In this document: piece after piece, positions 1-11,770 of the stretch
Numbering within the stretch: the stretch's first letter is position 1
Layout of the letters: every line of letters begins with the position of its first letter
Source of the DNA: a virus
Strand: one strand, 5' to 3'
Length of the DNA stretch: 11,770 nt
UHGV virus genome: UHGV-0394577
Made by a program: the position numbers and the translations under genes
Notes under the pieces: generated by a model
The model's database searches: none
Told to the model about the DNA's origin: nothing
What the model saw: the letters and a program-made list of their open reading frames with translations, nothing else

Positions 1-73
1 CACTTCAGGAAGATTTAACAAATCACTCAAAAAACGCAAAGACAGAACAGCACCAAGATATAAAGCGCTGGAG

Positions 74-274
74 ATGACAGAGCACGCCTTAAAGGTGGCT
101 ATAAAAGTGATAGACATCACAGCGGGAGAAGGATACGCGAAAGCACATCCCGAACTGATAAGCGCATTCATGACCACAGCGGCGGCAAACTTTGCCACGC
201 TGACAGAGCGGGAGATTGCCGAAGCGGAACAGGTAACAACCATCAACGTTAAAACCGGAGAGGTGAAATCATGA
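74..274 (+). CDS. hypothetical protein, possibly 5'-truncated by the window edge
   Basis: ORF track 66 aa. The same frame is open back to position 2, and the GGAG directly abuts the ATG at 74 (poor spacing), so the true start may lie upstream of the window. Stop overlaps the ssb start (ATGA). Confidence 0.4.
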   Translation: MTEHALKVAIKVIDITAGEGYAKAHPELISAFMTTAAANFATLTEREIAEAEQVTTINVKTGEVKS

Positions 275-681
275 CAGCACAGATAGCCGCTTACGGGCGG
301 CTGGTGGACGACCCGCAGGTAAAACAGACCAGCAAGGGCACACCGATGACGCTGGCGCGTATGGCGGTATCGTTGCCATGCAGTCAGGCGCAGGACGGGC
401 AGGCAACGTTATGGCTGTCGGTCCTGGCATTTGGCAAACAGGCCGACCAACTGGCAGGACATGAGAAAGGCAACGTAATCAGCGTATCCGGCGTGATGCA
501 GGTCAGTCAGTGGACCGGACAGGACGGGGAGACGCGTCAGGGTTATCAGGTCATTGCCGACAGCGTAATCAGTGCGAAAACGGTGCGACCAGGCGGCAGC
601 AGACGCAAAACCACAGGCACACAGGGTAATCAGCCACCAGCGGGAGGCGATGACCCTTACGGTGATGATATTCCGTTCTGA
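271..681 (+). CDS. ssb: single-stranded DNA-binding protein (SSB) homolog
   Basis: 136 aa; OB-fold-like N-terminal region alignable by eye to E. coli SSB (LVDDPQV, W..V.AFGKQA, QWTGQDGETR), Gly/Pro-rich linker and the characteristic acidic C-terminal tail ending DDIPF; SD GGAGAGGTG upstream. Confidence 0.8.
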   Translation: MTAQIAAYGRLVDDPQVKQTSKGTPMTLARMAVSLPCSQAQDGQATLWLSVLAFGKQADQLAGHEKGNVISVSGVMQVSQWTGQDGETRQGYQVIADSVISAKTVRPGGSRRKTTGTQGNQPPAGGDDPYGDDIPF

Positions 682-691
682 GGGGGTGACG

Positions 692-964
692 ATGGTACAT
701 GACCGCATAGCGGAAGAACTCGAAGCGAAAGGATTTTACCGGAGGGCGGCGGCGCGATGGGGTGAAGTCATGATGCTGGTGGAGACAGACAAGGAACGGC
801 ATCACATCACGATGCGACGGCTGGAATGTTCCAGGAAGGCACAGAGGCCACCGGAGCCGCCTGATAATTTCGGAGACCTGAGAAATGCAGTCAATCGCAC
901 TTGTGCCGAAATGGGTATAGATGGTGCTGGTGATGAAATATGGCGCAATTACCAGGACAGCTAA
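692..964 (+). CDS. PerC-family transcriptional regulator-like protein
   Basis: 90 aa starting at ATG 692 (SD GAGGGGG at 681-687), internal to track ORF 572..964. N-terminal motif AEELEAKGFYRRAAARWGEVM resembles the PerC/Pch signature (LE.KG.WRRAA.RW..VM) as recalled from memory. Confidence 0.55.
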   Translation: MVHDRIAEELEAKGFYRRAAARWGEVMMLVETDKERHHITMRRLECSRKAQRPPEPPDNFGDLRNAVNRTCAEMGIDGAGDEIWRNYQDS

Positions 965-971
965 TCACACT

Positions 972-994
972 GCCGGAGAAATCCGGCTTTTTTT
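972..994 (+). terminator. rho-independent terminator (hairpin GCCGGAGAAATCCGGC + T7)
   Basis: Perfect 6-bp GC-rich stem with 4-nt loop followed by 7 T, 8 nt after the stop of the PerC-like gene. Confidence 0.6.
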
Positions 995-1089
995 GCGCCA
1001 GTTGAAACGGTATGGCGCATTACCGGCTTTTCGTCACGGTCCGGCATAGTTACTATCTGAAACAAACAGACACAACAGAGGAAAAAACA

Positions 1090-1314
1090 ATGCCGATGAT
1101 ATTTGATGAGATATTAAAACAGCGTGATAAATACCATGCTGACAACATGGAGACGATGAACATCACTGATTACCGCGCATTCCTGGAAACGGGCGCGCTA
1201 ATCGAAAAGGATCGGCATGGATTTGTCAGATGTGCGCTATCCGGTGAAATGCTGGCGGTAAATCCTGAACAGATAGATGCATTGATAGAATTTCTGAAAG
1301 GGATCAGAGACTGA
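1090..1314 (+). CDS. hypothetical protein (74 aa)
   Basis: ATG at 1090 preceded by AGAGGAAAAAACA; internal start of track ORF 1012..1314; followed by terminators. Confidence 0.5.
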   Translation: MPMIFDEILKQRDKYHADNMETMNITDYRAFLETGALIEKDRHGFVRCALSGEMLAVNPEQIDALIEFLKGIRD

Positions 1315-1334
1315 GCCAGCACACAGCACACATA

Positions 1335-1356
1335 GCCGGAGCAATCCGGCTTTTTT
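1335..1356 (+). terminator. rho-independent terminator (hairpin GCCGGAGCAATCCGGC + T6)
   Basis: Second copy of the hairpin seen at 972-987 with one loop substitution, followed by a T-run. Confidence 0.55.
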
Positions 1357-1362
1357 GTACCC

Positions 1363-1404
1363 AAAAAAAGCCCGATAAGGTCAGAGGGGGCTTATCGGGC
1401 TTTT
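1363..1404. terminator. possible bidirectional terminator (A7 - AGCCCGATAAG...CTTATCGGGCT - T4)
   Basis: 11-bp inverted repeat flanked by an A-run on one side and a T-run on the other. Confidence 0.45.
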
Positions 1405-1482
1405 GCATATGAGGTTTTTTTGGTGCGCTGACACACATGATCGGGATGATAATTTCATAATTTGCAACATAACTCAATATCA

Positions 1483-1510
1483 TTGCACAAAATGCAATCC
1501 TGATTATAAT
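1483..1510 (+). promoter_or_regulatory. candidate sigma70 promoter for the head-gene operon, overlapped by a palindromic operator
   Basis: TTGCAC (1483-1488), 16-bp spacer, TATAAT (1505-1510). Perfect inverted repeat ATTGCA-n5-TGCAAT (1482-1498) overlaps the -35/spacer. About 55 bp upstream of the ORF at 1567. Confidence 0.3.
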
Positions 1511-1566
1511 CATAACTGGATGAACATACAGTTATGATTTTTTAAGTCGAAGAGGAATTTCTTACT

Positions 1567-1773
1567 ATGGCTGAAGAGAAAAAAGGCGGTGTTTCGGTGT
1601 ACATAAGCCCCGAAATCGTGGAGGTGCTCAAGCAGCGCCACAAAAAAAACTATGAGGCTGGCGTTGCGGCTGGACTGGATCCGCTGATGACGCCGGAGCC
1701 GTCGATAGGTTCACTTGTGCGATCTTATTTACTTGCGGCGCTTGGGATGCACAAAAATTATGGGGGCGAATAA
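1567..1773 (+). CDS. hypothetical protein (68 aa) immediately upstream of the major capsid gene
   Basis: ATG with AGAGGA SD; stop TAA overlaps the capsid ATG (TAATG), suggesting translational coupling. Confidence 0.5.
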   Translation: MAEEKKGGVSVYISPEIVEVLKQRHKKNYEAGVAAGLDPLMTPEPSIGSLVRSYLLAALGMHKNYGGE

Positions 1774-2828
1774 TGGCAGTCAAAGCAATAGCACTTAACA
1801 CACACCAGCTTTTCGCGTACCTGAATCGCGAGGATATTGCGGAATTTAAATTTAGTCCGCTGTTTACCGCGCTGTTTTTCCCGAACGTGGCGACATTCAA
1901 CACGCAGGACATCATGTTAGATAACCTGGATATTGAAGAAGTCACTATGTCGGCGTTTTGTTCGCCTATGGTTGGCAGCCAGGTTCAGCGCGATAAAGGG
2001 TACGAAACCAGCATTATCCGCCCTGGCTACATGAAGCCAAAACACGAAATCGATCCATTAAAAACAATAATGCGCATGGCTGGAGAAGATCCGGCACAGC
2101 TTAACGATCCTACCTACCGCCGTATGCGCCTGATTACTGGCAACATGCGCCGCCAGATAAACGCCATTAAAGCGCGTGTTGAATGGCTGGCGGTGAATGC
2201 GGTAACGACCGGAAAAAACATCATTGAGGGCGAAGGCATAGAACGCTATGAAATCGACTGGAAGATACCGGAAAAAAACATCATAGAGCAGGCCAAAGGC
2301 CGTAAATGGTCCGAGCAGGATAAAGACATACACGACCCAATCTATGACATTGAGCTATACGCAGATCAGGCAGGTTGCCCCGCCAACGTCATGATTATGG
2401 GCGTTGATGTATGGCGCATGTTACGCAGCTTTAAAAAATTCCGTGAGCTGTACGATCTTTCCCGTGGTTCAGAATCCGCCGCAGAGCTGGCATGTAAAAA
2501 CCTGGGCGAAGTGGTGAGCTTTAAAGGCTATCTTGGTGATCTGGCCCTTATCGTCTATTCCGGCAAATACACTGACAGCGACGGCACAGAAAAATATTTC
2601 CTTGAGCCTGATTTGCTGGTCCTGGGCAACACCAACAATAAAGGGCTGGTGGCCTATGGTGCGATTATGGAACAGGAAGCGGTAAGAACGGGCGCAACGC
2701 AAAACATGTTTTACCCGAAAAACTGGATTGAAGACGGCGATCCGGCGATTGAGTACGTGCAGACACACAGCGCACCGCAGCCGGTACCGGCAGATATTCG
2801 CAAATTTGTTACCGTCAAAATTGGTTAA
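1773..2828 (+). CDS. major capsid protein, phage lambda gpE-like
   Basis: 351 aa; colinear similarity to lambda E recalled from memory (FKFSPLFTALFF, PGYMKPKHEI, DPTYRRMRL, WRMLRSFK, RGSESAAELACKNLGEVVSFKGYLGDLALIVYSGKY, LVLGNTNNKGL, YPKNWIEDGDPA, C-terminal FVTVKIG). Confidence 0.92.
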   Translation: MAVKAIALNTHQLFAYLNREDIAEFKFSPLFTALFFPNVATFNTQDIMLDNLDIEEVTMSAFCSPMVGSQVQRDKGYETSIIRPGYMKPKHEIDPLKTIMRMAGEDPAQLNDPTYRRMRLITGNMRRQINAIKARVEWLAVNAVTTGKNIIEGEGIERYEIDWKIPEKNIIEQAKGRKWSEQDKDIHDPIYDIELYADQAGCPANVMIMGVDVWRMLRSFKKFRELYDLSRGSESAAELACKNLGEVVSFKGYLGDLALIVYSGKYTDSDGTEKYFLEPDLLVLGNTNNKGLVAYGAIMEQEAVRTGATQNMFYPKNWIEDGDPAIEYVQTHSAPQPVPADIRKFVTVKIG

Positions 2829-2839
2829 CGGGGGATTCT

Positions 2840-3175
2840 ATGAACACTCCATACATTGAGTTATTTGCAGGCAGTCAGCAGGTATCAACGACGCTGGTAC
2901 ATTTTGCCGCTGATGCTGGCGTTATTCAGGAATTTACCCCGCTGATGCTGGTGGACAATGGCGAGTTTAAGCCGTGGGATGGTCAGGAATCTGGCAAGGC
3001 TGTTTATCTGACCTCGTACCCCGTGGACACGTCGACGCAGAAATCAGCACAGTGCTACAAGACGGGGATATTCAATATTGCCGCCGTTAACTGGCCTGAG
3101 AGCGTCGACACCGATGCGAAAAAATGCGCCGCCTTTGCGGGTTCTGGCGTATCCGTTCAGCCGCTGGCCCGATAA
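2840..3175 (+). CDS. head decoration protein, phage lambda gpD-like
   Basis: 111 aa (lambda D is about 110 aa); shared motifs TPLML, WDG, YKTGIF, WPE, AFAGSG; SD GGGGGAT. Gene order here is E then D, the reverse of lambda. Confidence 0.8.
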   Translation: MNTPYIELFAGSQQVSTTLVHFAADAGVIQEFTPLMLVDNGEFKPWDGQESGKAVYLTSYPVDTSTQKSAQCYKTGIFNIAAVNWPESVDTDAKKCAAFAGSGVSVQPLAR

Positions 3176-3187
3176 GCAGGGGGAACG

Positions 3188-3601
3188 ATGGCAACGAATG
3201 AAAGCATCATGACGCTACCGCTGGCGAGTAAATTTAAAGCCGAAGCGCGTGCAATGGCTGACAGAGGTTTATCAACCTATGAGGCCGTATATCAACTAAA
3301 CAAACTGGAAGAGCAGGACAAGCCGCGCGCTGATGCGATTATGGCGCTTCATGAGCATAAAGACTATCAGCCGCTGTTGCGTGCAATGGCAAACGTGCCA
3401 TGTATTAGCGTCGATAATGCTCGTGAAATCCTGAACATGACCATAGACCAGGAGCGCCCAAAGGTTGCGCCGGAGCTTACCGCAGCCTTTGAAAACTTTA
3501 TGGACATGCACAGCCCGCAAGCCGTATCAGCAGGCATGGCATACGATGGAAGAAACCCTGGCGATGACGGCGACATCGATCGCATACTGAAAACCATCTG
3601 A
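3188..3601 (+). CDS. hypothetical protein (137 aa), in the position occupied by FI in lambda
   Basis: Good SD (AGGGGGAA); acidic C-terminus; followed directly by a terminator. No recognisable sequence similarity, positional inference only. Confidence 0.5.
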   Translation: MATNESIMTLPLASKFKAEARAMADRGLSTYEAVYQLNKLEEQDKPRADAIMALHEHKDYQPLLRAMANVPCISVDNAREILNMTIDQERPKVAPELTAAFENFMDMHSPQAVSAGMAYDGRNPGDDGDIDRILKTI

Positions 3602-3606
3602 GACAG

Positions 3607-3631
3607 GCCGGAGAAATCCGGCTTTTTTTTT
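3607..3631 (+). terminator. rho-independent terminator (hairpin GCCGGAGAAATCCGGC + T9)
   Basis: Third copy of the same hairpin, identical to the copy at 972-987; the T-run runs into the cosQ-like sequence. Confidence 0.6.
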
Positions 3632-3698
3632 ACGGGTCCTTTCCGGCATATGGACCCGTTACGGGGCGGCGACCTCGCGCGTTTTCGCTATTTATGAG
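3631..3698 (+). other. lambda-type cos site (cos1): cosQ-like TACGGGTCCTTTCCGG, cosN GGGCGGCGACCT at 3664-3675, start of cosB
   Basis: TTTACGGGTCCTTTCCGG...GTTACGGGGCGGCGACCTCGCG.GTTTTCGCTATTTATGA matches the joined right and left ends of phage lambda DNA as recalled from memory; lies upstream of the Nu1-like gene as in lambda. Confidence 0.75.
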
Positions 3699-3808
3699 CC
3701 TTTTCGGGTTGGTGGTGGTGGTTTTGTTGTTCGCTCTATCTCCATGAATAAAAAGGGAAAGATAACACCAACACACCAACCTGAAGCATTAATTAAGTGG
3801 GGGTATTG

Positions 3809-4351
3809 ATGAAATCGCACCTGATGAACAAAAAAACTATGGCGCAAAGCTGCCGCGTAAGCGCCACTGCGTTCGATAAGTGGGGAGTAACTCCCGTTGA
3901 GCGTAAAGGCCGTGAGGCGTTTTATGATGTTGCTAGCGTGATAGACAATAGGGTTAACAATGCAATTAACCAGCTTACAAACGACAAAGGCGAGATTGAT
4001 GATGATGAACTTTTACGCGTAAGAATCAGATTAATGACGGCCCAGGCGGAAGCGCAGGAACTTAAAAACGAGCGCGAACGCGGCGAGGTGATTGATACAG
4101 AGTTTTGCATGTACGCGCTTTCAAAACTGGCAAGTCAGATTTCTTCAATCATGGACAGCCTCCCGCTTACTATGCAAAGGAACTTCCCACAGATGCCCCC
4201 CGCTATGCTGCATGGGCTTAAGAGGGAAGTAGTTAAAGCCTGTAATGCCAGTGCCAGAGTTGCCGACAACCTCCCACAGATACTGGCTGATTACTTGAAA
4301 GAAACAACCGGAAACGTACCGGAAAAGTTGCTACAGAAGAAAGGCGAGTAA
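3809..4351 (+). CDS. terminase small subunit, lambda Nu1-like
   Basis: Track ORF 3797..4351 begins at GTG; ATG 3809 follows a GGGGG SD. The middle and C-terminal regions resemble lambda Nu1 (RLMTAQAEAQELKNERERGEVIDTEFCMYALSKLASQISSIMDSLPLTMQRNFPQ; LKREVVKACNASA), while the N-terminal putative DNA-binding region is divergent. Confidence 0.85.
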   Translation: MKSHLMNKKTMAQSCRVSATAFDKWGVTPVERKGREAFYDVASVIDNRVNNAINQLTNDKGEIDDDELLRVRIRLMTAQAEAQELKNERERGEVIDTEFCMYALSKLASQISSIMDSLPLTMQRNFPQMPPAMLHGLKREVVKACNASARVADNLPQILADYLKETTGNVPEKLLQKKGE

Positions 4352-4380
4352 CAGACGCGCAATTATTGAACAAAAATGAG

Positions 4381-4441
4381 AAAGGATCTGATAATGGCAT
4401 TTTCTGGCTAAAATGCCTCGTGTCAGATCCTTTCTTTTTTT
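4381..4441 (+). terminator. compound hairpin + T-run: likely terS terminator and, on the opposite strand, the R-element hairpin of cos2 cosB
   Basis: AAAGGATCTGA...TCAGATCCTTT inverted repeat with nested GGCATTTT/AAATGCC stem, followed by T7; geometry mirrors the lambda cosB inverted R elements. Confidence 0.5.
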
Positions 4442-4472
4442 AATATTTTCATTGTTAAACAGTCTGTTACAG

Positions 4473-4571
4473 AGAAGAAGAACGGATCTGACTTTTGCCG
4501 GAAAATTTTCATAAACAGATAAAATCCGCGAGGTCGCCGCCCCGTAACGGGCCATAATTCCAGGAAGGACC
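4473..4571 (-). other. second lambda-type cos site in inverted orientation (cos2): cosQ-like, cosN (4531-4542, minus strand), R3-like CCGTTCTTCTTC
   Basis: Reverse complement reads CGGGTCCTTCC...CCGTTACGGGGCGGCGACCTCGCGGATTTT...TTTATGAAAATTTTCCGG...CCGTTCTTCTTC, matching lambda cos further into cosB than cos1 does. Confidence 0.7.
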
Positions 4572-4606
4572 CGACGACACCAGACTATCAGAACGATGGG
4601 GGCACA

Positions 4607-4888
4607 ATGACAGAAGCCGAACTACTGGGATTAATACGCCGCGTCGCCGGAATCAGCCAGCAGGCTGACGAACAGACCGCGCAGCCGGACAGCGTGACCG
4701 CCGAAAATTACGCGCGTGTGGTTGCTGAGGTGATGCGCCGTGATGGTATCCAGCTTAATGGCGTTGATATGCGCAACATACGGATACGCGTTCTTGAAAT
4801 GCTGGCCTACCGTCGCCGCGTGCAGACGTACAGGGAAAAAGCAAAAATTACGTACCACTGGAAGAAGCCGGAACGACTGCGTACGTAA
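4607..4888 (+). CDS. hypothetical protein (93 aa)
   Basis: ATG with GATGGGGG SD; basic C-terminus; stop overlaps the palindrome CGTACGTAATACGTACG. Confidence 0.5.
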   Translation: MTEAELLGLIRRVAGISQQADEQTAQPDSVTAENYARVVAEVMRRDGIQLNGVDMRNIRIRVLEMLAYRRRVQTYREKAKITYHWKKPERLRT

Positions 4889-5108
4889 TACGTACGGATA
4901 TCGAGATAAAGACGGTTTTTTTACCCCACTGGGGAAAAGGTACGCACCTGAATCATCATTATCGTGATCAAGGGTATGTAAAGCCCACCAGCCTGATCAA
5001 CAGTTAACCGGAAAAAAAGCCAGGTATGGGGGGGTAGTGGTTAGCCACGAACAACGAACAAGCTGGACACCGCGCCCACTCTCACGCAGAGAAAAAATTA
5101 CCGTTTCG

Positions 5109-5236
5109 TAGTAGTTAACATGTTAACTACCTGATGAAGTGTTTTTATTGATTTTCCCTTTATGATTCATCTGGTTGCGTGCAAAAAATGTTAACTACCT
5201 TTTTGGTAAAAATGTTAACAGGGCAGCGGTTAACAT
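5109..5236. repeat. cluster of five GTTAAC-containing repeats (ATGTTAACTACCT twice)
   Basis: GTTAAC at about 5112, 5121, 5188, 5213 and 5228 within 125 bp of non-coding DNA; possible operator array. Confidence 0.4.
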
Positions 5237-5365
5237 TTAACCTGGCAAAAATTCCGGTAGGTGGTGATCCCCATATCGGGGAACATCCACCAGCTTCGTT
5301 TTTATAAATTAAACACCTGGGAAAATCAGACTCTGAATTGTGCATTTTTTCAGCAAATCATTTTA

Positions 5366-5385
5366 GTTATACGTTTGGTTATACG
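5366..5385. repeat. two direct GTTATACG repeats (12-bp spacing)
   Basis: GTTATACG at 5366-5373 and 5378-5385. Confidence 0.45.
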
Positions 5386-5468
5386 GTTTAAAAGTTGAAT
5401 CAGGAACATTCTTTTAAATCATTCAGTTACATGATCAATTAAACTACTCTCGTGCCGACCAAATTGCC

Positions 5469-5494
5469 CACCGGATATCACCGGAAAGCACCGA
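5469..5494. repeat. three direct CACCGGA repeats at 10-bp phasing
   Basis: CACCGGATATCACCGGAAAGCACCGA; the same dimer recurs at 5553-5569 and 7383-7399. Confidence 0.45.
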
Positions 5495-5509
5495 ATAAGA
5501 CAGGGATAA

Positions 5510-5540
5510 CCCGCTAATCACTTGATTGGCGGGTTTTTTT
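5510..5540 (+). terminator. rho-independent terminator (CCCGCTAATC / GATTGGCGGG stem + T7)
   Basis: 10-bp stem (one G-U pair), 4-nt loop, 7 T; sits between the two CACCGGA repeat sets upstream of int. Confidence 0.5.
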
Positions 5541-5552
5541 ATGGTTTTTAGT

Positions 5553-5569
5553 CACCGGATATCACCGGA
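5553..5569. repeat. CACCGGATATCACCGGA direct repeat (second copy)
   Basis: Identical 17-mer to 5469-5485. Confidence 0.45.
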
Positions 5570-5596
5570 TTTATAAGCTATCAGCCGGATTTTTTA

Positions 5597-5644
5597 GTTA
5601 TACGCTTAGTTATACGGGCTGGCGTATAACTAAAGCCGTATAAC
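5597..5644. promoter_or_regulatory. symmetric array of GTTATACG motifs (two direct then two inverted) just upstream of int
   Basis: GTTATACG at 5597 and 5609, CGTATAAC at 5623 and 5637, forming an imperfect palindrome of about 50 bp centred near 5620, 35-85 bp upstream of the int ATG. Candidate integrase arm-type or regulator binding sites. Confidence 0.45.
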
Positions 5645-5679
5645 TAAAACCCTGTTTTTTCGTGTGGAATCATAGACAT

Positions 5680-6921
5680 ATGGCGAGAAAAACAACCCAA
5701 TTAACCACAGTGCAGATCAAAGCAGCCAGGCCAGCGGAAAAGGAGTACACCCTACAGGACGGCGGGGGGCTTTTTCTCCTGGTCAAACCGTCCGGATCAA
5801 AACTCTGGAGATTTTCCTACTACCGACCATCGGACAAAAAAAGAATATTGCTGAGTTTTGGATCGCTTGAAGATGTTTCCCTGGCTGATGCCAGAAAACG
5901 CCGTAGCGAGTACAGGACGTTAATCAGTGCCGGAACTGACCCGCAGGACCACGAGAGGCAAAAAAGAGAGACAGAGGCCCGAAGACAAGGGAACACGTTC
6001 GAAAATGTGGCGGCGGCATGGTACCAGGTGAAAATCAGCCAGAATCTGGCCCCCAACACGATTAAAGACATCTGGAGATCGCTGGAAAAATATGTATTCC
6101 CGTTCATCGGTAACACGCCAATAGACACCCTGACCGCTCGCAGGTTTGTTGAGGTGCTTACCCCCATCAAGGAACGTGGCAACCTGGAAACACTCAAACG
6201 GGTTTTACAGCGAGTCAATGAAGTAATGGATTACGCCGCCAACAGTGGGCTGATCGATACCAATCCGGCTATGAATGTGCGTAAGGCGTTCCCCTCCCCT
6301 GTAAAAAAACATATGCCAACAATCCGCCCCGAGCAGTTGCCGGAGCTTATGCAGGCTTTATCAGTATCGGCAACAGAACGGCAGACCAGATTACTGATCG
6401 AATGGCAGTTACTGACCGTAACCCGTCCCGCCGAAGCGTCATCAACTCGGTGGGATGAAATCGACATGGACGCGAAGCGATGGACGATACCCGCCGGACG
6501 CATGAAGATGAGGCGTGATCACGTTATCCCGCTTTGTAGTCAGGCTATGGCGGTACTGGAGGCTATGAAACCAATCAGCCATCACCGCGATTACGTTTTC
6601 CCGAGCCTGAAAGACCCACGGCAGCCTATGAACAGCCAGACCGCAAACGCAGCATTGCGGCGGATGGGGTTTGGCGGGGTTCTGGTTTCTCACGGTATGC
6701 GCGCCATATTCAGCACCGCAGCGAACGAAGAAGGATTTGAGCCGGACGTAATAGAGGCCGCACTAGCCCACGTGGACACCAACGAAGTGAGACGGGCATA
6801 CAACCGGAGCAACTACATAGAAAAACGCATCGTGCTTATGCGCTGGTGGGGCGAATTTGTCGAGGCGGCGGCAACGGGCGTGACCCTTGCCAGTGGTAAA
6901 AGGGGTATTCGGGCCGTGTAG
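5680..6921 (+). CDS. int: tyrosine recombinase / integrase, P4-family
   Basis: Track ORF 5662..6921 begins at GTG; ATG at 5680 gives the N-terminus MARKTTQLTTVQIKAARPAEKEYTLQDGGGLFLLVKPSGSKLWRFSYY typical of P4-like integrases; C-terminal catalytic region with R...HVIPL...HGMR..F...A and a Y in RRAYNRSNY. Confidence 0.92.
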   Translation: MARKTTQLTTVQIKAARPAEKEYTLQDGGGLFLLVKPSGSKLWRFSYYRPSDKKRILLSFGSLEDVSLADARKRRSEYRTLISAGTDPQDHERQKRETEARRQGNTFENVAAAWYQVKISQNLAPNTIKDIWRSLEKYVFPFIGNTPIDTLTARRFVEVLTPIKERGNLETLKRVLQRVNEVMDYAANSGLIDTNPAMNVRKAFPSPVKKHMPTIRPEQLPELMQALSVSATERQTRLLIEWQLLTVTRPAEASSTRWDEIDMDAKRWTIPAGRMKMRRDHVIPLCSQAMAVLEAMKPISHHRDYVFPSLKDPRQPMNSQTANAALRRMGFGGVLVSHGMRAIFSTAANEEGFEPDVIEAALAHVDTNEVRRAYNRSNYIEKRIVLMRWWGEFVEAAATGVTLASGKRGIRAV

Positions 6922-7019
6922 CTGTACAGAAAACCAGTAAAAACTACGAAAACCATGTAAAACCGTCGTATAATTGCGGTTCTTGTTACGCCAGGGGATG
7001 CCTTCATGAGTCGGATAAT

Positions 7020-7250
7020 ATGCGGACAAATACAAACAGCAATTGCGACGGGCTGCAACTGGCCCTGATCGTTAAACATGAATTTTGGTCAACCTACGAT
7101 CCGGAGGACAGAACGACAGCCCCATCAAAAAGGCAGGTAGTAGATTTTCTGGTATCCCGTGGGACTTCCAGAAATTTGGCTGAGAGTATCGACAGGGTTG
7201 TAAGGCCCGTATCAATGAAGACCGGAGGCAGGCCAAAAAAATGGCGGTAA
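7020..7250 (+). CDS. hypothetical protein (76 aa)
   Basis: ORF followed by a strong terminator; weak RBS. An ATG at 7006 with a better SD is in another frame and stops after 20 codons, so the true start is uncertain. Confidence 0.35.
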   Translation: MRTNTNSNCDGLQLALIVKHEFWSTYDPEDRTTAPSKRQVVDFLVSRGTSRNLAESIDRVVRPVSMKTGGRPKKWR

Positions 7251-7262
7251 CAATCCTGAAAG

Positions 7263-7285
7263 CGGCAGAAATGCCGCTTTTTTTA
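7263..7285 (+). terminator. rho-independent terminator (GCGGCA-GAAA-TGCCGC + T7)
   Basis: Perfect 6-bp stem, GAAA loop and T-run 12 nt after the stop at 7250. Confidence 0.6.
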
Positions 7286-7314
7286 TAATTCCCTTTCAAA
7301 TCATCAACATAAAA

Positions 7315-7328
7315 AACGGTTATAACCG
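7315..7328. promoter_or_regulatory. perfect 14-bp palindrome ACGGTTATAACCGT upstream of alpA
   Basis: Related to the GTTATACG motif family found upstream of int; about 90 bp upstream of the alpA ATG. Confidence 0.35.
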
Positions 7329-7382
7329 TTTAAAAACGGTGGGAACTGTTTTTACCCATATTCGATGATTTACCGTATTTGT

Positions 7383-7399
7383 CACCGGAATACACCGGA
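7383..7399. repeat. CACCGGAATACACCGGA direct repeat (third copy of the CACCGGA dimer)
   Basis: Lies 19 bp upstream of the alpA start codon. Confidence 0.45.
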
Positions 7400-7417
7400 T
7401 TCACAAGGTAAATCACG

Positions 7418-7624
7418 ATGGAAGCAATCAAAAAAGTCATCTTTCGCCAGGAAGTAAAAAAACTTATCCACATCAAGGCAGACAGCACGCTGCAAAGCAT
7501 GATCAACGCCGGAGAATTCCCGCAGGGTTTTCGCGTTGGTTTACGCCGTCGAGGATGGTATGAGGATGACGTAATCGCCTGGATGAAAGAACGCGAACAG
7601 GAAGCACGCGGAACGGCTGCTTAA
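7418..7624 (+). CDS. alpA: AlpA/Vis-family phage regulatory protein (excisionase-like HTH)
   Basis: 68 aa; STLQSMINAGEFPQGFRVGLRRRGWYEDDVIAWMKER fits the AlpA-family pattern (FP, G.R..GW.E.EV..W); sits downstream of int as in P4-like and PICI elements. Confidence 0.75.
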   Translation: MEAIKKVIFRQEVKKLIHIKADSTLQSMINAGEFPQGFRVGLRRRGWYEDDVIAWMKEREQEARGTAA

Positions 7625-7656
7625 CGGGTATCACAGATATGACGAACACGAAAAAA

Positions 7657-7680
7657 GCGGCCCCGATATGGAGCCGCCTT
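7657..7680 (-). terminator. possible terminator for minus-strand transcripts (5-bp GC stem, then T6 on the minus strand)
   Basis: AAAAAAGCGGC...GCCGCC on the plus strand; on the minus strand the stem is followed by TTTTTT. Weak stem with a long loop. Confidence 0.3.
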
Positions 7681-8000
7681 TCTGAACAATTAACCCGCTG
7701 CGCATTATGTATCAACAAACATAAGCCAGGGCATGATAGCCGCTATCAGGCTGGTGGGCAATGCTATCAGTCTGTTTCAGTGCGTTTCCATAACTGCGAA
7801 GCTCTCTCCTTTGATGAGTATTCTTTAAGGTACTTCTCAAGGGCAAAAGAACACGGCGCGAATCGTTCTGATTCATGCTCTTTCTTTCTGCGTCGTCTTT
7901 TTCGTGCAGGTGATGTTTTTTTGGTTGATTCTTCGTTGGTCATTGTGTGCGCCTGTAAAGCAATGCGCCGGAGTTCCTCACACCACGGCGCTGATAGTTT

Positions 8001-8192
8001 TTATCCTTTGGGTTCTATGCCGCGCCGCTTTAGTTCAGTGCGCCCCAACTCTTTAAGCCAGTTGGCTAGGCTTATGCCGTCGCTCTGTGCTTCTTTGTCG
8101 AATTGCTCTTTTAGCTCTGGAGAAATTCGCATTCTGAATTGTGGGGATTGCCCGTCCCCTTTAGGGCTTTTATCGCGTTTGATTGTTGACAA
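8001..8192 (-). CDS. ribbon-helix-helix (RHH) DNA-binding protein, putative regulator
   Basis: C-terminal FRMRISPELKEQFDKEAQSDGISLANWLKELGR fits the RHH pattern (beta strand then two helices, as in MobC/CopG-type proteins). Proposed start is TTG 8192 with AGGTGA SD; alternatives are ATG 8132 or the track's TTG 8273. Confidence 0.4.
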   Translation of the reverse strand: MSTIKRDKSPKGDGQSPQFRMRISPELKEQFDKEAQSDGISLANWLKELGRTELKRRGIEPKG

Positions 8193-8235
8193 GTGGTCAC
8201 CTATTGAATTAGCCTTTCTATTGTTAGGTGACCAC
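8193..8235. promoter_or_regulatory. operator-like inverted repeat GTGGTCACCT-n23-AGGTGACCAC
   Basis: Perfect 10-bp inverted repeat; each half contains the palindromic GGTCACC/GGTGACC core; located at the 5' end of the RHH gene and upstream of the Ash/Icd operon. Confidence 0.4.
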
Positions 8236-8326
8236 CTTAACACAAGAGCACTTAAAAAAGCAAAGCCCCGCAAGTGTCATTACCACTCGCAGGGCTTCTA
8301 ACCAACAACGTAAACTAGGAGCCGTT

Positions 8327-8524
8327 ATGGTTGCCGTAAATCATATAACACACCTTGTACACACACAAACGGCCTTTGTGTGGCGTTTTCTGGCCCTGAG
8401 TGCCGGAGAATCTCAAATCATCCACGTAACCGCCTGGACGGAACGCGAAGCGCGTAGCCGTTGCCCGTCAGGTTGTGTTGCTGTATTTGCCGCTCGTATT
8501 CGTCAGGGGTCACATCATGCGTAA
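8327..8524 (+). CDS. Ash/Icd-like small protein (P4-type), short paralog
   Basis: 65 aa from ATG 8327 (SD TAGGAG), internal to track ORF 8228..8524. TAFVWRFLALS...VTAWTEREARSRCP...VFAARIRQG is paralogous to the C-terminus of the next ORF and resembles Ash/Icd-like proteins as recalled from memory. Confidence 0.5.
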   Translation: MVAVNHITHLVHTQTAFVWRFLALSAGESQIIHVTAWTEREARSRCPSGCVAVFAARIRQGSHHA

Positions 8525-8984
8525 AAACCGCTTGCAAAAAATTATAACGGGGCTGTATGCTTCCCCCGTCGCCCACATGGCGACCGGGTTTGACAGCCTG
8601 AATACTGTAGCGGACAGCCGCTTACATTCCGATATGCGGTTTTTTTGTGTCCGTAAACCTACCCATACCCGCATTATGGCGGGGCGTAACGGGGGAGCCT
8701 TTGCGCTCGCTGGTTCCTACAGTACCAGTCTGTCAACCCTGTTACGTCTCGCCACCATGTTTGACAGCGTAGTAGCGAGACTCCTTAAAATTACTGTAGG
8801 AGCCTTTCACATGGCTGTATCCGCACGCCCTTACTTTGTCTGGCGCTTTATGCAGTGCCACCACAGCAGCATTGATGTATTCACCGTTACCGCAGCCACT
8901 GAACGCGAAGCACGCGCCCAGCTGCCGCACGCACATCTGATTTTTGTCGCCCGTATTCGTCAGGGGAAAACCTATGCACAATAA
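8517..8984 (+). CDS. Ash-family-like protein, long paralog
   Basis: 155 aa from ATG 8517 (SD AGGGGT); start overlaps the previous stop (ATGCGTAA); C-terminus YFVWRFMQC...VTAATEREARAQLP...IFVARIRQG is homologous to the upstream ORF. Confidence 0.5.
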   Translation: MRKNRLQKIITGLYASPVAHMATGFDSLNTVADSRLHSDMRFFCVRKPTHTRIMAGRNGGAFALAGSYSTSLSTLLRLATMFDSVVARLLKITVGAFHMAVSARPYFVWRFMQCHHSSIDVFTVTAATEREARAQLPHAHLIFVARIRQGKTYAQ

Positions 8985-9195
8985 AACCACACCGGACGCA
9001 GCAGCTGCCGCACTCACTACGCTGATGCACGCACTTATTGATATTGAATGCACAGCAGGGATTGCACAAAAGGAAGAACGGGAAGAATACACATTGTTCG
9101 CCCTGGAATGTATCCGATACACCGCTACGCGGTCGCTGAATGACGCTAAAAATATTCTTATTGCTGATTGTAAAAATGGCGGTGGTTATGCGTGA
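8974..9195 (+). CDS. hypothetical protein (73 aa)
   Basis: ATG 8974 with AGGGGAA SD; overlaps the upstream stop; Ala-rich N-terminus. Confidence 0.45.
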   Translation: MHNKTTPDAAAAALTTLMHALIDIECTAGIAQKEEREEYTLFALECIRYTATRSLNDAKNILIADCKNGGGYA

Positions 9196-9421
9196 TATTT
9201 ACCACGAAACAATATACCGCGCATTTCTTGCACTTTCTCACAGTGAAAATATGTTGGAAATATTGCGCATATGGCTTGAAACACTTGGCGACAATGAATG
9301 CGACAAACAAAAATCAAGAATTGTCACGGCATTAATAACGCTTCTTGAGCCTGTAATAATGGAACTGCAAGAAATAGACCTATTGCACGACAGATATAAA
9401 GAACAGCACACCGGAGAATAA
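9188..9421 (+). CDS. hypothetical protein (77 aa)
   Basis: ATG 9188 overlapping the upstream stop (ATGCGTGA); internal to track ORF 9140..9421. Confidence 0.45.
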   Translation: MRDIYHETIYRAFLALSHSENMLEILRIWLETLGDNECDKQKSRIVTALITLLEPVIMELQEIDLLHDRYKEQHTGE

Positions 9422-9426
9422 AAATA

Positions 9427-9726
9427 ATGAAACTTAAATATCCTGGCTTAACTGCCAGCGGCAAAACTCGCACTAAATTCATGTGCGGGGATATTTACCG
9501 CGATAAGTACGGCGGCACGGTAATGATTAAGAGCGTGGAGGAACGGCGCGTAACTTACCGTCGTGAAGGCTACCAATATGATTGCGTGATGCCTGTTTAT
9601 CAGTTCGAACGTGATTTTTCTCTTGTGCAGGCCGTACCGCGTAACGTGCCCACCAGCAGGGAGAAAGCACGCGCCAATATTCAGGAAATAAGAAAGATGT
9701 TGAACGTATTCAGGGGTAAAAAATGA
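9427..9726 (+). CDS. hypothetical protein (99 aa)
   Basis: ATG 9427 with GGAG 10 nt upstream; stop overlaps the primase start (ATGA). Confidence 0.5.
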   Translation: MKLKYPGLTASGKTRTKFMCGDIYRDKYGGTVMIKSVEERRVTYRREGYQYDCVMPVYQFERDFSLVQAVPRNVPTSREKARANIQEIRKMLNVFRGKK

Positions 9727-11477
9727 AACTTGCACCGAACGTAAAACAGCAGTCACGCGGCATAAAACACAAAGGAACAGAAGTCATTATTTTTGCGGGT
9801 AGTGATGCCTGGTCACACGCTAAACAATGGCAGGAACATGACGCGCGTATGGCCGGAGATAATGAGCCTCCTGTGTGGCTTGGGGATCAGCAGTTATCCG
9901 AACTGGATAAGCTGCAAATTGTGCCGGAAGGCCGAAAATCAGTACGCATATTCAGGGCCGGACATCTTGAACCTGTAATGATAAAGGCGATTGGTCAGAA
10001 GCTGGCGGCGGCAGGTGTACAGGATGCAAATTTTTACCCTGAGGGAATGCACGTTCAGGAGGTGGAGAACTGGCGCGAATATCTGGCCCGTGAGCGCCAG
10101 AATCTTTCTGAAGGTCTGTTCGTTGAGCTTCCGGTAAAGCAAAAGGCGCAACTTTCGCAGATGGCGGACAGTGAACGCGCTCAGCTGCTTTCCGATCGCT
10201 TTGATGGCGTTTGCGTACATCCTGAAAGTGAAATCGTTCACGTATGGCGCGGCGGGGTATGGTGTCCGGTCAGCACAATGGAACTTAGCCGCGAAATGGT
10301 GGCGATCTATTCAGAGCACAGGGCCACTTTCAGCAAGCGCGTAATCAATAACGCCGTTGAAGCGTTAAAAGTTATTGCCGAACCAATGGGCGAGCCGTCC
10401 GGCGATTTGTTGCCGTTCGCCAATGGTGCGCTTGACCTGAAAACGGGGGAATTTTCCCCGCACACGCCGGAGAACTGGATCACCACGCACAACGGTATTG
10501 AGTACACGCCACCAGCACCAGGGGAGAACATCCGCGATAACGCGCCAAATTTTCATAAATGGCTTGAGCACGCAGCCGGAAAAGACCCGCGCAAGATGAT
10601 GCGTATATGTGCCGCGCTGTACATGATTATGGCGAACCGGTACGACTGGCAGATGTTTATTGAGGCCACCGGAGACGGCGGAAGCGGTAAAAGTACATTC
10701 ACGCATATAGCCAGCCTTCTGGCAGGGAAACAGAACACGGTAAGCGCTGAAATGACCTCACTTGATGATGCTGGTGGACGTGCGCAGGTTGTCGGGAGTC
10801 GTCTTATCGTCCTGGCTGACCAGCCGAAATATACAGGCGAAGGAACGGGCATCAAGAAAATCACGGGCGGCGACCCCGTGGAAATTAACCCGAAATATGA
10901 AAAGCGTTTCACGGCGGTAATCAGGGCGGTGGTGCTGACGACCAACAACAACCCGATGATATTCACCGAACGGGCCGGAGGCGTGGCACGTCGTCGGGTT
11001 ATTTTTCGCTTTGACAATATCGTTAGCGAGGCAGAAAAGGACAAGGATTTGCCGGAGAAGGTCGCGGCTGAAATCCCTGTGATTATCCGCCGATTACTGG
11101 CGAACTTTGCCGACCCTGAAAAGGCCCGGGCTTTACTCCTGGAACAGCGCGACGGTGATGAAGCACTGGCAATAAAGCAACAGACGGATCCGGTTATTGA
11201 GTTTTGCCAGTTCCTGAATTTTCTGGAGGAAGCGCGCGGCCTGATGATGGGTGGCGGTGGCGATTCAGTGAAGTACACGACCAGGAACAGCCTTTACCGC
11301 GTCTATCTGGCGTTTATGGCGTACGCAGGCAGGAGCAAACCGCTAAACGTAAATGACTTTGGCAAGGCTATGAAGCCCGCTGCAAAAGTTTACGGACATG
11401 AATATATTACGCGGAAAGTTAAGGGAGTAACGCAGACTAACGCAATAACAACAGACGATTGTGACGCGTTTTTATAA
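9723..11477 (+). CDS. P4-alpha-like primase/helicase replication protein (SF3 helicase domain)
   Basis: 584 aa; Walker A GDGGSGKST, Walker B-like LIVLAD, later VVLTTNN motif; architecture typical of P4-family/PICI primase-helicase; iteron origin immediately downstream. Confidence 0.88.
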   Translation: MKLAPNVKQQSRGIKHKGTEVIIFAGSDAWSHAKQWQEHDARMAGDNEPPVWLGDQQLSELDKLQIVPEGRKSVRIFRAGHLEPVMIKAIGQKLAAAGVQDANFYPEGMHVQEVENWREYLARERQNLSEGLFVELPVKQKAQLSQMADSERAQLLSDRFDGVCVHPESEIVHVWRGGVWCPVSTMELSREMVAIYSEHRATFSKRVINNAVEALKVIAEPMGEPSGDLLPFANGALDLKTGEFSPHTPENWITTHNGIEYTPPAPGENIRDNAPNFHKWLEHAAGKDPRKMMRICAALYMIMANRYDWQMFIEATGDGGSGKSTFTHIASLLAGKQNTVSAEMTSLDDAGGRAQVVGSRLIVLADQPKYTGEGTGIKKITGGDPVEINPKYEKRFTAVIRAVVLTTNNNPMIFTERAGGVARRRVIFRFDNIVSEAEKDKDLPEKVAAEIPVIIRRLLANFADPEKARALLLEQRDGDEALAIKQQTDPVIEFCQFLNFLEEARGLMMGGGGDSVKYTTRNSLYRVYLAFMAYAGRSKPLNVNDFGKAMKPAAKVYGHEYITRKVKGVTQTNAITTDDCDAFL

Positions 11478-11491
11478 TTTTTTGCAATGGC

Positions 11492-11718
11492 TGTCTACCC
11501 TGTCTACCTGAGTAAAGGAAAATACATTTAATTCAGTATATTAAGTTAGGTAGATAGCCTTTTTTCCCTTGTCTACCTGCTGTCTACCCTCTCTACCTGA
11601 TTTTACCTGAACCAGAAAGGGAGGTAGATACGGGTAGATAGTGAATAAAAGCACTCTACCCCGCTGAAAGCCGCGCCATTACTGGAATGGGGGCCAGCAA
11701 GGTAGATAAGGTAGACAA
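11492..11718. repeat. replication origin iterons (TGTCTACC / GGTAGATA, about 11 copies in both orientations)
   Basis: Direct copies at 11492, 11501, 11571, 11581 and 11590 (degenerate TCTCTACC); inverted copies at 11549, 11623, 11633, 11701 and 11711; 9-10 bp phasing within clusters; similar to the P4 ori/crr type I iteron TGTTCACC as recalled from memory. Confidence 0.7.
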
Positions 11719-11770
11719 GGGGAGGCACAACTCAAAACTTTTTAAACGAGGGGGTAAAAATAAATATGCA

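Follow-up and report, generated by a model that had tools for sequence, protein, structure and literature searches.

The region 271-964 of the viral DNA analyzed here (UHGV virus genome UHGV-0394577; the whole stretch of 11,770 nucleotides is referred to as the window) very probably represents the ssb-pchE gene pair of an EcCICFT073-type PICI, SSB being predicted to work as an accessory of satellite replication and PchE as a host-directed conversion regulator. The pair is located directly after the gene for the primase-helicase and a predicted iteron origin, and before the packaging genes. The pair itself is already known, having been annotated or discussed for O-island 51/CP-933C/Sp7 and for EcCICFT073 (PMC3378721, PMC6092414). 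An ssDNA-binding gene and PchE are listed on O-island 51 (PMC3378721), the ssDNA-binding gene was described by Flockhart et al. as conserved in the islands of CFT073 and ED1a, RgdR was found by Fillol-Salom et al. to be encoded by all the E. coli PICIs analyzed and PerC alleles by some of them (PMC6092414), and PerC-family regulators were reported by Pick et al. to be common in Gram-negative PICIs (PMC11773190). The main value of the present analysis is the correct annotation, by which the window is placed in a well-studied family of E. coli satellites and its regulator is recognized as an allele of pchE, which in O157:H7 is documented to affect curli, adhesion, and motility. Small additions are the linkage of the two genes (722 of the 728 genomes with perC), the cassette structure with repeated terminators, the statistics of the SSB tail, and the dN/dS values.

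The ssb gene (positions 271-681, + strand) encodes a protein of 136 amino acids that combines an OB fold with a short linker and ends in a DDIPF tip. The product matched Pfam PF00436 (E = 1e-15; 58.1 bits against a cutoff of 26), NCBIfam TIGR00621 (55.9 bits; cutoff 53.95), and, in the sequence search of PDB, 25 solved SSB chains. Its C terminus in the six-frame list of open reading frames is ...DDPYGDDIPF (...GGDDPYGDDIPF). After a spacer of 10 nt (682-691, + strand), which carries the ribosome-binding site GGGGGTGA, the perC-family gene (692-964, + strand) follows in a different reading frame, starting from the ATG at 692 behind a Shine-Dalgarno-like GAGGGGG and ending with the stop codon at 962-964. 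The 90-residue product matched Pfam PF06069 over profile positions 1-89 of 90 (E = 5.4e-42; 142 bits; cutoff 22.6). Since both scores are far above the curated thresholds, chance matches can be dismissed for SSB and PerC. The preliminary description had placed an SSB with an intact DDIPF tail, followed by a PerC-like regulator, at 271-964, and both genes were found exactly there; the former agrees with the PF00436 and TIGR00621 matches and the ...GDDIPF end, and the profile search that was proposed there for the latter gave the strong full-length match to PF06069. A longer version of perC starting from GTG at 572 (130 amino acids), as given in the mechanical list of open reading frames, was disfavored by the profile match and by the 273-bp RefSeq genes in relatives. 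Membership of PerC in the ANR (AraC negative regulator) family was also rejected, because the match to NF033650 stayed below the cutoff (19.9 bits against 32; E = 4.7e-4) and covered only residues 7-52, indicating a distant resemblance.

The two proteins are 90% and 89% identical in amino acid sequence to ECs_1587 and PchE (ECs_1588), respectively, of E. coli O157:H7 Sakai. Based on this 89% identity and on the same flanking genes, the window PerC is assigned as the PchE ortholog, and SSB is likewise assigned by sequence comparison as the ortholog of ECs_1587. On the Sakai prophage-like element Sp7 (identical with CP-933C, O-island 51, and EcCIEDL933), the genes are arranged in the order of hyp, ECs_1587 (annotated as "single stranded DNA-binding protein"), pchE, and ECs_1589. 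The hyp-ssb-pchE-orf74 block is common to Sp7 and the window, with equal lengths of 136, 90, and 74 amino acids for the last three products and an equal spacer of 10 nt; the product of orf74 (1090-1314, + strand; PHROG 1957) is 95% identical to ECs_1589. An RgdR homolog upstream of the primase gene is also common to both, and is represented in the window by the DUF4222 protein (9427-9726, + strand; profile match), with 89% identity to RgdR (ECs_1581). Sp7 differs from the window, however, in having a complete module of HK97-type capsid, portal, and terminase genes (a capsid-forming PICI) and in adjoining roxA/phoQ, whereas the corresponding genes of the window are limited to lambda E/D-like and Nu1-like ones and its att site matches tRNA-Pro. 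The end of SSB is DGIPF in Sakai but DDIPF in the window. RgdR is the O-island 51 regulator reported as activating LEE/type III secretion, and homologs of both published O-island 51 regulators, RgdR and PchE, are present on the window island.

EcCICFT073, the experimentally characterized cos-type PICI of E. coli CFT073, has the same architecture and most of the same proteins as the window, including the two cos sites and the Rpp/TerS-like gene (PMC6092414, PMC6739421). Its SSB is 91% identical to that of the window, but its PerC is a shortened allele with 77% identity, orf74 is absent, and the integration site is different. The island of strain JNEC-KY174 carries the same block, with identities of 97% for SSB and 100% for PerC. 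The spacing of 10 nt between ssb and perC is also conserved in Sakai, CFT073, and KY174, and in these three islands the hyp-ssb-perC block stands beside three different packaging modules; the ssb-perC block therefore belongs to the replication side of a mosaic element.

Because the primase and the capsid homolog are 97% and 94% identical, respectively, to their EcCICFT073 counterparts, the element is an EcCICFT073-type PICI. The 11.77-kb window is a complete PICI of this type in an apparently excised, circularly permuted form. Profile matches were obtained for a tyrosine integrase (5662-6921), an AlpA-like HTH protein (7418-7624), a P4/D5-type primase-helicase (pri-rep; 9723-11477, + strand; Pfam D5_N, DUF5906, and Pox_D5; TIGR01613), the replication initiator, encoded 5' of the ssb block, a lambda E-like capsid protein (1773-2828), a D-like decoration protein (2840-3175), and, with Pfam, a Nu1-like small terminase (TerS/Rpp-like; 3797-4351). 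The layout is that of a PICI, with int, alpA, and pri-rep in this order, a predicted ori 3' of rep, a size in the range of about 10-15 kb, and no genes for tail and lysis. The satellite setting assumed in the preliminary description is in agreement with this set of integrase, AlpA, primase, and capsid/terminase-like genes. No gene for portal, large terminase (TerL), protease, tail, or lysis was detected among the window genes. Capsid-forming PICIs (cf-PICIs) carry the complete set of HK97-type capsid, protease, portal, connectors, TerS, and TerL; assignment of the window to this class was rejected, since portal, protease, and TerL are absent and only the E-like, D-like, and Nu1-like genes are present. 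For EcCICFT073, induction by helper phage, replication, and high-frequency transfer have been demonstrated (PMC6092414).

The ends of the window fall within a single gene. The open reading frame for a hypothetical protein of 92 residues, orf92, starts at 11766 and continues from position 1 (11766-11770 joined to 1-274, + strand), indicating that the window is a circle opened inside orf92. The stop codon of orf92 overlaps the start codon of ssb (ATGA), and the joined translation is 85% identical to a 92-residue protein directly upstream of ssb in the island L001 and 70-88% identical to its counterparts in L006 and L007, and matches PHROG 1231 (E = 2e-47). In chromosomes, the integrated copies are located between tRNA-Pro and yejO in the order of int, alpA, ..., DUF4222, primase, hyp, ssb, (perC), capsid, decoration, and terS-like. 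Colinearity of the chromosomal matches with the window was thus rejected, the window being a circular permutation of the integrated element. A sequence at about 5439-5463, which corresponds to the 3' end of tRNA-Pro, matches both the left and right ends of integrated copies, and from this match it was identified as the attP core. As judged from this organization, the window looks like the excised or circularized (or circularly assembled) form of the satellite.

Between the stop codon of the primase gene and orf92-ssb, the segment 11480-11740 is densely filled with iterons of the CTGTCTACC / GGTAGATA type in direct and inverted orientation, and presumably constitutes the replication origin of the island. 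The position of this putative ori agrees with the rule that PICIs have their origin directly 3' of rep (PMC6092414). The 12-mer GGGCGGCGACCT of lambda cosN is present twice, at 3664 on the + strand and at 4531 on the - strand, one in each arm of a 76-nt inverted repeat (3633-3708 and 4498-4573; 79% complementary) that flanks the Nu1-like terS/Rpp gene. This pair corresponds to cos1 and cos2 of EcCICFT073 as published (PMC6739421).

The ssb-perC pair is widespread in E. coli. With a probe of 261 nt, the junction was found contiguous in 722 of 5426 complete genomes (about 13%), in which perC is present in 728 and ssb in 714 at a coverage of at least 80% (963 with any match). Since the junction is found in nearly as many genomes as perC, nearly all pchE-type genes must be located directly 3' of a satellite ssb. 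At this frequency, the pair commonly supplies mobile regulatory variation between strains. Some islands, such as L001, carry ssb without perC; in L001, both perC and orf74 are absent and the terminator hairpin of perC follows directly after the ssb stop codon. In the window, the terminator scan identified at 972-995 (+ strand) the hairpin GCCGGAGAAATCCGGC with a T run behind it, an intrinsic terminator that closes the ssb-perC unit. Additional copies are located after orf74 (1335-1356, + strand) and after orf137 (3607-3628), so that the window has three copies of the hairpin GCCGGAG[A/C]AATCCGGC with a T run, as against an expectation of zero. The threefold repetition and the position of the hairpin directly after ssb in L001 suggest that perC and orf74, a small gene traveling with perC, are separately terminated cassettes that could be gained or lost by recombination between the repeated terminators. 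Further downstream, a perfect 14-bp hairpin between A and T runs (AAAAGCCCGATAAG...CTTATCGGGCTTTT; 1366-1404) looks like a bidirectional terminator, and a promoter-like site (1454-1483) with palindromes (1454-1540) follows shortly before the packaging genes; the region 1366-1540 is conserved even in a relative without perC. In the search of a phage collection, the ssb-perC block was found in no phage, and DNA matches were confined to cos regions; weak PerC-like protein matches in this collection include one in the IS-rich cargo region of a P1-like phage.

On the + strand, no consensus-like promoter was found in 1-1000 or 11300-11770, which gives weak negative evidence. Together with the spacer of 10 nt and the single terminator after perC, the lack of an internal consensus promoter suggests that ssb and perC are co-transcribed. 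The expression of pchE in O157:H7 is, however, basal in the lysogenic state and drops on SOS induction (PMC6265319). Because such a fall fits poorly with simple co-transcription in a replication operon that depends on induction, a separate promoter or another control of pchE may exist. It could be imagined that perC, being physically locked to ssb, ends the transcript of the satellite replication unit, and that PchE would then couple adhesion, curli, and motility of the host to the state of the satellite, silent or induced, and so represent a signal rather than a passenger virulence gene, but this seems rather doubtful.

PerC of the window is only about 42% identical to the canonical PerC of the EPEC EAF plasmid and highly identical to PchE, and was thus classified as a group 3 (PchE-type) member among the PerC homologs. 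The group 1 proteins, plasmid PerC of EPEC and PchA/B/C of EHEC prophages, belong to the same family PF06069 and are also small helical proteins of about 90 residues. In function, the group 1 proteins activate LEE1/ler, whereas PchE of group 3 does not and represses curli and adhesion (PMC7369912, and PMC11773190 citing Porter 2005). The LEE1 fusions were likewise not activated by the PerC-like genes of EcCIEDL933 and EcCICFT073, according to PMC11773190 (citing Porter 2005). Upon over-expression of PchE, csgD expression, curli, biofilm formation, and adhesion to HEp-2 cells decrease and flagellar expression increases (PMC6265319, PMC7369912), and phenotypes are observed on deletion or expression of the ortholog (PMC6265319). 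For a PerC-family gene carried on a PICI, an effect on virulence regulation of the host has been demonstrated with EcCIMP1_025 of EcCIMP1, which represses LEE1, has a reported identity of about 40% with the alleles of EcCICFT073 and EcCIEDL933, and was proposed by its authors to be ANR-like (PMC11773190). Cross-talk of the PerC-like protein with host regulation, raised as a possibility in the preliminary description, is thus established for its ortholog PchE (PMC6265319, PMC7369912) and for this other PICI-borne protein (PMC11773190). By analogy with its ortholog, PchE of the window is probably a conversion regulator directed at the host.

An AF2 model of PerC, with a pLDDT of 83 that exceeds 90 for the first 50 residues, consists of helices throughout. 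The sequence search of PDB gave only noise (E > 0.19), and a Foldseek search of PDB with this model gave no hit below E = 3. As modeled, PerC is an all-helical protein with no recognizable HTH or other DNA-binding fold, and no mechanism is readable from the fold. From the phenotypes of the ortholog, the all-helical model with no solved relative, and the sub-threshold resemblance to ANR, PchE would most likely act on host genes through protein-protein contacts or an interplay with H-NS, and not as a classical operator-binding activator.

An alternative reading is that PerC serves the satellite itself as an internal regulator, for instance as the activator of the packaging operon that begins about 600 bp downstream. 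The replication module indeed lies on one side of the gene and the packaging module on the other, nearly all the perC genomes (722/728) have the gene linked to ssb, and the N-terminal 50 residues of its product match phage families labeled "transcriptional activator" (PHROGs 10396, 2608, 1324, and 868). In L001, however, the intergenic region and the packaging genes are the same although perC is missing, and EcCICFT073 is still transferred at high frequency with its truncated allele (PMC6092414), both observations indicating that the satellite cycle can do without PerC. The joining of the perC block to three unrelated packaging modules is also hard to fit with a dedicated promoter partner, and host genes are clear targets of the ortholog (PMC6265319, PMC7369912). 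An internal role of PerC is thus improbable, and the host-directed role of PchE is preferred.

The SSB of the window was compared with the chromosomal SSB of E. coli, for which the reference sequence was confirmed to be identical to PDB 1eqq. The two proteins have in common the OB fold, the C-terminal D-D-I-P-F tip, and the equivalents of W54, F60, and W88, but the overall identity is 28%, and the window protein is shorter (136 as against 178 residues) with a shorter L23 loop and a linker of about 35 instead of about 65 residues. In the alignment, W54, F60, and W88 of E. coli SSB correspond to W48, F54, and W81 of the window SSB, while Cys37 and Leu49 stand at the positions of W40 and H55. Three of the four aromatic ssDNA-stacking positions scored (W40, W54, F60, and W88) are thus kept, a common state in divergent SSBs of phages and plasmids. 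The expectation in the preliminary description that the conserved ssDNA-binding residues are present holds for the W54, F60, and W88 equivalents and for the C-terminal tip, but not for the W40 equivalent. Because the equivalents of W40 and H55 are missing, the mode of binding and the state of oligomerization may not be those of host SSB.

Within the satellite SSB family, 103 of 110 near-full-length cluster representatives end with IPF (70 xDDIPF, 26 DNIPF, and 3 DGIPF), these being fairly close relatives (71-100% identity) that sample the family to no great depth. The IPF tip is kept also in variants of 140-149 residues with an unrelated linker sequence, and by these comparisons the C-terminal tip is conserved. 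In a scan of one genome per species, the only SSB relatives were at three Klebsiella P4-like loci (L003-L005), where the SSB gene (6001-6444) is located directly after that for a primase of 920-940 residues. The Klebsiella proteins are 58-72% identical to the window SSB and end with YDDDF, not with DDIPF, and no PerC gene is present near their genes. At the sensitivity of one genome per species, the pairing of ssb with PerC appears to be confined to Escherichia-type islands.

The location of ssb right after pri-rep and the predicted ori, together with the location of the Klebsiella SSB genes directly after primase, points to a replication accessory; the protein probably functions in replication of the satellite, its tail being compatible with the host. 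Upon induction of the island by a helper phage, the primase-helicase would open the origin, and the satellite SSB would then coat the single strands laid bare, with the conserved W48, F54, and W81 as contact residues. The ...DDIPF tip would dock the host partners of the SSB tail such as the chi subunit of the clamp loader, PriA, and repair nucleases, and its own SSB would allow the island to amplify without depleting the host pool of SSB. It is also conceivable, though rather doubtful, that the host-type tail recruits replisome or repair factors of the host to the PICI origin.

The preliminary description also raised competition with host SSB for partner proteins, and the same tail could instead be mainly a weapon or decoy, titrating the host partners of SSB or replication and recombination proteins of the helper, or modulating defense systems that sense SSB. 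The canonical DDIPF tip on a divergent OB domain with a very short linker and its conservation across the satellite family would fit such a role, and the post-ori genes of other PICIs often mediate interference (PMC6739421). When the post-ori genes of EcCICFT073 were expressed singly, however, only c1503 (rppA) reduced plaquing of lambda, according to the same paper, in which the SSB clone is not named explicitly; the lack of lambda inhibition by the other clones weakly disfavors an interference role of SSB. No match was obtained in the search with defense-system models, and the gene position after pri-rep and ori fits replication, as does that of the Klebsiella P4-like SSB genes directly after primase. 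A principal function as a decoy is thus quite improbable, and the function in replication is preferred.

Pairwise dN/dS values of 0.08-0.22 for ssb and about 0.25 for perC indicate, at the sequence level, that both genes are maintained by purifying selection (0.08-0.26 in total). Although such islands have long been annotated as cryptic or defective prophages (PMC3378721) and some alleles are truncated (CFT073 and partial proteins), it is hardly credible that ssb and perC are decaying leftovers of a defective prophage with no current function, given the intact open reading frames in hundreds of genomes, the dN/dS of about 0.1-0.26, the presence of all the parts of a mobile PICI (att, predicted ori, and cos), and the phenotypes of the ortholog on deletion or expression (PMC6265319).

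Outside the region of the gene pair, the equivalents of 7639-8524 in relatives carry, in RefSeq, fragments of an Icd-like cell-division inhibitor together with a YlcI/YnfO-family gene on the opposite strand. In the window, the open reading frame at 8001-8273 (- strand) gave a weak match to HicB (E = 9e-4).

Follow-up and report, generated by a model that had tools for sequence, protein, structure and literature searches.

The question raised by the present locus is why the same terminator-like hairpin is found three times within 2.7 kb. In the initial annotation, this repetition was regarded as unusual, and the hairpin was suggested to be an element recognized by an antiterminator or RNA-binding protein, a duplicated cassette boundary, or a recombination hotspot. 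Based on an analysis of the window (the whole stretch of DNA, 11,770 bp) and of related islands, we consider it probable that the three hairpins are ordinary Rho-independent terminators, which are reused as cassette boundaries and form the joints of module exchange.

Three hairpins in a phage-inducible chromosomal island

The window is a complete, circular phage-inducible chromosomal island (PICI) of the EcCICFT073 type. It carries int, an alpA-like gene, a primase gene with an iteron ori, ssb, perC, and lambda E/D-like capsid and decoration genes, as well as a TerS-like (Rpp-type) gene with a cos site on either side, and its integration is tRNA-linked. As is typical of PICIs, the island has a pri-rep module with an ori, cos site(s), a specific att site, and a size within approximately 10-15 kb, and no lysis or tail genes were detected in it. 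Its layout is the same as that of Gram-negative PICIs of the EcCICFT073 / EcCIEDL933 type (PMC6092414, PMC6739421).

Regarding the hairpins, a search of the entire window located the exact 16-mer GCCGGAGAAATCCGGC at positions 972-987 and 3607-3622, and GCCGGAGCAATCCGGC, which differs from it by one mismatch, at 1335-1350, all on the + strand. T-runs are present 3' of the stems at 988-994 (7 T), 1351-1356 (6 T), and 3623-3631 (9 T). The resulting elements, referred to as T1 (972-994), T2 (1335-1356), and T3 (3607-3631), have the stem arms GCCGGA and TCCGGC, which are flanked by A and T in T2 and by AG and TT in T3, and a GAAA (T1 and T3) or GCAA (T2) loop, both of which are GNRA tetraloops. The stems comprise 6-8 bp with five G-C pairs, and the predicted RNA folding energies of T1, T2, and T3 are -11.6, -13.8, and -14.4 kcal/mol, respectively, with T1, the stem of which has 6 bp, being the weakest. 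All three are co-oriented with the genes upstream and begin 5-20 nt 3' of stop codons, T1 7 nt past that of perC (962-964), T2 20 nt past that of a 74-aa gene (1312-1314), and T3 5 nt past that of a 137-aa gene (3599-3601). The positions given in the initial annotation, with identical hairpins at 972-994 and 3607-3631 and a variant at 1335-1356, were exact. The chance expectation for matches to the 16-mer in the window is 0.02, and four or more matches were found in none of 200 dinucleotide shuffles. A fourth copy at 7508-7523 was dismissed as a chance match; it has two mismatches, lies inside the alpA-like ORF, and shows neither a T-run nor a fold (z = 0.08).

T1 and T2 have a 28-nt repeat in common with 89% identity, CACAnnGCCGGAGnAATCCGGCTTTTTT, which includes an upstream CACA(C/T)A, and the flanks of T1, T2, and T3 are unrelated past approximately 30 nt. 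No Rfam family spans the hairpins; the only match nearby, ncr1175 (26.5 bits versus a threshold of 60 bits), represents noise from tandem terminators. Another terminator, AAAGCGGCA-GAAA-TGCCGCTTT with a T-run, is located on the + strand at 7258-7287 after the ORF at 7020-7250 (71% identity in the repeat comparison); it has the same GAAA loop on another stem, which indicates that the island also employs non-identical terminators.

T1, T2, and T3 were all reported by a terminator scan of the window. Because each element is placed after a stop codon and combines a GC-rich stem with a GNRA tetraloop and a U-tract, T1-T3 are very probably canonical intrinsic (Rho-independent) terminators, as was initially assumed, and transcripts would be expected to end at these sites. 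The polarity is strict: TTTT directly follows 3' on the gene strand at 253 of the 256 sites in the family and at none on the opposite strand. Among 152 PICI-like sites, the stop codon and the hairpin are 5-25 nt apart (mode 6), and the T-run consists of 4-9 residues (mode 6). The GC stem, the stable tetraloop, the 3' U-tract, and the co-orientation after stop codons are all shared with known intrinsic terminators that have GNRA tetraloops. However, that class is defined by structure and its copies are normally unrelated, whereas one sequence is present three times in 2.7 kb here and recurs across a satellite family.

T1 marks the end of an accessory cassette consisting of a perC-family gene (692-964, + strand; 90 aa; Pfam PerC, E = 5e-42). 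T1 and T2 bracket a second cassette (995-1334, + strand), which is composed of a spacer and the 74-aa gene (1090-1314, phrog_1957). Its GC content of 0.456 (0.44 for the 74-aa gene) differs modestly from those of ssb (0.59) and perC (0.535). A consensus scan, which is a weak test, predicted sigma-70-like sites neither in 995-1089 nor upstream of perC. Since the stem of T1 has 6 bp and no promoter is predicted between T1 and the 74-aa gene, T1 may be weak or only attenuating; it would close perC, probably as a leaky stop ahead of the 74-aa gene.

T2 is followed by a bidirectional terminator, biT (1363-1404; A7-GCCCGATAAG...CTTATCGGGC-T4), which at -24.2 kcal/mol is stronger than T2. In the adjoining AT-rich region (1405-1566, + strand; GC 0.33), a sigma-70-like match at 1454-1483 is followed by palindromes at 1492-1539; this appears to be a promoter/operator-like region of the capsid operon. 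This operon (1567-3601, + strand) consists of a 68-aa gene and the genes for a lambda E-like major capsid protein (1773-2828), a gpD-like decoration protein (2840-3175), and the 137-aa phrog_1999 protein (3188-3601). Directly 3' of T3 is cos1 (3633-3708, + strand) with the cosQ-like element CGGGTCCTTTCCGG and then the lambda-like cosN element GGGCGGCGACCT (3664-3675). T2 and the strong biT would together close the early/accessory unit and insulate the capsid-operon promoter, while T3 would close the capsid operon before the cosQ/cosN of cos1, so that transcription would neither cross the packaging site nor reach the rpp/terS-like gene beyond it. The cos1 and cos2 sites of EcCICFT073 have been described (PMC6739421). 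The initial description of the hairpins as punctuation of the late region is appropriate for T3, which ends the late (capsid) operon, but not for T1 and T2; the replication/early region ends in accessory genes, and T1 and T2 close these.

Conservation and distribution of the hairpin

In the satellite family, the exact 16-mer follows the 137-aa gene (the T3 site) in 77 of 77 relatives, and none of the 16 hairpin columns at T3 is variable versus 47% of the surrounding columns; the family samples are phylogenetically related, and such counts are descriptive and not probabilities. Across the family, GAAA, GCAA, GTAA, GGAA, GAAG, and GAAAA loops were found, together with stem changes to G.U pairs, and 11 of 71 related islands have a different hairpin, GCCGGGATTTTTCCCGGC, after the same SSB linker. 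Clean double compensatory substitutions were not found in the stems, which hardly vary at the low divergence of the family. Considering the free variation of the loop base among orthologous sites, the constraint appears to act on structure rather than on sequence.

The nearly invariant stem sequence, together with the lack of double compensatory substitutions, is also consistent with the binding of the hairpin, as RNA or DNA, by a specific factor of the PICI or its helper, such as an AlpA-type system, an antiterminator, or a protein that binds or processes RNA. The three stops would then be conditional and co-regulated. The genes on both sides of the stops must be expressed after induction, the hairpin bears a superficial likeness to boxB-like GNRA hairpins, and AlpA has been described as an 'activator' in PICIs (PMC6092414) and as a processive antiterminator in Pseudomonas (PMC7969949, PMC9371919). 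However, the loop varies in base and length (GAAAA and GAAG) at orthologous sites, the other hairpin stands in the same place in those 11 islands, and downstream of T2 there is a separate promoter-like region for the capsid operon. The alpA-like gene of the island encodes a 68-aa regulator with weak sequence likeness to AlpA, which is below the Pfam threshold for Phage_AlpA; its match to a solved AlpA-family protein had an E value of 0.055, and the structures that it matched did not include Pseudomonas AlpA. The antiterminators Q, N, and AlpA are loaded promoter-proximally, upstream of terminators, and act on any terminator, and known processive antiterminators need no shared terminator sequence.

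A short GC stem and a GNRA-type loop in a phage-related transcript are also features of the lambda nut boxB. However, the loop of boxB is a pentaloop, with boxA close by and no U-tract, whereas the present hairpin is followed by a U-tract and has no boxA adjacent to it. Matches to boxA were at the chance level (7 versus 4.9 expected), and none adjoined any copy of the hairpin; the absence of boxA and the presence of the U-tract eliminate the nut/boxB reading. With variable loops, alternative hairpins, and no adjacent boxA, the recognition element proposed in the initial annotation found no support, and we regard binding by a dedicated factor as quite improbable.

The initial annotation recognized that its observation would lose its meaning if the hairpin were a REP-like motif or a common terminator distributed throughout the host genome. 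This was examined in 5,426 complete E. coli genomes, 905 of which contain the hairpin, with a median of one place per genome and never more than 5, and all of the matches inspected were located within PICIs. A host-wide REP/BIME-like element or a common E. coli terminator that is present three times in the window by happenstance has its palindromic form alone in its favor, and against this distribution and the chance expectation of 0.02 its probability is negligible; the finding survives. Among cultured phages, including lambdoid phages, none has the full element, and the matches were partial or isolated 16-mers, such as a relative with two mismatches in P1. The sharing of the hairpin with helper phages was ruled out by this search.

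The bare 16-mer, with 15 specified bases, has chance matches in all phyla in the genome collection, 15 of 120 among the matches listed being terminator-like, and it also occurs after unrelated genes in low-GC (0.34-0.38) phage contigs. Some convergence in the origin of the 16-mer is possible because the same sequence arises independently as a terminator in unrelated taxa. These occurrences in unrelated bacteria and contigs, as well as the presence of all four GNAA loops, would be in line with convergent selection, in which a near-optimal minimal terminator evolved separately at each site and the copies became identical without a history of recombination or duplication. For the copies of the satellite family, we consider this to be unlikely. 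The likeness between T1 and T2 extends to the upstream CACA(C/T)A over 28 nt at 89% identity, the other terminators of the island (7258-7281 and 1366-1404) have different stems, and within E. coli the element is restricted to one satellite family. Furthermore, the hairpin has been duplicated along with neighboring cosQ/cosN-like sequences, and its core is unchanged while the left and right flanks recombine freely.

Gene cassettes and mosaic joints

Among related islands, perC and the spacer with the 74-aa gene are present or absent between ssb and biT. Three architectures were found, ssb-H-biT, ssb-perC-H-biT, and ssb-perC-H-o74-H-biT (H, hairpin; o74, the 74-aa gene), and the number of hairpins in the slot from ssb to the capsid operon equals the number of accessory cassettes. 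The spacer and 74-aa cassette is missing from islands that read perC-hairpin-biT. Some islands instead carry, after ssb-H or perC-H, a cos-like and degenerate copy of the T3-cos1 block, in which the hairpin was duplicated jointly with the adjoining cosQ/cosN-like sequence. On its left side, the capsid-operon block begins with biT (1363-1404), an edge that is conserved and always preceded by a hairpin copy.

Homology to other islands switches at the same points. For many E. coli islands, the alignment ends at window positions 992-997 (T1); at T2, alignments end at 1355 and start at 1335 and 1364. In addition, 120 of 577 internal HSP endpoints (21%) fall within 10 nt of a hairpin, which represents 3% of the sequence. 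Around the hairpin, the contexts fall into 32 classes on the left and 43 on the right; PerC(A) and SSB allele 2 are each joined to seven different right partners, o74 and PerC-B were each found with both R1 and R3, and at least eight upstream genes are paired with more than 10 downstream blocks across the hairpin. Unrelated late modules are also found on the right, among them a distant E/D-like pair, an HK97 capsid accompanied by a protease, and a ClpP-capsid fusion. T3 is rarely a breakpoint; it is within a conserved o137-T3-cosQ-cosN block, and breaks occur near 3700. The spacer and 74-aa cassette was found only after PerC(A) (13/13), with no second context. The comparison of islands, which had been proposed as a check, supports both the duplicated cassette boundary and the recombination hotspot, with homology starting and stopping at T1 and T2, a hairpin count equal to the cassette count, and a reshuffling of left and right partners.

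This layout of one gene and one hairpin, with reshuffling exactly at the hairpin, is reminiscent of a dedicated recombination site, at which a site- or structure-specific system inserts and excises cassettes. Integron attC sites (59-be) similarly place a palindrome at the 3' end of each cassette in a series. However, attC sites are imperfect palindromes of 57-141 nt and have R and L boxes, extrahelical bases, and the IntI integrase, none of which is found in the island, whereas the present hairpin is a perfect 16-nt stem-loop with a T-run. The sole recombinase of the island is a P4-type tyrosine integrase with Arm-DNA-bind_3 and Phage_integrase domains, which acts at a tRNA-linked att site. 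The strict co-orientation with genes and the obligatory U-tract are properties of terminators, and the single context of the spacer and 74-aa cassette also argues against insertion and excision; we consider a dedicated site to be highly improbable.

Reused terminators provide the account favored here. In the EcCICFT073-type PICI family, a single terminator design (a GCCGGA/UCCGGC stem of 6-8 bp, a GNRA loop, and a U-tract) would serve as the standard 3' end of genes and operons, and accessory genes would move as cassettes of a gene and its hairpin. Since the hairpin and T-run of 23-28 nt are the sole sequence common to otherwise unrelated neighbors, recombinants may be joined, or selected to be joined, at this point, plausibly aided by short-homology recombination during co-replication with helper phages. 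The identity of the copies probably reflects descent or recombination rather than a need for the exact sequence at each site. Selection on viable recombinants would by itself place breakpoints at gene ends, so that a mechanistic hotspot is not required. The hairpin may act as the crossover substrate itself, which we put at slightly below an even chance, or may only mark the place at which viable recombinants are selected.

A stronger proposal is that the hairpin is retained for a purpose, either as a 'universal joint' of the PICI pan-genome, in which 23-28 nt of portable homology allow cassettes and capsid/packaging modules to be swapped via helper-phage or PICI recombination, or as a conditional stop that is opened at all three sites by an AlpA-type processive antiterminator on induction. 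We regard this as doubtful.

Implications for the evolution of satellites

Morons and conserved boundary or linker sequences at mosaic joints of lambdoid phages were reportedly described by Juhala, Hendrix and colleagues in 2000 and by Clark et al. in 2001. The present cassettes resemble morons in that perC and the 74-aa gene vary in their presence between conserved neighbors and each has a terminator after it. Its own terminator and differing GC content also place the 74-aa cassette close to morons, with no promoter detected by the consensus scan, a weak test. The hairpin resembles boundary sequences in being a short conserved sequence exactly where homology between relatives switches. In contrast to the lambdoid cases, the joint is the terminator hairpin itself, with the same 16-mer at several joints, and the elements concerned are PICI satellites and not phages, the hairpin being absent from cultured lambdoid phages.

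Neither terminators nor this hairpin are mentioned in three reports on PICIs (PMC6092414, PMC6739421, PMC11773190), and the hairpin as a module joint is an addition to their descriptions of these islands, not a contradiction. No new mechanism or kind of element is revealed by the present results, which bear on how PICIs evolve. The hairpin represents a sequence landmark for operon ends and mosaic joints in a widespread satellite family of E. coli, and will be of use in the annotation of PICIs, in which it delimits accessory cassettes including perC-type virulence regulators, as well as in the design of synthetic PICIs. It also bears on whether short conserved terminators guide the modular exchange of satellites, as has been proposed for the boundary sequences of lambdoid phages.

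Genome completeness and gene order

Allowing for circular permutation, the window was 100% identical to a metagenomic contig (ENA ERZ807465, NODE_100_length_11825; coverage 101; L401 among the compared loci) and, since 11,825 nt minus a 55-nt overlap leaves 11,770 nt, it represents a complete, circularly assembled phage-inducible chromosomal island (PICI), not a chromosome fragment. It is a Gram-negative PICI of the EcCICFT073/EcCIEDL933 type described previously (PMC6092414, PMC6739421). The same element is found integrated beside tRNA genes in the chromosomes of E. coli, with the integrase gene first and the gene for a 93-aa protein last. The genes encode a phrog_1231 protein (74-274), SSB (271-681), a PerC-family protein (692-964), a 74-aa phrog_1957 protein (1090-1314), a 68-aa protein (1567-1773), a lambda E-like capsid protein (1773-2828), a gpD-like decoration protein (2840-3175), a 137-aa phrog_1999 protein (3188-3601), a Nu1/TerS-like protein (3797-4351), the 93-aa protein (4607-4888), a P4-type integrase (5662-6921), a small AlpA-like HTH protein (7418-7624), and a D5-type primase (9723-11477), directly after which iterons (about 11480-11730; GTCTACC/GGTAGATA) mark the presumed replication origin.

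Rfam identified a C4 antisense RNA (8672-8759, 71.7 bits) together with its a1/b1 target (8555-8604), as well as an isrK-like match; this module (8555-8759), upstream of Icd-like genes, is an RNA immunity system of the P1/P4 type, and a 169-aa ORF (8475-8984) overlapping it is probably not a real gene. The motif CACCGGATATCACCGGA occurs four times (5469-5495, 5553-5569, 7383-7399), close to att/int and immediately 5' of the alpA-like gene, and TTAGTTATACG is repeated at 5361-5386 and 5592-5617; these repeats are likely bound by an AlpA/excisionase-like regulator or by the arm domain of the integrase.

Three hairpins and the genes they close

A pattern search of the window located two exact copies of GCCGGAGAAATCCGGC (972-987 and 3607-3622) and one copy of GCCGGAGCAATCCGGC (1335-1350), each on the + strand and directly followed by a T-run, which confirmed the coordinates in the initial annotation of the hairpins T1 (972-994, 7 Ts), T2 (1335-1356, 6 Ts), and T3 (3607-3631, 9 Ts). 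Only 0.02 matches were expected by chance, and none of 200 shuffles contained as many. A fourth match (7508-7523) was attributed to chance, having two mismatches, a position within a coding region, no T-run, and no fold. The predicted RNAs of T1, T2, and T3 fold with -11.6, -13.8, and -14.4 kcal/mol and 6, 7, and 8 stem pairs, respectively, and their GAAA and GCAA loops are both GNRA tetraloops; the three show all the sequence properties of intrinsic terminators, and Rfam gave no known RNA family at their positions. The flanks are unrelated beyond about 30 nt, and T1 and T2 have 28 nt in common, including an upstream CACA.

The surrounding genes and the hairpins all lie on the + strand; T1 begins 7 nt past the stop codon of perC, T2 20 nt past that of the 74-aa gene, and T3 5 nt past that of the 137-aa gene. 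Therefore, the earlier description of the hairpins as punctuating the late region applies to T3, which closes the late (capsid) operon, but not to T1 and T2, which close accessory genes ending the early/replication unit. Directly after T2 lies a stronger, bidirectional terminator (1363-1404, -24.2 kcal/mol), followed by an AT-rich, promoter-like region with palindromes (GC 0.33) and the capsid operon. The overlapping palindromes in this region (ATGCAATCCTGATTATAATCATAACTGGATGAACATACAGTTATGATT, 1492-1539) look like operators for some late-operon regulator. The T-run of T3 abuts CGGGTCCTTTCCGG, which is cosQ-like, and then GGGCGGCGACCT (3664-3675), a lambda-like cosN.

Since no promoter was predicted before the 74-aa gene, T1 would attenuate transcription ahead of it. 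T2 and the bidirectional terminator may insulate the capsid promoter, and T3 would stop capsid-operon transcription from crossing the adjacent cos site (cos1, 3633-3708) into the rpp/terS-like gene.

Constraint on the hairpins within the family

In a sample anchored on the 137-aa protein, and hence unbiased as regards the hairpin, the exact 16-mer was present at T3 in all 77 loci with downstream sequence, around which the linker, T-run length, and first cosQ bases varied; among 55 unique sequences, 47% of the columns within 150 nt of T3 were variable, as against none of the 16 columns of the hairpin. The interval from ssb to the bidirectional terminator always included the hairpin, one per cassette, in four architectures: ssb-hairpin; ssb-hairpin and then roughly 182 nt of degenerate cos; ssb-perC-hairpin; and, as in the window, ssb-perC-hairpin-spacer-74-aa gene-hairpin. 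With the phrog_1231 protein as the anchor, a choice tied neither to the hairpin nor to the late module, the canonical hairpin was found downstream in 60 of 71 loci, and in the remaining 11 its place was taken by another hairpin terminator, among them GCCGGGATTTTTCCCGGC behind an identical SSB linker. Across the family, loops were GAAA, GCAA, GTAA, GGAA, GAAG, or GAAAA, stem changes were rare and mostly to G.U pairs, and TTTT was present on the gene strand at 253 of 256 sites and on the other strand at none. Taken together, these features indicate that it is the structure and polarity of the terminator that are constrained, and not any exact sequence needed for recognition. The specific antiterminator or RNA-binding target initially considered is not supported, given the variable loops, the alternative hairpins at the same site, and the lack of an adjacent boxA; moreover, known processive antiterminators, such as Pseudomonas AlpA, load upstream (PMC7969949, PMC9371919), and the AlpA-like protein of the window is only marginally so. 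The size and architecture of the hairpin and the type of integrase rule out an attC-like recombination site.

Module joints, cos sites, and probable descent

When window 560-1600 was aligned with other E. coli islands, the alignments stopped in the T1 T-run (992-997) or where T2 ends (1355), or else started at 1335 or 1364. Of 577 internal homology endpoints in window 1-5000, counted over all the loci fetched, 120 lay within 10 nt of a hairpin, in 3% of the sequence, a count that is descriptive since the compared samples are related. The 176 non-redundant hairpin occurrences fell into 32 left and 43 right context classes, with seven different right partners each for PerC allele A and SSB allele 2, and a four-gamete pattern was complete (left 74-aa gene or PerC-B, right R1 or R3). 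Late modules to the right also differed wholly (an HK97-type capsid with a prohead protease, a 637-aa ClpP-capsid fusion, a distant lambda E/D-like pair); in contigs L003, L012, L035, and L089, the early-module end (ssb, perC, or the 74-aa gene, plus hairpin) was joined to unrelated morphogenesis modules, which indicates that early and late PICI modules assort independently. The suggested cassette boundary or recombination hotspot is supported at T1 and T2, which coincide with module junctions; T3 differs in lying inside a conserved 137-aa gene-T3-cos block, with the breakpoints near 3700. In the close relative GCA_002544195.1 (L400, 7305-7526), the capsid protein is identical, perC is internally deleted (73 aa), and the 74-aa cassette is absent, reflecting fast accessory turnover between near-identical islands.

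A 76-nt inverted repeat (79%; 3633-3708 and 4498-4573) places cosQ/cosN-like sequences on both sides of the Nu1/TerS-like gene and matches the cos pair (cos1, cos2) of EcCICFT073, the purpose of which was left open (PMC6739421). In relatives, unrelated inserts of about 278-663 nt take the place of the segment between these arms, and the pair thus brackets a swappable cassette. Some islands have a third, degenerate cosQ/cosN-like copy (ACGGGTCCTCCTGG...ACGGGGCGGGAGGCGCGG; L001, 13219-13300; L400, about 7410-7480) directly after the hairpin following ssb or perC, a paralogue of the T3-cos1 block, which implies that hairpin-bounded blocks move.

A sensitive BLAST search with the 31-nt T3 element found it in 905 of 5,426 complete E. 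coli genomes (median 1, maximum 5 places each); all matches inspected individually were within PICIs of this family, the labels "trigger factor" and "head-tail connector" being annotation names of PICI genes, and a search of cultured phages, lambdoid helpers included, did not find the element. Within E. coli, the element is accordingly specific to this satellite family and not a common host or REP-like motif. The bare 16-mer occurs by chance in all phyla, was terminator-like in 15 of the 120 matches listed, and ends genes in unrelated low-GC phage contigs (L007 type), which marks it as a core that makes a good terminator in general and can evolve more than once; there and in scattered bacteria of several phyla (L129-L236), the same minimal hairpin has been reinvented. 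An independent origin of the PICI copies is possible in principle, but fits poorly with the upstream bases shared by T1 and T2, the restriction to one satellite family, and the duplicated hairpin-cos block. The identical copies probably reflect descent as "gene + hairpin" cassettes, with recombination at, or selected at, a shared 23-28 nt patch; selection for intact genes would give the same picture as a physical crossover site in the patch.

Lambdoid phage mosaicism is pictured in terms of morons and boundary sequences, which, with intrinsic terminators bearing GNRA loops, are the closest known counterparts. Terminators are not mentioned in the PICI papers PMC6092414, PMC6739421, and PMC11773190. 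Although it will not surprise specialists, this family-specific "standard" terminator doubling as a module joint adds a new case to a known class, and the hairpin provides a landmark for annotation and for tests of module exchange among satellites.

Follow-up and report, generated by a model that had tools for sequence, protein, structure and literature searches.

A predicted LexA-repressed promoter and paired dyads ahead of the capsid operon of an EcCICFT073-family phage satellite

Results

Genes of the satellite and borders of the capsid operon

The window, by which we mean the whole 11.77-kb stretch of DNA that was analyzed, carries all of its named genes on the same strand. Pfam and PHROGs searches placed an SSB gene at 271-681, a PerC-family protein within 572-964, a tyrosine integrase gene (int) at 5662-6921, an AlpA-like HTH protein at 7418-7624 and a D5-type primase at 9723-11477. 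A further gene occupies 1012-1314, and a gap of 250 bp precedes a 68-aa ORF (1567-1773, plus strand) that is homologous to CFT073 c1498 (phrog_3255). This ORF is followed on the plus strand by a capsid E-like gene encoding a lambda-E-type major capsid protein (1773-2828; Pfam Phage_cap_E, 2.8e-48), a lambda-D-type decoration D-like gene (2840-3175; Pfam HDPD, 3.8e-18) and a 137-aa gene (3188-3601) whose family is restricted to E. coli. A Nu1-like small terminase gene (TerS-like, 3797-4351) lies beyond them, with a 93-aa ORF listed alongside it, and a cos-like segment displays 95.8% identity to a phage.

The order int, alpA, pri-rep, followed by a packaging/interference module with an Rpp/TerS-like gene and cos, is that of an EcCICFT073-type element. 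Since the genes of the window follow the order annotated in the E. coli Nissle and CFT073 islands, the window is a circularly permuted member of the EcCICFT073 family of PICIs, phage satellites of E. coli. EcCICFT073 is the prototype Gram-negative PICI, with CFT073 genes c1498-c1505, and the helpers of its family are lambda and phi80 (PMC6092414). In the published picture of these islands the helper phage turns alpA on and the island AlpA activates island genes, while the capsid E and D homologues have been assigned no function or regulation and deletion of c1499 or c1500 gave no phenotype (PMC6092414). The intergenic DNA together with the 5' end of the operon (window 1300-1800) found matches in 577 of 5,426 complete E. 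coli genomes. Scans of genome contigs for wider relatives with the 68-aa and capsid queries returned no matches. A permissive DNA pattern, scanned against viral contigs, hit mainly unrelated ones.

Two intrinsic terminators insulate the capsid operon from the upstream replication genes and a third closes it. The first, t1 (1334-1356, plus strand), closes the gene at 1012-1314 and consists of the stem AGCCGGAGCAATCCGGCT followed by a T run (-13.8 kcal/mol, z -4.5); the second and stronger, t2 (1363-1404), has an A run ahead of its stem and a T run behind it (-24.2 kcal/mol, z -4.75). The third, t3 (3605-3633, plus strand; -14 kcal/mol), lies between the 137-aa gene and the cos-like DNA with the Nu1-TerS-like gene. 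Homology to E. coli relatives that have other upstream genes starts at ~1350, near t1 and t2. The initial annotation had proposed a head-operon promoter serving E, D and flanking genes; with these borders the operon runs from the 68-aa ORF through E and D to the 137-aa ORF, and genes beyond the latter are excluded, as a terminator precedes the TerS-like gene.

The sigma-70 promoter motif

The candidate promoter named in the initial annotation can be read directly in the sequence as TTGCAC (1483-1488, plus strand), a 16-bp spacer and TATAAT (1505-1510, plus strand), as can the palindrome said to overlap it, in which ATTGCA (1482-1487), CAAAA and TGCAAT (1493-1498) form a perfect 6-N5-6 inverted repeat. 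The -10 hexamer is itself placed inside a palindrome, TGATTATAATCA (1501-1512), and the motif lies 57 nt ahead of the 68-aa ORF, in a trough of 27% GC between flanks of about 45-55% GC. Compared with TTGACA, the -35 hexamer is weak, with three of its six positions matching and 16 bp separating it from the -10 hexamer, and it is because of this poor match that the motif fell under the threshold of the promoter scan and was omitted from its output. Perfect 6-N5-6 inverted repeats number five in the window against 2.75 expected, the exact palindrome being present in a single copy, and TTGnnn-16..18-TATAAT occurs once against 0.37 expected, with at least one occurrence in 29% of shuffles. By statistics alone the listed motifs are thus not significant; it is the context that lends support.

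In a log-odds sigma-70 scan, TTGCAC-16-TATAAT ranked top in the intergenic region and sixth among 23,448 window positions. Of the 46 distinct upstream sequences that 80 IMG/VR relatives provided, 45 have an intact TATAAT and all have the TTGC of the -35 hexamer, whose positions 5 and 6 vary. Both TATAAT and TTGC are also kept in Salmonella relatives despite diverged flanking DNA, and CFT073 has the same promoter architecture as the window. Given its position and conservation, this site, which carries conserved operator-like DNA, very probably serves as the sigma-70 promoter for the capsid operon, with transcription predicted to start at ~1517, ~7 nt past the -10 hexamer. A second promoter offered by the scan, TTCATA-18-TATCAT (1454-1483), was rejected: in 13 of 46 relatives its -10 is CATCAT, and Salmonella lacks the hexamer. 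Inspection for sigma-54, marbox, DnaA-box, Fis and Fur sites at the palindrome and -10 region found wrong spacing or non-conserved bases, and an IHF scan of the promoter region detected no site.

A putative LexA operator over the predicted start

Directly downstream, and overlooked in the initial annotation, is a putative LexA operator (SOS box), AACTGGATGAACATACAGTT (1514-1533), which has a CTG-N10-CAG core, begins 4 nt after the -10 hexamer and extends from about -3 to +17 relative to the predicted start. In E. coli the consensus for an SOS box is TACTG(TA)5CAGTA, with the core CTG-N10-CAG (PMC9578287, PMC2994835). Under a PWM derived from 18 UV-induced E. coli boxes (Table 4 of PMC3009722), the window box reaches 21.6 bits, seventh of 18 in a leave-one-out ranking and above the boxes of recA (20.4 bits), sulA (20.0 bits) and lexA (19.1 bits); the leave-one-out range of the 18 published sites is 6.6 to 27.6 bits. 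Zero sites reached 21.6 bits in 2 Mb of composition-matched random sequence. An earlier PWM gave the site 22.8 bits and the best site in 300 shuffles of the window 16.7 bits. Direct comparison with the recA and dinD boxes shows 16 of 20 positions identical.

In 77 of 78 relatives the box keeps a fixed distance (-53) to the ORF start and scores 16-22 bits, and its Salmonella version (two relatives) scores 20.1 bits. Across relatives the CTG and CAG are invariant and the flanking bases 1513-1515 vary, which is the pattern expected of a LexA site. With the core and palindrome, a score inside the range of proven sites, overlap with the promoter and start, and conservation all in place, AACTGGATGAACATACAGTT is probably a LexA operator, and its predicted position over the start is the classical one for repression. 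In the literature that we searched, we found no report of LexA binding or SOS induction for this operon, nor of LexA control for the Gram-negative islands. Of the proposal that this promoter is regulated through the palindrome, the regulated promoter stands, but the best-supported switch is the predicted LexA operator at 1514-1533 and not an activator at the palindrome. Elsewhere in the island, a second conserved LexA-like box adjoins int and alpA.

Paired dyads at the promoter

The palindrome that overlaps the -35 hexamer is one of two related dyads. The proximal 17-bp dyad, ATTGCA-CAAAA-TGCAAT (site 2, 1482-1498), is centered at about -27 and overlies the -35 hexamer along with part of the spacer. 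The distal 17-bp dyad, ATTTCATAATTTGCAAC (site 1, 1452-1468), is centered at about -57 and has two mismatches to the palindrome pattern. The TTGCAA previously described as a further half-site is indeed present at 1462-1467; it is not a lone half-site, however, but rather the right half of this imperfect dyad. The two sites are identical at 12 of 17 positions, are offset by exactly 30 bp and share the half-site consensus RTTGCA.

Among the 46 relatives site 1 is nearly invariant, as is the TTGC...GCAA core of site 2, whose inner bases 1487 and 1488 are variable. Conservation within E. coli weighs little here, since the whole module is 90-100% identical throughout that species. The footprint comparison is therefore the one with Salmonella, which consists of two nearly identical loci (L082 and L083) whose capsid genes show ~55-80% DNA identity to those of E. 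coli. In this alignment similarity starts at site 1, with 16 of 17 positions identical, whereas the 13-bp spacer between the sites is only 7/13 identical. Site 2 is GTTGCGAAAAATGCAAC in L082 (GTTGCG-AAAAA-TGCAAC; 13/17), in which the outermost A/T pair has changed symmetrically to G/C, and ATTGCGAAAAATGCAAC in L083 (ATTGCG-AAAAA-TGCAAC; 14/17). TGATTATAATCA is identical between E. coli and Salmonella, and similarity runs on through the LexA core. On this pattern of conservation we lean, if only somewhat, toward regarding both dyads as true protein sites.

No further copies of the dyad were found elsewhere in the island, and 8- and 9-mers shared with other intergenic regions stand at chance level. 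A 13-mer, CAAAATGCAATCC, shared with the 6S-RNA region of lambda was judged coincidental because its flanks are unrelated; its expectation is ~0.07.

Expression of the operon in CFT073

A published RNA-seq comparison of CFT073 at 23 and 37 degrees C bears on both the borders and the regulation of the operon. On the shift from 23 to 37 degrees C, c1498 (+2.24), c1499 (+2.05), c1500 (+1.45) and c1501 (+1.17 log2FC) all changed significantly (PMC12890032 supplement), and the upstream SSB gene (+0.24) and the downstream c1503 (+0.33) did not change (PMC12890032). Thus, c1498-c1501 form a discrete regulated unit whose limits match the promoter and the 3605 terminator. In the same dataset sulA, dinB, uvrB, dinI and umuD were not changed, nor were the helper prophage genes found in the same stretch of the RNA-seq table (PMC12890032). 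The temperature response can accordingly be rejected as an SOS effect.

A change in operon expression without induction of SOS genes implies that LexA is not the sole control and that the promoter is not fully silenced by LexA. The non-LexA input could be a factor that binds the dyads or temperature-sensitive silencing of AT-rich DNA. Because the operon also changed without a change in the listed helper genes, the promoter is not a strictly helper-dependent late promoter, and this part of the initial annotation, taken strictly, has to be given up (PMC12890032).

Candidate regulators at the dyads

The islands that carry the dyads are mosaic: their integrases are 21-97% identical, their AlpA proteins 31-98% identical or undetectable, and their primases vary, with the dyads constant throughout. 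Constancy of the dyads despite variation in AlpA, PerC and integrase argues that the binder is not the satellite AlpA but a host factor or a protein encoded by the module. PerC and the reverse-strand RHH (YlcI/HicB-like) protein were both rejected as dyad binders; each gene is present in some and absent from other islands that keep the dyads, and each is missing from many dyad-bearing relatives. This leaves a host factor, a conserved helper factor and the products of the capsid module as candidates, the leading one being the 68-aa product of the first gene, possibly a small DNA-binding protein.

A specific and rather doubtful form of this idea is that the dyads are operators of the 68-aa c1498-family protein, which would act as an RHH-like autorepressor and leave the promoter double-locked together with LexA. 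This ORF is the sole small gene that always accompanies the promoter, and its N-terminal 25 residues, together with the DNA at 1550-1600, show the highest conservation. Cooperative binding of dimers would fit a pair of dyads 30 bp apart, and GVSVYISPEIVEVLKQ resembles, in our own judgement, an RHH strand-helix junction. An AF2 model predicts an extended N-terminus followed by two helices, but at a pLDDT of 70 and from a shallow alignment. The protein had no Pfam, NCBIfam or PDB-sequence match at permissive thresholds and no convincing fold match, and it could equally be a capsid-assembly factor.

We consider it unlikely that the dyads are sites of a host factor such as CytR, or that they are no protein sites at all and belong to an AT-rich, H-NS-silenced promoter in which the palindrome arose by chance within a recently shared cassette. 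Perfect 6-N5-6 repeats are common by chance. The region has 27% GC, and both the operon and alpA respond to temperature in CFT073, a behavior typical of H-NS targets. A purely compositional explanation, however, fails to predict that both dyads are conserved in Salmonella while the 13 bp between them diverge, with similarity setting in exactly at site 1. With respect to CytR, TTTGCAAC-N13-ATTGCACA and AATGCAAT resemble the CytR octamers GTTGCATT and AATGCAAC at permitted spacings (PMC3454398), and the half-sites TGCAA/TTGCA are likewise CytR-like. CytR-regulated promoters nevertheless have at least one CRP site (PMC3454398), whereas inspection revealed no TGTGA-N6-TCACA-like CRP site beside or flanking the window dyads, and the spacer between the dyads, the place for such a site, is not conserved.

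Equally improbable is the model closest to the initial annotation, in which a helper or satellite regulator, AlpA or Q-like, recognizes the palindrome and either switches the promoter on or loads onto RNA polymerase there; were it an antiterminator, polymerase carrying it would read through the 3605 terminator into the TerS-like gene. An AlpA-like gene is present in the element, a terminator follows the operon, and in CFT073 alpA rose (+2.26 log2FC) together with c1498-c1501 while the intervening genes did not. The dyad also lies between the -35 and -10 hexamers, as do the binding elements of Pseudomonas AlpA (ABE; PMC7969949) and lambda Q (QBE; PMC7969949, PMC9371919), and an AlpA-family gene and terminators in the island add to this likeness. 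Position thus fits an antiterminator-loading site, but sequence and covariation with AlpA do not: the published ABE motif, GGGACG-N5-GGTA, is unrelated to the window dyad, and the dyads are the same whether the AlpA allele is 98% or ~31% identical or undetectable. Nor does a terminator stand right after the start in the window, the next being ~2 kb away. Regions upstream of alpA contain allele-specific repeats unrelated to RTTGCA, of the AAAACGG type in the window and of the GCAACAAT type in locus L113, and no other copy of the dyad occurs in the island, the alpA promoter included. The lambdoid helper phages lambda and phi80 have differing Q proteins, yet the dyad is invariant. AlpA is thus an unlikely binder of the palindrome, judged from these comparisons.

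An extended inverted repeat around the LexA box

The LexA box is contained in a longer plus-strand element at 1508-1543, in which the 11-bp inverted repeat AATCATAACTG (1508-1518)/CAGTTATGATT (1529-1539) is followed by a T run. Relatives do not keep all of its pairs: 1513/1534 is broken in 17 of the 46 compared, and breaks are frequent across the pairs at 1513-1515. That this element is an RNA terminator or attenuator for transcripts arriving from upstream, with TATAAT incidental, is very improbable: as RNA the hairpin is stable (-12.2 kcal/mol, z -5.3) and precedes a U run, its outer arms AATCAT/ATGATT are kept even in Salmonella and some pairs change by G-U wobble or compensating substitutions, but its AU-rich stem, closed by a 10-nt loop, was not called by the terminator scan, and its 5' arm precedes the predicted start. 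Moreover, no conserved promoter is present further upstream (TATCAT at 1478-83 is not conserved), t1 and t2 already block read-through, the downstream operon is expressed as a unit, and what stays invariant is precisely the CTG and CAG needed by LexA. We therefore treat 1508-1543 as a LexA palindrome with an unexplained extension.

Discussion

The reading that we favor, and consider reasonably likely as a composite, is a LexA-repressed sigma-70 promoter of the capsid operon with a second, putative dyad-binding regulator. RNA polymerase would start at ~1517, within the LexA operator, and in an undamaged cell LexA bound over the start site would repress the promoter. DNA damage would lead to LexA cleavage and release of the promoter, and the same signal induces lambdoid helper prophages, such that the satellite capsid proteins would be produced when the helper is active. 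A second, dimeric regulator may occupy the two dyads, whose location points to a repressor or to a polymerase-loading factor, and this additional layer would account for the LexA-independent change in expression. As the dyads are constant across mosaic islands, such a binder would come either from the host or from the capsid module itself.

A more detailed and less likely version is a two-key lock in which LexA at the start acts together with a hitherto unrecognized small DNA-binding protein on the RTTGCA-N5-TGCAAY dyads, either the 68-aa protein (possibly a divergent RHH) or an unassigned host factor. Taken with the second LexA-like box by int/alpA, the PICI cycle would then be wired to the SOS response and not only controlled via the helper-encoded inducer of alpA.

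The nearest known system is operon I of the SaPIs, a packaging/morphogenesis operon that is LexA-controlled (Ubeda et al. 2007, as cited in PMC6092414). In both cases a PICI-class satellite has a late operon with its own promoter and LexA operator, predicted in the window, and expression is tied to the SOS signal that induces the helper prophage. The SaPI box is CGAAC-N4-GTTCG, whereas the window box is of the gamma-proteobacterial CTG-N10-CAG type because its host is Gram-negative. Gene content differs as well: SaPI operon I holds terS, cpm and pti, whereas the window operon holds homologues of lambda-type E and D, its TerS-like gene lies past the terminator, and its promoter has two extra dyads and LexA control by prediction only. 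E. coli SOS promoters that have the operator over their start, such as lexA and those of colicins, offer a second likeness in the CTG-N10-CAG core, a score within the proven range and a box just after a consensus -10. The lexA and colicin promoters have tandem or overlapping boxes, in contrast to the single box of the window, and the 'double-locked' colicin promoters resemble the window promoter in its possible second repressor site.

A LexA-wired satellite late operon, known for SaPIs, is thus predicted here for an E. coli PICI family. If this is true, the satellites would, through the SOS boxes at the capsid operon and at int, respond directly to DNA damage, much as SaPIs do via operon I, and SOS wiring would have arisen convergently in satellite lineages that are unrelated. 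For work on the timing and purpose of satellite capsid production, the CTG/CAG bases and both dyads offer a precise, easily mutable target, and the promoter architecture described here may help to explain why c1498-c1501 appear as a discrete unit in transcriptomes of uropathogenic E. coli responding to host cues.

Symmetry at the capsid-operon promoter

In most relatives the -10 element of the predicted capsid-operon promoter (TATAAT, 1505-1510 in the window) is embedded in a 14-bp perfect palindrome, ATGATTATAATCAT. An ATGATT hexamer is repeated at 1534-1539, directly 3' of the first predicted LexA operator (1514-1533). The conserved symmetry across 1499-1539 exceeds what LexA or RNA polymerase would need. 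A 13-mer from the region of the palindrome that overlies the -35 element (CAAAATGCAATCC, 1488-1500) also occurs in phage lambda at 44712-44727 (413-428 of the compared locus L161), where it lies within the 6S-RNA/orf-64 region, downstream of PR', the late promoter. Because the sequences flanking the 13-mer in the window and in lambda are unrelated, we regard this match as probably due to chance.

A second LexA-like box and repeats near alpA

A second LexA-like box, AGCTGTACAGAAAACCAGTA, is predicted at 6920-6939 (16.9 bits), where it overlaps the stop codon at the 3' end of the integrase gene; a TATAAT follows ~30 bp downstream, at 6969, and the box precedes a 76-aa ORF and alpA. The box is retained in all 17 of the 17 relatives that carry the window's integrase type, and islands with other integrase types have different LexA-like boxes in the equivalent position, for example TACTGGTTTTTTATACACTA. 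Upstream of alpA, the interval 7300-7345 contains a perfect palindrome of 18 bp (AAACGGTTATAACCGTTT, 7314-7331) as well as repeats of AAAAACGGT, and an AAAAC-type periodic repeat is also found at 6933-6965; these elements could possibly be AlpA sites or Int arm sites. The relative L113, which has a different AlpA allele, carries tandem GCAACAAT repeats in place of the window's alpA-upstream repeats.

Accessory regulator-like genes and phage-like DNA

Upstream of the capsid-operon promoter lies a gene for a PerC-family (Pch-like) transcriptional activator (572-964; PF06069, 1.5e-41), which the Nissle and Salmonella versions of this island lack. On the reverse strand the window has a single convincing gene (8001-8273, minus strand), which encodes a 90-aa YlcI/YnfO (HicB-like) ribbon-helix-helix protein and is found in some relatives only. 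Between the capsid-operon terminator and the TerS-like gene, the non-coding stretch 3626-3697 matches, at 95.8% identity, a non-coding part of the Escherichia phage PhiR5_1 genome and is probably the satellite's own copy of a helper cos site. In five PhiR12-type coliphages, a 'hypothetical protein' region is 85.7% identical to a short segment of the window (4498-4574).

A C4-type RNA between alpA and primase

Between the alpA and primase genes, at 8555-8604 and 8672-8759, Rfam detects a C4 antisense RNA (RF01695, 71.7 bits) together with the a1/b1 target of that RNA (RF03163, 46.8 bits). Together they constitute a P1/P4-type RNA immunity system adjoining an Icd-like ORF.

Follow-up and report, generated by a model that had tools for sequence, protein, structure and literature searches.

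The window, i.e. the whole stretch of DNA analysed here (virus genome UHGV-0394577, 11,770 bp), contains adjacent genes for proteins resembling the coat protein gpE and the head decoration protein gpD of phage lambda. An earlier note on this DNA had taken them for the capsid shell genes of a satellite without portal, protease, scaffold or large terminase, and had suggested that they could build a capsid smaller than that of the helper. The locus thus raises two questions: what kind of element carries these genes, and what would a shell set of this kind be for?

Extent and identity of the element

Base 11770 of the window runs straight into base 1 in a chromosomal relative. The window is therefore a circular permutation of the entire element and, as a complete circular satellite, hides no genes beyond its ends. 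Portal, protease and terL genes immediately outside the window, which the earlier note had considered as a sign of a complete prophage head module, do not come into question, because the 11,770-bp circle is the whole element. The chromosomal relative has tRNA-Pro/yejM on one side and, on the other, a truncated autotransporter pseudogene with narP behind it. The features outside the capsid and packaging regions are:

271-681, + strand, SSB (Pfam SSB, E = 1e-15), directly upstream of the capsid operon region
689-964, + strand, PerC-family regulator (Pfam PerC, E = 5.6e-42), also directly upstream of that region
4607-4888, + strand, orf93, the conserved last gene of the element (phrog_1561; CFT073 homologue 87 % identical)
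5439-5463, no strand, attP core, where the alignments across the left and the right junction overlap; it matches the tRNA-Pro 3′ end
5662-6921, + strand, tyrosine integrase (Pfam Phage_integrase, E = 1.1e-28, with Arm-DNA-bind_3)
7418-7624, + strand, AlpA-like regulator (69 % identical to a protein with a precomputed Pfam AlpA match)
9723-11477, + strand, primase/replicase (D5_N, DUF5906 and Pox_D5 domains)

The integrase gene is the first gene past the attachment site in the integrated relative; it lies at one end of the element and is co-oriented with most genes. A tRNA scan of the window found none, the att core merely overlapping the end of the host tRNA-Pro. The AlpA-like protein, encoded downstream of int, is 28 % identical to the AlpA of EcCICFT073 (E = 3e-6), and a Pfam scan of this protein gave no match at E ≤ 0.001. 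Iterons at 11490-11511 and 11579-11600 (direct repeat D12), just past the primase gene, probably mark the origin (11490-11600).

Searches of all window ORFs against Pfam and PHROG profiles matched none of them to a portal, a large terminase or the S49 protease domain, and tblastn with the A and B proteins of lambda and the helper and with the S49 domain had no hit in the window. The sole tblastn match to the helper C protein was its Nu3-type C-terminal region, which is shared with the 137-aa ORF discussed below. The ORFs and profile searches describe an element in the size range of ~10-15 kb with a discrete attachment site and without lysis, tail, portal or TerL genes, as is characteristic of phage-inducible chromosomal islands (PICIs). 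The window comprises a complete PICI of 11,770 bp that belongs to the classical E. coli cos type, for which EcCICFT073 (Fillol-Salom 2018 ISME J; 2019 Mol Cell) is the model. It is for EcCICFT073 that induction, replication and high-frequency transfer have been shown to depend on a helper phage.

The two islands have a common order: int, alpA, primase, SSB, PerC, orf68, E, D, orf137, cos1, packaging gene, cos2 and orf93. They are similar in size (~11-12 kb), both have an inverted pair of cos sites, and the E, D and orf137 proteins share 92-95 % identity with c1499-c1501. They differ in the integrase (24 % identical), the attachment site of the window element being tRNA-Pro, and in the gene between the cos sites, which encodes the 144-aa RppA in EcCICFT073 and a full-length Nu1-type TerS (180-184 aa) in the window element. 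Mosaicism is strong in this family. Among the late genes of Gram-negative PICIs those for capsid proteins occur most often, being present in 21 of 29 reference islands, and the E/D feature was already known from the EcCICFT073 family, so that its observation here rediscovers a published feature.

The capsid operon and its conservation

The capsid genes and the signals around them are:

1454-1539, + strand, putative promoter and operator of the capsid operon (dyads and TATAAT; function inferred from sequence)
1567-1773, + strand, orf68, a small protein homologous to c1498; its stop codon overlaps the start codon of E (ATGA)
1773-2828, + strand, major capsid protein of the lambda gpE family (PF03864), c1499 homologue
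2840-3175, + strand, head decoration (cement) protein of the lambda gpD/phage 21 SHP family (PF02924), c1500 homologue
3188-3601, + strand, orf137, stand-alone Nu3-type scaffold homologue by its sequence, related to c1501; two Nu3 repeats and a C-terminal FENFMDMHSP box
3605-3631, + strand, intrinsic terminator closing the capsid operon (member of hairpin family D1)

The earlier assignment of the 351-aa and 111-aa proteins to the lambda families was borne out, both scoring above the gathering cutoffs. The coat protein gave a full-length match to Pfam Phage_cap_E (E = 2.8e-48; profile positions 15-328 of 329; 165 bits, cutoff 22.9), and the smaller protein matched Pfam HDPD (E = 3.8e-18; 66 bits, cutoff 29.1). 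In local alignments with the proteins of lambda and of the CFT073 helper prophage, E was 43-46 % and D 38-41 % identical, with 43 % for lambda gpE and 38 % for lambda gpD. PDB sequence searches matched the coat protein to the lambda gpE structure 7VI9 (E = 5e-81) and to c1499 of EcCICFT073 (94.3 % identity, E = 1e-226), for which a crystal structure exists (3BQW). The decoration protein matched 1TD0, a head decoration protein (E = 7.5e-14), and was 95.5 % identical to c1500.

As the earlier note had said, the pair is flanked by ORFs of 68 aa and 137 aa. The 68-aa protein possibly has a ribbon-helix-helix fold and represents the other of two allele types compared with the CFT073 orf68 (68 % identity). 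The 137-aa ORF had been placed in the position of lambda FI; it has no similarity to lambda or helper FI (scores 25-27), and its sequence is of the Nu3 type instead. A Nu3-type protein was defined by an IMxxxEAxGRExLAxxLAxxPGMTVExAxxIL-type repeat and a C-terminal FExFMxxHSP box, and both were found in orf137; the same repeat is present in lambda Nu3. The protein matches the C-terminal end of phrog_53 (E = 1.3e-10), shares 39 % identity with residues 416-493 of gpC from the helper prophage and 92 % with c1501, and its profile matches a 195-aa protein that has three repeats of the Nu3 type (E = 1.4e-8 in a search of 1.8 billion proteins). The NCBI name of this family, 'phage head-tail connector protein', has no NCBIfam or Pfam support, and the sequence points to Nu3. 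The AlphaFold model of orf137 is all-helical and floppy (pLDDT 51) and was unusable for a fold search, and PDB sequence searches with orf137, orf93 and the TerS-like protein found nothing significant. The identification of orf137 as a stand-alone scaffold homologue is an addition of the present analysis. It modifies two suggestions of the earlier note: portal, protease and TerL are indeed not found in the window, but a scaffold homologue is present, and of the flanking ORFs proposed as capsid factors the 137-aa one is related to capsid assembly, only not by way of FI.

All three gene families of the lambda/phage 21 head module (C/Nu3, D or SHP, and E) are thus represented. The order E, D, Nu3-like is reversed, as noted earlier for E and D, since lambda runs C/Nu3-D-E. 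The scaffold homologue is a separate 137-aa gene in an element without an S49 domain, and not a nested in-frame product of the protease gene C. Portal, TerL, W, FI and FII of the phage module are absent from the window element. Upstream of orf68, a dyad of the form ATTGCA-N6-TGCAAT at 1483-1500 precedes a perfect TATAAT (1504-1509), and another palindrome lies at 1508-1539 (inverted repeats I9 and I16). The block is kept in CFT073, in TUM13770 and in a lineage with 62 % coat identity. With this conserved putative promoter region and the terminator, orf68-E-D-orf137 would be a transcriptionally separate late operon.

E was intact in all 82 elements and D in 80, the remaining two being cut by contig ends. 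The dN/dS was 0.13 for E (70 distinct alleles) and 0.10 for D (43 alleles), with no stops in either set, compared to 0.27 for orf137, 0.03 for orf68, 0.13 for primase and 0.17 for RppA, the loci having been chosen by best protein match, which biases these values toward intact copies. E and D are under purifying selection, among the sampled relatives as strong as that on the primase, and are not pseudogenes, a possibility raised in the earlier note. The scaffold homologue is not obligatory, since, of 76 relatives that have retained E and D, 6 have either lost it by deletion or carry a frameshift in it.

The capsid module was found in 598 of 5426 complete E. coli genomes (~11 %), and 592 of the 598 copies cover at least 80 % of it. 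A search for a phage donor found no coat protein more than 48 % identical among 50,697 phage records, and coat homologues at 67, 62 and 56 % identity were all within PICIs and in the E-then-D order. The arrangement is kept down to 56 % protein identity, also in Salmonella, E and D diverge jointly across the satellite lineages, and the third gene holds the Nu3 architecture even at 29 % identity. In these comparisons the satellite coat proteins form a clade of their own, which we regard as a satellite-only lineage of capsid genes.

Packaging and experiments on the model island

The packaging region follows directly on the operon:

3633-3708, + strand, cos1, lambda-like cosQ and cosN (cosN 3664-3675), then a cosB region unlike that of lambda; points at the TerS-like gene
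3809-4351, + strand, full-length lambda Nu1-type small terminase, TerS (Pfam Phage_Nu1, E = 2.2e-22)
4498-4573, − strand, cos2, a second, inverted cosQ and cosN (cosN 4531-4542; inverted repeat I1)

The functional cos1 of EcCICFT073 occupies the same position (PMC6739421), and that island has a matching inverted cos1/cos2 pair. In the window element cos2 retains lambda-like sequences at the place of the lambda cosB start. The TerS ORF was listed from a GTG at 3797, the ATG at 3809 being the likely start; the protein is 37 % identical to lambda Nu1 over residues 3-180/181. It has no similarity to RppA and matched no PDB sequence, the Rpp entries included. The Nu1-type TerS occupies the slot that RppA has in EcCICFT073, Rpp being a protein that retargets the helper TerS. 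The same TerS was present in 40 of the 82 family members examined, and TerS-encoding E. coli PICIs have been described (PMC6092414).

The published experiments bear directly on the proposed smaller capsid and were performed with EcCICFT073, an Rpp-type island, the window island being of the TerS type. EcCICFT073 DNA is packaged at phage size, as concatemers, with no monomer band and no size redirection of the Ccm, CpmB or Sid type (PMC6092414, PMC6739421): with lambda the DNA had phage size, and with the natural helper a band of PICI monomers was not seen (PMC6092414). Deletion of c1499 or c1500 changed neither transfer nor the interference with lambda (PMC6092414), and lysates of an engineered island in which c1498-c1501 had been replaced still transduced (PMC10460865); a further source on phage-size packaging and the dispensability of the module is PMC10111431. 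We suspected that a c1501::tetA marker had confounded the null phenotypes. The primers of Table S6 place tetA right behind the c1501 stop codon, and c1501 is therefore intact in the marked island. No later functional study of c1499-c1501 and no link between PICIs and Nu3 turned up in literature searches. The premise that a cos satellite of 12-15 kb cannot fill a lambda-size head was wrong, as EcCICFT073, with a 94 % identical coat protein, is packaged as phage-sized concatemers; the smaller capsid built from the satellite coat protein is contradicted for this type element by the size of its DNA and by the deletions without effect.

Other satellites with coat genes differ from the window element in ways that matter here. 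The capsid-forming PICIs (EcCIEDL933; Alqurainy et al.), with which the earlier note had drawn the parallel, have the same int-alpA-primase backbone and likewise encode a small terminase and a coat protein of the HK97 fold. In addition they have genes for portal, protease, head-tail adaptors, HNH and TerL, and they produce small capsids themselves. The window element has only the coat, cement, scaffold-like and TerS genes of this set and is not a capsid-forming PICI, because the defining genes are absent; its model relative uses full-size heads. SaPIbov5 is likewise a cos-packaged satellite with a homologue of the helper major capsid protein (Ccm). With Ccm, assembly is diverted to small capsids and the helper is blocked, whereas no size redirection and no role in interference were found for c1499, and the window coat gene, unlike that for Ccm, is accompanied by cement and scaffold homologues. 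The helper-embedded PICIs of the 11capE type (PMC10111431) have the E-then-D pair and a Nu1-like gene; they differ in being integrated inside helper late genes, in a coat lineage 55 % identical, and in a third gene that is AlpA-like and not Nu3-like.

Possible roles of the module

The reading that we tentatively prefer, with a confidence a little short of an even chance, is that the module is an auxiliary shell set, redundant with that of the helper, which builds or joins lambda-size heads. Upon induction of a lambdoid helper the island would make its own coat, cement and scaffold subunits, and these would assemble into, or co-assemble with, helper-initiated lambda-size (T=7) heads using the helper portal and protease. 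The heads would be filled from cos1 with a concatemer of ~4 genomes (4 × 11.77 = 47.1 kb, 97 % of lambda), the island's own TerS recruiting the helper TerL. Assembly into normal-size helper-initiated heads would make the module a redundant shell supply and not a size-reduction device, paying off only if the helper capsid proteins were limiting, interrupted, incompatible or targeted. That a cement protein and a scaffold homologue are both kept beside the coat gene argues for a structural role. Co-assembly with helper coat proteins at ~45 % identity is uncertain, and the benefit of a redundant module is speculative.

It is unlikely, although conceivable, that E, D and the Nu3-like protein instead poison the assembly of capsids by the helper or by competing lambdoid phages, or act as decoys for capsid-sensing host defences. 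Helper capsid assembly is commonly targeted by satellites (PMC6893505, PMC10945586), and the Nu3-like protein, which resembles the helper protease/scaffold in its repeat and C-terminal box, could bind to the same site in competition with it. However, interference with lambda was not relieved by deleting c1499 or c1500. Rpp alone was identified as blocking plaque formation of lambda and phi80 (PMC9026076), and it is the characterised mechanism of the packaging block (PMC6739421). The cement protein binds expanded shells only and so has no obvious poisoning role. A PADLOC scan of the module proteins and the neighbouring unknown ORFs gave no match to a defence system.

The idea of the earlier note, in which the satellite coat protein and the flanking ORFs determine a smaller (T=3 or T=4) capsid on the helper portal that takes one genome and excludes the helper, now seems improbable. 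Coat, cement and scaffold-like genes are in principle enough to specify a shell, the coat proteins form a clade separate from all those of phages, and by simple volume scaling a T=3 lambda-type shell would hold ~13-14 kb, near the 11.8 kb of the element. Precedents exist in Ccm of SaPIbov5 and in PmCI172, both giving rise to small capsids; PmCI172 has a coat homologue, though the responsible gene was not identified there (PMC6092414). Against this stand the experiments described above, in which EcCICFT073, with all module genes intact, gave phage-sized DNA with lambda and no monomer band with its natural helper, transfer and interference survived the loss of c1499 or c1500, and transducing lysates persisted after replacement of c1498-c1501.

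Equally improbable is that the coat gene is a back-up copy, replacing the interrupted helper gene in relatives integrated within helper E, B, C or A, and that the module was carried along by recombination between lineages into islands at chromosomal sites, including that of the window. PICIs embedded in a helper E gene do bring their own coat gene (PMC10111431; locus L089), three loci (L012, L048 and L051) out of the 80 retrieved lie within helper head genes, and the strong mosaicism of the family also speaks for it. Yet the window island and most relatives are at tRNA or other chromosomal sites with E and D intact and under strong purifying selection, and the embedded type has a different coat lineage. 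That the module is a functionless, slowly decaying remnant of an ancestral prophage head module, as the null phenotypes and the six relatives with a broken or missing orf137 might suggest, is hardly credible, being largely refuted by the selection data (dN/dS equal to that of primase, uninterrupted alleles), and the near-complete genome copies, the arrangement kept in distant lineages and in Salmonella and the conserved promoter also speak against it.

The claim that a satellite carries its own E and D homologues without portal, protease and TerL is supported, and the Nu3-type third gene turns 'two odd capsid genes' into what may be a coherent shell-assembly module. Beside the auxiliary shell set preferred above, there is a small chance that the orf68-E-D-Nu3-like operon is a self-sufficient shell unit which, with some natural helpers, forms satellite-specific heads on a stolen portal. 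Such heads could have a smaller T number and contain a single 11.8-kb genome, cut at cos1 by the helper TerL together with the TerS of the island. In that case the TerS-type islands of the EcCICFT073 family would count as 'half capsid-forming' PICIs, an evolutionary intermediate between the classical and the capsid-forming ones. If the coat, cement and scaffold-like set of a satellite that rides in helper heads did serve in shell assembly, the boundary between classical and capsid-forming satellites would become blurred.

Capsid genes and their satellite lineage

The capsid module consists of four co-oriented genes in the ORF list:

1567-1773, orf68, 68 aa
1773-2828, E, lambda gpE-type coat gene, 351 aa
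2840-3175, D, lambda gpD-type decoration (cement) gene, 111 aa
3188-3601, orf137, 137 aa

In Pfam the 351-aa protein matched Phage_cap_E over almost the entire profile (E=2.8e-48) and the 111-aa protein matched HDPD, the lambda gpD family (E=3.8e-18). PHROGs concurred (major head protein, 1e-106; head decoration, 4e-28), and by direct alignment E and D are 43 and 38 % identical to lambda gpE and gpD, respectively. Searches that included Pfam and PHROGs gave no match of any window ORF to portal proteins, large terminases or the S49 protease domain. The earlier note had described lambda E and D homologs in reversed order with these other head genes missing, and this is borne out: the order in lambda is C/Nu3, D, E, whereas in the window E precedes D. 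A 463-aa protein (P0030) contains Phage_cap_E and HDPD together, also in E-then-D order; it is apparently an E-D fusion, but an overlooked stop codon or a faulty assembly would explain it equally well.

The E/D capsid feature is correct but already known. The CFT073 chromosome carries the model phage-inducible chromosomal island (PICI) EcCICFT073, the layout of which equals that of the window, and we place the window in this family with very high confidence. Identities to the CFT073 counterparts are 94.3 % for E (c1499), 95.5 % for D (c1500), 92 % for orf137 (c1501), 68 % for orf68 (c1498) and 87 % for orf93, a 93-aa ORF. The window E protein matched 3BQW, a crystal structure titled 'putative capsid protein of prophage', with E=1e-226. 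Fillol-Salom et al. 2018 (PMC6092414) assigned c1499 to the capsid and c1500 to head decoration, found lambda interference and transfer unchanged by single deletion of either, detected only phage-sized packaged DNA, stated that c1499 showed no findable phenotype, and also mentioned E. coli PICIs encoding TerS. Phage-sized capsids for EcCICFT073 packaging were restated in 2019 (PMC6739421). In a 2023 survey the major capsid gene, present in 21 of 29 reference islands, was the commonest late gene of Gram-negative PICIs, and transfer does not require it (PMC10111431). When melA took the place of c1498-c1501 in an engineered island, a phi80 delta-cosN lysogen still yielded transducing lysates (PMC10460865). 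The marker 'c1501::tetA' was considered as a disruption of the module and rejected, as the published primers put tetA directly 3' of the c1501 stop codon.

Among 50,697 phage records no phage coat protein was more than 48 % identical to E, and the homologs that share 67 % (Salmonella), 62 % and 56 % identity with it are without exception PICI-borne, in E-then-D order. In an identity matrix satellite coat proteins shared 50-94 % identity mutually and 38-48 % with phage coat proteins, and the lambda/N15 and phage 21/Gifsy clades shared 59-62 %. The divergence of D runs parallel to that of E. These satellite-only identities and the parallel divergence mark the E-D pair as an old lineage, specific to satellites, rather than one captured recently.

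The family is strongly mosaic: across the related loci L006-L085 integrase identity is 97 % or about 24 %, and primase identity 97, 90, 65 or 47 %. The capsid module stays 92-99 % identical while these modules shuffle; orf68 occurs as two allele types, about 68 % identical to each other. Four loci (L012, L048, L051 and L089) sit within head genes of helper prophages (portal, E), an arrangement already published for helper-embedded PICIs.

Scaffold-like gene, transcription and selection

From its position, the 137-aa ORF had been taken as an analogue of lambda FI. Alignment gave no similarity between orf137 and FI; the protein is instead made up of two Nu3-type repeats, one of which is present in lambda Nu3, and a C-terminal 'FENFMDMHSP' box. 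It matches the C-terminal end of the lambdoid protease/scaffold PHROG (1.3e-10), and its residues 49-131 are 39 % identical to residues 416-493 of gpC from the CFT073 helper prophage. A profile search of 1.8 billion representatives returned a 195-aa protein with three Nu3-type repeats (E=1.4e-8), and the third gene of the 62 %-coat lineage (141 aa, 29 % identical) is built in the same way. Judged by these similarities, orf137 is a stand-alone Nu3-type scaffold homolog and not an FI analogue. In the helper-embedded locus L089 an AlpA-like gene takes the third position of the module, in contrast to the Nu3-like gene of the window. In 6 of 76 informative loci orf137 is deleted (L030, L055, L065, L069) or frameshifted (L040, L067), with E and D intact. 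With orf137 lost or broken in ~8 % of such relatives, the coat-cement pair is therefore maintained independently of it.

Terminators bracket the four genes (1334-1404 upstream, 3605-3631 downstream), and the region upstream of the module, with a perfect TATAAT and two dyads, is kept in CFT073 and in the 62 %-coat lineage. The sequence thus predicts that orf68-E-D-orf137 is a separately controlled transcription unit of its own. At 1483-1539 the dyad ATTGCA-N6-TGCAAT lies just 5' of the TATAAT and a second palindrome follows; this conserved block is probably an operator, for which the adjacent PerC-like protein and orf68 are candidate regulators. A near-identical terminator hairpin (GCCGGAGAAATCCGGC plus a T-run) occurs four times, at 966-993, 1329-1356, 3601-3628 and 7256-7283, and these hairpins are predicted to split the island into separate transcription units.

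Full-length E was present in all 82 loci of a sample (80 related IMG/VR loci, CFT073 and the window) that was picked by protein match and is biased toward intact coat genes; D was complete in 80, and in the other two the contig ends within the gene. No stops occurred in 70 E and 43 D alleles, which argues against pseudogenes, and dN/dS was 0.13 for E, 0.10 for D, 0.27 for orf137 and 0.03 for orf68 within its allele type, with 0.13 for primase and 0.17 for RppA, the EcCICFT073 packaging protein, as comparators. The module was found in 598 of 5426 complete E. coli genomes, with at least 80 % of it covered in 592.

Whole element and packaging end

Megablast found collinear relatives of the window in complete E. 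coli genomes. In strain TUM13770 the order is int, HTH (alpA-like), icd-like genes, DUF4222, primase, SSB, 68-aa ORF, capsid, decoration, 137-aa ORF, terS and 93-aa ORF; the element lies between tRNA-Pro/yejM and a truncated autotransporter pseudogene, which is followed by narP. Aligned to this locus, window base 11770 runs straight into base 1; the alignments across the two junctions, left and right, have 5439-5463 in common, and this stretch is the attP core in tRNA-Pro. It follows that the window represents a single complete 11,770-bp satellite in circularly permuted form. Nothing lies outside it, so that portal, protease and terL cannot be hidden there, as the remnant of a complete prophage head module would have had them.

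Repeats flanking the attP core (5361-5617 and 7383-7399; TTTTAGTTATACG... in two copies, CACCGGATATCACCGGA in four) look like putative integrase arm-type or regulator binding sites. Iterons of 22 bp (11490-11511 and 11579-11600) lie immediately 3' of the primase gene, where PICI replication origins are described. At 8228-8984 neighbouring paralogous ORFs of 98 and 169 aa have repeated C-terminal segments in common (direct repeats D7, D11); in a relative the annotation of the counterpart gives two genes for Icd-like cell-division inhibitors, one partial.

The gene 3' of the module encodes a full-length Nu1-type small terminase (Pfam 2.2e-22), which shares 37 % identity with lambda Nu1 across residues 3-180 of 181 and had no match in a PDB sequence search. 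In EcCICFT073 this slot holds the 144-aa RppA, to which the window TerS is unrelated. Two sites flank the TerS gene as a 76-nt inverted repeat:

3633-3708, + strand, cos1, lambda-like cosQ/cosN, cosN at 3664
4498-4573, - strand, cos2, lambda-like cosQ/cosN, inverted, cosN at 4542

Their existence is already published, and CFT073 likewise has an inverted cosQ/cosN pair, around rppA. As such a pair surrounds both TerS and rppA, what lies between the cos flanks is an exchangeable cassette; TerS occurs in 40 and RppA in 18 of the 82 family members examined. Lambda-like sequences at the start-of-cosB position (TTTATGAAAATTTTCCGG ... CCGTTCTTCTTC) are retained by cos2 and not by cos1. Four genome copies amount to 47.1 kb, 97 % of lambda length, and of whole numbers only four falls within the lambda packaging limits of roughly 78-105 % of genome length. 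Three copies were suggested in one paper.

Function of the module

Others have shown on a close relative that the module is dispensable in the laboratory and that packaging is phage-length. In the window the coat, cement and scaffold-like genes are intact, under selection and separately controlled, and portal, protease and TerL are absent. We know of no role for a cement protein besides stabilising expanded, DNA-filled shells, and Nu3-type proteins have a role in procapsid assembly. Because both genes are retained beside the coat gene, we infer that the coat protein of the satellite does become part of capsids; a poison role or a relic would agree less well with this retention. The module would then be a redundant shell supply, assembling on the helper's portal at normal size, a reading we hold with moderate to low confidence.

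A back-up role is plausible for the helper-embedded relatives, but leaves the selection in islands at chromosomal sites unexplained. An interference or decoy role does not account for the cement gene and is at odds with the deletion data. The earlier note proposed that the self-encoded coat builds a smaller capsid, with the flanking ORFs as size or adaptor factors; such redirection is contradicted for EcCICFT073 by its exclusively phage-sized packaging (PMC6092414, PMC6739421), and for this TerS-type island or with further helpers it has a low probability. That interpretation is thus only partly supported: the satellite's own E and D without portal, protease and TerL stand, and the small capsid and the FI analogue are not supported. 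Pure decay is refuted by the selection data.

The useful residue of the analysis is a sharper description of a widespread, conserved module of coat, cement and stand-alone Nu3-like genes with its own predicted promoter.

Follow-up and report, generated by a model that had tools for sequence, protein, structure and literature searches.

A phage satellite of the EcCICFT073 family with two facing lambda-type cos sites around a small terminase gene: a candidate module with two packaging specificities

The stretch of DNA analyzed here (the window, 11,770 bp or 11.77 kb) is a complete phage-inducible chromosomal island (PICI) of the EcCICFT073 family from E. coli in a circularly permuted form, and its positions 3605–4572 probably constitute the packaging-specificity module of the island. 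In this segment, two lambda-type cos sites face each other across a gene for a Nu1-family small terminase (TerS). From comparisons with phages and related islands, it is considered moderately likely that the module provides two packaging specificities, with the island TerS acting at one site (cos1) and the terminase of a helper phage acting at the other (cos2). Paired facing cos sites are already known for the EcCICFT073 family, of which this island is a less-studied, TerS-type member.

The gene order of the island is int, alpA, DUF4222, primase, ssb, perC, a gpE-like capsid gene, a gpD-like decoration gene, a 137-aa gene, cos1, terS, cos2, and a 93-aa gene. The features of a PICI are present, namely int, alpA and a primase-replicase gene together with a size (11.8 kb) that falls within approximately 10–15 kb, and the satellite is without lysis genes, tail genes, a portal gene or a gene for the large terminase (TerL). 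The island is syntenic with EcCICFT073, and the corresponding proteins are closely related (primase 97% identity, capsid 94%, decoration 95%, 137-aa protein 91%, 93-aa protein 86%). The end and the start of the window are contiguous in other islands. A closed circular permutation of this kind is compatible with an excised or a packaged form and is proof of neither. Among 5,426 complete genomes of E. coli, 1,374, or about one quarter, were found to have a match to the region. The features predicted in and around the module are as follows.

3188 to 3601, + strand: 137-aa gene (PHROG 1999) with a weak match to the C-terminal part of a head maturation protease/scaffold; the left flank kept in all islands
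3605 to 3633, + strand: intrinsic-terminator-like hairpin AGGCCGGAGAAATCCGGCTT and T run, directly 5' of cos1, with the T run entering the cosQ flank
3634 to 3640, + strand: cos1 cosQ core GGGTCCT, 23 nt upstream of cosN, as in lambda
3664 to 3675, + strand: cos1 cosN GGGCGGCGACCT, the lambda cohesive-end sequence
3676 to 3706, + strand: cos1 I2-like segment beginning CGCGCGTTTTCGCTATTTATGA, of which about 25 nt are also present in cos2 and lambda
3707 to 3781, + strand: cos1 cosB of the T type, two inverted repeats around an A/T-rich spacer
3809 to 4351, + strand: terS, Nu1-family small terminase of 180 aa, full length, with alternative starts GTG at 3797 and ATG at 3824
4384 to 4390, - strand: cos2 cosB R1 core CAGATCC, +153 from cosN
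4424 to 4430, - strand: cos2 cosB R2 core, inverted relative to the other repeats (GGATCTG on the cos2 strand), +113
4431 to 4483, - strand: cos2 I1-like A/T-rich spacer TAACAGACTGTTT between R3 and R2, assigned by comparison with lambda TAACTTAATGTTT
4484 to 4490, - strand: cos2 cosB R3 core CAGATCC within GTCAGATCCGTTCTTCTTC, +53 from cosN
4491 to 4530, - strand: cos2 I2-like segment CGCGGATTTTATCTGTTTATGAAAATTTTCCGG, read on the - strand
4531 to 4542, - strand: cos2 cosN GGGCGGCGACCT, an exact 12-mer
4566 to 4572, - strand: cos2 cosQ core GGGTCCT, 23 nt from cosN
4607 to 4888, + strand: 93-aa gene (PHROG 1561, function unknown); the right flank kept in all islands

An earlier note on this DNA had assigned to both sites a cosQ-like box, a 12-nt cosN and a TTTATGA element, and all three were found in each, the last within an I2-like stretch. 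The cosN 12-mer is exact at both sites and is identical to bases 1–12 of lambda (L124). Allowing one mismatch, three matches to cosN were counted in the window against an expectation of 0.07, and a count of three was reached in none of 200 shuffles. The 7-mer GGGTCCT, the cosQ core according to work of the Feiss laboratory, is separated from cosN by a 23-nt spacer both times, and the same spacing is present in lambda (right end) and in phages L111 and L013. The EcCICFT073 papers give cosQ as TTTACGGGTCCTTTCC. A repeat search identified inverted arms at 3633–3708 and 4498–4573 (76 nt, 79% complementary, 789 nt between them). The perfect core shared by the two sites is 25 nt long (CCCGTTACGGGGCGGCGACCTCGCG), not 24 bp as had been described. 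The two sites are convergent and lie 0.87 kb apart on either side of terS.

In the comparison with lambda and lambdoid phages, cosN, the cosQ spacing and the R positions of cos2 are all cos-like. Together with the Nu1 profile match of the gene between them, this bears out the claim of two convergent lambda-type cos sites around a small terminase, and at the level of sequence both sites are genuine. The layout is common to hundreds of independent complete genomes, and an assembly artifact, for which the earlier note had allowed, is therefore ruled out.

Beyond its I2-like segment, cos2 continues as proposed into a lambda-like cosB with three R-like elements, one of them inverted. The R cores at +53, +113 (inverted) and +153 have the same positions as those of phages L111, L028 and L079, and are within 2 nt of those of lambda (53/114/155). 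Judged by this arrangement, cos2 is a complete phage-type cos (cosQ-cosN-I2-R3-I1-R2-R1). A phage cosB of the cos2 type, designated P1, was found with its cognate terS in 223 of the same 5,426 genomes. Other variants of cos2 also match phage cosB sequences: P2 is of the type found in phage 21 and the CFT073 prophage, G matches that of L013, L050 and L060, and P3, the variant present in EcCICFT073 cos2, matches L097 and L074 (91% over 105 nt). In this analysis, the only phage sources of P1-type and G-type cosB sequences were RefSeq prophages and IMG/VR contigs of prophage origin; among the named phages of INPHARED, matches to these types were partial only (PhiR5_1, 85% over half of the query), and the match to phage 21 was confined to cosQ-cosN-I2.

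The cos1 site departs from cos2 after approximately 25 nt and, as the earlier note had it, continues into repeats of its own, GGTTGGTGGTGGTGG at 3707–3721 and an inverted CACCAACACACCAACC at 3766–3781. Counted from cosN, these repeats lie at +44 to +58 and +103 to +118, which parallels R3 and R2 of a phage cosB. The resemblance to cosB is one of architecture only, with just two inverted repeats of a sequence other than the R elements. This T-type cosB has its relatives in L013-type phages, whose cosB shows the same architecture with other repeats. The terS ATG is 134 nt downstream of the cos1 cosN, and cos1 and terS follow each other exactly as cos and Nu1 do in lambdoid phages.

The TerS protein matches the Pfam profile Phage_Nu1 (PF07471, E 2.2e-22, 79.9 bits where the cut-off is 30) as well as PHROG 57, the small subunit of terminase (E 1.4e-52, residues 4–178), and aligns over its full length with Nu1 of lambda and five TerS proteins from phages. 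It comprises an N-terminal wHTH-like region, a middle region, a C-terminal region that aligns with the TerL-binding end of Nu1, and a tail of approximately 12 aa. The identity to the TerS of L013-type phages is 56% in the N-terminal region, 50% in the middle and 40% in the C-terminal region, the last of which is also 44% identical to PhiR5_1. From these similarities, cos1 and terS together are a copy, now diverged, of a cos-terS module that belongs to another phage lineage (L013 type).

Proteins of the Rpp group were defined by a length of 139–154 aa, a wHTH and a dimerization domain, the lack of a TerL-binding C-terminus, and a sequence related to RppA, RppB or RppC. The last 40 or so residues of a Nu1-type TerS are responsible for TerL binding, and Rpp proteins are without a Nu1-like C-terminus (PMC9026076). 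The gene of the present cassette encodes 180 aa with a Nu1-like C-terminal region, and its three regions align with RppA at 16, 10 and 18% identity; an assignment as an Rpp was rejected. A tblastn search with RppA gave no match in the window. The PDB sequence search returned no match for TerS at E<0.01, RppC and Nu1 chains included, though the structure of RppC has been solved. For the 93-aa protein, no RppC or Nu1 chain was among the matches of the PDB sequence search.

The linkage between these elements was compared across 70 islands. Wherever terS is present, also in three islands that have no cos2, the cosB of cos1 is of the T type, and with rppA it is invariably of the A type. The type of cos2 is reshuffled, with P1, P2 or no cos2 found with terS and with P3 or G found with rppA, and the block that is swapped extends exactly from R3 to R1 with sharp borders. 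This distribution indicates that the cosB of cos2 is exchanged as one unit between four types, or is lost altogether, and that the cosB on the cassette side is strictly linked to its gene. The helper prophage resident in CFT073 has a 21-type cosB whereas the cos2 of the island in that strain is of the P3 type; cos2 thus need not match a co-resident helper. A 114-aa open reading frame in a class of short inter-cos segments (524–530 bp) was judged to be spurious; jumbled pieces of the 3' end of rppA are present in the segment.

The arrangement is not as new as the earlier note implied. Two functional cos sites were reported for EcCICFT073 by Fillol-Salom et al. (2018 ISME J, PMC6092414; 2019 Mol Cell, PMC6739421), and in CFT073 these have the same convergent layout, around rppA. 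In plasmid transfer and deletion experiments, both sites supported transfer, which was abolished only by a double deletion, and cos1 was the Rpp-specific site (PMC6092414, PMC6739421). The same papers found no phage cosB in either site, left open why there are two cos sites, and did not remark on their orientation. Deletion of cos2 from EcCICFT073 raised its transfer by lambda and phi80, from which it follows that cos2 can carry a cost with non-cognate helpers. The TerS-type islands tested in 2018, IHE3034 and 18098, were barely transferred. In CFT073 (L003), cosN was located at 7559–7570 (+ strand) and 8298–8309 (- strand) with rppA at 7660–8094, in agreement with the published cos1 and cos2 sequences.

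Among the roles suggested in the earlier note, that of two packaging specificities, one for a helper terminase and one for a satellite TerS, is favored by the comparative evidence. From homology and linkage, the island TerS would bind its own T-type cosB at cos1 and may recruit the large terminase of the helper by way of its Nu1-like C-terminus. Island concatemers would then be cut at cos1 and packaged rightwards. At cos2, the unmodified terminase of a helper from the matching phage class would start packaging leftwards, which could provide the island with a second specificity in packaging and extend the range of its helpers. Given the known polarity of lambda packaging, the opposed orientation should ensure that neither site terminates packaging begun at the other. 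It may also spare terS from deletion between direct repeats, and would permit the inner segment to flip through recombination in the 25-bp core. Some evidence weighs against this model, including the poor transfer of IHE3034 and 18098, the gain in EcCICFT073 transfer by lambda and phi80 on loss of cos2, and the difference between cos2 and the resident helper cosB in CFT073. A promoter scan identified no promoter-like site for terS, and the terminator-like hairpin lies just upstream of cos1; moreover, natural islands without cos2 exist (L008, L025 and L134).

These cos2-less islands, along with the single mismatch in the cos2 cosN of another island (L158) and the rise in EcCICFT073 transfer by lambda and phi80 upon cos2 deletion, would also be consistent with cos2 being a relic that has little effect or a slight cost, acquired repeatedly through recombination between island and helper concatemers at the shared cosQ-cosN-I2 and tolerated only on account of its inverted orientation. 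The shared core is an obvious route for such an acquisition. However, almost all of the approximately 70 islands have an intact cos2 that retains the exact 23-nt cosQ spacing and complete R3-I1-R2-R1 sets with exact phage spacing. Four phage cosB types are cleanly installed in one slot, which resembles repeated selection and not decay, and some transfer of EcCICFT073 proceeds by cos2 alone. A relic is thus regarded as unlikely. It is more doubtful still that the island TerS acts in the manner of an Rpp, forming a heterodimer with the helper TerS that blocks phage packaging and retargets it to cos1, with cos2 in a secondary role. The gene does take the place that rppA has between these cos sites, Rpp proteins have been proposed to be derived from TerS (PMC6739421), and dimerization of Nu1-type TerS proteins is mediated by their DNA-binding domains; the protein is nevertheless full length, retains a segment that aligns with the TerL-binding C-terminus and has no counterpart in Rpps, has 10–18% identity to RppA, and has no RppC match in the PDB at E<0.01. 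A helper-type cosB should bind helper TerS and interference with helper packaging is general among PICIs, so that cos2 might be imagined as a decoy that diverts the helper terminase or causes double cutting and lowers helper yield. Yet initiation at cos2 still packages island DNA, which makes a decoy hard to separate from a second entry point, one site per 11.8-kb unit would be a weak sink, and the interference of EcCICFT073 maps to rppA and not to cos2. This role is considered quite improbable.

With respect to the orientation of the terS segment, 486 complete genomes agree with the window and 5 are inverted. The inverted segments are spread over different chromosomal sites and include two cos2 backgrounds; in one strain, both orientations are present in separate islands, one of each. 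For a gene-less derivative, the two orientations were found 4 and 6 times. The suggestion of an invertible terS cassette therefore stands as a natural polymorphism; a dedicated switch was not seen. Both orientations in nature, in one strain and across two cos2 backgrounds, with the counts of 4 and 6 for the gene-less derivative, could be expected of a programmed switch (phase variation) that toggles terS or sets the direction of packaging, but no invertase adjoins the module, the sole recombinase in the window being the att-site integrase at 5662–6921, and a ratio of 486:5 among terS islands is unlike that of a balanced switch. A dedicated invertase switch was rejected for these reasons, and a programmed switch is considered highly improbable. 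The skew fits rare homologous exchange (RecA or helper Red) within the 25-bp core and subsequent selection, and the best reading is that the inter-cos segment flips passively.

Returning to the reading with two specificities, a broader version of it may be put forward tentatively, as possible and somewhat short of probable. The facing cos sites may form a flippable dual-specificity module in which cos2 is a plug-in copy of a complete helper cosB, drawn from at least four specificities, through which unmodified terminase from one class of helper packages the island, and in which cos1 and TerS capture the TerL of another helper class. Recombination at cos, or even terminase cutting and rejoining, would invert the segment by means of the shared core and identical cohesive ends.

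Islands of this kind carry virulence and defense genes from strain to strain, and the packaging phage and site set the host and helper range. The module is also relevant to the engineered PICI "drones" that have been built from EcCICFT073. As a genuine, exchangeable phage cosB, cos2 would offer a concrete and testable answer to the question of two sites that was left by its discoverers. TerS-type islands are common and would represent a second hijacking strategy beside that of Rpp. The basic picture is unchanged, since the arrangement itself had been published.

Compared to EcCICFT073, the present island uses the same slot between the 137-aa and 93-aa genes, has identical cosN and cosQ sequences in convergent sites, and likewise has at cos1 an island-specific cosB that is linked to the next gene. 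The two differ in the gene itself, a 144-aa Rpp in EcCICFT073 and a 180-aa full-length Nu1-type TerS here, and in their cosB types (A and T, respectively, at cos1; P3 and P1 at cos2). The lambdoid cos-Nu1 region shares with the island the cosQ at -23, the same 12-nt cosN, I2, the R3-I1-R2-R1 series (at cos2), and a TerS gene 3' of cos1. As with the cosB/TerS pairs of lambda and phage 21, the R sequences vary together with the recognition regions of TerS; unlike the single cos of a lambdoid phage, the island has two facing sites of apparently different specificity. Invertible systems such as Hin/Gin/Cin or FimB/E have a dedicated invertase beside their repeats, which is absent from this island, whereas two orientations are common to both and are strongly skewed here. 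Among Gram-positive satellites, the TerS of SaPI1 and SaPIbov1 is a functional analog in that a satellite small terminase is thought to steer the helper TerL to a satellite packaging site; these islands differ in their headful (pac) packaging and an unrelated TerS family, and are without cos or a second helper-type site. In SaPIbov5 and SaPIbov4, a satellite copy of the helper cos permits packaging by unmodified helper terminase, and SaPIbov4 is cited as having two putative cos sites. These cos-type SaPIs depend on another phage family and cos sequence, and SaPIbov5 is without the adjoining satellite terS that is found here.

The two cos sites of the window lie in inverted arms of 76 nt, found by a repeat search, that are 79% complementary and separated by 789 nt. 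Each carries an exact copy of the λ cohesive-end 12-mer, GGGCGGCGACCT. The features discussed are as follows.

1773-3601: genes for a λ gpE-like major capsid protein (351 aa), a gpD-like decoration protein (111 aa) and a 137-aa protein
3605-3633: strong terminator-like hairpin with a 9-T run, directly before cos1; the T run merges with the cosQ flank
3633-3708: left inverted arm
3664-3675, plus strand: cosN of cos1
3809-4351, plus strand: terS
4498-4573: right inverted arm
4531-4542, minus strand: cosN of cos2
4889-5661: att region, next to the integrase gene in the middle of the window
5662-6921: tyrosine integrase gene
8228-8984: two overlapping ORFs with similar end motifs (...FVWRF...TEREAR...ARIRQG) and no Pfam hit, resembling a tandem pair that related islands have at the same position, annotated as "Icd-like cell division inhibitor" genes
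10865-10876: near-cosN GGGCGGCGACCC (one mismatch) within the primase gene

With up to one mismatch allowed, the window has three matches to cosN; 0.07 would be expected, and a count of three was not reached in any of 200 shuffles. The third match has neither cosQ nor I2 around it and is probably due to chance. In both cos1 and cos2, GGGTCCT is found 23 nt upstream of cosN, identical in sequence and spacing to that at the right end of λ and in two further lambdoid phages, and CGCG..TTTT..CT.TTTATGA follows cosN as it does in λ. The earlier note had claimed two opposed λ-type cos sites around a small terminase gene, which is borne out by the exact 12-mer on both strands and the Nu1-family gene between them; the comparison with λ that it proposed gives agreement in cosN, GGGTCCT at -23 and the I2-like stretch. 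The cosQ-like box, 12-nt cosN and TTTATGA described at both sites are likewise present, and only the perfect common core needed correction, from 24 to 25 nt (CCCGTTACGGGGCGGCGACCTCGCG).

The gene order of the window (ssb, perC, gpE-like capsid, gpD-like decoration, 137-aa, cos1-terS-cos2, 93-aa, int, AlpA-like, DUF4222 and D5-type primase) is that of a Gram-negative phage-inducible chromosomal island (PICI). Since the integrase gene lies mid-window and joining the end to the start (11770/1 junction) gives an unbroken alignment of ~600 nt, at 88-91%, with other islands, the 11,770 bases represent one entire island in circularly permuted form. This is compatible with a molecule that was excised, replicating or packaged, or with a circularised assembly. 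Strain AVS0542 carries the island integrated beside clpS, in the usual order that runs from int through to the 93-aa gene. Among 5,426 complete E. coli genomes, 1,374 matched a 1.5-kb query around the cos module, 486 of these with at least 80% of the query aligned. The island contains no portal, protease or TerL genes. The 137-aa protein weakly matches head maturation proteases in their scaffold-like C-terminal portion, and the role of the capsid genes is possibly capsid size remodelling; no phenotype was found for the EcCICFT073 homologues c1499 and c1500 in 2018 (PMC6092414).

The gene between the cos sites encodes a Nu1-family small terminase of 180 aa (Pfam PF07471, 79.9 bits against a cut-off of 30; PHROG 57, E = 1.4e-52) that aligns over its full length with λ Nu1 and the TerS proteins of five other lambdoid phages.

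Identity of the window TerS to related proteins (N-terminal DNA-binding region; middle; C-terminal region)
TerS of L013-type phages: 56%; 50%; 40%
PhiR5_1 TerS: 27%; 50%; 44%
λ Nu1: 29%; 44%; 29%
RppA: 16%; 10%; 18%

TerL binding has been assigned to the C-terminal segment of TerS, which the Rpps lack (PMC9026076). RppA stops about 40 residues sooner than the window protein, and a PDB sequence search with the latter gave no match at E < 0.01, the structure of RppC being solved; the cassette protein thus retains the segment with the TerL-binding assignment that is absent from Rpps. An Rpp identity was ruled out by the 10-18% identity to RppA, the additional C-terminus and the lack of a PDB match, and the product is, as judged from these alignments, a genuine TerS.

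The cosB sequences of 70 islands of the EcCICFT073 family and of about 100 cos regions from lambdoid phages (two IMG/VR pattern scans and RefSeq loci) were classified on the 120 nt past I2, giving six types: A, which is linked to rppA, and the five below.

cosB types and their phage counterparts (positions from the first cosN base)
T, window cos1: GGTTGGTGGTGGTGG and inverted CACCAACACACCAACC, at positions parallel to R3 and R2
P1, window cos2: R cores CAGATCC at +53, +113 (inverted) and +153
P2, cos2: phage 21-like, as found in the helper prophage of CFT073 (92.7% identity) and in L005-type phages (100% over 41 nt)
P3, cos2 of EcCICFT073: matches prophages L097 and L074, 91% over 105 nt
G, cos2: matches phage regions L013, L050 and L060

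The R cores of window cos2 are positioned identically in phages L111, L028 and L079 and compare with the λ CGTTTCC cores at 53/114/155, so the proposal that cos2 continues into a λ-like cosB is upheld, as is that of separate cos1 repeats. P1 cosB with its cognate terS occurs in prophages of 223 of the 5,426 genomes. The T type is a variant of the G-type architecture (cores GGTTGTTG and CAACAACC at +51 and +111), and G-type phages are exactly those with the TerS nearest to the island protein. On these two relationships, cos1 with terS resembles a cos-terS module copied from one phage lineage and since diverged, and cos2 is a copy of another lineage's cos. A single-base change in cosN was seen at one of the two sites in five islands (cos1 in L142, L152, L156 and L168; cos2 in L158).

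All terS islands have a T-type cosB 5' of terS, including three without any cos2 (L008, L025 and L134), and all rppA islands have an A-type cosB 5' of rppA. The remaining site re-assorts: terS islands have P1, P2, a P2 variant or no site there, and rppA islands have P3 or G. Islands with P1 and P2 share the same sequence up to TTTATGAAAATTTT and are identical again from TTTTGTTCAATAATTGCGC, and thus the swapped block is precisely R3-I1-R2-R1. Such linkage would be expected of a cassette protein that recognises the cosB beside it and of a cos2 matched to phages independently.

The earlier note had also raised an invertible terS cassette. When the constructed product of inversion between the two cosN sites was searched against complete E. 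coli genomes, five matched in one piece over 96% of the query, whereas the 486 genomes with the window orientation matched only its inner 63%. In JNE181771 and PM4-5, the annotated terS runs in the opposite direction to the genes for the capsid, decoration, 137-aa and 93-aa proteins. The left site combines a cos1-type cosQ spacer with a P1 or P2 cosB and the right site a cos2-type spacer with a T cosB, which places the exchange point within the shared core. Neither the cos2 type nor the chromosomal site is shared by these strains, so inversion occurred more than once; JNE181771 also has a second island in the usual orientation. Exchange between arms is further indicated by cos2-type spacers on cos1 arms in several islands. 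P3 and G sites are also found, in either orientation (4 and 6 loci), on a short derivative from which most of rppA is missing. In this class (L109 6796-7331, L030, L066, L136, L148, L154, L155, L162, L165 and L166), the orientations are of similar frequency and the cosN sites are 524-530 bp apart, with scrambled rppA 3'-end remnants and no intact cassette gene between the P3 and G cosB. Both orientations therefore exist in nature; however, the island has no invertase gene. Our reading is that homologous exchange takes place occasionally and that selection holds terS co-oriented with the late genes. RecA could mediate the exchange, as could the helper Red system, since Red acts at cos cuts. The same data could arise if double cutting released an inner fragment whose identical 5' overhangs, a consequence of cos chemistry, permit re-ligation in either orientation.

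λ packaging is polar, and termination requires cosQ ahead of cosN. A motor starting at one site would thus pass the opposed site and run on until it met the next copy of the site at which it started. Island TerS would bind the T-type cosB of cos1 and recruit helper TerL to start rightward packaging, and the terminase of a P1-type helper would start at cos2 and package leftwards; direct-repeat sites would instead be predicted to yield mixed ends and terS deletion. The leading interpretation of the earlier note, separate specificities for helper terminase and satellite TerS, is reasonable in light of the cassette-linked T cosB and the independently re-assorting phage-type cos2. Against cos2 as a useful entry site are its loss from some islands and its cost with non-cognate helpers in EcCICFT073 (PMC6092414), and the helper of CFT073 is unlike the cos2 type of its own island. 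The hairpin before cos1 also weighs against the mechanism, as does a scan between it and terS that found no σ70-like promoter.

The present analysis shows anatomy, homology, linkage, module exchange and inversion polymorphism; function is known from the sister island EcCICFT073, in which both sites are functional and cos1 is island-specific, being the recognition site of the RppA and helper TerS complex. Either site allows plasmid transduction by λ or φ80, and island transfer is lower without cos1, higher without cos2 and abolished without both (Fillol-Salom et al. 2018 ISME J, PMC6092414; 2019 Mol Cell, PMC6739421). Both papers recognized no phage cosB in either site, a statement that, from the P3 matches, holds only against λ, φ80 and the resident phage. 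The cos2 cosB at 8100-8297 of the CFT073 region (L003) reads CCATGTCCGGTTTCTC / GAACCGGACATG / AACCGGACATC, and the matching L097/L074 prophage group has a TerS of 169 aa that begins ATQTEVARHL and is quite distinct at its N-terminus. The IHE3034 and 18098 islands encode TerS, were barely transferred and were taken no further (PMC6092414). A primer arm for the 2018 cat marker of the IHE3034 island maps to R1 in a cos2 of the P2 type, at a distance of about 125 nt from cosN (PMC6092414 supplement; L029 10485-10527, also L094, L104, L127 and L131). The marker was thus probably inside the cos2 cosB, which might have contributed to the near-zero transfer.

The words "inverted" and "opposite" are absent from the 2019 text (PMC6739421), and the review of Murialdo and Feiss (2022, PMC9026076) is confined to the Rpp site, with no mention of a second cos. 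In the literature searched, we did not find cos2 described as a bona fide modular phage cosB, a differing behavior of cassette-linked and free cosB across islands, or natural invertibility of the inter-cos segment. Together, these three give a testable answer to why there are two cos sites. In the CFT073 region, cosN (+) at 7559-7570, rppA (144 aa) at 7660-8094 and cosN (-) at 8298-8309 form the same convergent layout in an identical slot, and the cos1 and cos2 sequences agree with the published Figure S1A (Fillol-Salom et al.). The window is 97% identical to EcCICFT073 in the primase, 94% in the capsid and 95% in the decoration protein, with a full-length TerS where EcCICFT073 has RppA. The paired-cos arrangement is thus a published hallmark of the EcCICFT073 PICI family, of which the window is a TerS-type member.

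Follow-up and report, generated by a model that had tools for sequence, protein, structure and literature searches.

Redirection of a helper phage's packaging motor by a satellite-encoded small terminase (TerS) is established for the pac-type SaPIs. In the account of that system given in a later article (Ubeda et al. 2007, via PMC6739421), a satellite TerS is combined with the helper large terminase (TerL) and a satellite-specific packaging site, a plan resembling that of the E. coli locus described below, in which docking of TerL is a prediction. Within the same account, SaPIs differ from this locus in their pac/headful packaging, Gram-positive hosts, unrelated TerS family and separate Ppi inhibitor. 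For cos-type PICIs of E. coli, the only characterized route is Rpp, whose ability to divert packaging towards cos1 has been proven (PMC6739421). RppA of the EcCICFT073-type PICIs (Fillol-Salom et al. 2019, PMC6739421; Murialdo and Feiss 2022, PMC9026076) has 144 aa, lacks the C-terminal half of a TerS and borrows the phage TerS. The cf-PICIs (bioRxiv 10.1101/2022.09.08.507074) are also E. coli PICIs with their own packaging and capsid genes, and encode a whole head set together with HNH, TerS and TerL. On the phage side, the relevant comparison is with the TerS of N15 (gp1) and of Monarch-type prophages (Feiss et al. 2015, PMC4669245). The N15 R3 site was mapped genetically to bp 48–59, with bp 54–59 being critical, and N15-type TerS is promiscuous in that it packages lambda DNA (PMC4669245). 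In the literature searched, we found no characterized Nu1-type TerS from a Gram-negative PICI, only a remark from 2018 that some of these elements encode TerS.

Results

A PICI of E. coli with a terS gene and no motor

The window, that is, the whole stretch of 11,770 nucleotides analyzed here, is the excised circle of an 11.8-kb EcCICFT073-type Gram-negative PICI of E. coli. It has the PICI backbone (int at 5662–6921 and primase at 9723–11477) and an AlpA-like ORF (7418–7624) which remained below the Pfam cut-off (17.6 bits versus 21). An integrated relative occupies a tRNA-Pro att site, and a perfect IHF consensus is present near attP. Except for one central cassette, the element is approximately 91% identical to EcCICFT073. 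In contrast to cf-PICIs, its capsid genes comprise the shell set only (an E-like, a D-like and a scaffold-like ORF) in addition to TerS. No TerL, portal or protease was detected in the 11.77-kb element, and a helper motor is therefore needed.

The terS gene (3809–4351, plus strand) is an intact ORF of 180 aa with an ATG start at 3809 and a ribosome-binding site, GGGGG, at 3799–3803; the program-made ORF list begins it at a GTG at 3797 instead. Its assignment to the Nu1 family, which an earlier note on this DNA had made from the letters alone, was borne out by Pfam, PHROG, BLASTP and per-domain alignment. Pfam Phage_Nu1 (PF07471) matched with an E-value of 2.1e-22 (80 bits versus a cut-off of 30), the alignment covering only residues 33–148 and reaching profile position 162 of 164; the DNA-binding domain was not picked up by this profile. 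PHROG 57 ("terminase small subunit") matched residues 1–174 (E 3e-52), and BLASTP gave 36% identity to lambda Nu1 (E 1e-32). The gene is located directly downstream of cosN-cosB, with its ATG at bp 146 counted from the first base of GGGCGGCGACCT, and is followed by cos2 and then a 93-aa ORF; neither an adjacent large terminase nor a TerL-like ORF anywhere in the element was found. Of 5,426 complete E. coli genomes, 762 (about 14%) carried this terS, which is already annotated, and all 78 full-length sampled loci had it intact at 180 aa.

Domain composition of the satellite TerS

The protein consists of an N15/Monarch-type DNA-binding domain of putative winged-helix fold (residues 1–50, recognition helix SATAFDKWGV), a helical assembly region (residues ~65–127) and a variable tail (residues 128–180) with a 13-aa extension, TTGNVPEKLLQKKGE. 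Identity to lambda Nu1 was clearly non-uniform: 29% in the DNA-binding domain, 43% in the linker, 51% in the assembly region and 29% in the gpA-binding tail. Thus, of the two halves proposed in the earlier note, the divergent N-terminus stood, and the "conserved C-terminal half" turned out to be true of the middle of the protein only, since the tail that would dock TerL has diverged as far as the N-terminus and carries the extension. Besides, contrary to what the note had supposed, divergence of the N-terminus from lambda is not by itself a signature of a satellite, because N15 and Monarch-type phages have the same short-wing type of DNA-binding domain, with 56–62% identity and a shared helix core, AFDKWGV. 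The recognition helices are not identical (SATAFDKW in the window, SVQAFDKW in N15), and every one of the 112 homologues whose N-terminus is intact has Thr in place of the N15/Monarch Gln. The central region was the part best kept with every phage TerS class compared (43–61%). The tail was 29–49% identical to the phage tails compared, with the PhiR5_1 class as the best match and N15/Monarch tails, which have no such extension, at 32–43%.

Our reading does not depend on a structure model. An AlphaFold2 model built from a 10-sequence alignment was of low confidence (pLDDT 58.8 overall, 70–74 for residues 1–40) and had a helix-helix-hairpin-helix topology. Foldseek searches of the PDB with this low-confidence model gave no match at E ≤ 0.001, only weak MerR-type wHTH similarity (best E 0.18). 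When the TerS sequence was compared with those in the PDB, neither the Nu1 DNA-binding domain (1J9I) nor Rpp (RppC) was retrieved, and the single ankyrin-repeat match was spurious.

cos1 and its cosB

Just before cos1, an intrinsic-terminator-like hairpin with a T-run (3605–3624, plus strand; 8-pair stem with 5 GC pairs) ends the upstream capsid-module gene. The conserved arm of cos1 (3633–3708, plus strand), which is the left arm of an inverted cos pair, contains cosQ (GGGTCCT, 3634–3640), the cosN cohesive-end 12-mer GGGCGGCGACCT (3664–3675), identical to lambda 1–12, and an I2-like segment; its 76 nt are 79% complementary to the cos2 arm at 4498–4573. The locus resembles that of lambda gpNu1 in family, helical plan, position of the gene to the right of cosQ-cosN-cosB and the cosN 12-mer, whereas its R elements are unrelated to the CGTTTCC type of lambda.

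The cosB of cos1 (cosB1) contains an R3-equivalent, TGGTGGTGGTTTTGTTGTT (3713–3731, plus strand), with GGTGGTGGT at bp 51–59 from cosN. This block was near-invariant among 48 unique upstream sequences, and we propose it as the primary TerS binding site. An R2-equivalent (3773–3785) reads ACACCAACCTGAA on the plus strand and hence GGTTGGTGT on the minus strand, at bp 110–118, and is an invariant block in relatives. The register is collinear with that of the Monarch-type prophage in which one relative (L166) is embedded, where GGTTGTTGT occurs at bp 51–59 and, inverted, at 110–118; relative to the N15 R3 register it is shifted by about one bp. In cosB1 as in the cosB of N15 and Monarch-type phages, R3 is located at bp ~48–59 and has a GGTnGTnGT pattern. 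The differences are that R3 in the window reads GGTGGTGGT and not GGTTGTTGT (G for T at bp 54 and 57), that R2 reads GGTTGGTGT, and that R1 and the IHF consensus are absent. In cosB1, including the R3–R2 interval, no IHF consensus was found within one mismatch, and no sigma-70-like promoter was called. Exact GGTGGTGGT occurs once in the window; when one mismatch was allowed, there were 11 matches compared with 2.1 expected, a number reached by none of 200 shuffles. The cos1 motif of RppA, ACACCACCACCAC at bp 53–65, is the reverse complement of the motif in the window.

The earlier note had described GGTGGTGGTGG (3711–3721) and CACCAACACACCAACC (3766–3781) as an inverted pair present instead of R elements. 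Both sequences were found at these positions, yet the conserved cores are those given above and the note's spans do not coincide with them; relatives differ from one another at positions 3766–3772 and in the inverted repeat's left arm. An inverted repeat of 12 nt does exist (3703–3714 and 3774–3785), with an imperfect complementarity of 92%. The last part of that description did not hold, as the repeats are diverged homologues of R3 and R2 of a Monarch-type cosB. A further inverted pair, GTTTTGTTGTTC / GAACAAAAAAAC (3721–3732 / 3826–3837), was a candidate counterpart to the "rR2" of N15 but was set aside because its right arm corresponds to the Asn-Lys-Lys codons conserved in all Nu1 genes.

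cos2 and the exchangeable cassette

The second site, cos2, is of a different kind. Its cosB (cosB2, 4373–4492, minus strand) is a phage-type array with the R consensus TCAGATCCkTTCT, composed of R3 (4474–4492), IHF-like I1 (4441–4453), R2 (4422–4439) and R1 (4373–4391), an IHF consensus with one mismatch being located between R3 and R2. The conserved arm (4498–4573, minus strand), which includes the cosN 12-mer (4531–4542, minus strand) and cosQ, is the right arm of the pair and points to cos1. The R3 of cosB2 was found in real prophages and in many phage-length (~40–50 kb) viral contigs, upstream of phage terS and terL. The adjoining TerS proteins of prophages were 21-like or PhiR5_1-like, with DNA-binding domains 32–35% identical to that of the satellite. 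On the reading that we favor, cos2 would be a separate, swappable helper-type copy of cos, read by a phage TerS and not by the satellite TerS.

Together, cosB1, terS and cosB2 form a packaging-specificity cassette (3706–4497), bounded about 42–45 bp inside each cosN. Identity between the window and EcCICFT073 was 91.7% up to 3705 and 90.4% from 4498, with no similarity in between, where EcCICFT073 carries cosB1-rppA-cosB2. The two islands therefore share the slot, the convergent cos sites and a 91% identical backbone, and in each the protein has a private cosB at cos1 as its partner, presumably for diverting helper packaging to the island. The proteins themselves are dissimilar (E 0.23 in pairwise BLASTP, which produced no meaningful alignment). 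Rpp proteins are defined by similarity to RppA/B/C, a length of about 140–155 aa and the lack of the TerS C-terminal half, and the satellite TerS, with 180 aa and a full C-terminal half, falls outside this group. The idea that the cassette flips between the two cos arms was rejected, since terS points in the same direction as the D-like and 93-aa genes in all 80 related loci.

Conservation across relatives

Across these 80 loci, there was almost no variation in the N-terminus of TerS or in the core of cosB1, while cosN and the type of cos2 changed or cos2 was lost; cosN occurred in at least 4 forms, and cos2 in 4 R-types (A, B, C and D), truncated or not at all. Only 8 of the 50 N-terminal residues were variable sites (dN/dS 0.04), and the values for the whole gene (0.15) and for its C-terminal half (0.23) also indicated purifying selection. 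A second class of satellite TerS (194 aa) has a 21/lambda-type N-terminus on the same satellite C-terminal half and is accompanied at cos1 by 21-type R3/R2/R1, not by (GGT)3. In Enterobacter/Citrobacter satellites (L087), in which TerS is 57% identical, GGTGGTGGT is again at bp 51–59 in otherwise dissimilar DNA; the R2-like site is not present in this Enterobacter-type satellite. Among 50,697 records, no phage matched cosB1, whereas cosB2 matched 97 phage records. Since the DNA-binding domain and cosB1 are fixed together, the 194-aa class covaries and phages have no match, it is well supported by these comparisons that TerS and cosB1 form a private recognition pair. The note's two related suggestions, that the satellite TerS has its own cosB at cos1 and that this cosB is distinct from the one at cos2, are upheld by the same co-conservation and covariation and by the occurrence of the cos2 R3 in real prophages.

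Two relatives are embedded in prophages. The prophage around L166 is Monarch-type, with a DNA-binding domain of that type 57% identical to the satellite's and a PhiR5_1-class tail at 40–43%. The prophage around the other (L167) has a lambda-identical terminase, yet the tail of the satellite TerS shares 35% identity with that of lambda, and cos2 is of a 21-like type. A match of the satellite tail or cos2 type to the embedding prophage was thus suggestive in the first case and contradicted by the second, and for this reason we do not claim helper matching.

Discussion

Most likely, the island has its own terS and matching site so that the motor of a helper phage packages the island. We consider it probable, judging from sequence comparisons, that cos1 with its private cosB and the Nu1-family TerS constitute a self-contained packaging-recognition module which redirects helper TerL. 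After induction by a lambdoid helper and replication of the island, satellite TerS dimers would bind the R3-like site (GGTGGTGGT..GTTGTT, bp 51–68) via their N15/Monarch-type predicted winged-helix domains, and probably also the inverted R2-like site at bp 110–118 of cos1. The helper large terminase would thereby be positioned at the lambda-type cosN, at a distance of 50 bp, where it would nick and then package island concatemers rightwards from cos1. The TerS/cosB1 pair looks derived from the cos-terS region of a Monarch-type phage, in which case the T-to-G changes at bp 54 and 57 of R3 and a further T-to-G change in R2 would have accompanied the replacement of Gln by Thr where the recognition helix begins (SVQ to SAT); in the satellite, terS is not followed by terL. 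We infer the binding to cosB1, the discrimination against helper cosB and the manner in which TerL is recruited, and for the last of these our preferred reading is that the satellite tail docks helper TerL directly. An observation that counts against redirection is that this predicted docking tail is only 29–49% identical to any phage TerS tail compared and shows no correspondence to the embedding prophage. In addition, given the promiscuity of N15-type TerS, a 2-bp difference in R3 may not discriminate.

Recruitment of TerL could instead proceed as with Rpp, the satellite and helper TerS co-assembling through the central helical region, so that the satellite DNA-binding domain reads cos1, the phage tail binds TerL and phage packaging is poisoned. 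This is possible, if on the whole unlikely: the conservation of the central region with all phage classes, a satellite-specific tail that does not follow helper class, and the location of the gene in the rppA slot are all consistent with it, Rpp works in exactly this way (PMC6739421), and a DNA-binding domain 57% identical to that of a Monarch-type helper makes mixed dimers conceivable. However, unlike Rpp, the satellite TerS has a full-length helical C-terminal half that follows the Nu1 profile almost to its end, and the dN/dS of 0.23 in this half would be difficult to reconcile with a dispensable tail. A different objection is that TerS and cosB1 may simply have the specificity of N15/Monarch helpers, the island being packageable by them or competing with them and no redirection taking place. 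The same type of DNA-binding domain, the same R3/R2 registers, R sites with a difference of just 1–2 bp, the relative embedded in a Monarch-type prophage and the tolerance of N15-type TerS for heterologous cosB (PMC4669245) would fit such an explanation. We regard it as rather improbable, as the differences are within the genetically critical bp 54–59 (PMC4669245) and are fixed, together with Gln-to-Thr in all 112 homologues, across genera; moreover, the relative L167 is embedded in a lambda-type prophage, and the (GGT)3 version is carried by no phage among the 50,697 records.

The remaining explanations would deprive cos1 or terS of a role in recognition. That the R elements recognized by the satellite TerS are the phage-like ones of cos2, with the (GGT)n block of cos1 being incidental, might be expected from the complete R3-I1-R2-R1 array located 22 bp past the terS stop codon, but it is very unlikely when the same DNA-binding domain occurs with cos2 of type A, B, C or D, truncated or absent, and when the TerS adjoining the cos2 R3 in prophages is of the 21-like or PhiR5_1-like type with a dissimilar DNA-binding domain. 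Equally hard to credit is a decaying phage terS remnant without present function, or a (GGT)n block acting as a Chi-like or promoter element. The lack of an adjacent terL, the finding that the 2018 test strains showed no island transfer (PMC6092414) and a true Chi octamer, GCTGGTGG, which in some relatives occupies the left edge of the block, point in this direction, whereas the purifying selection on the gene and above all on its DNA-binding domain, and its intactness in every full-length sampled copy and presence in hundreds of genomes, argue against a remnant. We rejected the Chi-like reading, since the octamer is confined to some of the relatives and the conserved core is TGGTGGTGG; the missing sigma-70-like call in cosB1 speaks against a promoter.

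A satellite TerS that redirects a helper motor is known; the cos-type version which this locus appears to represent is common, and uncharacterized in the literature searched. More tentatively, the (GGT)3 cosB and the Thr-helix TerS may be a natural specificity switch from a Monarch-type module, achieved with roughly three bases and one to three residues altered, with a TerS that works without phage TerS as a third strategy of Gram-negative satellites beside borrowed cos and Rpp; terS and rpp cassettes would be exchanged between inverted cos arms, the TerS form being ancestral and later replaced by Rpp. If the module redirects packaging as proposed, it would be a compact natural case of rewriting cos specificity (2–3 bp in R3/R2 and one recognition-helix residue), and it is of practical use for engineering orthogonal cos/TerS pairs intended for cosmid-like delivery. 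The TerS form would also be a candidate ancestor of, or an alternative to, Rpp, and its position, if ancestral, would bear on where Rpp came from. Finally, the proposed redirection could account for which helpers mobilize these islands together with their cargo.

Island and gene content

The window, 11,770 bp long, is a Gram-negative phage-inducible chromosomal island (PICI) in its excised, circular state. Integrated in E. coli BEC1-S17, the relative L002 runs from tRNA-Pro through int, alpA, primase, SSB, capsid, decoration, a 137-aa ORF, terS and a 93-aa ORF into host DNA; in the window, the right and left island ends are joined at an 18-bp overlap, the att core (5439-5456). The attR side of the integrated relative at tRNA-Pro corresponds to 5281-5456 and the attL side to 5439-7998 (overlap 18 bp); the att region (4889-5661) carries a perfect IHF consensus at 5515-5527, just upstream of int. 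Pfam searches identified an integrase (5662-6921), a weak AlpA-like match (7418-7624), a D5/P4-type primase (9723-11477), an SSB (271-681), a PerC-family regulator (572-964, E 1.5e-41), a lambda E-like capsid protein (1773-2828) and a D-like decoration protein (2840-3175), and no large terminase, portal or protease was found by the Pfam search of the window. Lying between decoration gene and cos1, the 137-aa ORF (3188-3601) resembles the C-terminal end of the head maturation protease family (E 1.3e-10 to positions 495-567 of the 583 in PHROG 53), where lambda's Nu3 scaffold is located. Combined with the genes for the E-like and D-like proteins, it makes up a capsid shell set without portal, protease or TerL. 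Two adjoining ORFs in 8228-8984 have a common repeated motif (FVWRF...TEREAR...ARIRQG), and the matching region of relatives is annotated as Icd-like cell-division inhibitors. The backbone and the right end of the model E. coli PICI, EcCICFT073, are ~91% identical.

The terS gene and its product

The terS gene proved real, as the earlier note had claimed: the frame is intact from an ATG at 3809 to a stop at 4351 (180 aa), GGGGG lies five bases upstream, and the same frame in relatives is called "terminase small subunit" by the NCBI pipeline. An intrinsic-terminator-like hairpin with a T-run is present at 3605-3624, directly upstream of cosQ, so transcription of terS would depend on read-through (e.g., by helper antitermination) or on a promoter of its own; in cosB1, no sigma-70-like promoter was called.

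TerS matches Pfam Phage_Nu1 (E 2.1e-22; the aligned part is only residues 33-148) and is 36% identical overall to lambda Nu1. When the two proteins were aligned and scored by lambda's domain borders, identity was 29% for the DNA-binding domain (1-68), 43% for the linker (69-99), 51% for the assembly region (100-140) and 29% for the gpA-binding tail (141-181). The conserved C-terminal half that had been proposed is therefore confined to the middle of the protein, and the TerL-docking tail has diverged as much as the N-terminus. The N-terminus is indeed unlike lambda Nu1, but it is no orphan: identity of its DNA-binding domain to the TerS of N15 and of a Monarch-type prophage is 56-62%, with the short wing and helix core AFDKWGV in common. 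The best phage match of the whole protein is N15 gp1 (46% overall). The tail ends in a 13-residue extension, TTGNVPEKLLQKKGE, missing from every phage protein compared, and its closest class is PhiR5_1-class phage TerS (44-49% identity). TerS is thus a mosaic in which a reader of N15/Monarch type is joined to a generic Nu1 core and a tail of the satellite type.

The cosB1 repeats and their phage counterpart

Both repeats previously described in cosB1 are present and were correctly placed. Exact GGTGGTGGT occurs at a single place in the window (one-mismatch matches, 11 versus 2.1 expected), at bp 51-59 of cos1 counted from the cohesive-end 12-mer's first base, and is followed by TTTGTTGTT to bp 68. 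The conserved half of the second repeat, ACACCAACC, is GGTTGGTGT on the opposite strand, at bp 110-118. Window 3708-3715 is a one-mismatch Chi variant (GTTGGTGG); in some relatives (cos1 of L027, L073 and L078-L084) the left edge of the (GGT)n block holds a true Chi octamer (GCTGGTGG).

A counterpart was found in the prophage of locus L166 (E. coli K56-43), whose recognition helix is identical to that of N15 and whose three-site cosB is of the kind named Monarch-type by Feiss and colleagues (PMC4669245). In this cosB, GGTTGTTGT occupies bp 51-59, recurs in inverted orientation at bp 110-118 and is found a third time at bp 188. Satellite cos1 is collinear with this cosB over most of its length, and genetic mapping placed N15 R3 at bp 48-59 and showed bp 54-59 to be the most critical part (PMC4669245). 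These registers indicate that the cos1 repeats are R3 and R2 of a known cosB type in diverged form; thus, the inverted pair of the earlier note holds in position and orientation, but it does not stand instead of R elements. Compared with Monarch-type cosB, satellite R3 carries G instead of T at bp 54 and bp 57, R2 has one such change, and R1 is missing because terS begins at bp 146. No IHF consensus was found between the R3-like and R2-like sites of cos1.

Probable pairing of TerS with cosB1

Four comparisons (co-conservation, a natural swap, cross-genus conservation and a fixed residue change) favour the proposed pairing, and TerS is predicted from them to belong with cosB1. Among 80 related loci from viral contigs with TerS 80-95% identical, variable sites amounted to 8 of 50 in residues 1-50 versus 26 of 38 in residues 128-165; the cosB1 blocks TGGTGGTGGTTTTGTTGTT and ACACCAACCTGAA were invariant or almost so, and cosN took several forms (GGGCGTCAGGCG, GGGCGGAAGGCG, GGGCGGCAGACG). 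The dN/dS of TerS was 0.04 in the DNA-binding domain, 0.13 in the middle and 0.23 in the tail. A second satellite class of 194 aa, found in nine loci (L091, L095, L096, L101, L111, L149, L115, L119 and L129; 200 aa in L111), combines a 21/lambda-type N-terminal half with a C-terminal half and extension of the satellite type, and its cos1 has 21-type R3/R2/R1 (CATGTCGGTACTTCT and partners) in place of (GGT)3; its cos2 is type A. TerS of Enterobacter and Citrobacter satellites is only 57% identical, with the helix core unchanged, and GGTGGTGGT stays at precisely bp 51-59, the DNA around it being otherwise unrelated. Finally, every one of the 112 homologues whose N-terminus is intact has Thr in place of the Gln of N15/Monarch phages, at a position that aligns to lambda Arg17, at the start of the recognition helix.

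Across L061-L072, L078, L083-L084 and L166:21300-21500 the cos1 cohesive end takes the forms GGGCGTCAGGCG, GGGCGGAAGGCG, GGGCGGCAGACG and GGGCGTCGACCT; the L166 island cohesive end differs from cosN of its embedding prophage at 6 of 12 positions.

cos2 is on the minus strand, facing cos1, with an array that is complete and phage-style, made up of R3 (4474-4492), an IHF-like site (4441-4453), R2 (4422-4439) and R1 (4373-4391), all on the minus strand. Its R3 sequence was found in 76 viral contigs; many of these are phage-sized (~40-50 kb), with R3 followed on the same strand by phage TerS and gpA-like TerL. The cos2 cosB region matched 97 phage records versus none of 50,697 for cos1 cosB, in agreement with the earlier view that the two are distinct. 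Downstream of terS, cos2 varies strongly among L007-L086: there are four R-element types, a form cut off within cosN exactly where terS stops, and elements lacking cos2 altogether. The DNA-binding domain of TerS is essentially the same across these variants. We rejected cos2 as the partner of satellite TerS, since identical readers adjoin different or absent cos2 arrays. For EcCICFT073, both the presence of two functional cos sites and an essential role of the cos1 cosB have been published (PMC6092414, PMC6739421).

Proposed recruitment of the helper terminase

Lacking a motor of its own, the island must have its DNA cut and packaged by a helper TerL. In the best-supported reading, satellite TerS would read cos1 and bring the helper terminase to the adjoining lambda-type cosN. 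The comparisons support recognition of cos1 by TerS; recruitment of the helper terminase is inferred. We tentatively prefer direct docking through the satellite tail, since this tail is full length, aligns with the Nu1 profile and shows purifying selection. The tail has no close likeness to any phage tail, and in two relatives, L166 and L167, it did not match the terminase class of the embedding prophage; the L167 prophage has a lambda-identical terminase. Alternatively, satellite TerS may co-assemble with phage TerS through the conserved core, in an Rpp-like manner. Given the known tolerance of N15 terminase (PMC4669245), the two-base R3 change may or may not give real discrimination from Monarch/N15-type helpers.

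Several terS-carrying relatives lie inside prophage late genes (L166:12686-24447, L167:10520-23961, L087-L089): the L166 island in the major capsid gene, also the site in the Enterobacter/Citrobacter contigs (L087-L089), and the L167 island (E. coli strain 48) in the portal gene. The published helper-embedded PICI 11capE is said to be without terS (PMC10111431).

terS and rpp cassettes in the same slot

In the slot where the window has cosB1-terS-cosB2, EcCICFT073 has cosB1-rppA-cosB2, and RppA shows no similarity to TerS. Identity between the two islands is 91.7% as far as 3705 and 90.4% from 4498, with no similarity in between; both breaks fall 42-45 bp inside the respective cosN and coincide with the edges of the 76-nt inverted cos arms. 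The Rpp-type cos1 of EcCICFT073 (L006:2559-2720) has ACACCACCACCAC at bp 53-65, the reverse complement of the window (GGT)n motif (3711-3722), and this stretch includes the Rpp site proposed by Murialdo and Feiss (PMC9026076). The convergent cos sites (3633-3708 and 4498-4573) form a 76-nt inverted repeat, 79% complementary, bounding the cassette (3706-4497). No inverted cassette was found among the 80 loci.

Redirection of a helper TerL by satellite TerS is textbook for pac SaPIs, and the solution known from E. coli cos PICIs is Rpp. The presence of TerS in some E. coli PICIs was noted in a 2018 survey, in which the two islands tested gave no transfer (PMC6092414); cos-type satellite TerS is absent from the strategies characterised in later reviews and the cf-PICI paper. 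The terS gene itself is already annotated and occurs in 762 of 5,426 complete E. coli genomes. The interest of the terS module lies in its clean reader-site covariation, its apparent Monarch-type origin and the exchange of terS and rpp cassettes.

Follow-up and report, generated by a model that had tools for sequence, protein, structure and literature searches.

The non-coding spacer upstream of the integrase gene in a circular EcCICFT073-type satellite of Escherichia coli reads as an ordinary attP

Satellite phage P4 integrates into leuX. Its attP was reportedly described by Pierson & Kahn in 1987. The literature sets the phage-inducible chromosomal islands (PICIs) apart from P4 (PMC6092414), and the prototype of the Gram-negative PICIs is EcCICFT073 of E. 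coli CFT073 (Fillol-Salom et al. 2018, PMC6092414; 2019, PMC6739421). Spontaneous excision and circularisation of this element have been demonstrated by PCR, and a fragment carrying int and attP is enough for its integration (PMC6092414). It possesses two lambda-like cos sites together with homologues of a capsid protein (c1499) and a decoration protein (c1500), its replication is concatemeric, and Rpp redirects the TerS of the helper phage (PMC6092414; PMC6739421). Here we analyse a stretch of 11,770 bp, referred to as the window, in which a packaging module lies directly upstream of an integrase gene. We consider it very probable that the window holds exactly one full unit (11,770 bp) of a PICI that depends on lambda and belongs to the EcCICFT073 family, assembled from an excised circle or head-to-tail replicative concatemer and cut open at an arbitrary point inside a gene, and that the spacer in front of int is its attP.

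Comparison with the prototype proved informative. EcCICFT073 occupies positions 12931 to approximately 23900 of L026, between roxA and phoQ. Both elements share the order of their genes, which runs through int, an alpA-like gene, an Icd-like region, DUF4222, a D5_N primase, SSB, PerC, an E-like capsid gene, a D-like decoration gene, a 137-aa gene, an inter-cos cassette and a 93-aa gene. In each of them the cassette is bounded by a pair of inverted cos sites of the lambda type, and the size is about 11-12 kb. Identity to EcCICFT073 is high for the primase (97%), the decoration protein (95%), the capsid protein (94%), the 137-aa protein (92%), SSB (91%) and the 93-aa protein (87%), whereas it falls to 28% for the AlpA-like protein and 24% for Int. 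The attachment site also differs, being the proL tRNA-Pro gene by yejM here and the roxA/phoQ intergenic region in CFT073. A further difference lies between the cos sites, where a 180-aa Nu1-like protein is encoded here and a dissimilar 144-aa protein, at the presumed rppA position, in CFT073; there is no significant similarity between the two (E = 7.6), and a PDB sequence search for Rpp/TerS structures with the Nu1-like protein returned no matches. Judged by sequence, the element is closely related to EcCICFT073, and its int/att module appears to have been swapped. Several features of the Gram-negative PICIs of this type are present, namely a terminal int at a specific att site, a primase of its own, two cos sites of the helper type and an incomplete head module, and its 11,770 bp fall within the approximately 10-15 kb of the class.

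The preliminary description had placed capsid, terS and cos upstream of int, and all of these are indeed present. The gpE-like major capsid gene (1773-2828, plus strand) and the gpD-like decoration gene (2840-3175, plus strand), both recognised by Pfam and PHROG, are followed by the gene for the 137-aa protein (3188-3601, plus strand), whose EcCICFT073 counterpart was compared above, and by a first cos with a perfect lambda cosN 12-mer, GGGCGGCGACCT, on the plus strand at 3664-3675. The Nu1-like small terminase homologue of 180 aa (3797-4351, plus strand; Pfam Phage_Nu1 2e-22, phrog_57 1e-52) comes next, then the second, inverted cos with the same perfect 12-mer on the minus strand at 4531-4542, and lastly the final gene of the late module, which encodes 93 aa and belongs to phrog_1561 of PHROG (4607-4888, plus strand). 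Each of the cosN 12-mers sits within a 76-nt inverted arm, with the Nu1-like gene between them. The cos at 4531-4542 is the nearer to the spacer and lies outside it, with the 93-aa gene in between; cos 3664 and cos 4531 would be the places where the helper terminase cuts for packaging, and neither is in the spacer. On the replication side, the element has its own primase-replicase (pri-rep; D5_N/DUF5906/Pox_D5) at 9723-11477.

Two other kinds of satellite need to be considered alongside EcCICFT073. The element resembles the capsid-forming PICIs (cf-PICIs; Alqurainy et al., bioRxiv 10.1101/2022.09.08.507074) in having its own homologue of an HK97-fold major capsid protein and of a small terminase, but it differs from them in being without genes for TerL, portal, protease and head-tail connectors. 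The E-like, D-like and Nu1-like proteins are the only head or packaging homologues in the 11,770-bp unit, which has no lysis or tail genes; no ORFs for TerL, portal, protease or head-tail connectors were found in these 11.77 kb, and there is no room for them. The element can therefore not build and fill capsids alone, and since TerL, portal and protease are missing it is not a cf-PICI.

The resemblance to P4 lies in the integration module. As in P4-type integrases, the N-terminus of Int is an Arm-DNA-bind_3 domain, the core equals a tRNA 3' end and arm-type repeats occur on both sides of it; as in a P4-type attP, int adjoins attP, the arm sites overlap the region upstream of int, and the 3' end of the tRNA would be restored. 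Unlike P4, the element has another tRNA target, another core and another arm motif (AGTTATACG), and is without the late genes sid, psu and delta. Neither Sid, Psu and Delta nor the alpha primase-helicase was found among the Pfam and PHROG matches of the main ORFs scanned, and the late module is of the lambda E/D/Nu1-like instead of the P4 type. Because sid, psu and delta are absent, we do not regard the element as P4-like.

The arrangement of int directly behind late genes is accounted for by circular permutation. An exact look-up of the capsid protein led to an ENA contig of 11,825 bp, ERZ807465 NODE_100_length_11825_cov_101.34, the ends of which share a direct overlap of 55 bp, as expected when the path through a SPAdes graph with k = 55 is circular. 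After removal of this terminal overlap, a rotation of the contig is 100% identical to the window, which thus covers a circular assembly cycle exactly once and in full. Its two ends join within a gene: the first bases of a 92-aa gene (ATGCA, plus strand) are at 11766-11770 and the gene runs on at 1-274, and it is unbroken both in the integrated copy L001 (21489-21767) and in the contig L024. In 5,426 complete E. coli genomes, megablast revealed an integrated element of approximately 11.5 kb, with the chromosomal order tRNA-Pro, int, alpA-like gene, and so on through primase, SSB, PerC, capsid, decoration, Nu1-like and 93-aa genes to host yejO/narP. Compared with L001, the window is circularly permuted: 5439-7998 corresponds to the left end of the integrated copy and 5281-5463 to its right end, while 9187-11770 reaches L001 position 21493 and window position 1 resumes at 21494, so that the window ends abut at 21493/21494. 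The unusual gene order results only from the point at which the circle was cut open. No second copy of any module occurs in the window.

The spacer itself extends from 4889 to 5679 (791 bp), between the stop of the 93-aa ORF at 4888 and the ATG of int at 5680, so the 0.8 kb of non-coding DNA reported between the packaging module and int is real. Its ORFs are of 42-61 aa only and, having no match among the PHROG families, are treated as non-coding; its GC content is 0.39-0.46 versus about 0.50 on both sides. The preliminary description had also found no tRNA there. This holds for complete genes, as ARAGORN detected no complete tRNA and no tmRNA over the whole window, and the search of the spacer against Rfam gave nothing at gathering score and, at E<=10, only noise far below the gathering scores. 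It does not hold for tRNA-like sequence, since 5447-5461 is the exact 3'-terminal 15 nt of tRNA-Pro(GGG). The premise was wrong in detail, for the att core is this very 3' end of tRNA-Pro.

We read the whole of 4889-5679 (plus strand) as the attP region of the satellite, which begins with a variable left part (4889-5280) and continues through P arm, core and P' arm to the region upstream of int. The left part differs among relatives and is missing from the integrated copy L001, and some relatives show a 158-bp indel at 4918/4919. Motifs of the type ATGTTAAC are clustered in this part, at 5111-5238; over the window as a whole the motif is not enriched, its count being reached by 28 of 200 shuffles. 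To the right, at 5447-5463 on the plus strand, is the core CTCTCGTGCCGACCAAA, the crossover region, which consists of the final 15 nt of tRNA-Pro(GGG) followed by AA. All 17 nt are common to attP, to attL and to the empty site attB, where they form the tRNA-Pro 3' end and the AA downstream of it. In L005, ARAGORN places a tRNA-Pro(GGG) at 9706-9782, and the end of this gene is the core sequence. The cores at attR are slightly degenerate, CTCTCGTGC-GACCA or CTCTCGTGCC-----AAAAA, and in the alignment of attP, attL and attR the direct repeat between attL and attR amounts to only 10-17 bp.

Integrated copies allow each half of the spacer to be assigned. Window positions 4801-5456 match the attR side of the copies in L012 and L019 at 100% identity, with host DNA beyond, and positions 5447-11770 continued by 1-679 match the attL side of L005, likewise at 100%, with tRNA-Pro(GGG) preceding. 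Left of the core, then, the spacer is identical to the attR of integrated copies, and right of the core to their attL. Host sequence starts exactly at the core in these copies, with tRNA-Pro/yejM on the left and yejO/narP on the right. When attB was rebuilt by fusing the host sequences of the two sides and searched in the 5,426 complete E. coli genomes, it was found contiguous in 4,825, annotated as yejM / tRNA-Pro / yejO, and one match was 100% identical in a single piece. The gene order of the window alone might suggest that int is internal, as the preliminary description had also proposed; it would then belong to a larger integrated element, the spacer being plain intergenic DNA and the true ends lying outside the window. 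We attach virtually no credence to this, as in integrated copies identical to the window the boundary with host DNA coincides with the core, the ends of the window join each other, and the empty site exists in those 4,825 genomes.

The reverse search, in which the attP junction (window 5150-5750) was the query against the same 5,426 genomes, gave the complementary picture. The junction was contiguous in none of them; all 547 matching places represent one half only and end at the core, and the breakpoint of every E. coli match falls at positions 298-314 of the query. Exact copies of Int occur at 10 places, each 219 nt from tRNA-Pro(GGG) and adjoining yejM, and exact copies of either Int or the 93-aa protein at 20 places, each of them single copy with host DNA at both ends. 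A single-copy element with an att core and host genes beside it, which the preliminary description had named as a finding that would refute it if made to the left of the window start, is what the integrated relatives have, and at both ends. Taken at the level of bases, the exchange of attB and attP to give attL and attR can be reconstructed base for base.

These counts bear directly on the proposal of tandem satellites, according to which two copies would lie head to tail at proL and the spacer would be an internal attP-like junction, the repeat having collapsed into a cycle during assembly. Such an array would give the same junction sequence and, in a de Bruijn graph, a cycle, and contig ends near the att core could reflect pruned host branches; the assembly cycle alone fits a monomeric circle, a concatemer or a tandem array with pruned low-coverage host branches and cannot separate them. 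We nevertheless hold tandem integration to be very unlikely, given that a contiguous junction is found in 0 of 5,426 genomes, that all 20 of the places with exact Int or 93-aa protein are single copy with host genes flanking, and that the contig forms an isolated cycle, the overlap of which is exactly k (55 bp) and which contains no host sequence. The position of the contig end also argues against it. The ERZ807465 contig starts at window position 5479, 16 nt beyond the right edge of the core, and the chance of an arbitrary cut that near the core is about 0.6%. An explanation of this start as a simple graph branch at the att core was rejected, because the break would be expected at 5447 or at 5456-5463. 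The end near the core may be the trace of a pruned att branch, which would mean that integrated copies coexisted in the sample.

The excised circle or concatemer, which the preliminary description had offered as its other possibility, is by comparison supported, as the window is a full circular assembly unit and in the spacer the left arm of attR is joined through the core to the right arm of attL. It might be objected that the circle is a computational artefact, in which a single integrated copy was wrongly assembled or artificially made circular. In favour of this, only one contig shows the circle, plus one similar place, and the pattern is absent from three other collections: exact or near-exact attP patterns gave 0 matches each in IMG/VR, the JGI metagenome contigs and the GTDB representative genomes, so the circle is without confirmation from a second, independent source. 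We regard an artefact as extremely improbable all the same. The att repeat of 10-17 bp shared by attL and attR is far shorter than k = 55, and a single integrated copy can for this reason not yield a false circle; the 55-mers that span attP need real reads, and we infer from this that attP-spanning reads must have existed. Both arms are, moreover, base-perfect to real attR and attL arms, and the junction is exactly as Int-mediated excision predicts.

A stronger reading of the same contig would be that the circle, instead of being a transient intermediate of excision or replication, is an abundant, autonomously maintained, plasmid-like episome in a natural sample, or at least that the metagenome directly captured a PICI during induction in situ. 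The basis for it is the k-mer coverage of 101x and the lack of a host flank. We think this very unlikely; the coverage of the circular contig is compatible with induction and is no proof of it, and PICIs are described in the literature as being without a plasmid-like state (PMC6092414). Megablast against the PLSDB plasmids gave partial mosaic matches only and no full-length episome, the whole window against GenBank phages gave only cos-sized matches, and a literature search on the ENA accession ERZ807465 returned no paper.

If the spacer is attP, as we consider very probable, its internal organisation may be interpreted by reference to the arm-type (lambda/P4-like) attP sites. Several features of these sites are found here, namely an identical core in attP and attB, arm repeats on two sides and an arm-binding domain in Int. 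The tyrosine integrase (413 aa; 5680-6921, plus strand) carries this domain at its N-terminus (Pfam Arm-DNA-bind_3 3e-23, Phage_int_M 1e-25, Phage_integrase 1e-28). The motif AGTTATACG has 9 matches with at most one mismatch in the whole window versus 1.94 expected, a number reached by 0 of 200 shuffles, and six of the nine are in the spacer, two left of the core and four right of it. The P arm holds two putative sites in direct orientation on the plus strand, AGTTATACG at 5365-5373 and GGTTATACG at 5377-5385, and the P' arm four, direct at 5596-5604 and 5608-5616 and inverted at 5623-5631 and 5637-5645, which places these four 35-84 nt upstream of the ATG of int. In L001, an element about 91% identical, all six copies are intact, the two of the P arm in its attR and the four of the P' arm in its attL, and the substitutions fall between the sites. 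From the domain of Int, their placement and their conservation we infer that the six repeats are arm-type Int sites.

A second family of repeats could be connected with the direction of recombination. The heptamer CACCGGA occurs 11 times versus 1.26 expected, and 0 of 200 shuffles reach 11. Three CACCGGA/CACCGAA half-sites in 10-bp phase adjoin the core on the plus strand at 5469-5495, starting at 5469, 5479 and, in degenerate form, 5489; a second pair of half-sites, CACCGGATATCACCGGA, is found at 5553-5569 (plus strand, starts 5553/5563), and a third, CACCGGAATACACCGGA, at 7383-7399 (plus strand, starts 7383/7393), just upstream of the alpA-like gene. This gene (7418-7624, plus strand) is located downstream of int in the same orientation and encodes an HTH protein of 68 aa, a candidate excisionase and regulator, which matches PHROG 66/2790 'excisionase and transcriptional regulator' at 1e-7 and Pfam AlpA weakly (0.0037; 17.6 bits, under the 21-bit cutoff). 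The CACCGGA repeats are candidate sites for this AlpA-like protein acting as recombination directionality factor.

Two terminators complete the region. Just right of the core, on the plus strand at 5508-5541, the terminator scan found a strong intrinsic terminator consisting of a 12-bp stem and then T7 (5508-5535 + T7), with a folding energy of -20.3 kcal/mol and a z of -5.4. Native attB has an analogous hairpin, the native proL terminator, and in the integrated element the terminator of the satellite would lie directly downstream of the rebuilt tRNA-Pro, replacing the native one. Left of the core a hairpin with a T-rich tail is present at 5260-5303 (plus strand; z -2.5), in a region conserved in the attR of L001, and it is probably the terminator of the late (packaging) operon.

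Taken together, these elements suggest how the spacer might function. Recombination of attL with attR by Int would excise the satellite and thereby join its right end, with the capsid, decoration and Nu1-like genes, cos and the 93-aa gene, to the int end. Within an intasome, Int would link the core to the arm sites, and the AlpA-like protein could bind the phased CACCGGA repeats beside the core and upstream of int and alpA and so confer directionality as well as regulation of int and alpA. On integration into proL the element would supply both the 3' end of the tRNA and a replacement terminator, and the tRNA would consequently stay intact.

The element is, in our view, the excised circular or concatemeric form of an already known kind of satellite and as such is ordinary; in a characterised satellite family, a circular form with attP is expected biology also for an element whose integration module has been swapped. 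Likewise the spacer, as far as its bases can tell, is the ordinary attP of a known kind of E. coli satellite. The finding has little biological weight and is more methodological. Circular contigs that are opened arbitrarily place int beside late genes, and a 'missing tRNA' by int in such contigs calls for a search for a 15-20 nt tRNA 3' fragment first, ahead of any proposal of an unusual architecture. For the family, the analysis documents the anatomy of attP for a proL-targeting int module, with its core, its six arm sites, candidate RDF sites and a replacement tRNA terminator, and it indicates that a PICI lineage very common in E. coli can have its excised form recovered from a public assembly.

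Two inverted cos-containing arms of 76 nt each (window 3633-3708 and 4498-4573), which are 79% complementary and carry a perfect cosN apiece, enclose the Nu1-like gene at 3797-4351. In EcCICFT073, the prototype Gram-negative PICI, the presumed rppA position inside the same bracket is taken instead by a protein of 144 aa that is not related to the Nu1-like one. Because the bracket holds unrelated proteins in the two elements, the gene for packaging specificity looks like a cassette, flanked by inverted cos sites, that can be exchanged. Other repeats are found elsewhere in the window. A terminator-like cassette, GCCGGAGAAATCCGGCTTTTTT, occurs three times (966-993, 1329-1356 and 3601-3628), in each case after a successive gene block, and short iterated GGTAGA(T/C)AAGG units lie at 11478-11765, just downstream of the primase gene. 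This is the position at which the replication origin is placed in the PICI literature.

The exact 351-aa capsid protein of the window is also present in a satellite at 3149-13114 of locus L022 (GCA_002544195.1, NMGQ01000002.1). The integrase of that satellite, at 409 aa, differs from that of the window, and its insertion site is another one, downstream of pntB and of a gene for an AI-2E transporter. This pairing of an identical capsid with a different integrase and site shows that the int/att and late modules are exchanged modularly. A further relative (L014; GCA_021721635.1, 4283-5600) has the same late module and an identical 93-aa protein followed by clpS/clpA, rather than yejO/narP, which indicates a third integration site. 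The integrated copy in locus L005 (GCA_030003975.1) matches window 5447-11770 joined to 1-679 at 100% identity, and is broken directly after the SSB gene, at 16770-21242 (window position 679), by three consecutive genes. Two of these, of 359 and 532 aa, match tyrosine recombinases (Phage_integrase), the latter faintly, and the third, of 669 aa, has no family match; the insertion resembles the recombinase-in-trio type.

Within the Icd-like region, at 8555-8604 and 8672-8759 on the + strand, Rfam identified two RNA elements: a C4 antisense RNA, scored at 71.7 bits with E = 1e-12 (RF01695), and, at 46.8 bits, the a1/b1 element that it targets (RF03163). The pair is a PICI-borne RNA immunity module in the style of P1 and P4. 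The 220-aa ORF at 7639-8301 matches no family and is probably not a real gene; AT skew around it is strongly negative (-0.40 at 7801-8200), and RefSeq annotates the homologous region of locus L001 with an Icd-like pseudogene and a YlcI/YnfO gene on the opposite strand.

The left part of the spacer upstream of int is variable. At window 4918/4919, just past the 93-aa gene, an additional stretch of 158 bp is present in several relatives (4313-4470 in L013) and absent from the window and from L012 and L019. Also in this part is a cluster of ATGTTAAC motifs (5111-5238) that includes a perfect 20-bp palindrome, GTAGTTAACATGTTAACTAC, at 5111-5130, and over the whole window the motif is not enriched. 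Both ends of the SPAdes source contig (ERZ807465 NODE_100), a rotation of the window once its 55-bp terminal overlap is removed, fall at window 5479, only 16 nt right of the att core, a proximity with about a 0.6% chance for an arbitrary cut. These ends may be the trace of pruned attL/attR branches and, if so, excised and integrated forms of the element were present together in the same sample.

Follow-up and report, generated by a model that had tools for sequence, protein, structure and literature searches.

The repeats upstream of the integrase gene (int) and of alpA in the DNA analyzed here (the window, 11,770 bases in total) probably mark the attP of a phage-inducible chromosomal island (PICI) that integrates into tRNA-Pro. 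We propose that its GTTATACG units are arm sites for the N-terminal domain of the integrase (Int) and that its CACCGGA-type boxes are sites for AlpA, a reading to which we assign a probability of about 0.8. An earlier note on this DNA had suggested AlpA/Vis or integrase arm-type arrays; comparative evidence supports both, with one family most plausibly belonging to each protein. The search for the motifs in related elements that the note had named indicated that both families are conserved across relatives.

By its genes and their order, the window is an EcCICFT073-like PICI with a P4-type int-alpA module. Its open reading frames (ORFs) encode an SSB, PerC, a lambda-E-type major capsid protein, a lambda-D-type decoration protein, a Nu1-like small terminase, a P4-family integrase, a 68-aa AlpA-like helix-turn-helix protein, a DUF4222 protein and a D5-type primase, and Rfam detected a C4-type antisense RNA together with its target. 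This gene set and order are those of EcCICFT073, an experimentally studied Escherichia coli island. When the end of the window was joined to its start, 770 of 770 bases across the junction were collinear with the integrated E. coli island L001; the window therefore represents the element in circularly permuted form. Matches to the window were present in 481 out of 5,426 complete E. coli genomes, with homology beginning at 5447 and overlapping tRNA-Pro; the integration locus in E. coli is the tRNA-Pro gene between yejM and yejO. Comparison of the whole window with a phage collection gave trivial short matches only. An Int-based scan of viral contigs yielded 80 loci, almost all ending exactly at the start of int and thus without attP, and we therefore used these loci for alpA upstream regions only.

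The anatomy of the region and its att structure can be read directly from the alignments. Aligning attL, attR and attP (the window versus the integrated island L001) placed the 17-bp core at 5447-5463; a tRNA gene search of the window itself found none. In the same alignment, all sequence to the right of the core went to attL and all sequence to the left went to attR, including the GTTATACG copies at 5366 and 5378. As aligned, the repeats sit inside the intact attP of a circularized island that integrates into tRNA-Pro. This attP, in which two GTTATACG copies precede the core and four follow it, goes beyond the earlier note, as do a terminator at 5508-5541 and additional boxes at 5489 and 5583 (Table 1). 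All 16 aligned relatives had the terminator at this place; the base of its stem was rich in G+C and the upper part varied. The native tRNA-Pro terminator was found beyond attR. After integration, the element-borne terminator takes over from the native one and parts the tRNA gene from int. A scan for the IHF consensus returned one exact match in the terminator loop (5515-5527) and a one-mismatch site in the P arm (5417-5429); neither appeared by eye to be conserved in the aligned relatives, and both are weak leads.

Table 1. Features of the int-alpA region, with their positions in the window.
Feature	Position	Strand	Description
P-arm pair, proposed integrase arm-type sites	5366..5385	+	GTTATACG at 5366 and 5378
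att core	5447..5463	+	CTCTCGTGCCGACCAAA; 3' end of tRNA-Pro (proL) plus 2 bases
Core-proximal array, proposed AlpA (RDF) sites	5469..5495	+	CACCGGA at 5469, CACCGGA at 5479, CACCGAA at 5489
Intrinsic terminator	5508..5541	+	Hairpin with 12-bp stem, then T-run
Arm-proximal array, proposed AlpA (RDF) sites	5553..5589	+	CACCGGA at 5553 and 5563; degenerate box at 5573; AGCCGGA at 5583
P'-arm direct pair, proposed integrase arm-type sites	5597..5616	+	GTTATACG at 5597 and 5609
P'-arm inverted pair, proposed integrase arm-type sites	5623..5644	-	GTTATACG at 5623 and 5637
int	5680..6921	+	P4-family tyrosine integrase; Pfam Arm-DNA-bind_3, Phage_int_M, Phage_integrase
Tandem palindromes	7315-7328, 7335-7348	no strand	Two copies of ACGGT-N4-ACCGT; third, separate motif
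Box dimer, proposed AlpA autoregulatory site	7383..7399	+	CACCGGA-N3-CACCGGA; ends 18 nt before the alpA ATG
alpA	7418..7624	+	68-aa winged helix-turn-helix protein; excisionase/MerR-like fold (AF2 model)

The GTTATACG family was confined to this region: six exact copies occurred, all within 5366-5644, and there were no further exact copies anywhere in the 11,770 bases. Their order of two direct, two direct and two inverted copies is the one that the earlier note had described, at the same positions, with a period of 12 bp in the direct pairs and 14 bp in the inverted pair. The core is flanked on both sides, by two direct copies in the P arm and by two direct plus two inverted copies in the P' arm. 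The first P-arm copy begins 81 bp ahead of the core, and the P' copies lie approximately 150-190 bp to its right, directly before int. Integrated islands have the P-arm pair as well: in both L001 and E. coli C5 it lies at attR, 81 bp before CTCTCGTG, and in C5 it has the island's own variant, GCTACACG, the same as in the attL copies of C5. Twenty relatives, with integrases 47-82% identical, kept the P' layout, consisting of an invariant TTTAG, two direct units and two to four inverted units that end at or near the int ATG. Replication iterons were considered as an identity for the repeats and rejected: the copies lie on either side of the att core, integration parts them into an attL and an attR group, and the primase gene is more than 4 kb away.

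Comparison among relatives further revealed that the arm unit itself differs from element to element, with all copies of one element changing in concert on both arms. The unit was GTTATAC(G) in the window and in E. albertii, Pectobacterium and Brenneria, GCTA(T/C)AC in Pantoea, Edwardsiella and some E. coli, GGACTAG (class B) in Erwinia, Citrobacter and Rosenbergiella, GGCATA in one Brenneria and GTAACATC in Shewanella. The int start codon at 5680 agrees with the RefSeq annotation in L001, and residues 1 to approximately 100 of the encoded integrase form an arm-DNA-binding domain (Pfam PF13356, E 3e-23) that matches the N-domains of PDB entries 3ju0 and 3jtz. Between motif classes, integrases shared 49-63% identity over residues 1-70 versus 69-92% over residues 110-413, a range that leaves out the distant Shewanella integrase L020 (approximately 50% identical to all others over residues 110-413). 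Subtracting identity over the rest of the protein from N-domain identity gave a mean of -1.6 points for integrases of one motif class and -16.0 points for integrases of different classes. Likewise, 17 columns discriminating class A from class B fell in residues 1-110 and one in residues 111-413. The clearest pair was Pantoea versus Citrobacter, whose integrases were 53% identical in the N-domain and 92% identical in the rest. The motif variant thus tracks the N-domain of the integrase and not the rest of the protein, as expected if the N-domain reads GTTATACG-type units. Given this covariation and the flanking of the core, we read the GTTATACG units as putative integrase arm-type sites.

A different role for the P' copies, in which the inverted GTTATACG quartet (5592-5650) acts mainly as an RNA hairpin in the int leader, causing attenuation or a block to translation, seems unlikely to us. 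The RNA of 5588-5665 does fold stably (-28.1 kcal/mol, z = -5.4), and a T-run comes next, at 5654-5659; moreover, Piazzolla in 2006 reportedly observed premature termination or short 5' int transcripts in P4 lysogens. However, two more copies lie 230 bp off in the other arm, which ends up at the opposite end of the island once it has integrated and in which such a hairpin cannot form; a hairpin explains neither these P-arm copies nor the covariation of the motif with the integrase N-domain. The 12-bp and 14-bp periods also force bulges in the stem, and P4 has just one inverted copy. Under the arm-site reading, a leader hairpin could be a secondary consequence of the arm sites.

The covariation extends to the DNA. 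Pantoea and Citrobacter were 80-93% identical between the tRNA and the boxes; identity dropped to 56-66% across the arm repeats plus roughly the first 85 int codons and then recovered to 81-91%. This profile is that of a swap, between L003 and the Citrobacter locus L008, of a cassette of approximately 300 bp comprising the arm repeats and approximately 85 int codons. Islands at the one tRNA-Pro site, with a common core and catalytic domains 90-92% identical, carry the different arm codes GTTATAC, GGACTAG and GGCATA. We tentatively suggest that the approximately 300 bp of arm sites plus the first approximately 85 int codons constitute an exchangeable specificity cassette, that orthogonal arm codes insulate satellites and that AlpA and its boxes perhaps behave likewise, a set of ideas that we hold with considerably less confidence than the assignment of the arm sites themselves. 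If true, arm codes would shield co-resident or tandem satellites from one another's integrases, and if the same logic covers AlpA and the phased boxes, each PICI lineage may possess a private two-key excision system.

The second family was likewise distinct from background. CACCGGA occurred 11 times in the window versus 1.26 expected, a count that none of 200 shuffles reached. Dimers of the form CACCGGA-N3-CACCGGA (two or fewer mismatches) began at 5469, 5479 (one mismatch), 5553 and 7383, versus 0.07 expected; the three 10-bp phased dimers listed in the earlier note (5469, 5553 and 7383) were all among them, far above chance. Isolated copies of CACCGGA at 849, 1240, 8990, 9409 and 10667 were all apparently within coding sequence and had no phased partner. 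Short repeats are, as a general caveat, common in AT-rich intergenic DNA, and both families might be chance or neutral duplications without function; we consider this to have next to no likelihood given the shuffle statistics and the conservation of positions across genera with concerted changes in sequence.

Both box arrays at att fall between the core (ending at 5463) and the first P' arm site (5597). In an alignment of 16 tRNA-Pro relatives, the box columns were kept, three of them by the core and three or four before the arm sites. The CGG core of the box was retained in these columns, and the last box, xxCCGGA, was nearly invariant; in the window this is the AGCCGGA at 5583-5589, the box best conserved in relatives, with CGG(A) invariant or nearly so. 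Upstream of alpA, 25 out of 35 distinct sequences contained a 10- or 11-bp phased YCG[GT] pair just ahead of the ribosome-binding site, and one relative had a triple box; random 70-nt windows from the same loci contained a phased pair in 1.1 +/- 1.0. A clear phased pair was missing from the remaining 10 out of 35 alpA upstream sequences. No CCGG-type boxes were seen by eye in the att and alpA upstream regions of the Shewanella relatives, whose AlpA is 35% identical. Within the Enterobacterales, the boxes and the helix-turn-helix of AlpA are both conserved, which fits AlpA as the binder and does not discriminate. Sites for recombination directionality factors (RDFs) such as Xis, Apl, Cox and Vis are direct repeats spaced approximately one helical turn apart, found at att and at a promoter (PMC7498355), and 10-bp phased direct repeats at both att and alpA therefore bear the signature of RDF sites (PMC7498355). 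From this phasing and placement, we read the CACCGGA-type boxes as candidate AlpA sites for excision and autoregulation; it is on comparative grounds of this kind that we infer which protein binds which family.

In Gram-negative PICIs, AlpA is the master switch of induction. The protein encoded here matched the known profiles below cut-off (Pfam Phage_AlpA, E 0.0037; PDB phmmer, E 0.055), and a search with NCBIfam profiles gave no match. Some source records name close homologues of the protein "AlpA family". Because the homologue search returned close E. coli homologues only, structure prediction was run on a shallow alignment; the resulting AF2 model had a pLDDT of 81 and the beta-alpha-alpha-beta-beta-alpha order of a winged helix. 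Its best structural match was the GIsul2 excisionase (8c3t; TM 0.74/0.87, rmsd 1.3 A); BldC, MerR-family regulators and Pukovnik Xis came next. The Foldseek E-values were weak for so short a protein.

This marginal family membership by sequence leaves room for the boxes to be bound by something else, whether a second DNA-binding surface of the integrase, the product of the 76-aa ORF at 7020-7250, which has no known domain and is conserved beside int in E. coli relatives, or a host protein. We regard any of these as improbable. The boxes also occur directly upstream of alpA, where an integrase has no recombination role, and they are 10-bp phased direct repeats, as for RDFs. Furthermore, EcCICFT073, which has another AlpA allele, has another phased box; the ORF at 7020-7250 varies or is missing in relatives that retain the boxes; and a host factor leaves the element-specific box sequences unexplained.

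More remote still is the idea that AlpA acts as a processive antiterminator loaded at the boxes, so that transcription from the tRNA-Pro promoter would pass the terminator at 5508-5541 and reach int. The boxes do flank an intrinsic terminator that lies between a strong tRNA promoter and int, and earlier work, as described in PMC6092414, suggested that AlpA controls int in a P4-like prophage. The AlpA of Pseudomonas aeruginosa, however, is a larger, Q-like protein whose helix-turn-helix includes residues 128-142, and one molecule of it binds a single 6-bp element between the -35 and -10 elements (PMC9371919). By contrast, the protein encoded in the window has 68 aa, compared with approximately 150 aa or more for Q-like AlpA, and is a winged helix-turn-helix protein with a predicted excisionase fold, and its proposed boxes are repeated and lie outside any recognizable promoter, the scan described below having found none around the att arrays.

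With Int on the arm sites and AlpA on the boxes, the region could work as follows. Int molecules would bridge the GTTATACG arm sites to the core, building the recombination complex that integrates the island at tRNA-Pro. The right-hand GTTATACG sites cover the probable int promoter and leader, so that Int would repress its own gene. Upon induction, AlpA would be made and would cooperatively occupy the phased boxes in the int-side arm, which becomes attL once the island has integrated. There, it would bend the arm and direct Int towards excision, and it would probably also affect int transcription; on the dimer at 7383-7399, it would act on its own promoter, giving autoregulation. We infer the bending, and likewise the direction of each regulatory effect, from the arrangement of the sites.

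Regulation of int is the weakest step of this scheme. The only conserved promoter-like hexamers upstream of int were TTTACA in most relatives (CTATCA in the window) and, 17 nt on, TACGCT; they are overlapped by the last box and the first P' arm sites. Int and AlpA bound over these hexamers would probably repress int, as P4 Int and Vis are reported to do. A simple sigma-70 scan of 5000-7700 found no promoter, and the positions of Pint and PalpA are therefore tentative readings of weak hexamers. In EcCICFT073, AlpA turns on the promoter of its own gene and triggers excision and replication (PMC6092414). A Pint reporter of that island was unchanged by AlpA (PMC6092414), which makes regulation of int by AlpA uncertain.

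Two tandem palindromes farther upstream of alpA constitute a third motif. The earlier note had pointed to the palindrome ACGGTTATAACCGT at 7315-7328 as related to the GTTATACG family; the palindrome is indeed there, but the kinship did not hold. Conservation in E. coli relatives fell on the half-sites of ACGGT-N4-ACCGT, and the TTATAA-like center varied (GTAT, GGGT, GGAT). Other genera lacked the palindrome upstream of alpA. Perhaps the tandem palindromes are an operator for another regulator of alpA.

Taken together, these results provide a concrete map of the recombination and control region of tRNA-Pro satellites that are widespread in E. coli and other Enterobacterales. They offer a computational answer to a question raised by Mageeney et al. 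(2023) for related PICIs, namely whether a doubled attP motif is read by the arm domain of the integrase or by AlpA, and the boxes would be, to our knowledge, the first candidate AlpA operator sequences for Gram-negative PICIs. The candidate sites could guide work on triggering by helper phages and on engineering or blocking island mobility. Three proposals drawn from sequence comparison are modestly new: the use of covariation to match each family with a protein, a cassette in which arm sites and N-domain are exchanged together, and the candidate AlpA operators.

The arrangement of integrase arm sites with RDF sites is itself, by analogy, already known from the attP of phage P4. The P4 annotation "attP arm sequence repeat" marks two direct copies, a tRNA-derived core, two direct copies and one inverted copy, and the order in the window is the same. 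P4, like the window, encodes a P4-family integrase with an arm-binding domain and, downstream of it, a small winged helix-turn-helix protein of the AlpA/Vis type. Work cited in PMC2603039 and PMC7286903 is described there as showing that P4 Vis binds attP and is needed for excision and that Vis and Int repress Pint. The P4 arm units are 12 bp, with the left pair approximately 75 bp from the core and the P' pair at 3942-3965, and 10-bp phased TCCG boxes lie between the core and the arm sites, a likeness of layout and not site by site. The two elements differ in the arm motif (TGGGGGCA in P4 versus GTTATACG in the window), in the core (leuX versus proL) and in the inverted copies (one in P4, over the int ATG, versus two in the window). 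In addition, unlike P4, the window has an element-borne terminator between its two box arrays, and the element is a PICI, with a major capsid protein E, decoration protein D, Nu1-like small terminase and PerC, and not a P4-type satellite.

Helper-embedded PICIs (HE-PICIs) also resemble the window in layout. Mageeney et al. (2023) described HE-PICIs with a doubled 12-bp motif in attP, placed 81 bp upstream of the att center and again 132 bp downstream of it (PMC10111431). They did not find the motif in other PICIs, and they considered the arm domain of Int, AlpA or an unknown protein as its binder (PMC10111431). The resemblance lies in the int-alpA module, in the doubled motif 81 bp upstream and in a second doubled copy, of the same orientation, downstream. 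However, their motif, TGTATTGC, differs from GTTATACG, and in the window the downstream copy lies at approximately 150 bp and is followed by an inverted pair; here, covariation points to the integrase N-domain as the probable reader. The dual-purpose RDFs Apl of phage 186 and Cox of P2 also have direct repeats as their sites, spaced 10-11 bp apart and found both at att and in a promoter region (PMC7498355), as we propose for AlpA. Apl and Cox act on a lysis-lysogeny switch between face-to-face promoters, whereas the extra site in the window precedes the RDF's own gene, and the effect reported for the homologous AlpA of EcCICFT073 is activation (PMC6092414).

EcCICFT073 is the most informative contrast. 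Its gene order and packaging module are those of the window; each of its ends likewise bears a doubled arm motif, and phased boxes again occur within the att arms as well as upstream of alpA. It differs in its int and alpA alleles and in its integration site, between roxA and phoQ; its arm motif is GGTGTAGTTAAT, and its box is ACAAC, with boxes on both arms and on the opposite strand. For chains of ACAA[CGA] phased at exactly 10 bp, EcCICFT073 gave six in the spacer between int and alpA, four in attL and three in attR, versus 0.01 expected. No CCGG-type chains were found in EcCICFT073, and no ACAA chains were found in the window. Thus, the box sequence appears to change with the AlpA allele, as judged mainly from this one contrasting element together with the apparent absence of CCGG-type boxes in Shewanella.

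Joining position 11770 to position 1 gave a junction that was identical at 770 out of 770 positions to, and collinear with, the integrated island of E. coli OkiPb01678. It follows that the 11,770-bp window holds the whole element, in circular or permuted form, and that its attP is intact. Among integrated E. coli islands, the closest one (L001 14016-22770) spans only ~8.7 kb. Its int-alpA segment is 97% identical to that of the window and its att arms are identical. The genes for the capsid, the decoration protein and the small terminase, all three carried by the window, are missing from this island; the packaging module is therefore gained or lost inside a single lineage.

A third repeat family, ATGTTAAC, lies between the P arm and the packaging genes, with five copies found against 0.41 expected; two of the five form an overlapping palindrome. 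This family might represent a terminase/cos-type or other regulatory site. Upstream of alpA, at a distance of ~70-100 bp, two AACGGT-N4-ACCGTT palindromes stand in tandem. In the E. coli relatives, their centres vary and their half-sites are conserved, and the palindromes were absent in relatives from other genera. They are a candidate operator for whatever couples the helper phage to alpA expression. Downstream of alpA, the C4 antisense RNA and its a1/b1 target constitute an RNA immunity module of the P1/P7/P4 type. Only two exact matches to the IHF consensus WATCARNNNNTTR occurred across the whole window; by eye, conservation in relatives was not apparent for the two IHF-like sites tabulated here.

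Features of the window, with strand where assigned
Feature	Position	Strand	Remarks
YCGG box pair, 11-bp phased	4307-4323		within 3' end of Nu1-like terminase gene
ATGTTAAC repeats	5114-5236		five copies
Overlapping palindrome of ATGTTAAC copies	5114-5127		
IHF-like site, one mismatch	5417-5429	+	P arm
IHF consensus, exact match	5515-5527	-	upper stem and loop of terminator hairpin
AACGGT-N4-ACCGTT palindromes	7315-7348		two in tandem
C4 antisense RNA (71.7 bits) and a1/b1 target (46.8 bits, barely over the gathering score)	8555-8604 and 8672-8759		Rfam

Phased boxes also turned up elsewhere. The additional YCGG pair in the terminase gene is probably due to chance, because random sequence of the same composition, generated with a first-order Markov model, gives one to three such pairs. 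Upstream of alpA in the IMG/VR relative 2703718821_000013, CACCGGAATA occurs three times consecutively rather than twice, a clean duplication of the 10-bp box unit. EcCICFT073 carries six ACAAC-type boxes at an exact spacing of 10 bp (L168 4188-4243), which start 28 bp past the int stop codon and ~290 bp upstream of alpA, and it has further boxes closer to alpA.

Its six-box array is longer than the array in the window, and at the place equivalent to that of the ATGTTAAC family EcCICFT073 has a different repeat, a triple (TAACCCGTTGAT...). The tRNA fragment at attR carries a small deletion both in L001, the closest integrated E. coli island (22740-22760; CTCTCGTG--GACCA), and in E. coli C5 (L167 reverse-complemented, about 14230-14250; CTCTCGTGCC-----AAAAA). 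In PICIs, tRNA-Pro attR fragments were reported to show 'damage' (Mageeney et al. 2023, PMC10111431), and the deletions in these two islands agree with that pattern.

Follow-up and report, generated by a model that had tools for sequence, protein, structure and literature searches.

Between an alpA-like gene and the early operon of an E. coli phage satellite lie two small genes on the minus strand, preceded by two operator-like palindromes and followed by a predicted terminator. The first, a candidate ribbon-helix-helix (RHH) repressor gene (8001..8192, minus strand), encodes 63 aa from a TTG start to a TAA stop (MSTIKRDKSPKGDGQSPQFRMRISPELKEQFDKEAQSDGISLANWLKELGRTELKRRGIEPKG); the second, ORF58 (7767..7943, minus strand), encodes 58 aa and ends at a TGA (7767-7769). 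The window, as we call the whole 11,770-nt stretch of UHGV virus genome UHGV-0394577 that was analyzed, is a Gram-negative PICI of the EcCICFT073 type: int, alpA, primase, lambda E-like capsid, D-like decoration and Nu1-like genes are all found in it with Pfam, its length lies in the ~10-15 kb range of PICIs, and its gene order is that of CFT073 and also that of L001, adjoining tRNA-Pro. The alpA-like gene (7418..7624, plus strand) is convergent with the RHH-ORF58 unit; its Pfam Phage_AlpA and HTH_17 matches are below threshold, and PGAP calls it a “helix-turn-helix transcriptional regulator” in relatives. On the other side, the first early gene (8327..8524, plus strand) has a good Shine-Dalgarno sequence (AGGAG) and is Icd-like, as judged by the PGAP annotation in L001 and a match to PHROG 29966 (E 3e-32); a Phage_ASH gene takes this first place in some relatives. 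The early operon also contains a C4-type RNA (Rfam C4, 71.7 bits). Both the prototype, EcCICFT073, and an island resembling EcCIEDL933 have the RHH-ORF58 unit, and the ORF58 segment is present in ~30% of complete E. coli genomes.

The RHH gene is longer than was thought. The preliminary description had placed its start at ATG 8132, giving 43 aa; the start is TTG 8192. The 20 additional N-terminal residues, MSTIKRDKSPKGDGQSPQF, are conserved at the protein level across many genera, as is the TTG codon in other genera, and homologs in Providencia, Dickeya, Xenorhabdus, Proteus, and others can be aligned with the 63-64 aa form over its full length. Among solved structures, P22 Arc is the best sequence match when the alignment profile is compared with the PDB (E 0.0035), and PHROG 228, “Arc-like repressor,” matches at E 5e-7; the Pfam Arc model (PF03869) scores 12.4 bits, under its gathering cutoff of 20.4, and PF13132 (YlcI/YnfO, DUF3950) does not match the window's RHH. 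The AF2 model (pLDDT 81, >90 over the core) has an extended segment at residues 17-24 followed by helices at 25-37 and 42-56, i.e., the N-terminal strand and two helices, within ~45 residues, of a ribbon-helix-helix protein; Foldseek returns only Arc as top matches, then NikA, CopG, AmrZ, ParG, and RHH antitoxins. Structure prediction, proposed earlier as a check on both peptides, gave an Arc-like fold for this one, with P22 Arc first. Substitution patterns point the same way: across genera, dN/dS in the sense frame is ≤0.09 vs. 0.12-0.24 in the antisense frame, the minus-frame value being the lower one in every pair with an estimable dS; sense dS is saturated in the three remaining pairs, which nonetheless have fewer nonsynonymous changes in sense. 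This pattern argues for purifying selection on the minus frame.

What follows the RHH gene is harder to name. The spacer (7944..8000, minus strand) contains a GC-rich candidate hairpin (7991-7965; GAGGAAC within its loop) and a weak Shine-Dalgarno sequence (CAGG) before ORF58. In relatives, it is 57 nt long (60 nt in one), with a mean column identity of 87%; the hairpin stem is 89% paired, and a search of the relatives for covariation found no compensatory changes in it. ORF58 has a basic N-terminus (RKRRRRKK, within ...SPARKRRRRKKEHESERF) and a conserved core, ESERFAPCxFALExxLKE. Full-length homologs, 52-100% identical, occur at 54 IMG/VR loci; the protein is conserved, with a dN/dS of about 0.2-0.45, is found only in E. 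coli and Shigella, and matches PHROG 21027 (function unassigned; E 2.5e-13). Its family is tiny, with 23 clusters and nine representatives among 1.84 billion, and a profile search of the same 1.84 billion representatives recovered only this family and one repetitive false match; a family so narrow cannot have a role central to all such islands. Comparisons with GenBank phages (tblastn) and PADLOC gave no match, and no family of known function was matched in Pfam, NCBIfam, PHROG, or PADLOC. For this peptide, AF2 yields a disordered basic tail (residues 1-23) and one long helix (24-57; pLDDT 71). A likeness to Nun/N-like arginine-rich RNA-binding peptides was considered and then dropped, as no alignment supports it. 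Our best guess is that ORF58 is a nucleic-acid-binding modulator or an exclusion factor.

The region upstream of RHH, in which one operator-like palindrome had been noted, holds two 12-bp near-palindromes spaced 35 bp apart, putative operators O1 (AGGTGGTCACCT, 8237-8226, i.e., 8226..8237) and O2 (AGGTGACCACTT, 8202-8191, i.e., 8191..8202); they are the only two exact matches to the pattern AGGTGNNCACYT in the window. As we read the DNA, the RHH promoter (8234..8263, minus strand) would consist of TTGCTT (8263-8258), 18 nt, and TAAGGT (8239-8234), and the early icd/C4/primase promoter (8186..8215, plus strand) of TTGACA (8186-8191), 18 nt, and TAGCCT (8210-8215). A consensus promoter scan flagged neither: the RHH promoter scored below threshold and the early one was missed because its -10 element matches only 3/6. 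The TTGnTT-N18-TAAGGT arrangement is also found in Dickeya and Xenorhabdus, and TTGACA-N18-TAGC(C/T)T in three genera. So read, the two promoters would overlap face to face, and the unit is probably not simply divergent from the early operon, as had been proposed. O1 would then cover -10/+1 at the RHH promoter as well as the area around +1 at the early one, and O2 would sit between the early -35 and -10 elements; since RHH starts at TTG 8192, its start codon and its AGGTGA Shine-Dalgarno sequence fall within O2, and the “upstream palindrome” in fact abuts the gene.

Do these repeats belong to RHH? In Dickeya and Xenorhabdus elements whose RHH is 79% identical, O1 and O2 are identical and occupy the same positions. 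At least 12 other RHH alleles each come with a repeat of their own, 9-12 bp long, whose copies always lie at about -103, -77, and -31, on either side of a TTGAC(A/G) that is conserved in all alleles (GTCAA on the RHH strand) and corresponds to the early promoter -35. Allele-matched repeats at fixed positions are what would be expected of a repressor; together with the Arc match, they support the earlier idea of a DNA-binding regulator with a cognate palindromic operator, and their co-variation with RHH, along with the presence of operators on the predicted early promoter, strengthens the case for RHH as the repressor of the satellite.

Hairpins lie on both sides of the unit. Downstream of ORF58, a 12-bp stem followed by a T-run (AAAGGCGGCTCC-ATATC-GGGGCCGCTTTTTT, 7681-7651) is the predicted intrinsic terminator of the operon (7651..7681, minus strand; loop AUAUC, U-run). 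Its minus-strand RNA folds far more strongly than the plus-strand RNA because of G.U pairs, and relatives have a different hairpin and T-run (GGCGACC...GGTCGCCTTTGTTTT) in the same position and orientation, so a minus-strand terminator, mentioned as a possibility in the preliminary description, gains support. Just upstream of the RHH promoter, a strong, conserved hairpin with a T-run (8254..8298, minus strand) is a second predicted terminator of minus orientation: its ΔG is -27.6 kcal/mol (z -6.4) as minus RNA and -18.3 as plus RNA, 5/14 pairs show compensatory changes, and many G.U pairs work in the minus orientation only. As a separate observation, a candidate short antisense RNA (8333-8255, minus strand) lies over a neighboring ribosome-binding site; the immI region of P22, for comparison, has the sar antisense RNA besides its arc-ant operon and Mnt.

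The opposite strand carries an open frame across all of this. The plus ORF (7639..8301, plus strand; 220 codons), antisense to the whole RHH-ORF58 unit, begins with an ATG 14 nt past the stop of alpA, and its end lies 25 nt before the icd-like ATG, which is in another frame; in the window it has no recognizable Shine-Dalgarno sequence. It had been dismissed as non-coding, which the comparisons do not support: the frame is stop-free in every E. coli relative, including the segments that are non-coding on the minus strand, and its open length is 220-498 codons across all the E. coli relatives, Providencia, and Dickeya; in Xenorhabdus, it covers the RHH gene only. In 13 unrelated operator blocks, stops by phase number 0/51/47, where 0 is the frame of the plus ORF. 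For the window alone, the frame stays open in 15% of synonymous recodings of the coding parts and 0.75% of shufflings of the non-coding parts, a combined probability of 0.001; chance openness owing to base composition is ruled out by the stop-free frames of the relatives. There, the ORF adjoins or overlaps alpA or a cargo gene, often with a good Shine-Dalgarno sequence: relatives start it +8 to +14 nt from the upstream stop or in an 8-nt overlap with it, several of them with a strong one (contexts include GGAGGAAAACAGCCATG and AAGGGGAGCATATG), others have their first start at +57, +144, or -44 nt, and the ORF called in Providencia takes the last base of the upstream stop as its first. These start contexts and the missing stops suggest that the frame is translated. 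The frame gives no sign of a conserved protein: the 220-aa product has no Pfam, NCBIfam, or PHROG match and no Phage_ASH/Bro-network domain, the frame shows no amino-acid conservation, and in the ORF58 3'UTR, outside the overlap with the minus-strand genes, variable sites are spread over the codon positions without periodicity (37/35/29), and the plus product is accordingly not conserved as a protein in that segment.

How many genes does this locus contain, and on which strand? On the minus strand, the RHH frame stops at TAA 8003-8001 and an ATG follows in the same frame exactly 57 nt on, at 7943; these sequence facts hold, and they had led to two proposals, two small genes or one gene of about 150 codons broken by the TAA, either a pseudogene or a fusion of RHH with a basic peptide made by programmed readthrough. 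The common frame and the window's spacer, free of further stops, favor the latter, and the spacing is not due to chance for the window, yet there is no sign of fusion. The stop is present in 39/39 distinct relatives, as TAA or TAG and never as a sense codon, which also answers the earlier question of whether it is conserved in orthologs; most relatives have a second in-frame stop in the spacer (TAG at -39 or TAA at -30). Neither a sense codon in place of the stop nor, in most, the stop-free downstream frame that would mark programmed readthrough or an interrupted gene is thus seen among them. ORF58 has its own conserved ATG. RHH, for its part, is a complete stand-alone protein of 57-64 aa in many genera, which lacks ORF58 as a neighbor in Dickeya and Xenorhabdus; in Providencia, an unrelated 50-aa ORF accompanies it. 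RHH and ORF58 are two genes, and a single interrupted one is scarcely credible. Could the plus ORF instead be the sole real gene, a Bro-network/Icd-like one, with the minus-strand ORFs as its shadows? The frame is clearly kept open, and PGAP labels it “hypothetical” or “Icd-like” (also as a pseudogene) in many genomes; however, PGAP itself annotates the minus-strand genes in CFT073, and the plus translation is unrelated between RHH alleles and matches no family, whereas RHH has a specific fold and family and the lower dN/dS in its minus frame. For ORF58, the minus-frame ratio is lower or equal in most pairs, a comparison that is only weakly informative because the wobble positions of the plus ORF coincide with those of the minus-strand genes. 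Given also the fixed starts and stops of the latter and their predicted promoter, operators, and terminators, we consider a plus-only locus very improbable.

Two further explanations accept both genes and give them another job. A type II toxin-antitoxin pair, with RHH as the antitoxin and ORF58 as a small toxin, is suggested by the gene order, by the name “HicB family antitoxin” that NCBI gives to RHH homologs, and by a sub-threshold Pfam HicB match (19.5-20.4 bits vs. a cutoff of 21). But this match covers only the RHH part, and 63 aa leave no room for a HicA-binding domain; ORF58, a disordered tail with a single helix by AF2, matches neither HicA nor any other toxin in Pfam, NCBIfam, PHROG, or PADLOC, and no HicA gene is nearby. 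Nor are the two always paired: one ORF58 follows unrelated RHH types with different C-termini, and RHH is found alone or with a different partner. The genes do not overlap but lie 57 nt apart, and the predicted operators are on the promoter of the neighboring operon and not on RHH's own alone, making a toxin-antitoxin role improbable. Slightly less so, and still unlikely, is that RHH binds DNA for some other purpose, e.g., as a packaging/cos accessory factor, and that the early promoter is not its target. YlcI/YnfO genes adjoin the small terminase gene nohA/nohD in lambdoid prophages, and alleles at the RHH locus belong to this family (YlcI/YnfO, DUF3950), which has no assigned function: one allele in relatives matches PF13132 with 28.3 bits vs. 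a cutoff of 25, and PGAP gives such alleles the name YlcI/YnfO. The window also has a Nu1-like gene, and one site at 4938-4949, in the intergenic region on the att/cos side, differs from the operator pattern by a single mismatch. Against this, exact operator copies all occur within the 110-170 bp between RHH and the first early gene, on -35/-10/+1 elements as we read them, and at least 12 specificities keep to this layout.

We therefore favor a model, to which we would assign a probability of roughly 0.6, in which a leftward two-gene repressor operon (8192 to 7651) silences the early genes and a rightward, translated plus ORF bypasses it. The operon would encode a 63-aa Arc-like RHH protein and a 58-aa protein with an arginine-rich tail and a long helix, the latter as conserved cargo on the repressor transcript, and the terminator would stop transcription before alpA. 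RHH would bind O1 and O2, much as ribbon-helix-helix proteins occupy repeated or palindromic operators as dimers or higher oligomers, and, given the placement of these sites on both promoters, RHH would autoregulate and keep the icd-like/C4-RNA/primase operon shut; the anatomy of the region and the covariation of operators with alleles both point to such repression. Because the early operon also has C4-type RNA immunity, RHH may be only one of several control layers. How would such an island be switched on? By analogy with P4, helper-induced, AlpA-dependent rightward transcription would be translated across the plus ORF and would meet the repressor operon head-on, passing through it to reach the early genes, so that the repressor is bypassed and silenced.

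The proposed switch has parallels in several known systems. In the case of P22, RHH residues 11-57 align to Arc 2-48, Arc is also the best fold match, and in both cases a small RHH gene comes first in its operon, with palindromic operators over promoters (here predicted) in a compact region of opposed promoters. However, identity is only 25-28%, the window's RHH has a 17-residue N-terminal arm, the next gene encodes a 58-aa basic protein whereas Ant antirepressor lies downstream of Arc, and here the host is a satellite in which the whole operon is antisense inside another open frame. Phages P2 and 186 have face-to-face lytic/lysogenic promoter switches; likewise, the predicted RHH and early start sites face each other and overlap by a few bases, an arrangement in which convergent transcription would give interference, as in P2/186. 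Their repressors are of another family, and DUF3950-type alleles of the present locus appear to have back-to-back promoters. Like Stl (Rpr) of SaPIs/PICIs, RHH is proposed to be an island-encoded repressor that is transcribed opposite to the replication operon and shuts it off (PMC6092414); unlike Stl, it belongs to an unrelated protein family, and induction is thought to proceed via helper-activated alpA and not via a phage anti-repressor.

Satellite P4 offers a precedent for the proposed bypass. Translation of eta, coupled to the alpA homolog vis, prevents termination there (Forti et al. 1999, via PMC10111431), and the order of parts is the same: an alpA homolog, a translationally linked ORF over the immunity region, an internal early promoter, a C4/CI-type RNA, and primase. 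The plus ORF is a candidate eta-like bridging ORF, as it is kept open from a start adjoining the alpA module across the immunity/promoter region to the early genes; an anti-termination role would follow by analogy. In contrast, the summary of P4 (PMC10111431) mentions neither a protein repressor nor genes running leftward within eta, a tblastn search of a GenBank phage collection gave no match to ORF58, and the plus ORF has no Phage_ASH/Bro-network Pfam match. EcCICFT073 itself has the same unit, C_RS30120 (YlcI/YnfO, 59 aa) and C_RS30800 (hypothetical, 57 aa, the ORF58 homolog) with a 57-nt spacer, leftward between alpA and an Icd-like gene, with GGTGTGGCCCAC as its operator repeats; the unit is overlain by a plus ORF of 428 codons that holds a Bro-N-like fragment. 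This island's unit is not identical in kind: its RHH is of another allele family (DUF3950 type) with three operators, and its promoters lie back to back, vs. face to face in the window as we read it. A reporter fused to ORF3 of EcCICFT073, or after alpA, was AlpA-dependent (PMC6092414), and this ORF3 may be the 428-codon plus ORF.

EcCICFT073-type islands have been described as transcribed in one direction, rightward, without a clear global repressor (PMC6092414), and the difference between Gram-negative islands and Stl-controlled Gram-positive ones has been called “a mystery.” Our literature search found no functional link of PICIs to ribbon-helix-helix proteins, YlcI/YnfO, or DUF3950, and the EcCIMP1 paper deals with other regulators. 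The leftward RHH operon may supply the repressor that had seemed to be missing from these islands. In its anatomy, the RHH-ORF58 unit is that of an immunity repressor that comes in many specificities. A broader claim, that Gram-negative PICIs do carry a master repressor, a leftward RHH that varies between alleles, has at least 12 operator specificities, and lies antisense inside a translated, stop-free bridging ORF, with induction by AlpA-driven head-on transcription and translation, is one we put forward tentatively, at less than even odds; were it true, the locus would work as a convergent switch with a double coding load, one strand encoding proteins and the other having merely to stay translatable. 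The locus also carries a warning for annotation, in that PGAP often calls the antisense frame (“hypothetical,” “Icd-like” pseudogene) and misses both small genes. With no stops over 13 unrelated operator blocks, the frame offers a clean example from nature of selection that acts on translatability and not on protein sequence. Finally, if RHH represses the early promoter, this would explain why these islands are silent, define immunity groups among co-resident satellites, and provide a concrete target for asking how the island is turned on by AlpA and helper phages.

On the minus strand, the RHH frame stops at a TAA (8003-8001) and, after a 57-nt spacer, an ATG at 7943 opens ORF58, a 58-aa ORF that ends at 7767. 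The preliminary description of this unit, all of whose described features were found in the window where it had placed them, left two possibilities: a pair of small genes, or a single gene interrupted by a stop (a pseudogene or a case of readthrough). Homologs of ORF58, sampled from 54 IMG/VR loci that collapse to 39 distinct sequences, decide between them. In all 39, a small upstream gene ends 57 nt (60 nt in one) before the ORF58 ATG, its stop is TAA or TAG without exception, and within most spacers the frame is closed a second time, by TAG at -39 or TAA at -30. The gene in this position varies in mosaic fashion and encodes at least 12 different small RHH-like proteins, some YlcI/YnfO (DUF3950) and some Arc-like as in the window, and the spacer, ORF58, and the ORF58 3' region are conserved across these swaps; a divergent ORF58 homolog in another island again follows a 57-nt gap. 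Because the stop is always kept, extra stops lie in the spacer, and the upstream gene is exchanged, both readthrough and the pseudogene are rejected: these are two genes. The spacer also contains a hairpin (7991-7965), a candidate RNA element that is 89% paired across relatives but without compensatory changes. Of 5426 complete E. coli genomes, 1602 have the spacer-ORF58 segment, at up to six places per genome.

What does the first gene encode? RHH homologs of 63-64 aa, found in Providencia, Xenorhabdus, Erwinia, Proteus, Morganella, Dickeya, Pantoea, Edwardsiella, and others, align end to end, N-terminal MSTIKRDKSPKGDGQSPQF included, and the Dickeya and Xenorhabdus genes have the same TTG start in the same context (CACTTGTCAA); the aligned N-terminus and shared context place the RHH start at TTG 8192, preceded by the Shine-Dalgarno AGGTGA. 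A start at ATG 8132 was rejected: it lies midway along the DNA-reading strand (PQFRMRISPEL vs. PQFNLRWPREV in Arc). The best solved structure for the family profile is P22 Arc (E 0.0035), RHH matches PHROG 228, “Arc-like repressor” (E 5e-7), and its AF2 model (pLDDT 81) has the strand-helix-helix arrangement, with only Arc entries at the top of its Foldseek ranking and other RHH proteins below them. Against the curated Pfam models for Arc and HicB, RHH falls just short in both cases; NCBI's label “HicB family antitoxin” is unjustified, with neither a HicA-binding domain nor a hicA gene present. In intergenus comparisons, synonymous change in the minus frame is saturated and dN is 0.07-0.19 (ratio ≤0.09), whereas the overlapping plus frame gives a ratio of 0.12-0.24; the lower ratio in the minus frame points to selection on the RHH protein.

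Two 12-bp near-palindromes, O1 (AGGTGGTCACCT, 8237-8226) and O2 (AGGTGACCACTT, 8202-8191), are candidate operators and the only exact AGGTGNNCACYT matches in the window; a third operator-like palindrome, AGGTACGCACCT (4938-4949), has one mismatch to AGGTGNNCACYT and is intergenic, between the packaging genes and int. The O1/O2 pair, 35 bp apart, also precedes RHH in Dickeya and Xenorhabdus, where the protein is 79% identical and the DNA between the repeats differs. Other RHH alleles of E. coli islands each have their own 9-12-bp repeat, for example TGTAATG/CATTACA, GGTATTCAC, TGAATCGCA, TGAAACACA, TGTGCGCACA, GTGTTGAACAC, GTGTAAGACAC, GTGTCAGCC, GTGTCGGACAC, TGAATCACA, and, in CFT073, GGTGTGGCCCAC; in DUF3950-type alleles the repeats have fixed positions, about -103, -77, and -31 relative to the start codon. 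That the repeat changes together with the protein is our chief reason for inferring that RHH binds the repeats. A plus-strand TTGAC(A/G) beside the second repeat is conserved in all alleles and, in the window, would be the -35 element of an early promoter (TTGACA 8186-8191, N18, TAGCCT 8210-8215); the putative RHH promoter on the minus strand is TTGCTT 8263-8258, N18, TAAGGT 8239-8234. Both are kept in three genera; a consensus promoter scan of the window reported neither, because each -10 element has three of six consensus matches. O2 lies inside the proposed early-promoter spacer and over the RHH ribosome-binding site, and O1 covers the -10/+1 of the proposed RHH promoter as well as the +1 of the proposed early promoter. 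The predicted start sites, as we read them, face each other with an overlap of a few bases. In DUF3950-type alleles, the promoters appear to be back to back, and the RHH start site has a third operator.

ORF58 is conserved (ESERFAPCxFxLExxLK is invariant; dN/dS 0.2-0.45) and its family is narrow: 23 clusters, every one of E. coli or Shigella “hypothetical proteins,” with 9 representatives among 1.84 billion. Searches against GenBank phages and defense models returned nothing, and the protein falls in a single PHROG without assigned function. AF2 predicts a disordered arginine-rich tail (residues 1-23) and one long helix (24-57), and the chemistry suggests nucleic-acid binding. The RHH of Dickeya and Xenorhabdus has no downstream partner, and in two Providencia loci (L058/L059) its downstream neighbor is an unrelated ORF of 50 aa, hydrophobic and lipoprotein-like (4196-4348, MKAILWILALVLASLFFIRSC...). 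We therefore read the position after the repressor as a cargo slot, and ORF58 as E. coli-lineage cargo co-expressed with the repressor. In some genomes, frameshifted ORF58 variants (proteins P0019, P0023, P0029) read into the +1 frame, and one Escherichia-type island (L067) has two ORF58-like copies (3001-3246 and 3928-4125), one without RHH before it.

Downstream of ORF58, a hairpin with a T-run (7681-7651) forms a 12-bp stem as minus RNA and is far weaker as plus RNA because of G.U pairs, a difference that predicts a minus-oriented terminator; relatives have another hairpin and T-run in the same place and orientation. The core of the preliminary description, an RHH repressor with its operator, a second small gene, and a terminator, appears to stand and is extended here. 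At the other end of the unit, a candidate cis-antisense small RNA of ~78 nt was noted on the minus strand (8255-8345): its conserved -10, TATGAT 8345-8340, lies within the first Icd-like codons (other alleles have TGGTATGAT or TGGTATAAT), followed by an anti-start CAT (8329-8327), an anti-SD CTCC, and a strong terminator (8298-8254) with five pairs showing compensatory changes and G.U pairs that work only as minus RNA. Such an RNA would cover the first early gene's ribosome-binding site.

The 220-codon plus-strand ORF (7639-8301), antisense to both genes, had been considered non-coding, a view that our results do not support. It has no family match, its translation is unrelated from one RHH allele to another, and codon periodicity is absent outside the minus-gene overlap. 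Furthermore, it shares wobble positions with both minus genes, and such an antisense frame tends to be open over Lys/Glu-rich genes; this explains the coding parts only. The frame stayed open in 15% of trials after synonymous recoding, in 0.75% after the 294 nt without minus-strand coding were shuffled, and in 0.1% when both were combined; it is open in all relatives (220-498 codons). Plus-strand stops in-frame and in the other two phases number 2 vs. 53 and 66 in the stretch from RHH to the early gene (13 alleles), 2 vs. 55 and 27 in the first 150 nt after ORF58, and 0 vs. 51 and 47 in the 13 operator blocks alone, whose median pairwise identity is 62%; the RHH-sense frame has no comparable protection. 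The ORF starts 8-14 nt past the stop of alpA or inside the 3' end of a preceding cargo gene, in some relatives with strong ribosome-binding sites (GGAGGAAAACAGCCATG, AAGGGGAGCATATG, AAGGTGAGTTATG), and in most relatives continues in frame into the Icd-like gene. We conclude that this frame is probably selected for translatability, not for a particular protein. In the Providencia loci, a 258-272-codon antisense frame that starts at the stop of an upstream AntA gene spans RHH, cargo, and promoter region. Annotation varies: PGAP calls the plus frame (“hypothetical,” “Icd-like,” or an “Icd-like” pseudogene), the minus genes, or neither, depending on the genome. In many genomes, RefSeq lists the antisense frame as “hypothetical protein” or an incomplete “Icd-like” pseudogene (e.g., 7840-8508 in the island L001, 3340-3933 in the locus L057, and many spacer-ORF58 matches in complete E. 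coli genomes); CFT073 and a small number of other genomes have both minus genes annotated.

By its sequence, the window is an E. coli phage-inducible chromosomal island (PICI) of the EcCICFT073 type. Pfam matches include SSB, lambda E-like capsid, D-like decoration, Nu1-like, integrase, alpA-like, DUF4222, and D5-type primase products, and the gene order matches the CFT073 island and a tRNA-Pro-adjacent island in strain JNEC-KY203 (L001). On the plus strand, int (5662-6921) and a small ORF are followed by alpA (7418-7624), directly before the RHH-ORF58 unit, and then by the first Icd-like gene (ATG 8327), a1b1 targets (c4-a1b1, 8555-8604; Rfam 46.8 bits), an isrK-like RNA (8568-8646; 34.1 bits, under its gathering score), the C4 antisense RNA (8672-8759; 71.7 bits vs. 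a gathering score of 45), a second Icd-like domain, and the primase operon. RNA immunity of the P1/P4 type thus sits downstream of the first Icd-like gene, and an annotated “Icd-like” ORF (8475-8984) crosses these RNA elements. From the window ends (1-700 and 11477-11770), the island appears complete and circularly permuted: the primase ends at 11477, the window begins with genes (small ORF, SSB, capsid) that chromosomal copies have after primase, and the int and att side is mid-window. A terminator-like plus-strand hairpin with a T-run (8362-8392), within the first Icd-like ORF and ~150 nt past the proposed early start site, is kept in relatives with the same Icd-like allele; AlpA-type antitermination could act on it, or it may simply be coding sequence. 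The 11.77-kb window contains 12 Chi sites (GCTGGTGG; 7 plus, 5 minus; 0.28 expected from shuffles, none of which reached 12), and the plus-strand copy just past the ORF58 stop (7750-7757) is kept in nearly all relatives inspected, with a mismatch in L008.

In its anatomy and selection signals, the RHH-ORF58 unit with its plus ORF resembles an Arc-type repressor module combined with a translated leader of the P4 eta type (work of Forti et al., as summarized in PMC10111431), in which translation of an ORF coupled to vis, an alpA homolog, prevents termination; the combination is unusual in that module and leader are fully antisense to each other. EcCICFT073 carries the same leftward unit, made up of C_RS30120 (YlcI/YnfO family, 59 aa), a 57-nt spacer, and C_RS30800 (57 aa), overlain by a 428-codon plus ORF that we take to be the region of “ORF3”; the reporter experiments described in PMC6092414 found fusions to ORF3, or downstream of alpA, to be AlpA-dependent. 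An EcCIEDL933-like island has the RHH-ORF58 unit as well. The proposed model is that, in the silent state, RHH would bind its operators, autoregulate, and close the early promoter, with C4 RNA as a backup; upon induction, AlpA-dependent transcription, sustained by translation of the bridging ORF, would cross the repressor operon in the opposing direction and enter the early genes. This would place a repressor module in an unusual location, in islands believed to have no repressor.

Follow-up and report, generated by a model that had tools for sequence, protein, structure and literature searches.

A probable antisense RNA switch of the P1/P4 type heads the coupled primase operon of a PICI-type phage satellite

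The immunity region of satellite phage P4 comprises the promoters PLE and PLL, seqA, the CI RNA, seqC, the nested genes eta and kil, and epsilon, followed further on by the alpha primase. In phage P1, expression of icd and ant is blocked by the C4 RNA, and Icd inhibits cell division (PMC8198154). RNase P cuts both C4 and CI out of a longer leader, as stable RNAs of about 77 nt (PMC5499578). Expression of P4 Kil either inhibits division of the host or is lethal (PMC10111431). In the P4 model that the same paper credits to Forti 1999, the constitutive promoter is internal and Kil is a truncated Eta; Eta itself is made only from the upstream promoter and its translation prevents termination. In Salmonella, orf45 and anrP of Gifsy-1 are translationally coupled behind IsrK, the overlapping downstream gene needing translation of the small ORF (PMC4825925).

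The window, i.e. the whole stretch analysed here, is a circle of 11,770 bp whose attP core (5447-5461) corresponds to a tRNA-Pro 3' end; a chromosomal copy (L001) adjoins tRNA-Pro. PICIs were recognized by a size of ~10-15 kb, an integrase, an AlpA-like regulator, a replicase with its origin, a few packaging or capsid genes and integration at a tRNA-type site. The window carries genes for Int, an AlpA-like HTH protein, a primase with an iteron origin (iterons at 11494-11715), SSB, PerC and lambda-type capsid E, gpD and Nu1. Judged by this gene content, it is a Gram-negative PICI-type satellite, the same island type as E. coli PICIs and helper-embedded PICIs (EcCICFT073, Eco567.11capE). The available part of PMC10111431 already reports C4 and isrK Rfam matches in such islands. 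As far as that part goes, it does not describe the tandem of a solo icd and an RNA cassette, double cassettes or co-varying specificity loops.

The operon under study lies on the + strand. It is headed by a solo Icd-like gene (icd#1, 8327-8524, 65 aa), followed by ORF B (8517-8984, 155 aa), a long, P4 Eta-type ORF whose C-terminal end is an Icd/Kil-like domain. Downstream come ORF C (8974-9195, 73 aa), ORF D (9188-9421, 77 aa), ORF E (9427-9726, 99 aa, DUF4222) and a P4/D5-type primase-helicase (9723-11477, 584 aa). The first-pass annotation had described an Icd-like pair at the head of an overlapping gene chain that ends in a primase, and this was borne out junction by junction. ORF B, from ATG 8517, overlaps icd#1 (stop 8522-8524) by 8 nt, ORF C, from ATG 8974, overlaps ORF B by 11 nt and ORF D, from ATG 9188, overlaps ORF C by 8 nt; ORFs D and E are separated by a 5-nt gap (9422-9426), and ORF E and the primase share ATGA at 9723-9726. 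The annotation had also made conservation of the arrangement a point to be checked, and tight junctions were indeed present across 35 related loci, with distances of -4 (38 times), -8 (36), +5 (32), -11 (26) and +1 (10). The small genes that separate icd from the DUF4222 gene vary between these loci while the junction layout is kept. The tandem of icd and long ORF occurs at eight loci, including the window and L001, and a full double cassette at three more (L007, L015 and L040). The overlap of ATG 8517 with the icd#1 stop is kept in 8/8 loci of the window type and in two of the three double-cassette loci.

A shared C-terminus of the two copies, likewise proposed earlier, was recovered (44% identity over 55 aa of the Icd-like parts, E 8e-12), and so was the suggestion that the 3' coding end supplies the ribosome-binding site of the next gene. 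The sequence CGTATTCGTCAGGGG occurs in exactly two copies (8495-8509 and 8952-8966), each stopping 7 nt upstream of the following ATG; no match was found in dinucleotide-preserving shuffles. Its GGGG, within the ARIRQG codons, stands at Shine-Dalgarno distance from that ATG. Upstream of the primase ATG lies a third TCAGGGG (9710-9716).

The first 98 codons of ORF B overlie an immunity-RNA cassette composed of a P1-type promoter-like site, targets a1/b1, a C4 RNA and targets a2/b2. The C4/CI-type antisense immunity RNA (8672-8759, + strand) matched Rfam RF01695 over its full length (71.7 bits, E 9.7e-13, gathering score 45). By homology to P1 c4, its mature form is predicted at ~8678-8756. Of the 25 pairs in its consensus fold, 12 display compensatory double changes, and an acceptor-like stem and a GCCACCA 3' end were found in its sequence. 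The b' loop is UCCUACAGUA (8715-8724) and the a' loop CUGUCAA (8730-8736). The upstream targets (8555-8610, + strand) consist of a1 TTGACAG (8590-8596) and b1 TACTGTAG (8603-8610), both exactly complementary to the C4 loops; Rfam RF03163 (c4-a1b1) matched 8555-8604 with a marginal 46.8 bits (gathering score 46.7). In the downstream targets (8761-8802, + strand), a2 TTGACAG (8761-8767) pairs with a' over 7 nt and b2 TACTGTAGGA (8792-8801) with b' over 10 nt. A nested Icd/Kil-like ORF, icd#2 (8811-8984, + strand, 57 aa), is in frame with ORF B, and its Shine-Dalgarno AGGAG (8798-8802) lies partly within b2. The a..b target pattern was confined to a1b1, a2b2 and, as complement, C4 itself. Over 22 cassettes of related loci the a'/b' loops vary (11 b' variants, seven of them on the window-type scaffold) and the targets co-vary with them, each variant being matched, at fixed offsets upstream and downstream, by exact complements of 7-10 nt. 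The sole exception is an isrK-type cassette common to L007 and L008, in which the search for an upstream b site of 7 nt or more found none. Between b1 and C4, a weak hairpin with a T7 run (8615-8646, + strand) resembles the IsrK/P4 seqA terminator in degenerate form; it is conserved in P1 and present in the MFE fold, and Rfam RF01394 (isrK) scored 34.1 bits at 8568-8646, under its gathering score of 50. Since the long copy holds an antisense RNA of the P1/P4 type together with its targets, the locus is probably a known on/off switch of phage-satellite replication operons and not just two duplicated proteins. The RNA, which the first-pass annotation had overlooked, holds the key to the locus.

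At the RNA level, the region resembles the P1/P7 immI operon. Order and spacing are the same, i.e. promoter, a1, b1, c4, a2, b2 over the Shine-Dalgarno, icd and an overlapping next gene; P1 displayed 80% column identity to the window over the RNA region and identical a'/a sequences. P1 has another b' loop and other b targets, hence a different specificity. Further differences are that the operon behind icd holds small unknown proteins and a primase where P1 has the Ant antirepressor, and that in the window a long ORF, coupled to a solo icd upstream, encloses the cassette, whereas the P1 frame is closed. Icd#2 was 52% identical to P1 Icd (E 4e-13).

With P4, the window shares an RNA repressor and its targets within a long ORF and a nested C-terminal Icd-like product (the old 'cI' CDS of P4 runs across the CI RNA and has the Icd-like Kil as its end); the constitutive promoter that P4 has inside the long ORF has a putative counterpart in the window. 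In both, the start of the long ORF overlaps the stop of the preceding gene, the overlap with the gene that follows is 8-11 nt and a P4-type primase closes the operon. ORF B is a long in-frame ORF spanning RNA gene and targets, as in the eta/kil arrangement, and the icd#2 ATG aligns with the kil ATG. Yet the P4 cassette is of the IsrK/seqA type and that of the window of the P1 a1b1 type, icd#2 and P4 Kil gave no BLASTP alignment, the upstream coupling partner in P4 is an AlpA homologue instead of a second icd, and P4 epsilon has no homologue in the window. Gifsy-1 shares an IsrK/seqA-like leader followed by a small ORF, but its sRNA is an activating one, whereas the regulator in the window is a C4-type repressor RNA and the IsrK-like element reaches only 34 against 50 bits.

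Two putative promoters were located. The upstream one (8186-8215, + strand; -35 TTGACA 8186-8191, -10 TAGCCT 8210-8215), a candidate regulated promoter analogous to P4 PLL, adjoins a divergent ribbon-helix-helix gene and is flanked by inverted operator-like GTGGTCACC/GGTGACCAC repeats (8193-8201 and 8227-8235). At the matching position, the related island L002 carries a stronger TTGACG-17-TAATAT and three GTGGCTGACAC repeats. A conserved leader hairpin just upstream of icd#1 (8262-8298), detected by the terminator scan and also present in L002, is terminator-like because a T-run follows on the - strand. The internal promoter (8532-8561, + strand; TTGCAA 8532-8537, 18-nt spacer, TATGCT 8556-8561) is a putative constitutive analogue of P1 P51b/P1c4 and P4 PLE. 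Its -10 aligns with the annotated P1c4 -10 TATAGT and its geometry is that of P4 (TTGCCT-18-TATAGT) and L002 (TTGATC-18-TATGAT). Transcription from it is inferred to start at ~8568, downstream of the ORF B start codon; the Rfam isrK model also begins at 8568. If it is used like the P4 promoter, its transcripts could not encode the long form. Both sites are weak consensus matches, and neither was reported by a consensus promoter scan, the internal one lying below its threshold.

Taken together, we consider it likely that a P1 immI/P4 CI-type antisense lock sits on the PICI-type satellite primase operon and is overridden by coupled translation from the solo icd. The region would then be the element's control module for immunity and the early operon, its first half an immI-like cassette with genes nested as in P4 eta/kil. 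The anatomy of this switch was read from the sequence, its dynamics from P1 and P4. In the locked state, the internal constitutive promoter would yield an untranslated leader holding a1-b1, C4, a2-b2 and icd#2, from which a ~79-nt C4 RNA would be cut, on the assumption that RNase P acts as in P1 and P4. Its a' and b' loops would anneal to a2 and b2 of newly made transcripts and cover the icd#2 Shine-Dalgarno. With icd#2 untranslated, the coupled ORFs C and D, DUF4222 and primase genes would remain untranslated and transcription would terminate early (Rho dependence being assumed); the first cistron would be silent and the operon off, so that, as proposed here, the satellite would not replicate. 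The upstream regulated promoter (~8186-8215) would override the lock with transcripts that include icd#1, which carries a Shine-Dalgarno of its own and lacks a C4 target. Ribosomes ending icd#1 would restart at ATG 8517 and read ORF B through a1/b1, C4 and a2/b2; this translation would block antisense pairing and termination and hand ribosomes along the chain to the primase, the gene that the switch would ultimately control. The N-terminal 98 codons of ORF B would thus matter as a ribosome track, not as protein.

The 98 extra N-terminal codons were considered as a protein domain and rejected, as the C4 antisense RNA and its targets lie there. The corresponding purely protein reading, that of two Ash/Icd paralogs (a two-domain form of 155 aa and a truncated one of 65 aa) co-translated with helper-interference factors and with incidental RNA motifs, is very improbable. 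Both ORFs are intact and called Icd-like by PGAP, PHROGs with 188-aa families cover the long form and the overlap geometry is conserved, as that reading would have it. It is opposed by the C4 match, 27 bits above the gathering score, and by the N-part itself, which displayed no Pfam or NCBIfam domain and a pN/pS of 1.06 (0.45 in the Icd part), tolerates local frameshifts, and varies almost exclusively in the co-varying C4 loops and the four targets. At 65 aa, the short copy also has the full length expected of its relatives (73 aa in P1 Icd, 65 aa in P4 Kil), and the earlier view of it as an N-terminally truncated duplicate had to be abandoned.

A pN/pS near 1 would also suit a long ORF that is never translated, i.e. 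a plain P1-type c4-icd cassette behind an independent icd, with the 57-aa protein from 8811 as sole product and an open 8517-8810 owing to chance or composition. In P1, the icd frame is closed 11 codons upstream of icd, without in-frame extension, so that an open long ORF is not needed for a C4 system. Structured GC-rich RNA is poor in stops, of which the open long ORF could partly be a by-product, and frame +1 of L002 and L030 was also stop-free. Against this, the frame across C4 was open in 24/24 C4 instances. It had no stop in five divergent scaffolds differing by indels (shuffle P(open) 0.018-0.057 each), for a joint probability of ~1e-7 if the five scaffold families are taken as independent. 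Frameshifts were always compensated, the long ORF being still open in L006 and L011, and the phase relative to the C4 5' end was identical in the four hand-checked cases (window, L002, P4 and L007), while it differs in L006. ATG 8517 furthermore shares its TCAGGGG-7 nt-ATG geometry with the next junction, a feature conserved in all window-type loci, and P4 Eta provides a published precedent (PMC10111431). We regard an untranslated ORF as unlikely, if less so than the purely protein reading. Least credible was the notion that icd#1 is a functionless scar of a deleted upstream isrK-C4 cassette, the second cassette alone being in control. In its 5' half, icd#1 matches the beginning of the long ORF of L002, in its 3' half the end of L002 icd, so it looks, from this mosaic, like a recombinant having lost an RNA cassette; full double cassettes do exist in the three loci mentioned above. 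Yet icd#1 is intact and under purifying selection (pN/pS 0.26, nine orthologues), it retains its Shine-Dalgarno (AGGAG, 8317-8321), with no C4 target in front, as well as its 8-nt overlap with the next gene, and about half of the related islands have the solo icd as their sole icd.

Beyond the translationally overridden lock, the cassette (a1b1-C4-a2b2) might be a swappable, fast-diversifying immunity cartridge, its ORF kept open only for ribosomes running through from the immunity-insensitive solo icd; we put this forward tentatively, as a possibility with the odds against it. Eleven islands with an otherwise near-identical scaffold (mean column identity 96% in three aligned islands) displayed seven b' and two a' specificities, with all four target sites changing along with the loops. 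The islands have none, one or two cartridges, and recombination between the repeated 5' and 3' segments of icd seems to account for their gain and loss. Under this reading, selection would act on translation itself and not on the protein, because pN/pS is near 1 and frameshifts are compensated. If so, the islands would possess a code by which satellites exclude one another, with a translational override built in.

Each of the two Icd-like domains is a genuine protein under selection. NCBIfam NF033153 (host cell division inhibitor Icd-like, cutoff 25) matched icd#1 with 64.7 bits (5.9e-18) and ORF B residues 107-149 with 52.2 bits (4.6e-14), compared with 73.9 bits for P4 Kil; icd#1 was 38% identical to P1 Icd (E 4e-8). 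The original label 'Ash/Icd-like' thus holds for its Icd half. Its Ash half does not, as Pfam PF10554 (Phage_ASH, gathering score 26 bits) matched neither icd#1 nor ORF B at E <= 1, nor the nested 57-aa form at E <= 10. Phage_ASH does match L002 (46 bits) and P4 Eta (82 bits), where the match covers the translated seqA/IsrK and CI RNA region; it is missing here because the window cassette is of the P1 a1b1 type and not of the P4 IsrK/seqA type.

The three small proteins between the pair and the primase had been described as lacking any recognizable function. This still applies to ORF C, which occupies the place of P1 ant/P4 epsilon and matched phrog_5146 and phrog_2512 (both of unknown function) but nothing in Pfam, NCBIfam, PADLOC or the PDB, and to ORF D, for which phrog_2196 (5.1e-40, unknown function) was the only match, none being found in Pfam, NCBIfam or PADLOC. 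ORF C was also tried as P4 epsilon (PF25738, Derepression) and rejected, with no Pfam match and a BLASTP E of 2.1, whereas epsilon itself scores 170 bits. ORF E, in contrast, is a DUF4222 protein (Pfam PF13973, 3.7e-24). A role of ORFs C, D and E in helper interference is a guess from position. The AlphaFold model of ORF E (pLDDT 75) displayed an SH3/KOW-like barrel and a C-terminal helix, with a weak best Foldseek match in the PDB (E ~0.03). In nearly every locus where the chain could be traced, the DUF4222 gene overlaps a replicase-sized ORF by 4 nt, and annotated E. coli records name this partner primase, RepA helicase or DUF927 protein. In the window, the partner displayed the Pfam domains D5_N, DUF5906 and Pox_D5, a TIGR01613 score of 108.6 bits, just below the cutoff of 108.7, and a match to phrog_864 (2.6e-173).

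The Icd-like region of this element is best read as an antisense-RNA control locus of the P1 immI/P4 CI-eta-kil type, carried here by a PICI-type satellite. It lies at the start of six consecutive plus-strand ORFs: icd#1 (the solo Icd-like gene, 8327-8524, 65 aa), the long ORF B (8517-8984, 155 aa), ORFs C (8974-9195, 73 aa), D (9188-9421, 77 aa) and E (9427-9726, 99 aa), and the primase (9723-11477, 584 aa; D5_N, DUF5906 and Pox_D5 domains), which nearly reached the P4-family primase model TIGR01613. The first-pass annotation had described tandem Ash/Icd-like paralogs with a common C-terminus and a 3' coding repeat, heading a coupled chain that ends in the primase. As a description this was borne out, since the ORF layout, the repeat pair and the C-terminal identity are all present in the sequence. 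Stop and start codons overlapped by 8, 11, 8 and 4 nt, with a single 5-nt gap. Over their C-terminal 55 residues, icd#1 and ORF B were 44% identical (E 8e-12), and CGTATTCGTCAGGGG occurred exactly twice (8495-8509 and 8952-8966; no match in any shuffle), both copies ending 7 nt upstream of the following ATG. A third TCAGGGG was found upstream of the primase ATG.

The interpretation attached to that description held only in part. Both icd#1 and ORF B matched the NCBIfam model NF033153 'Icd-like' (64.7 and 52.2 bits, respectively, for a cutoff of 25 bits), but neither matched Pfam Phage_ASH, even at E <= 1, and the name 'Ash' was abandoned for both. Phage_ASH (PF10554) covered residues 37-161 of P4 Eta (8330-8704 in P4) and residues 40-112 of the long ORF in the related locus L002 (2690-2908); in both, the part covered is translated seqA/IsrK and CI RNA sequence, and the family corresponds to the conceptual translation of this region of P4 eta. 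P4 epsilon falls in a separate family, PF25738, and not in PF10554, which has been employed as a P4 'epsilon' marker in satellite surveys and for the detection of P4-like satellites (PMC8628076). The current labels 'Icd-like protein', 'transcriptional repressor' and 'Ash' (PGAP, PHROGs, Pfam) hide a C4 antisense RNA and its four target sites. The 'ash' pseudo-CDS of L002 was first taken as a broken frame, a view that was overturned as no stop interrupts the frame between 2495 and 3133. In another related locus, L003, a 594-nt pseudo-CDS (1789-2382) upstream of the solo icd is called 'Icd-like' by PGAP; our searches gave no Icd, Ash or C4 match for it.

An Rfam scan recovered the C4 antisense RNA at 8672-8759 (71.7 bits, gathering score 45), its target motif c4-a1b1 at 8555-8604 (46.8 bits for a gathering score of 46.7) and a sub-threshold IsrK-like element at 8568-8646. 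All three fall within the N-terminal part of ORF B and had been missed in the first-pass annotation. The pairing sequences of C4 are b', in a hairpin loop (8715-8724, UCCUACAGUA), and a', which is single-stranded (8730-8736, CUGUCAA). Exact complements to a' and b' were present both upstream (a1, 8590-8596; b1, 8603-8610) and downstream (a2, 8761-8767; b2, 8792-8801), and this a..b pattern was confined to these sites, with no further C4 target elsewhere in the element. The b2 sequence overlaps the Shine-Dalgarno AGGAG (8798-8802) serving the ATG at 8811, which is in frame with ORF B and opens a nested 57-aa Icd-like ORF (icd#2).

The annotated immunity region immI of P1 displayed the same order and spacing: promoter P1c4, a1, b1, c4 RNA, a2, b2 and icd. 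The two RNA regions shared 80% identity by alignment column, the TATGCT at 8556-8561 aligned with the -10 of P1c4, and icd#2 was 52% identical to P1 Icd; in P1, ant1 overlaps icd by ATGA. In P4, Rfam C4 marked the CI RNA (8507-8420) and isrK/a1b1 marked seqA. The old 'cI gene product' CDS of P4 extends over the CI RNA and has an Icd-like domain at its end (7.8e-21); its last 65 codons begin at an ATG aligning exactly with position 8811 of the window, and the full P4 ORF comprises 214 aa. According to the summary of Forti et al. 1999 in PMC10111431, P4 eta has a constitutive promoter inside the gene, early termination is caused by CI together with seqA, and Kil is a truncated Eta; full-length Eta is made only from an upstream promoter, through coupling to the alpA homologue, and termination is blocked when it is translated. 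By comparison, ORF B is the structural counterpart of P4 Eta and the nested 57-aa ORF that of Kil/Icd.

Forty related loci were gathered with a DUF4222 query of viral contigs, and an Icd-alignment query of genome contigs gave one locus; the Rfam scan covered 34 loci (33 of the DUF4222 set and L005), and Icd domains were HMM-mapped across the full locus set. An island adjoining tRNA-Pro in E. coli JNEC-KY203 (L001) displayed 92% identity to the element. Four layouts were observed. About half of the loci had a solo icd and no C4, and others a single isrK-C4-icd cassette; in eight loci, the window and L001 among them, a solo icd preceded an a1b1-C4-icd cassette, and L007, L015 and L040 carried two full cassettes in tandem. 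On the window-type scaffold, nearly all variation resided in b', a' and the four targets, which changed in concert; seven b' variants were recorded on this scaffold and 11 over all cassettes. Compensatory changes affected 12 of the 25 pairs of the C4 consensus fold. This loop/target covariation, together with the compensated pairs, strongly indicates that the antisense system works and that its specificity is diversifying, and the co-varying loops offer a natural set of specificity variants for immunity tests between satellites. In the tandem layout, an isrK-C4-icd cassette preceded an a1b1-C4-icd one with different loop specificities (L007, 2668-3560; L015, 2766-3693; L040, 2796-3681), which would constitute a double antisense lock on one operon. 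Locus L008 has an a1b1 motif (2171-2220) behind its first cassette and no second C4 reaching the gathering score; the motif may be what is left of a second cassette that was lost.

The N-terminal part of ORF B was at first regarded as spurious, a view that was revised given the P4 eta precedent and the long ORF itself (165-498 aa), which in each of the 24 C4 instances continued uninterrupted through C4 as far as the stop codon of icd. Relative to the 5' end of C4, the phase of this ORF was the same in four hand-checked instances and differs in L006. Across five divergent scaffolds, the long-ORF frame displayed no stop from the leader start to the kil-like ATG, against 0-6 in the other frames, and shuffling gave a chance of 0.018-0.057 per scaffold for such an open frame. 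Among 11 window-type copies, pN/pS reached 1.06 over the first 98 codons, whereas the Icd part gave 0.45 and icd#1 gave 0.26. Moreover, L006 and L011 carried +1/-1 indels within the RNA region that were compensated, leaving the ORF open. From the open frames, the pN/pS of 1.06 and the compensated indels, it seems that openness of the long ORF is selected and its amino-acid sequence is not. This fits the idea, taken from P4, that what counts is translation across this stretch. Since P1, unlike the window, lacks an in-frame extension upstream of icd, we can only infer this translation step.

The short Icd copy had been read as an N-terminally truncated duplicate, which did not withstand comparison with L002. 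In its 5' half, icd#1 matches the beginning of the long ORF of L002, and in its 3' half the L002 icd located behind C4; long ORFs of the L002 type open with a short N-terminal segment of Icd. Because its halves match in this way, icd#1 looks like the product of recombination between Icd repeats, with removal of an isrK-C4 segment. The two copies of Icd fall in distinct cassette lineages. Icd tails past ARIRQG vary with the gene that follows (KTYAQ, VCHVQ, SHHA, VGL and others), which suggests that the conserved TCAGGGG/ARIRQG patch is a recombination joint between modules. TCAGGGG (8503-8509, 8960-8966 and 9710-9716) is also the common Shine-Dalgarno of three coupling junctions, the ATG lying 6-7 nt further on. 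Junctions were conserved across the related loci: DUF4222 (ORF E in the window) overlapped the next ORF by 4 nt in almost every locus in which the chain extends that far, and annotated records name that ORF as primase, RepA helicase or DUF927 protein.

Beyond the anatomy, complementarity, covariation and junction conservation observed here, we infer by analogy with P1, P4 and IsrK that the two promoters are active, that RNase P processes the RNA, that termination depends on Rho and that coupled translation overrides it. C4/isrK matches in such islands were already reported (PMC10111431), and our results carry the paradigms known from P1 and P4 over to the present family of islands, without overturning current understanding. 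Their main value lies in a corrected annotation and a clear testable model of how the primase operon of an E. coli PICI would be held silent and then switched on. Upstream, a small ribbon-helix-helix ORF (8001-8132, minus strand, Arc/HicB-like; its L002 counterpart is called YlcI/YnfO family) is divergent from the icd operon. Between the two, inverted GTGGTCACC/GGTGACCAC repeats (8186-8236 region) flank a TTGACA -35; the ribbon-helix-helix protein and these repeats are a candidate repressor and operator for the upstream promoter. The leader of the plus-strand operon contains a strong hairpin of terminator type with a T-run (8252-8298, minus strand), which is kept in L002 and might insulate the ribbon-helix-helix gene from antisense transcription. 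The 669-nt plus-strand ORF at window positions 7639-8301, annotated by PGAP in L001, overlaps the opposite-strand ribbon-helix-helix gene, gave no family match and is probably not a gene.

The small proteins preceding the primase had been described as lacking a recognisable function, and this view stands: ORFs C and D matched only PHROGs of unknown function and ORF E is DUF4222. ORF C occupies the position of P1 ant and P4 epsilon and resembles neither. PDB sequence searches with ORFs C, D and E gave no match, nor did PADLOC. The DUF4222 structure model (pLDDT 75) displayed an SH3/KOW-like barrel with a C-terminal helix, for which Foldseek against the PDB returned weak generic SH3/KOW-like matches only (best E about 0.03).

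At the level of the whole element, the window represents a complete, circularly permuted element of 11,770 bp: a 93-codon ORF (279 nt including the stop) spans its ends from 11766 to 274 and matches L001 7288-7566. The attP core (5447-5461, CTCTCGTGCCGACCA) is identical to the 3' end of tRNA-Pro, the integration site of the chromosomal copy. Gene content included Int, an AlpA-like HTH protein, SSB, a PerC-family activator (692-964), a lambda-type major capsid protein E (1773-2828), a gpD-like decoration protein (2840-3175) and a Nu1-like small terminase (3809-4351). With the capsid E, gpD and Nu1-like ORFs, the satellite itself supplies genes for the capsid and for packaging specificity, whose target is presumably a lambdoid helper. 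The window contains 11 copies of TCTACC/GGTAGA, all of them within 220 bp just past the primase (11494-11715), for a chance expectation of 2.8 window-wide, and this cluster is a probable iteron origin of replication. Finally, the interval between attP and int (5462-5650) contained CACCGGATATCACCGGA twice and several copies of GTATAACTAAA/TTAGTTATAC, which are likely to be integrase arm-type or excisionase binding sites.

Follow-up and report, generated by a model that had tools for sequence, protein, structure and literature searches.

Does the short region between the replication gene pri-rep and the next gene of UHGV virus genome UHGV-0394577 hold the replication origin of this element? The window analyzed here is the whole stretch of 11,770 nucleotides. 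An initial annotation, made from the letters alone, described about eleven 8-bp iterons behind the replication gene, which were taken as an origin bound by the C-terminal domain of an alpha-like protein. Our analysis indicates that window 11486–11720 is very probably the sole origin of vegetative replication in an EcCICFT073-type phage-inducible chromosomal island (PICI), a phage-parasitic element of E. coli. The finding is an ordinary one, because an origin of this kind has already been described and functionally tested in a near-identical sister island. The additions made here are modest, and consist of the 6-bp core of the iteron, its co-variation in domain swaps, the parallel to ori and crr of P4 and doubts that the N-terminal domain of the initiator is a primase.

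The island and its iteron array

A complete PICI of 11.77 kb makes up the window, in circularly permuted form. In the near-identical chromosomal copy L001, position 11770 runs into position 1, and the ends of this copy meet at window 5447–5463 (the att core), overlapping the 3' end of a tRNA-Pro gene. All main genes of the island lie on the + strand, and they include the following.

5662–6921, + strand: integrase
7418–7624: AlpA/excisionase-like ORF
9427–9726: DUF4222, after small ORFs and upstream of pri-rep
9723–11477, + strand: pri-rep, 584 aa, initiator-helicase (Pfam D5_N, DUF5906, Pox_D5)
11184–11450, + strand: winged-helix origin-binding domain of Pri-Rep, residues 488–576, the presumed iteron reader (1KA8 match; Pfam Pox_D5)
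271–681: the SSB gene of the island itself (PHROG match phrog_44), with a PerC-like ORF after it
1773–3175: lambda E-like capsid and D-like decoration genes
3797–4351: Nu1-like small terminase

Exact lambda-type cosN sites are found twice, inverted, at 3664 and 4531, on either side of the Nu1-like gene. The hallmarks of PICIs are all seen in this element, namely an integrase, an AlpA-like regulator, genes in one direction, a size of ~10–12 kb and cos sites of the helper type.

The stop codon of pri-rep ends at 11477, the iterons span 11492–11717 and the next ATG is at 11766, and thus the repeats do follow the replication gene directly, as had been stated. The region is made up of these parts.

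11492–11508, + strand: iterons 1–2 (TGTCTACC, TGTCTACC), direct, 9 bp apart
11509–11548, unstranded: A+T-rich spacer of 40 bp, 80% A+T, presumed DNA unwinding element
11549–11556, − strand: iteron 3 (TATCTACC on the − strand), opposite in orientation to iterons 1–2
11570–11597, + strand: iterons 4–6 (TGTCTACC, TGTCTACC, TCTCTACC), direct, spacing 11 and 9 bp
11602–11608: degenerate seventh direct copy TTTTACC, after iterons 4–6
11623–11640, − strand: iterons 7–8 (TATCTACC twice on the − strand), 10 bp apart
11653–11660, + strand: iteron 9 (ACTCTACC), direct
11664–11685, unstranded: conserved non-iteron block CTGAAAGCCGCGCCATTACTGG, in the G+C-rich spacer that separates iteron 9 from iteron 10
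11701–11717, − strand: iterons 10–11 (TATCTACC, TGTCTACC on the − strand), 9 bp apart
11734–11765, + strand: invariant block AAAACTTTTTAAAC with the Shine-Dalgarno sequence GAGGGGG, translation start region of the next gene
11766–11770, + strand: first 5 bases of a 92-aa ORF (phrog_1231)

The count of about eleven iterons was exact. The hexamer TCTACC has 11 copies, all confined to 11494–11715 (222 bp), and none elsewhere in the 11,770-bp window, whereas shuffled versions of the full window held 2.83 copies on average and 7 at most (0 of 200 shuffles gave 11). The longer TGTCTACC has 5 exact copies, all in 11492–11717, against 0.2 expected window-wide; when 1 mismatch is allowed, 10 copies fall in the region and 6 are scattered across the remaining window. 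Copies in both orientations were also part of the first description, and + and − copies do alternate in groups along the array. On the + strand, orientations and start-to-start distances read + +(9) −(46) +(23) +(11) +(9) −(31) −(10) +(22) −(46) −(9). Adjacent like-oriented iterons are therefore 9, 11, 9, 10 and 9 bp apart, which is about one helical turn and agrees with the phasing of 9–10 bp first noted. Iterons 9–11 form the mirror image of iterons 1–3.

The iterons had further been described as interspersed with AT-rich DNA, and the spacer at 11509–11548 bears this out, as the window overall is 51% A+T and the GC minimum of 22.5% falls in this spacer. Ranked by nearest-neighbour energies, 11518–11557 is the 40-bp duplex of lowest stability in the whole element (rank 1 of 11770, z 3.4), and it overlaps the spacer and lies between inverted iterons. 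In relatives, the sequence of the spacer drifts, while its length and A+T richness are kept.

No + strand ORF of at least 20 aa was found within 11478–11765. Three − strand ORFs of 24–41 aa were rejected as genes, because they are spread across repeats and variable spacers. Iterons that are part of a coding region in related elements would speak against an origin, and no annotated feature was found under the matching region in the 30 E. coli records listed, of 564 matched. The 92-aa ORF behind the region continues at window 1–274 because the window is circularly permuted. PGAP annotates a 92-aa CDS at the ATG at 11766 in L001, in agreement with the gene start that had been placed there after GAGGGGG.

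The search of the region for DnaA boxes, IHF sites, GATC, oriC-type 13-mers and Fis sites gave none of note, and the sole near match to the DnaA box TTATNCACA is a DnaA-like site with 1 mismatch at 11640. The DnaA boxes and/or IHF sites that stand beside the iterons in a DnaA-dependent iteron plasmid origin are thus not seen here. In Rfam, the region had no family at gathering score. Matches at lax threshold were microRNA hairpins far below the cut-off, and these were discarded as spurious products of the inverted iterons. Folding of the single strand is strongly favourable (z −4.9), and it was likewise read as a by-product of the inverted iterons and not as an RNA.

Conservation of the hexamer and of its likely reader

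The conservation of the region was followed in two sets of close relatives. The first comprises 11 variants from E. coli or Shigella, with spacers down to ~75% identical. In these variants, 54 of 66 columns in the iteron cores are invariant, compared with 37 of 177 elsewhere (Fisher p 3e-18). In the second set, IMG/VR contigs were added to reach 59 distinct spacers, with a minimum identity to the window of 60% and a median of 70%; these 59 sequences are related and hence are not independent trials, and at least 4 lineages are represented. The scan of viral contigs gave 80 loci, all at least 95% identical, which served for spacer conservation only. A megablast search of 9700–11770 against the phage collection gave no match.

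Most of the spacers hold 10 or 11 copies of the iteron, and 7 of the 11 iteron cores are exact in at least 54 of the 59 sequences. The hexamer cores of iterons 1 and 2 are exact in 59/59 and 58/59 sequences, those at 11583 and 11592 in 54/59 and 57/59, those of iterons 7–8 in 57/59 and the core at 11710 in 57/59, and iteron 9 has a mean column conservation of 0.94. The lower exactness at the other 4 cores comes from small alignment shifts and one deviating lineage. In one E. coli lineage, two inverted copies are found where the window has one inverted (iteron 3) and one direct copy. In the 59 relatives, the hexamer is preceded on its 5' side by two freely varying bases (TG, TA, TC, AC, CC, CA), and therefore the conserved unit is TCTACC. 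The repeat as first described is real, but its length of 8 bp is not, as only the hexamer is kept in the 59 distinct relatives.

The block CTGAAAGCCGCGCCATTACTGG is as conserved as the iterons, both in the 11 and in the 59 distinct sequences. It was not found in relatives with other iteron types, and the block at 11664–11685 had no match to a promoter, a terminator or an RNA family.

Across the variants that keep TCTACC iterons, Pri-Rep hardly changes in its C-terminal 110 residues. The protein consists of a TOPRIM-like N-terminal domain (1–140), D5_N/SF3 helicase domains and a C-terminal origin-binding domain. With 108.6 bits, its match to TIGR01613 'phage/plasmid primase, P4 family' falls just below the cut-off of 108.7 bits. 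By BLASTP, Pri-Rep 141–573 aligns to P4 alpha 324–756 with 40% identity over 434 residues (E 1e-111), and residues 174–432 match the helicase structure of SaPI5 PriRep, 7OLA (E 1.8e-15). A phmmer search matches residues 488–576 to the structure of the P4 alpha origin-binding domain, 1KA8 (E 1.1e-6). The description of the protein as alpha-like thus holds for the helicase and the C-terminal domain, but it fails for the N-terminal 140 residues, which gave no match to the alpha primase domain, any Pfam family or any PDB sequence. When the N-terminal domain is read against the TOPRIM model, FAGSDAW replaces the canonical EGxxD glutamate and no DxD motif is seen. The name Pri-Rep rests on annotation transfer, and since the P4 primase domain has no counterpart in the N-terminal 140 residues, 'primase' is unproven for this protein. 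Self-priming by this domain appears doubtful.

A search with full-length Pri-Rep gave only proteins at least 97% identical, which were of no use for co-variation, and the species-level genome scan gave three loci, of which two were informative. The more distant relatives with full-length alpha-like proteins (41–54% identity) are the following.

Serratia aquatilis island (L011): Pri-Rep 54% identical to the window, iteron CTGTTCAC
Morganella morganii island (L012): Pri-Rep 52% identical to the window, iteron TGTTCAT
Induced satellite vB_KppS-Ant (L016): Pri-Rep 41% identical to the window, iteron TGTTCACC
E. coli island (L099): Pri-Rep 54% identical to the window, iteron CTGTTCACC

These relatives have iterons of the TGTTCAC(C/T) type, and the repeats are similarly placed in 4/4. 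In L016, L011 and L099, the order is as in the window, with 2 direct copies, an A+T-rich spacer, 1 inverted and 3 direct copies, and the array continues with 2–3 inverted copies, 1 direct copy, a spacer and 2 inverted copies. The Morganella island keeps both ends, and has a second direct triplet in place of the inverted pair. The C-terminal domains of the Serratia and Morganella proteins are ~32% identical to that of the window, and in the three loci counted each iteron type is missing from the spacers of the other loci.

Which part of the initiator the iteron type follows can be seen in two domain swaps. In the E. coli O157:H7 island L097, identity to the window is 89% for DUF4222 and 79% for residues 1–163 of the replication protein, while the rest of this protein is a helicase of DUF927 type; its spacer holds 11 copies of TAACCCGCA and no TCTACC. 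In island L098, DUF4222 is 67% and the N-terminal domain 64% identical, the helicase is of the RepA family, and the repeats are AAGTGGG, with no TCTACC. Therefore, the iteron type follows the helicase/C-terminal part and not DUF4222 or the N-terminal domain. Divergence of whole islands could in principle explain some of the co-variation, though the domain swaps argue against it. Taken from this co-variation and from homology, Pri-Rep probably binds TCTACC.

The tested origin of EcCICFT073 and other roles for the repeats

The sister island EcCICFT073, the prototype of the PICIs in Gram-negative bacteria, was located in the CFT073 genome at L014 32931–43655. The DNA of the window is 93.9% identical to it over 9187–11769, which covers pri-rep and the origin. 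Of the 584 residues of Pri-Rep, 569 are identical to the EcCICFT073 protein (97%); the differences are all before residue 474 and the last 111 residues are identical. The 288-bp spacer of EcCICFT073 holds the same 11 copies of TCTACC at the same places. The gene order is also alike, with int, alpA-like, DUF4222, pri-rep, the 288-bp spacer, a small ORF, ssb, perC and the capsid/decoration genes. Between the two islands, a few substitutions are seen in the spacers, and other accessory modules differ as well. Only the present island has a module for a C4 antisense RNA and the Nu1-like small terminase, which lies between the inverted cosN sites; both are missing from EcCICFT073. The present island is integrated at tRNA-Pro, and the neighbours of the CFT073 island are roxA and phoQ.

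In PICIs, the origin has been assigned to the region directly 3' of the replication initiator gene, where, by the legend of Fig. 2a in that study, an A+T-rich region is bordered by two sets of short iterons (Fillol-Salom et al., 2018, ISME J; PMC6092414). In the window, iterons 1–2 and 3–6 lie on either side of the 80% A+T spacer. A temperature-sensitive plasmid with pri-rep and the putative ori of EcCICFT073 gave colonies at 44 C, and the rep mutant plasmid gave none at this temperature (PMC6092414). Deletion of the ori resulted in significantly fewer colonies, that is, maintenance was reduced and not abolished (PMC6092414). We mapped the primers of the supplement on CFT073. The 'delta-ori' reverse primer ends 4 bases past the pri-rep stop, and the 'pri-ori' reverse primer anneals at the start of the next ORF (with a 1-base difference between the printed primer and the genome). 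Therefore, the published 'ori' is exactly the spacer homologous to window 11478–11765. The replication test of a cloned fragment that had been suggested for the present element is thus in essence published for its EcCICFT073 orthologue, in which the spacer aids plasmid maintenance (PMC6092414). The proposal that the region is a replication origin finds support in this tested orthologue, with its 93.9% DNA identity and its same 11 iterons.

The repeats could also be mainly operators that control transcription into the ssb-perC-capsid genes, with replication starting elsewhere or depending on the helper. The region does lie between two co-directional genes without a terminator-like site, and a strictly conserved block stands just 5' of the next start codon. 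Moreover, iteron-binding plasmid initiators often autoregulate. However, the promoter and terminator scan of the region gave nothing above chance, and the + strand has no promoter-like site; the architecture is that of the P4 ori core, with the weakest duplex of the island between inverted iterons; and the cloned gene plus spacer of the orthologue suffices for plasmid maintenance (PMC6092414). The sufficiency of gene and spacer for plasmid maintenance and the lack of a promoter-like site make it very unlikely that the repeats are regulatory only. A secondary regulatory or autoregulatory role of the repeats is compatible with their reading as an origin.

Small terminases bind repeated sites, and the island carries a gene for a Nu1-like one, so the array might be thought of as a packaging signal, a binding site for the small terminase like lambda cosB or a pac site. 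Against this, the exact cosN sites at 3664 and 4531 are 4–7 kb from the iterons. In EcCICFT073, which has the same iterons but no TerS, the cos sites were mapped genetically as separate elements (PMC6092414). The probability of a packaging role is negligible, and it is excluded in practice.

Parallels with P4 and SaPI origins and a possible mechanism

In the annotated P4 record, crr (4291–4590) is directly 3' of alpha, and the ori iterons (9310–9413) are ~4.7 kb away. Oriented like the alpha gene, the core of the P4 ori reads + +(10) −(43) +(22) +(11) +(10), and its first two iterons are followed by a 35-bp A+T-rich spacer. Iterons 1–6 of the window have a like order and orientation to the initiator gene, with spacings within 3 bp and the 40-bp A+T-rich spacer in the corresponding position. 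The repeats of P4 crr each end in + (43) − −(9), and iterons 9–11 of the window read + (46) − −(9). The features shared with the P4 alpha type are short iterons of 6–8 bp, this order of the ori core and an SF3 helicase with a C-terminal winged-helix domain homologous to alpha. The features that are not shared are the primase domain with EGYATA, the type I iteron and the separation of ori and crr by several kb. In place of the alpha primase domain with its EGYATA motif, an unrelated N-terminal domain of 140 aa is found here. The type I iteron of P4 is TGTTCACC, compared with TCTACC in the present island; the region has 0 GTTCAC and 11 TCTACC, and neither type occurs in the origin of the other. 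Among the other islands, those of E. coli and Klebsiella type (L099, L016) do have TGTTCACC. The type II repeats of P4 are also missing from this origin. P4 has a bipartite ori plus crr, whereas the present element has one contiguous iteron cluster directly 3' of the gene. Unlike in P4, the right-hand spacer of the window is G+C-rich and strictly conserved (CTGAAAGCCGCGCCATTACTGG, 11664–11685).

The comparison with P4 raises the question whether the region is only a cis enhancer like crr, with true initiation at a second, unrecognised ori. The iteron cluster directly 3' of P4 alpha is indeed crr and not ori, and iterons 9–11 resemble a crr unit (a + copy, then 43–46 bp, then two − copies 9 bp apart). 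However, iterons 1–6 match the P4 ori core and not crr, the rest of this complete circular element has no TCTACC, and the published plasmid test used only the gene and the homologous spacer (PMC6092414). Since the element has no other iteron cluster, a role as enhancer only is extremely unlikely, and the region remains best understood as the origin itself.

P4 and PICIs have been treated as independently evolved, and the organisation of the PICI origin has been called unique (PMC6092414). The EcCICFT073-type origin may instead be a contiguous version of the separated ori and crr of P4, with the replicons of P4 and the Gram-negative PICIs forming one family with swappable pairs of iteron and winged helix. 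We put this forward tentatively, as a reading to which we give slightly less than even weight. Architecture and protein homology would argue for one family, against the independent origin proposed earlier (PMC6092414).

The Rep proteins of SaPIs, which are Gram-positive PICIs, bind iterons by a C-terminal winged helix and load themselves without a loader, and the SaPI origin has 6–12 iterons 3' of rep, with a central A+T-rich region and at least 2 opposed iterons on each side (PMC9371898). In the window, 11 iterons are found in this position, with iterons 1–2 (+) to the left of the A+T spacer, iteron 3 (−) to its right and iterons 7–8 (−) beyond. The Gram-negative islands are transcribed in one direction, unlike SaPIs (PMC6092414). 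Protein similarity between SaPIs (e.g., SaPI5 PriRep, 7OLA) and this island is limited to the helicase core, and their iteron sequences are unrelated. In iteron plasmids with a winged-helix Rep, direct initiator sites about one helical turn apart adjoin an A+T-rich unwinding element. The present origin differs from these in that its initiator is itself an SF3 helicase, its iterons are 6 bp long and in both orientations, and it has no DnaA box or IHF site.

The following mechanism is proposed from these comparisons. Pri-Rep would act as an SF3 hexameric helicase, whose C-terminal winged helix would read TCTACC. The tandem iterons, 9–11 bp apart, would set several protomers on one face of the DNA, and the opposed iteron sets flanking 11509–11548 could distort and open this spacer without ATP. 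The helicase would then load itself at the open spacer without DnaA, DnaB or DnaC, as SaPI Rep proteins do, and unwind 3' to 5'. Self-loading of the helicase without DnaA, DnaB or DnaC is also the mode of P4 alpha. Iterons 7–11 probably stabilise the complex or load a second hexamer, as crr does for P4. The SSB of the island itself, encoded two genes downstream, would coat the strands, and either host DnaG or the small TOPRIM-like N-terminal domain would supply the primers. In the CFT073 orthologue, and there only, the requirement for the gene and the cis requirement for the spacer have been shown (PMC6092414).

The practical value of the finding is in correct annotation, as the standard pipeline leaves a gap of 290 bp blank here in the E. 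coli records inspected. The series of domain swaps provides a clean natural case of an iteron type that tracks the helicase/C-terminal module. A Pri-Rep without a recognisable primase catalytic domain bears on how the island primes DNA synthesis. The architectural match to P4 ori and crr bears on a shared replicon ancestry of P4-like satellites and PICIs. If this is true, crr would be a right arm that was split off from one ancestral origin, which is a testable idea.

Circular permutation and iteron spacer

The complete 11.77-kb island is contained in the window (1-11770) in circularly permuted form, as comparison with a near-identical chromosomal copy (L001) revealed. Both window ends are contiguous in this copy across the join 11770/1, while the left and right island ends of L001 meet at an att core around 5447-5463, which overlaps the 3' end of tRNA-Pro. 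The arrangement resembles that of an island which has been excised or circularised.

In the iteron spacer, the stretch separating iteron 9 from iteron 10 includes a non-iteron block, CTGAAAGCCGCGCCATTACTGG (11664-11685), whose conservation among 59 distinct sequences equals that of the iterons. This block is missing from relatives carrying other iteron types. In the E. coli genomes L005-L008, the conserved ATG of the small ORF following the origin is preceded by a GAGGGGG Shine-Dalgarno sequence, and in several of them the PGAP start of this ORF is positioned about 60 bp 3' of that ATG. As a result of this late start, the 'intergenic' gap appears as about 350 bp rather than about 290 bp.

cosN sites, small terminase and capsid genes

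The packaging and capsid features of the window are as follows.

1773-2828, homologue of the lambda major capsid protein E
2840-3175, homologue of the lambda decoration protein D
3664-3675, plus strand, exact lambda-type cosN GGGCGGCGACCT (sequence match)
3797-4351, Nu1-like small terminase gene
4531-4542, minus strand, exact lambda-type cosN GGGCGGCGACCT (sequence match)

The two exact cosN sites are inverted relative to each other, one on either side of the Nu1-like gene. The sister island EcCICFT073 has two cos sites but no TerS homologue (PMC6092414), and comparison of the window with CFT073 gave no similarity across 3706-4497. Within pri-rep, GGGCGGCGACCC (10865-10876) is a third sequence resembling cosN, from which it differs by one mismatch; chance matches are expected at this stringency. 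The counterparts of the E-like and D-like genes in EcCICFT073 are c1499 and c1500, which have been tested for a role in phage lambda interference (PMC6092414).

C4 antisense RNA module

Two Rfam matches, to an antisense RNA and its target element, are located between two small ORFs.

8228-8524, Icd-like small ORF
8555-8604 and 8672-8759, plus strand, matches to C4 antisense RNA at 71.7 bits and to the a1/b1 element that it targets at 46.8 bits
about 8812-8984, Icd-like small ORF

We take this layout to be reminiscent of the immI region (c4-icd) of phage P1. The C4 module is present neither in EcCICFT073 nor in the near-identical island L001, both of which were compared. A phage-inducible chromosomal island with RNA-based control upstream of its replication genes may merit attention.
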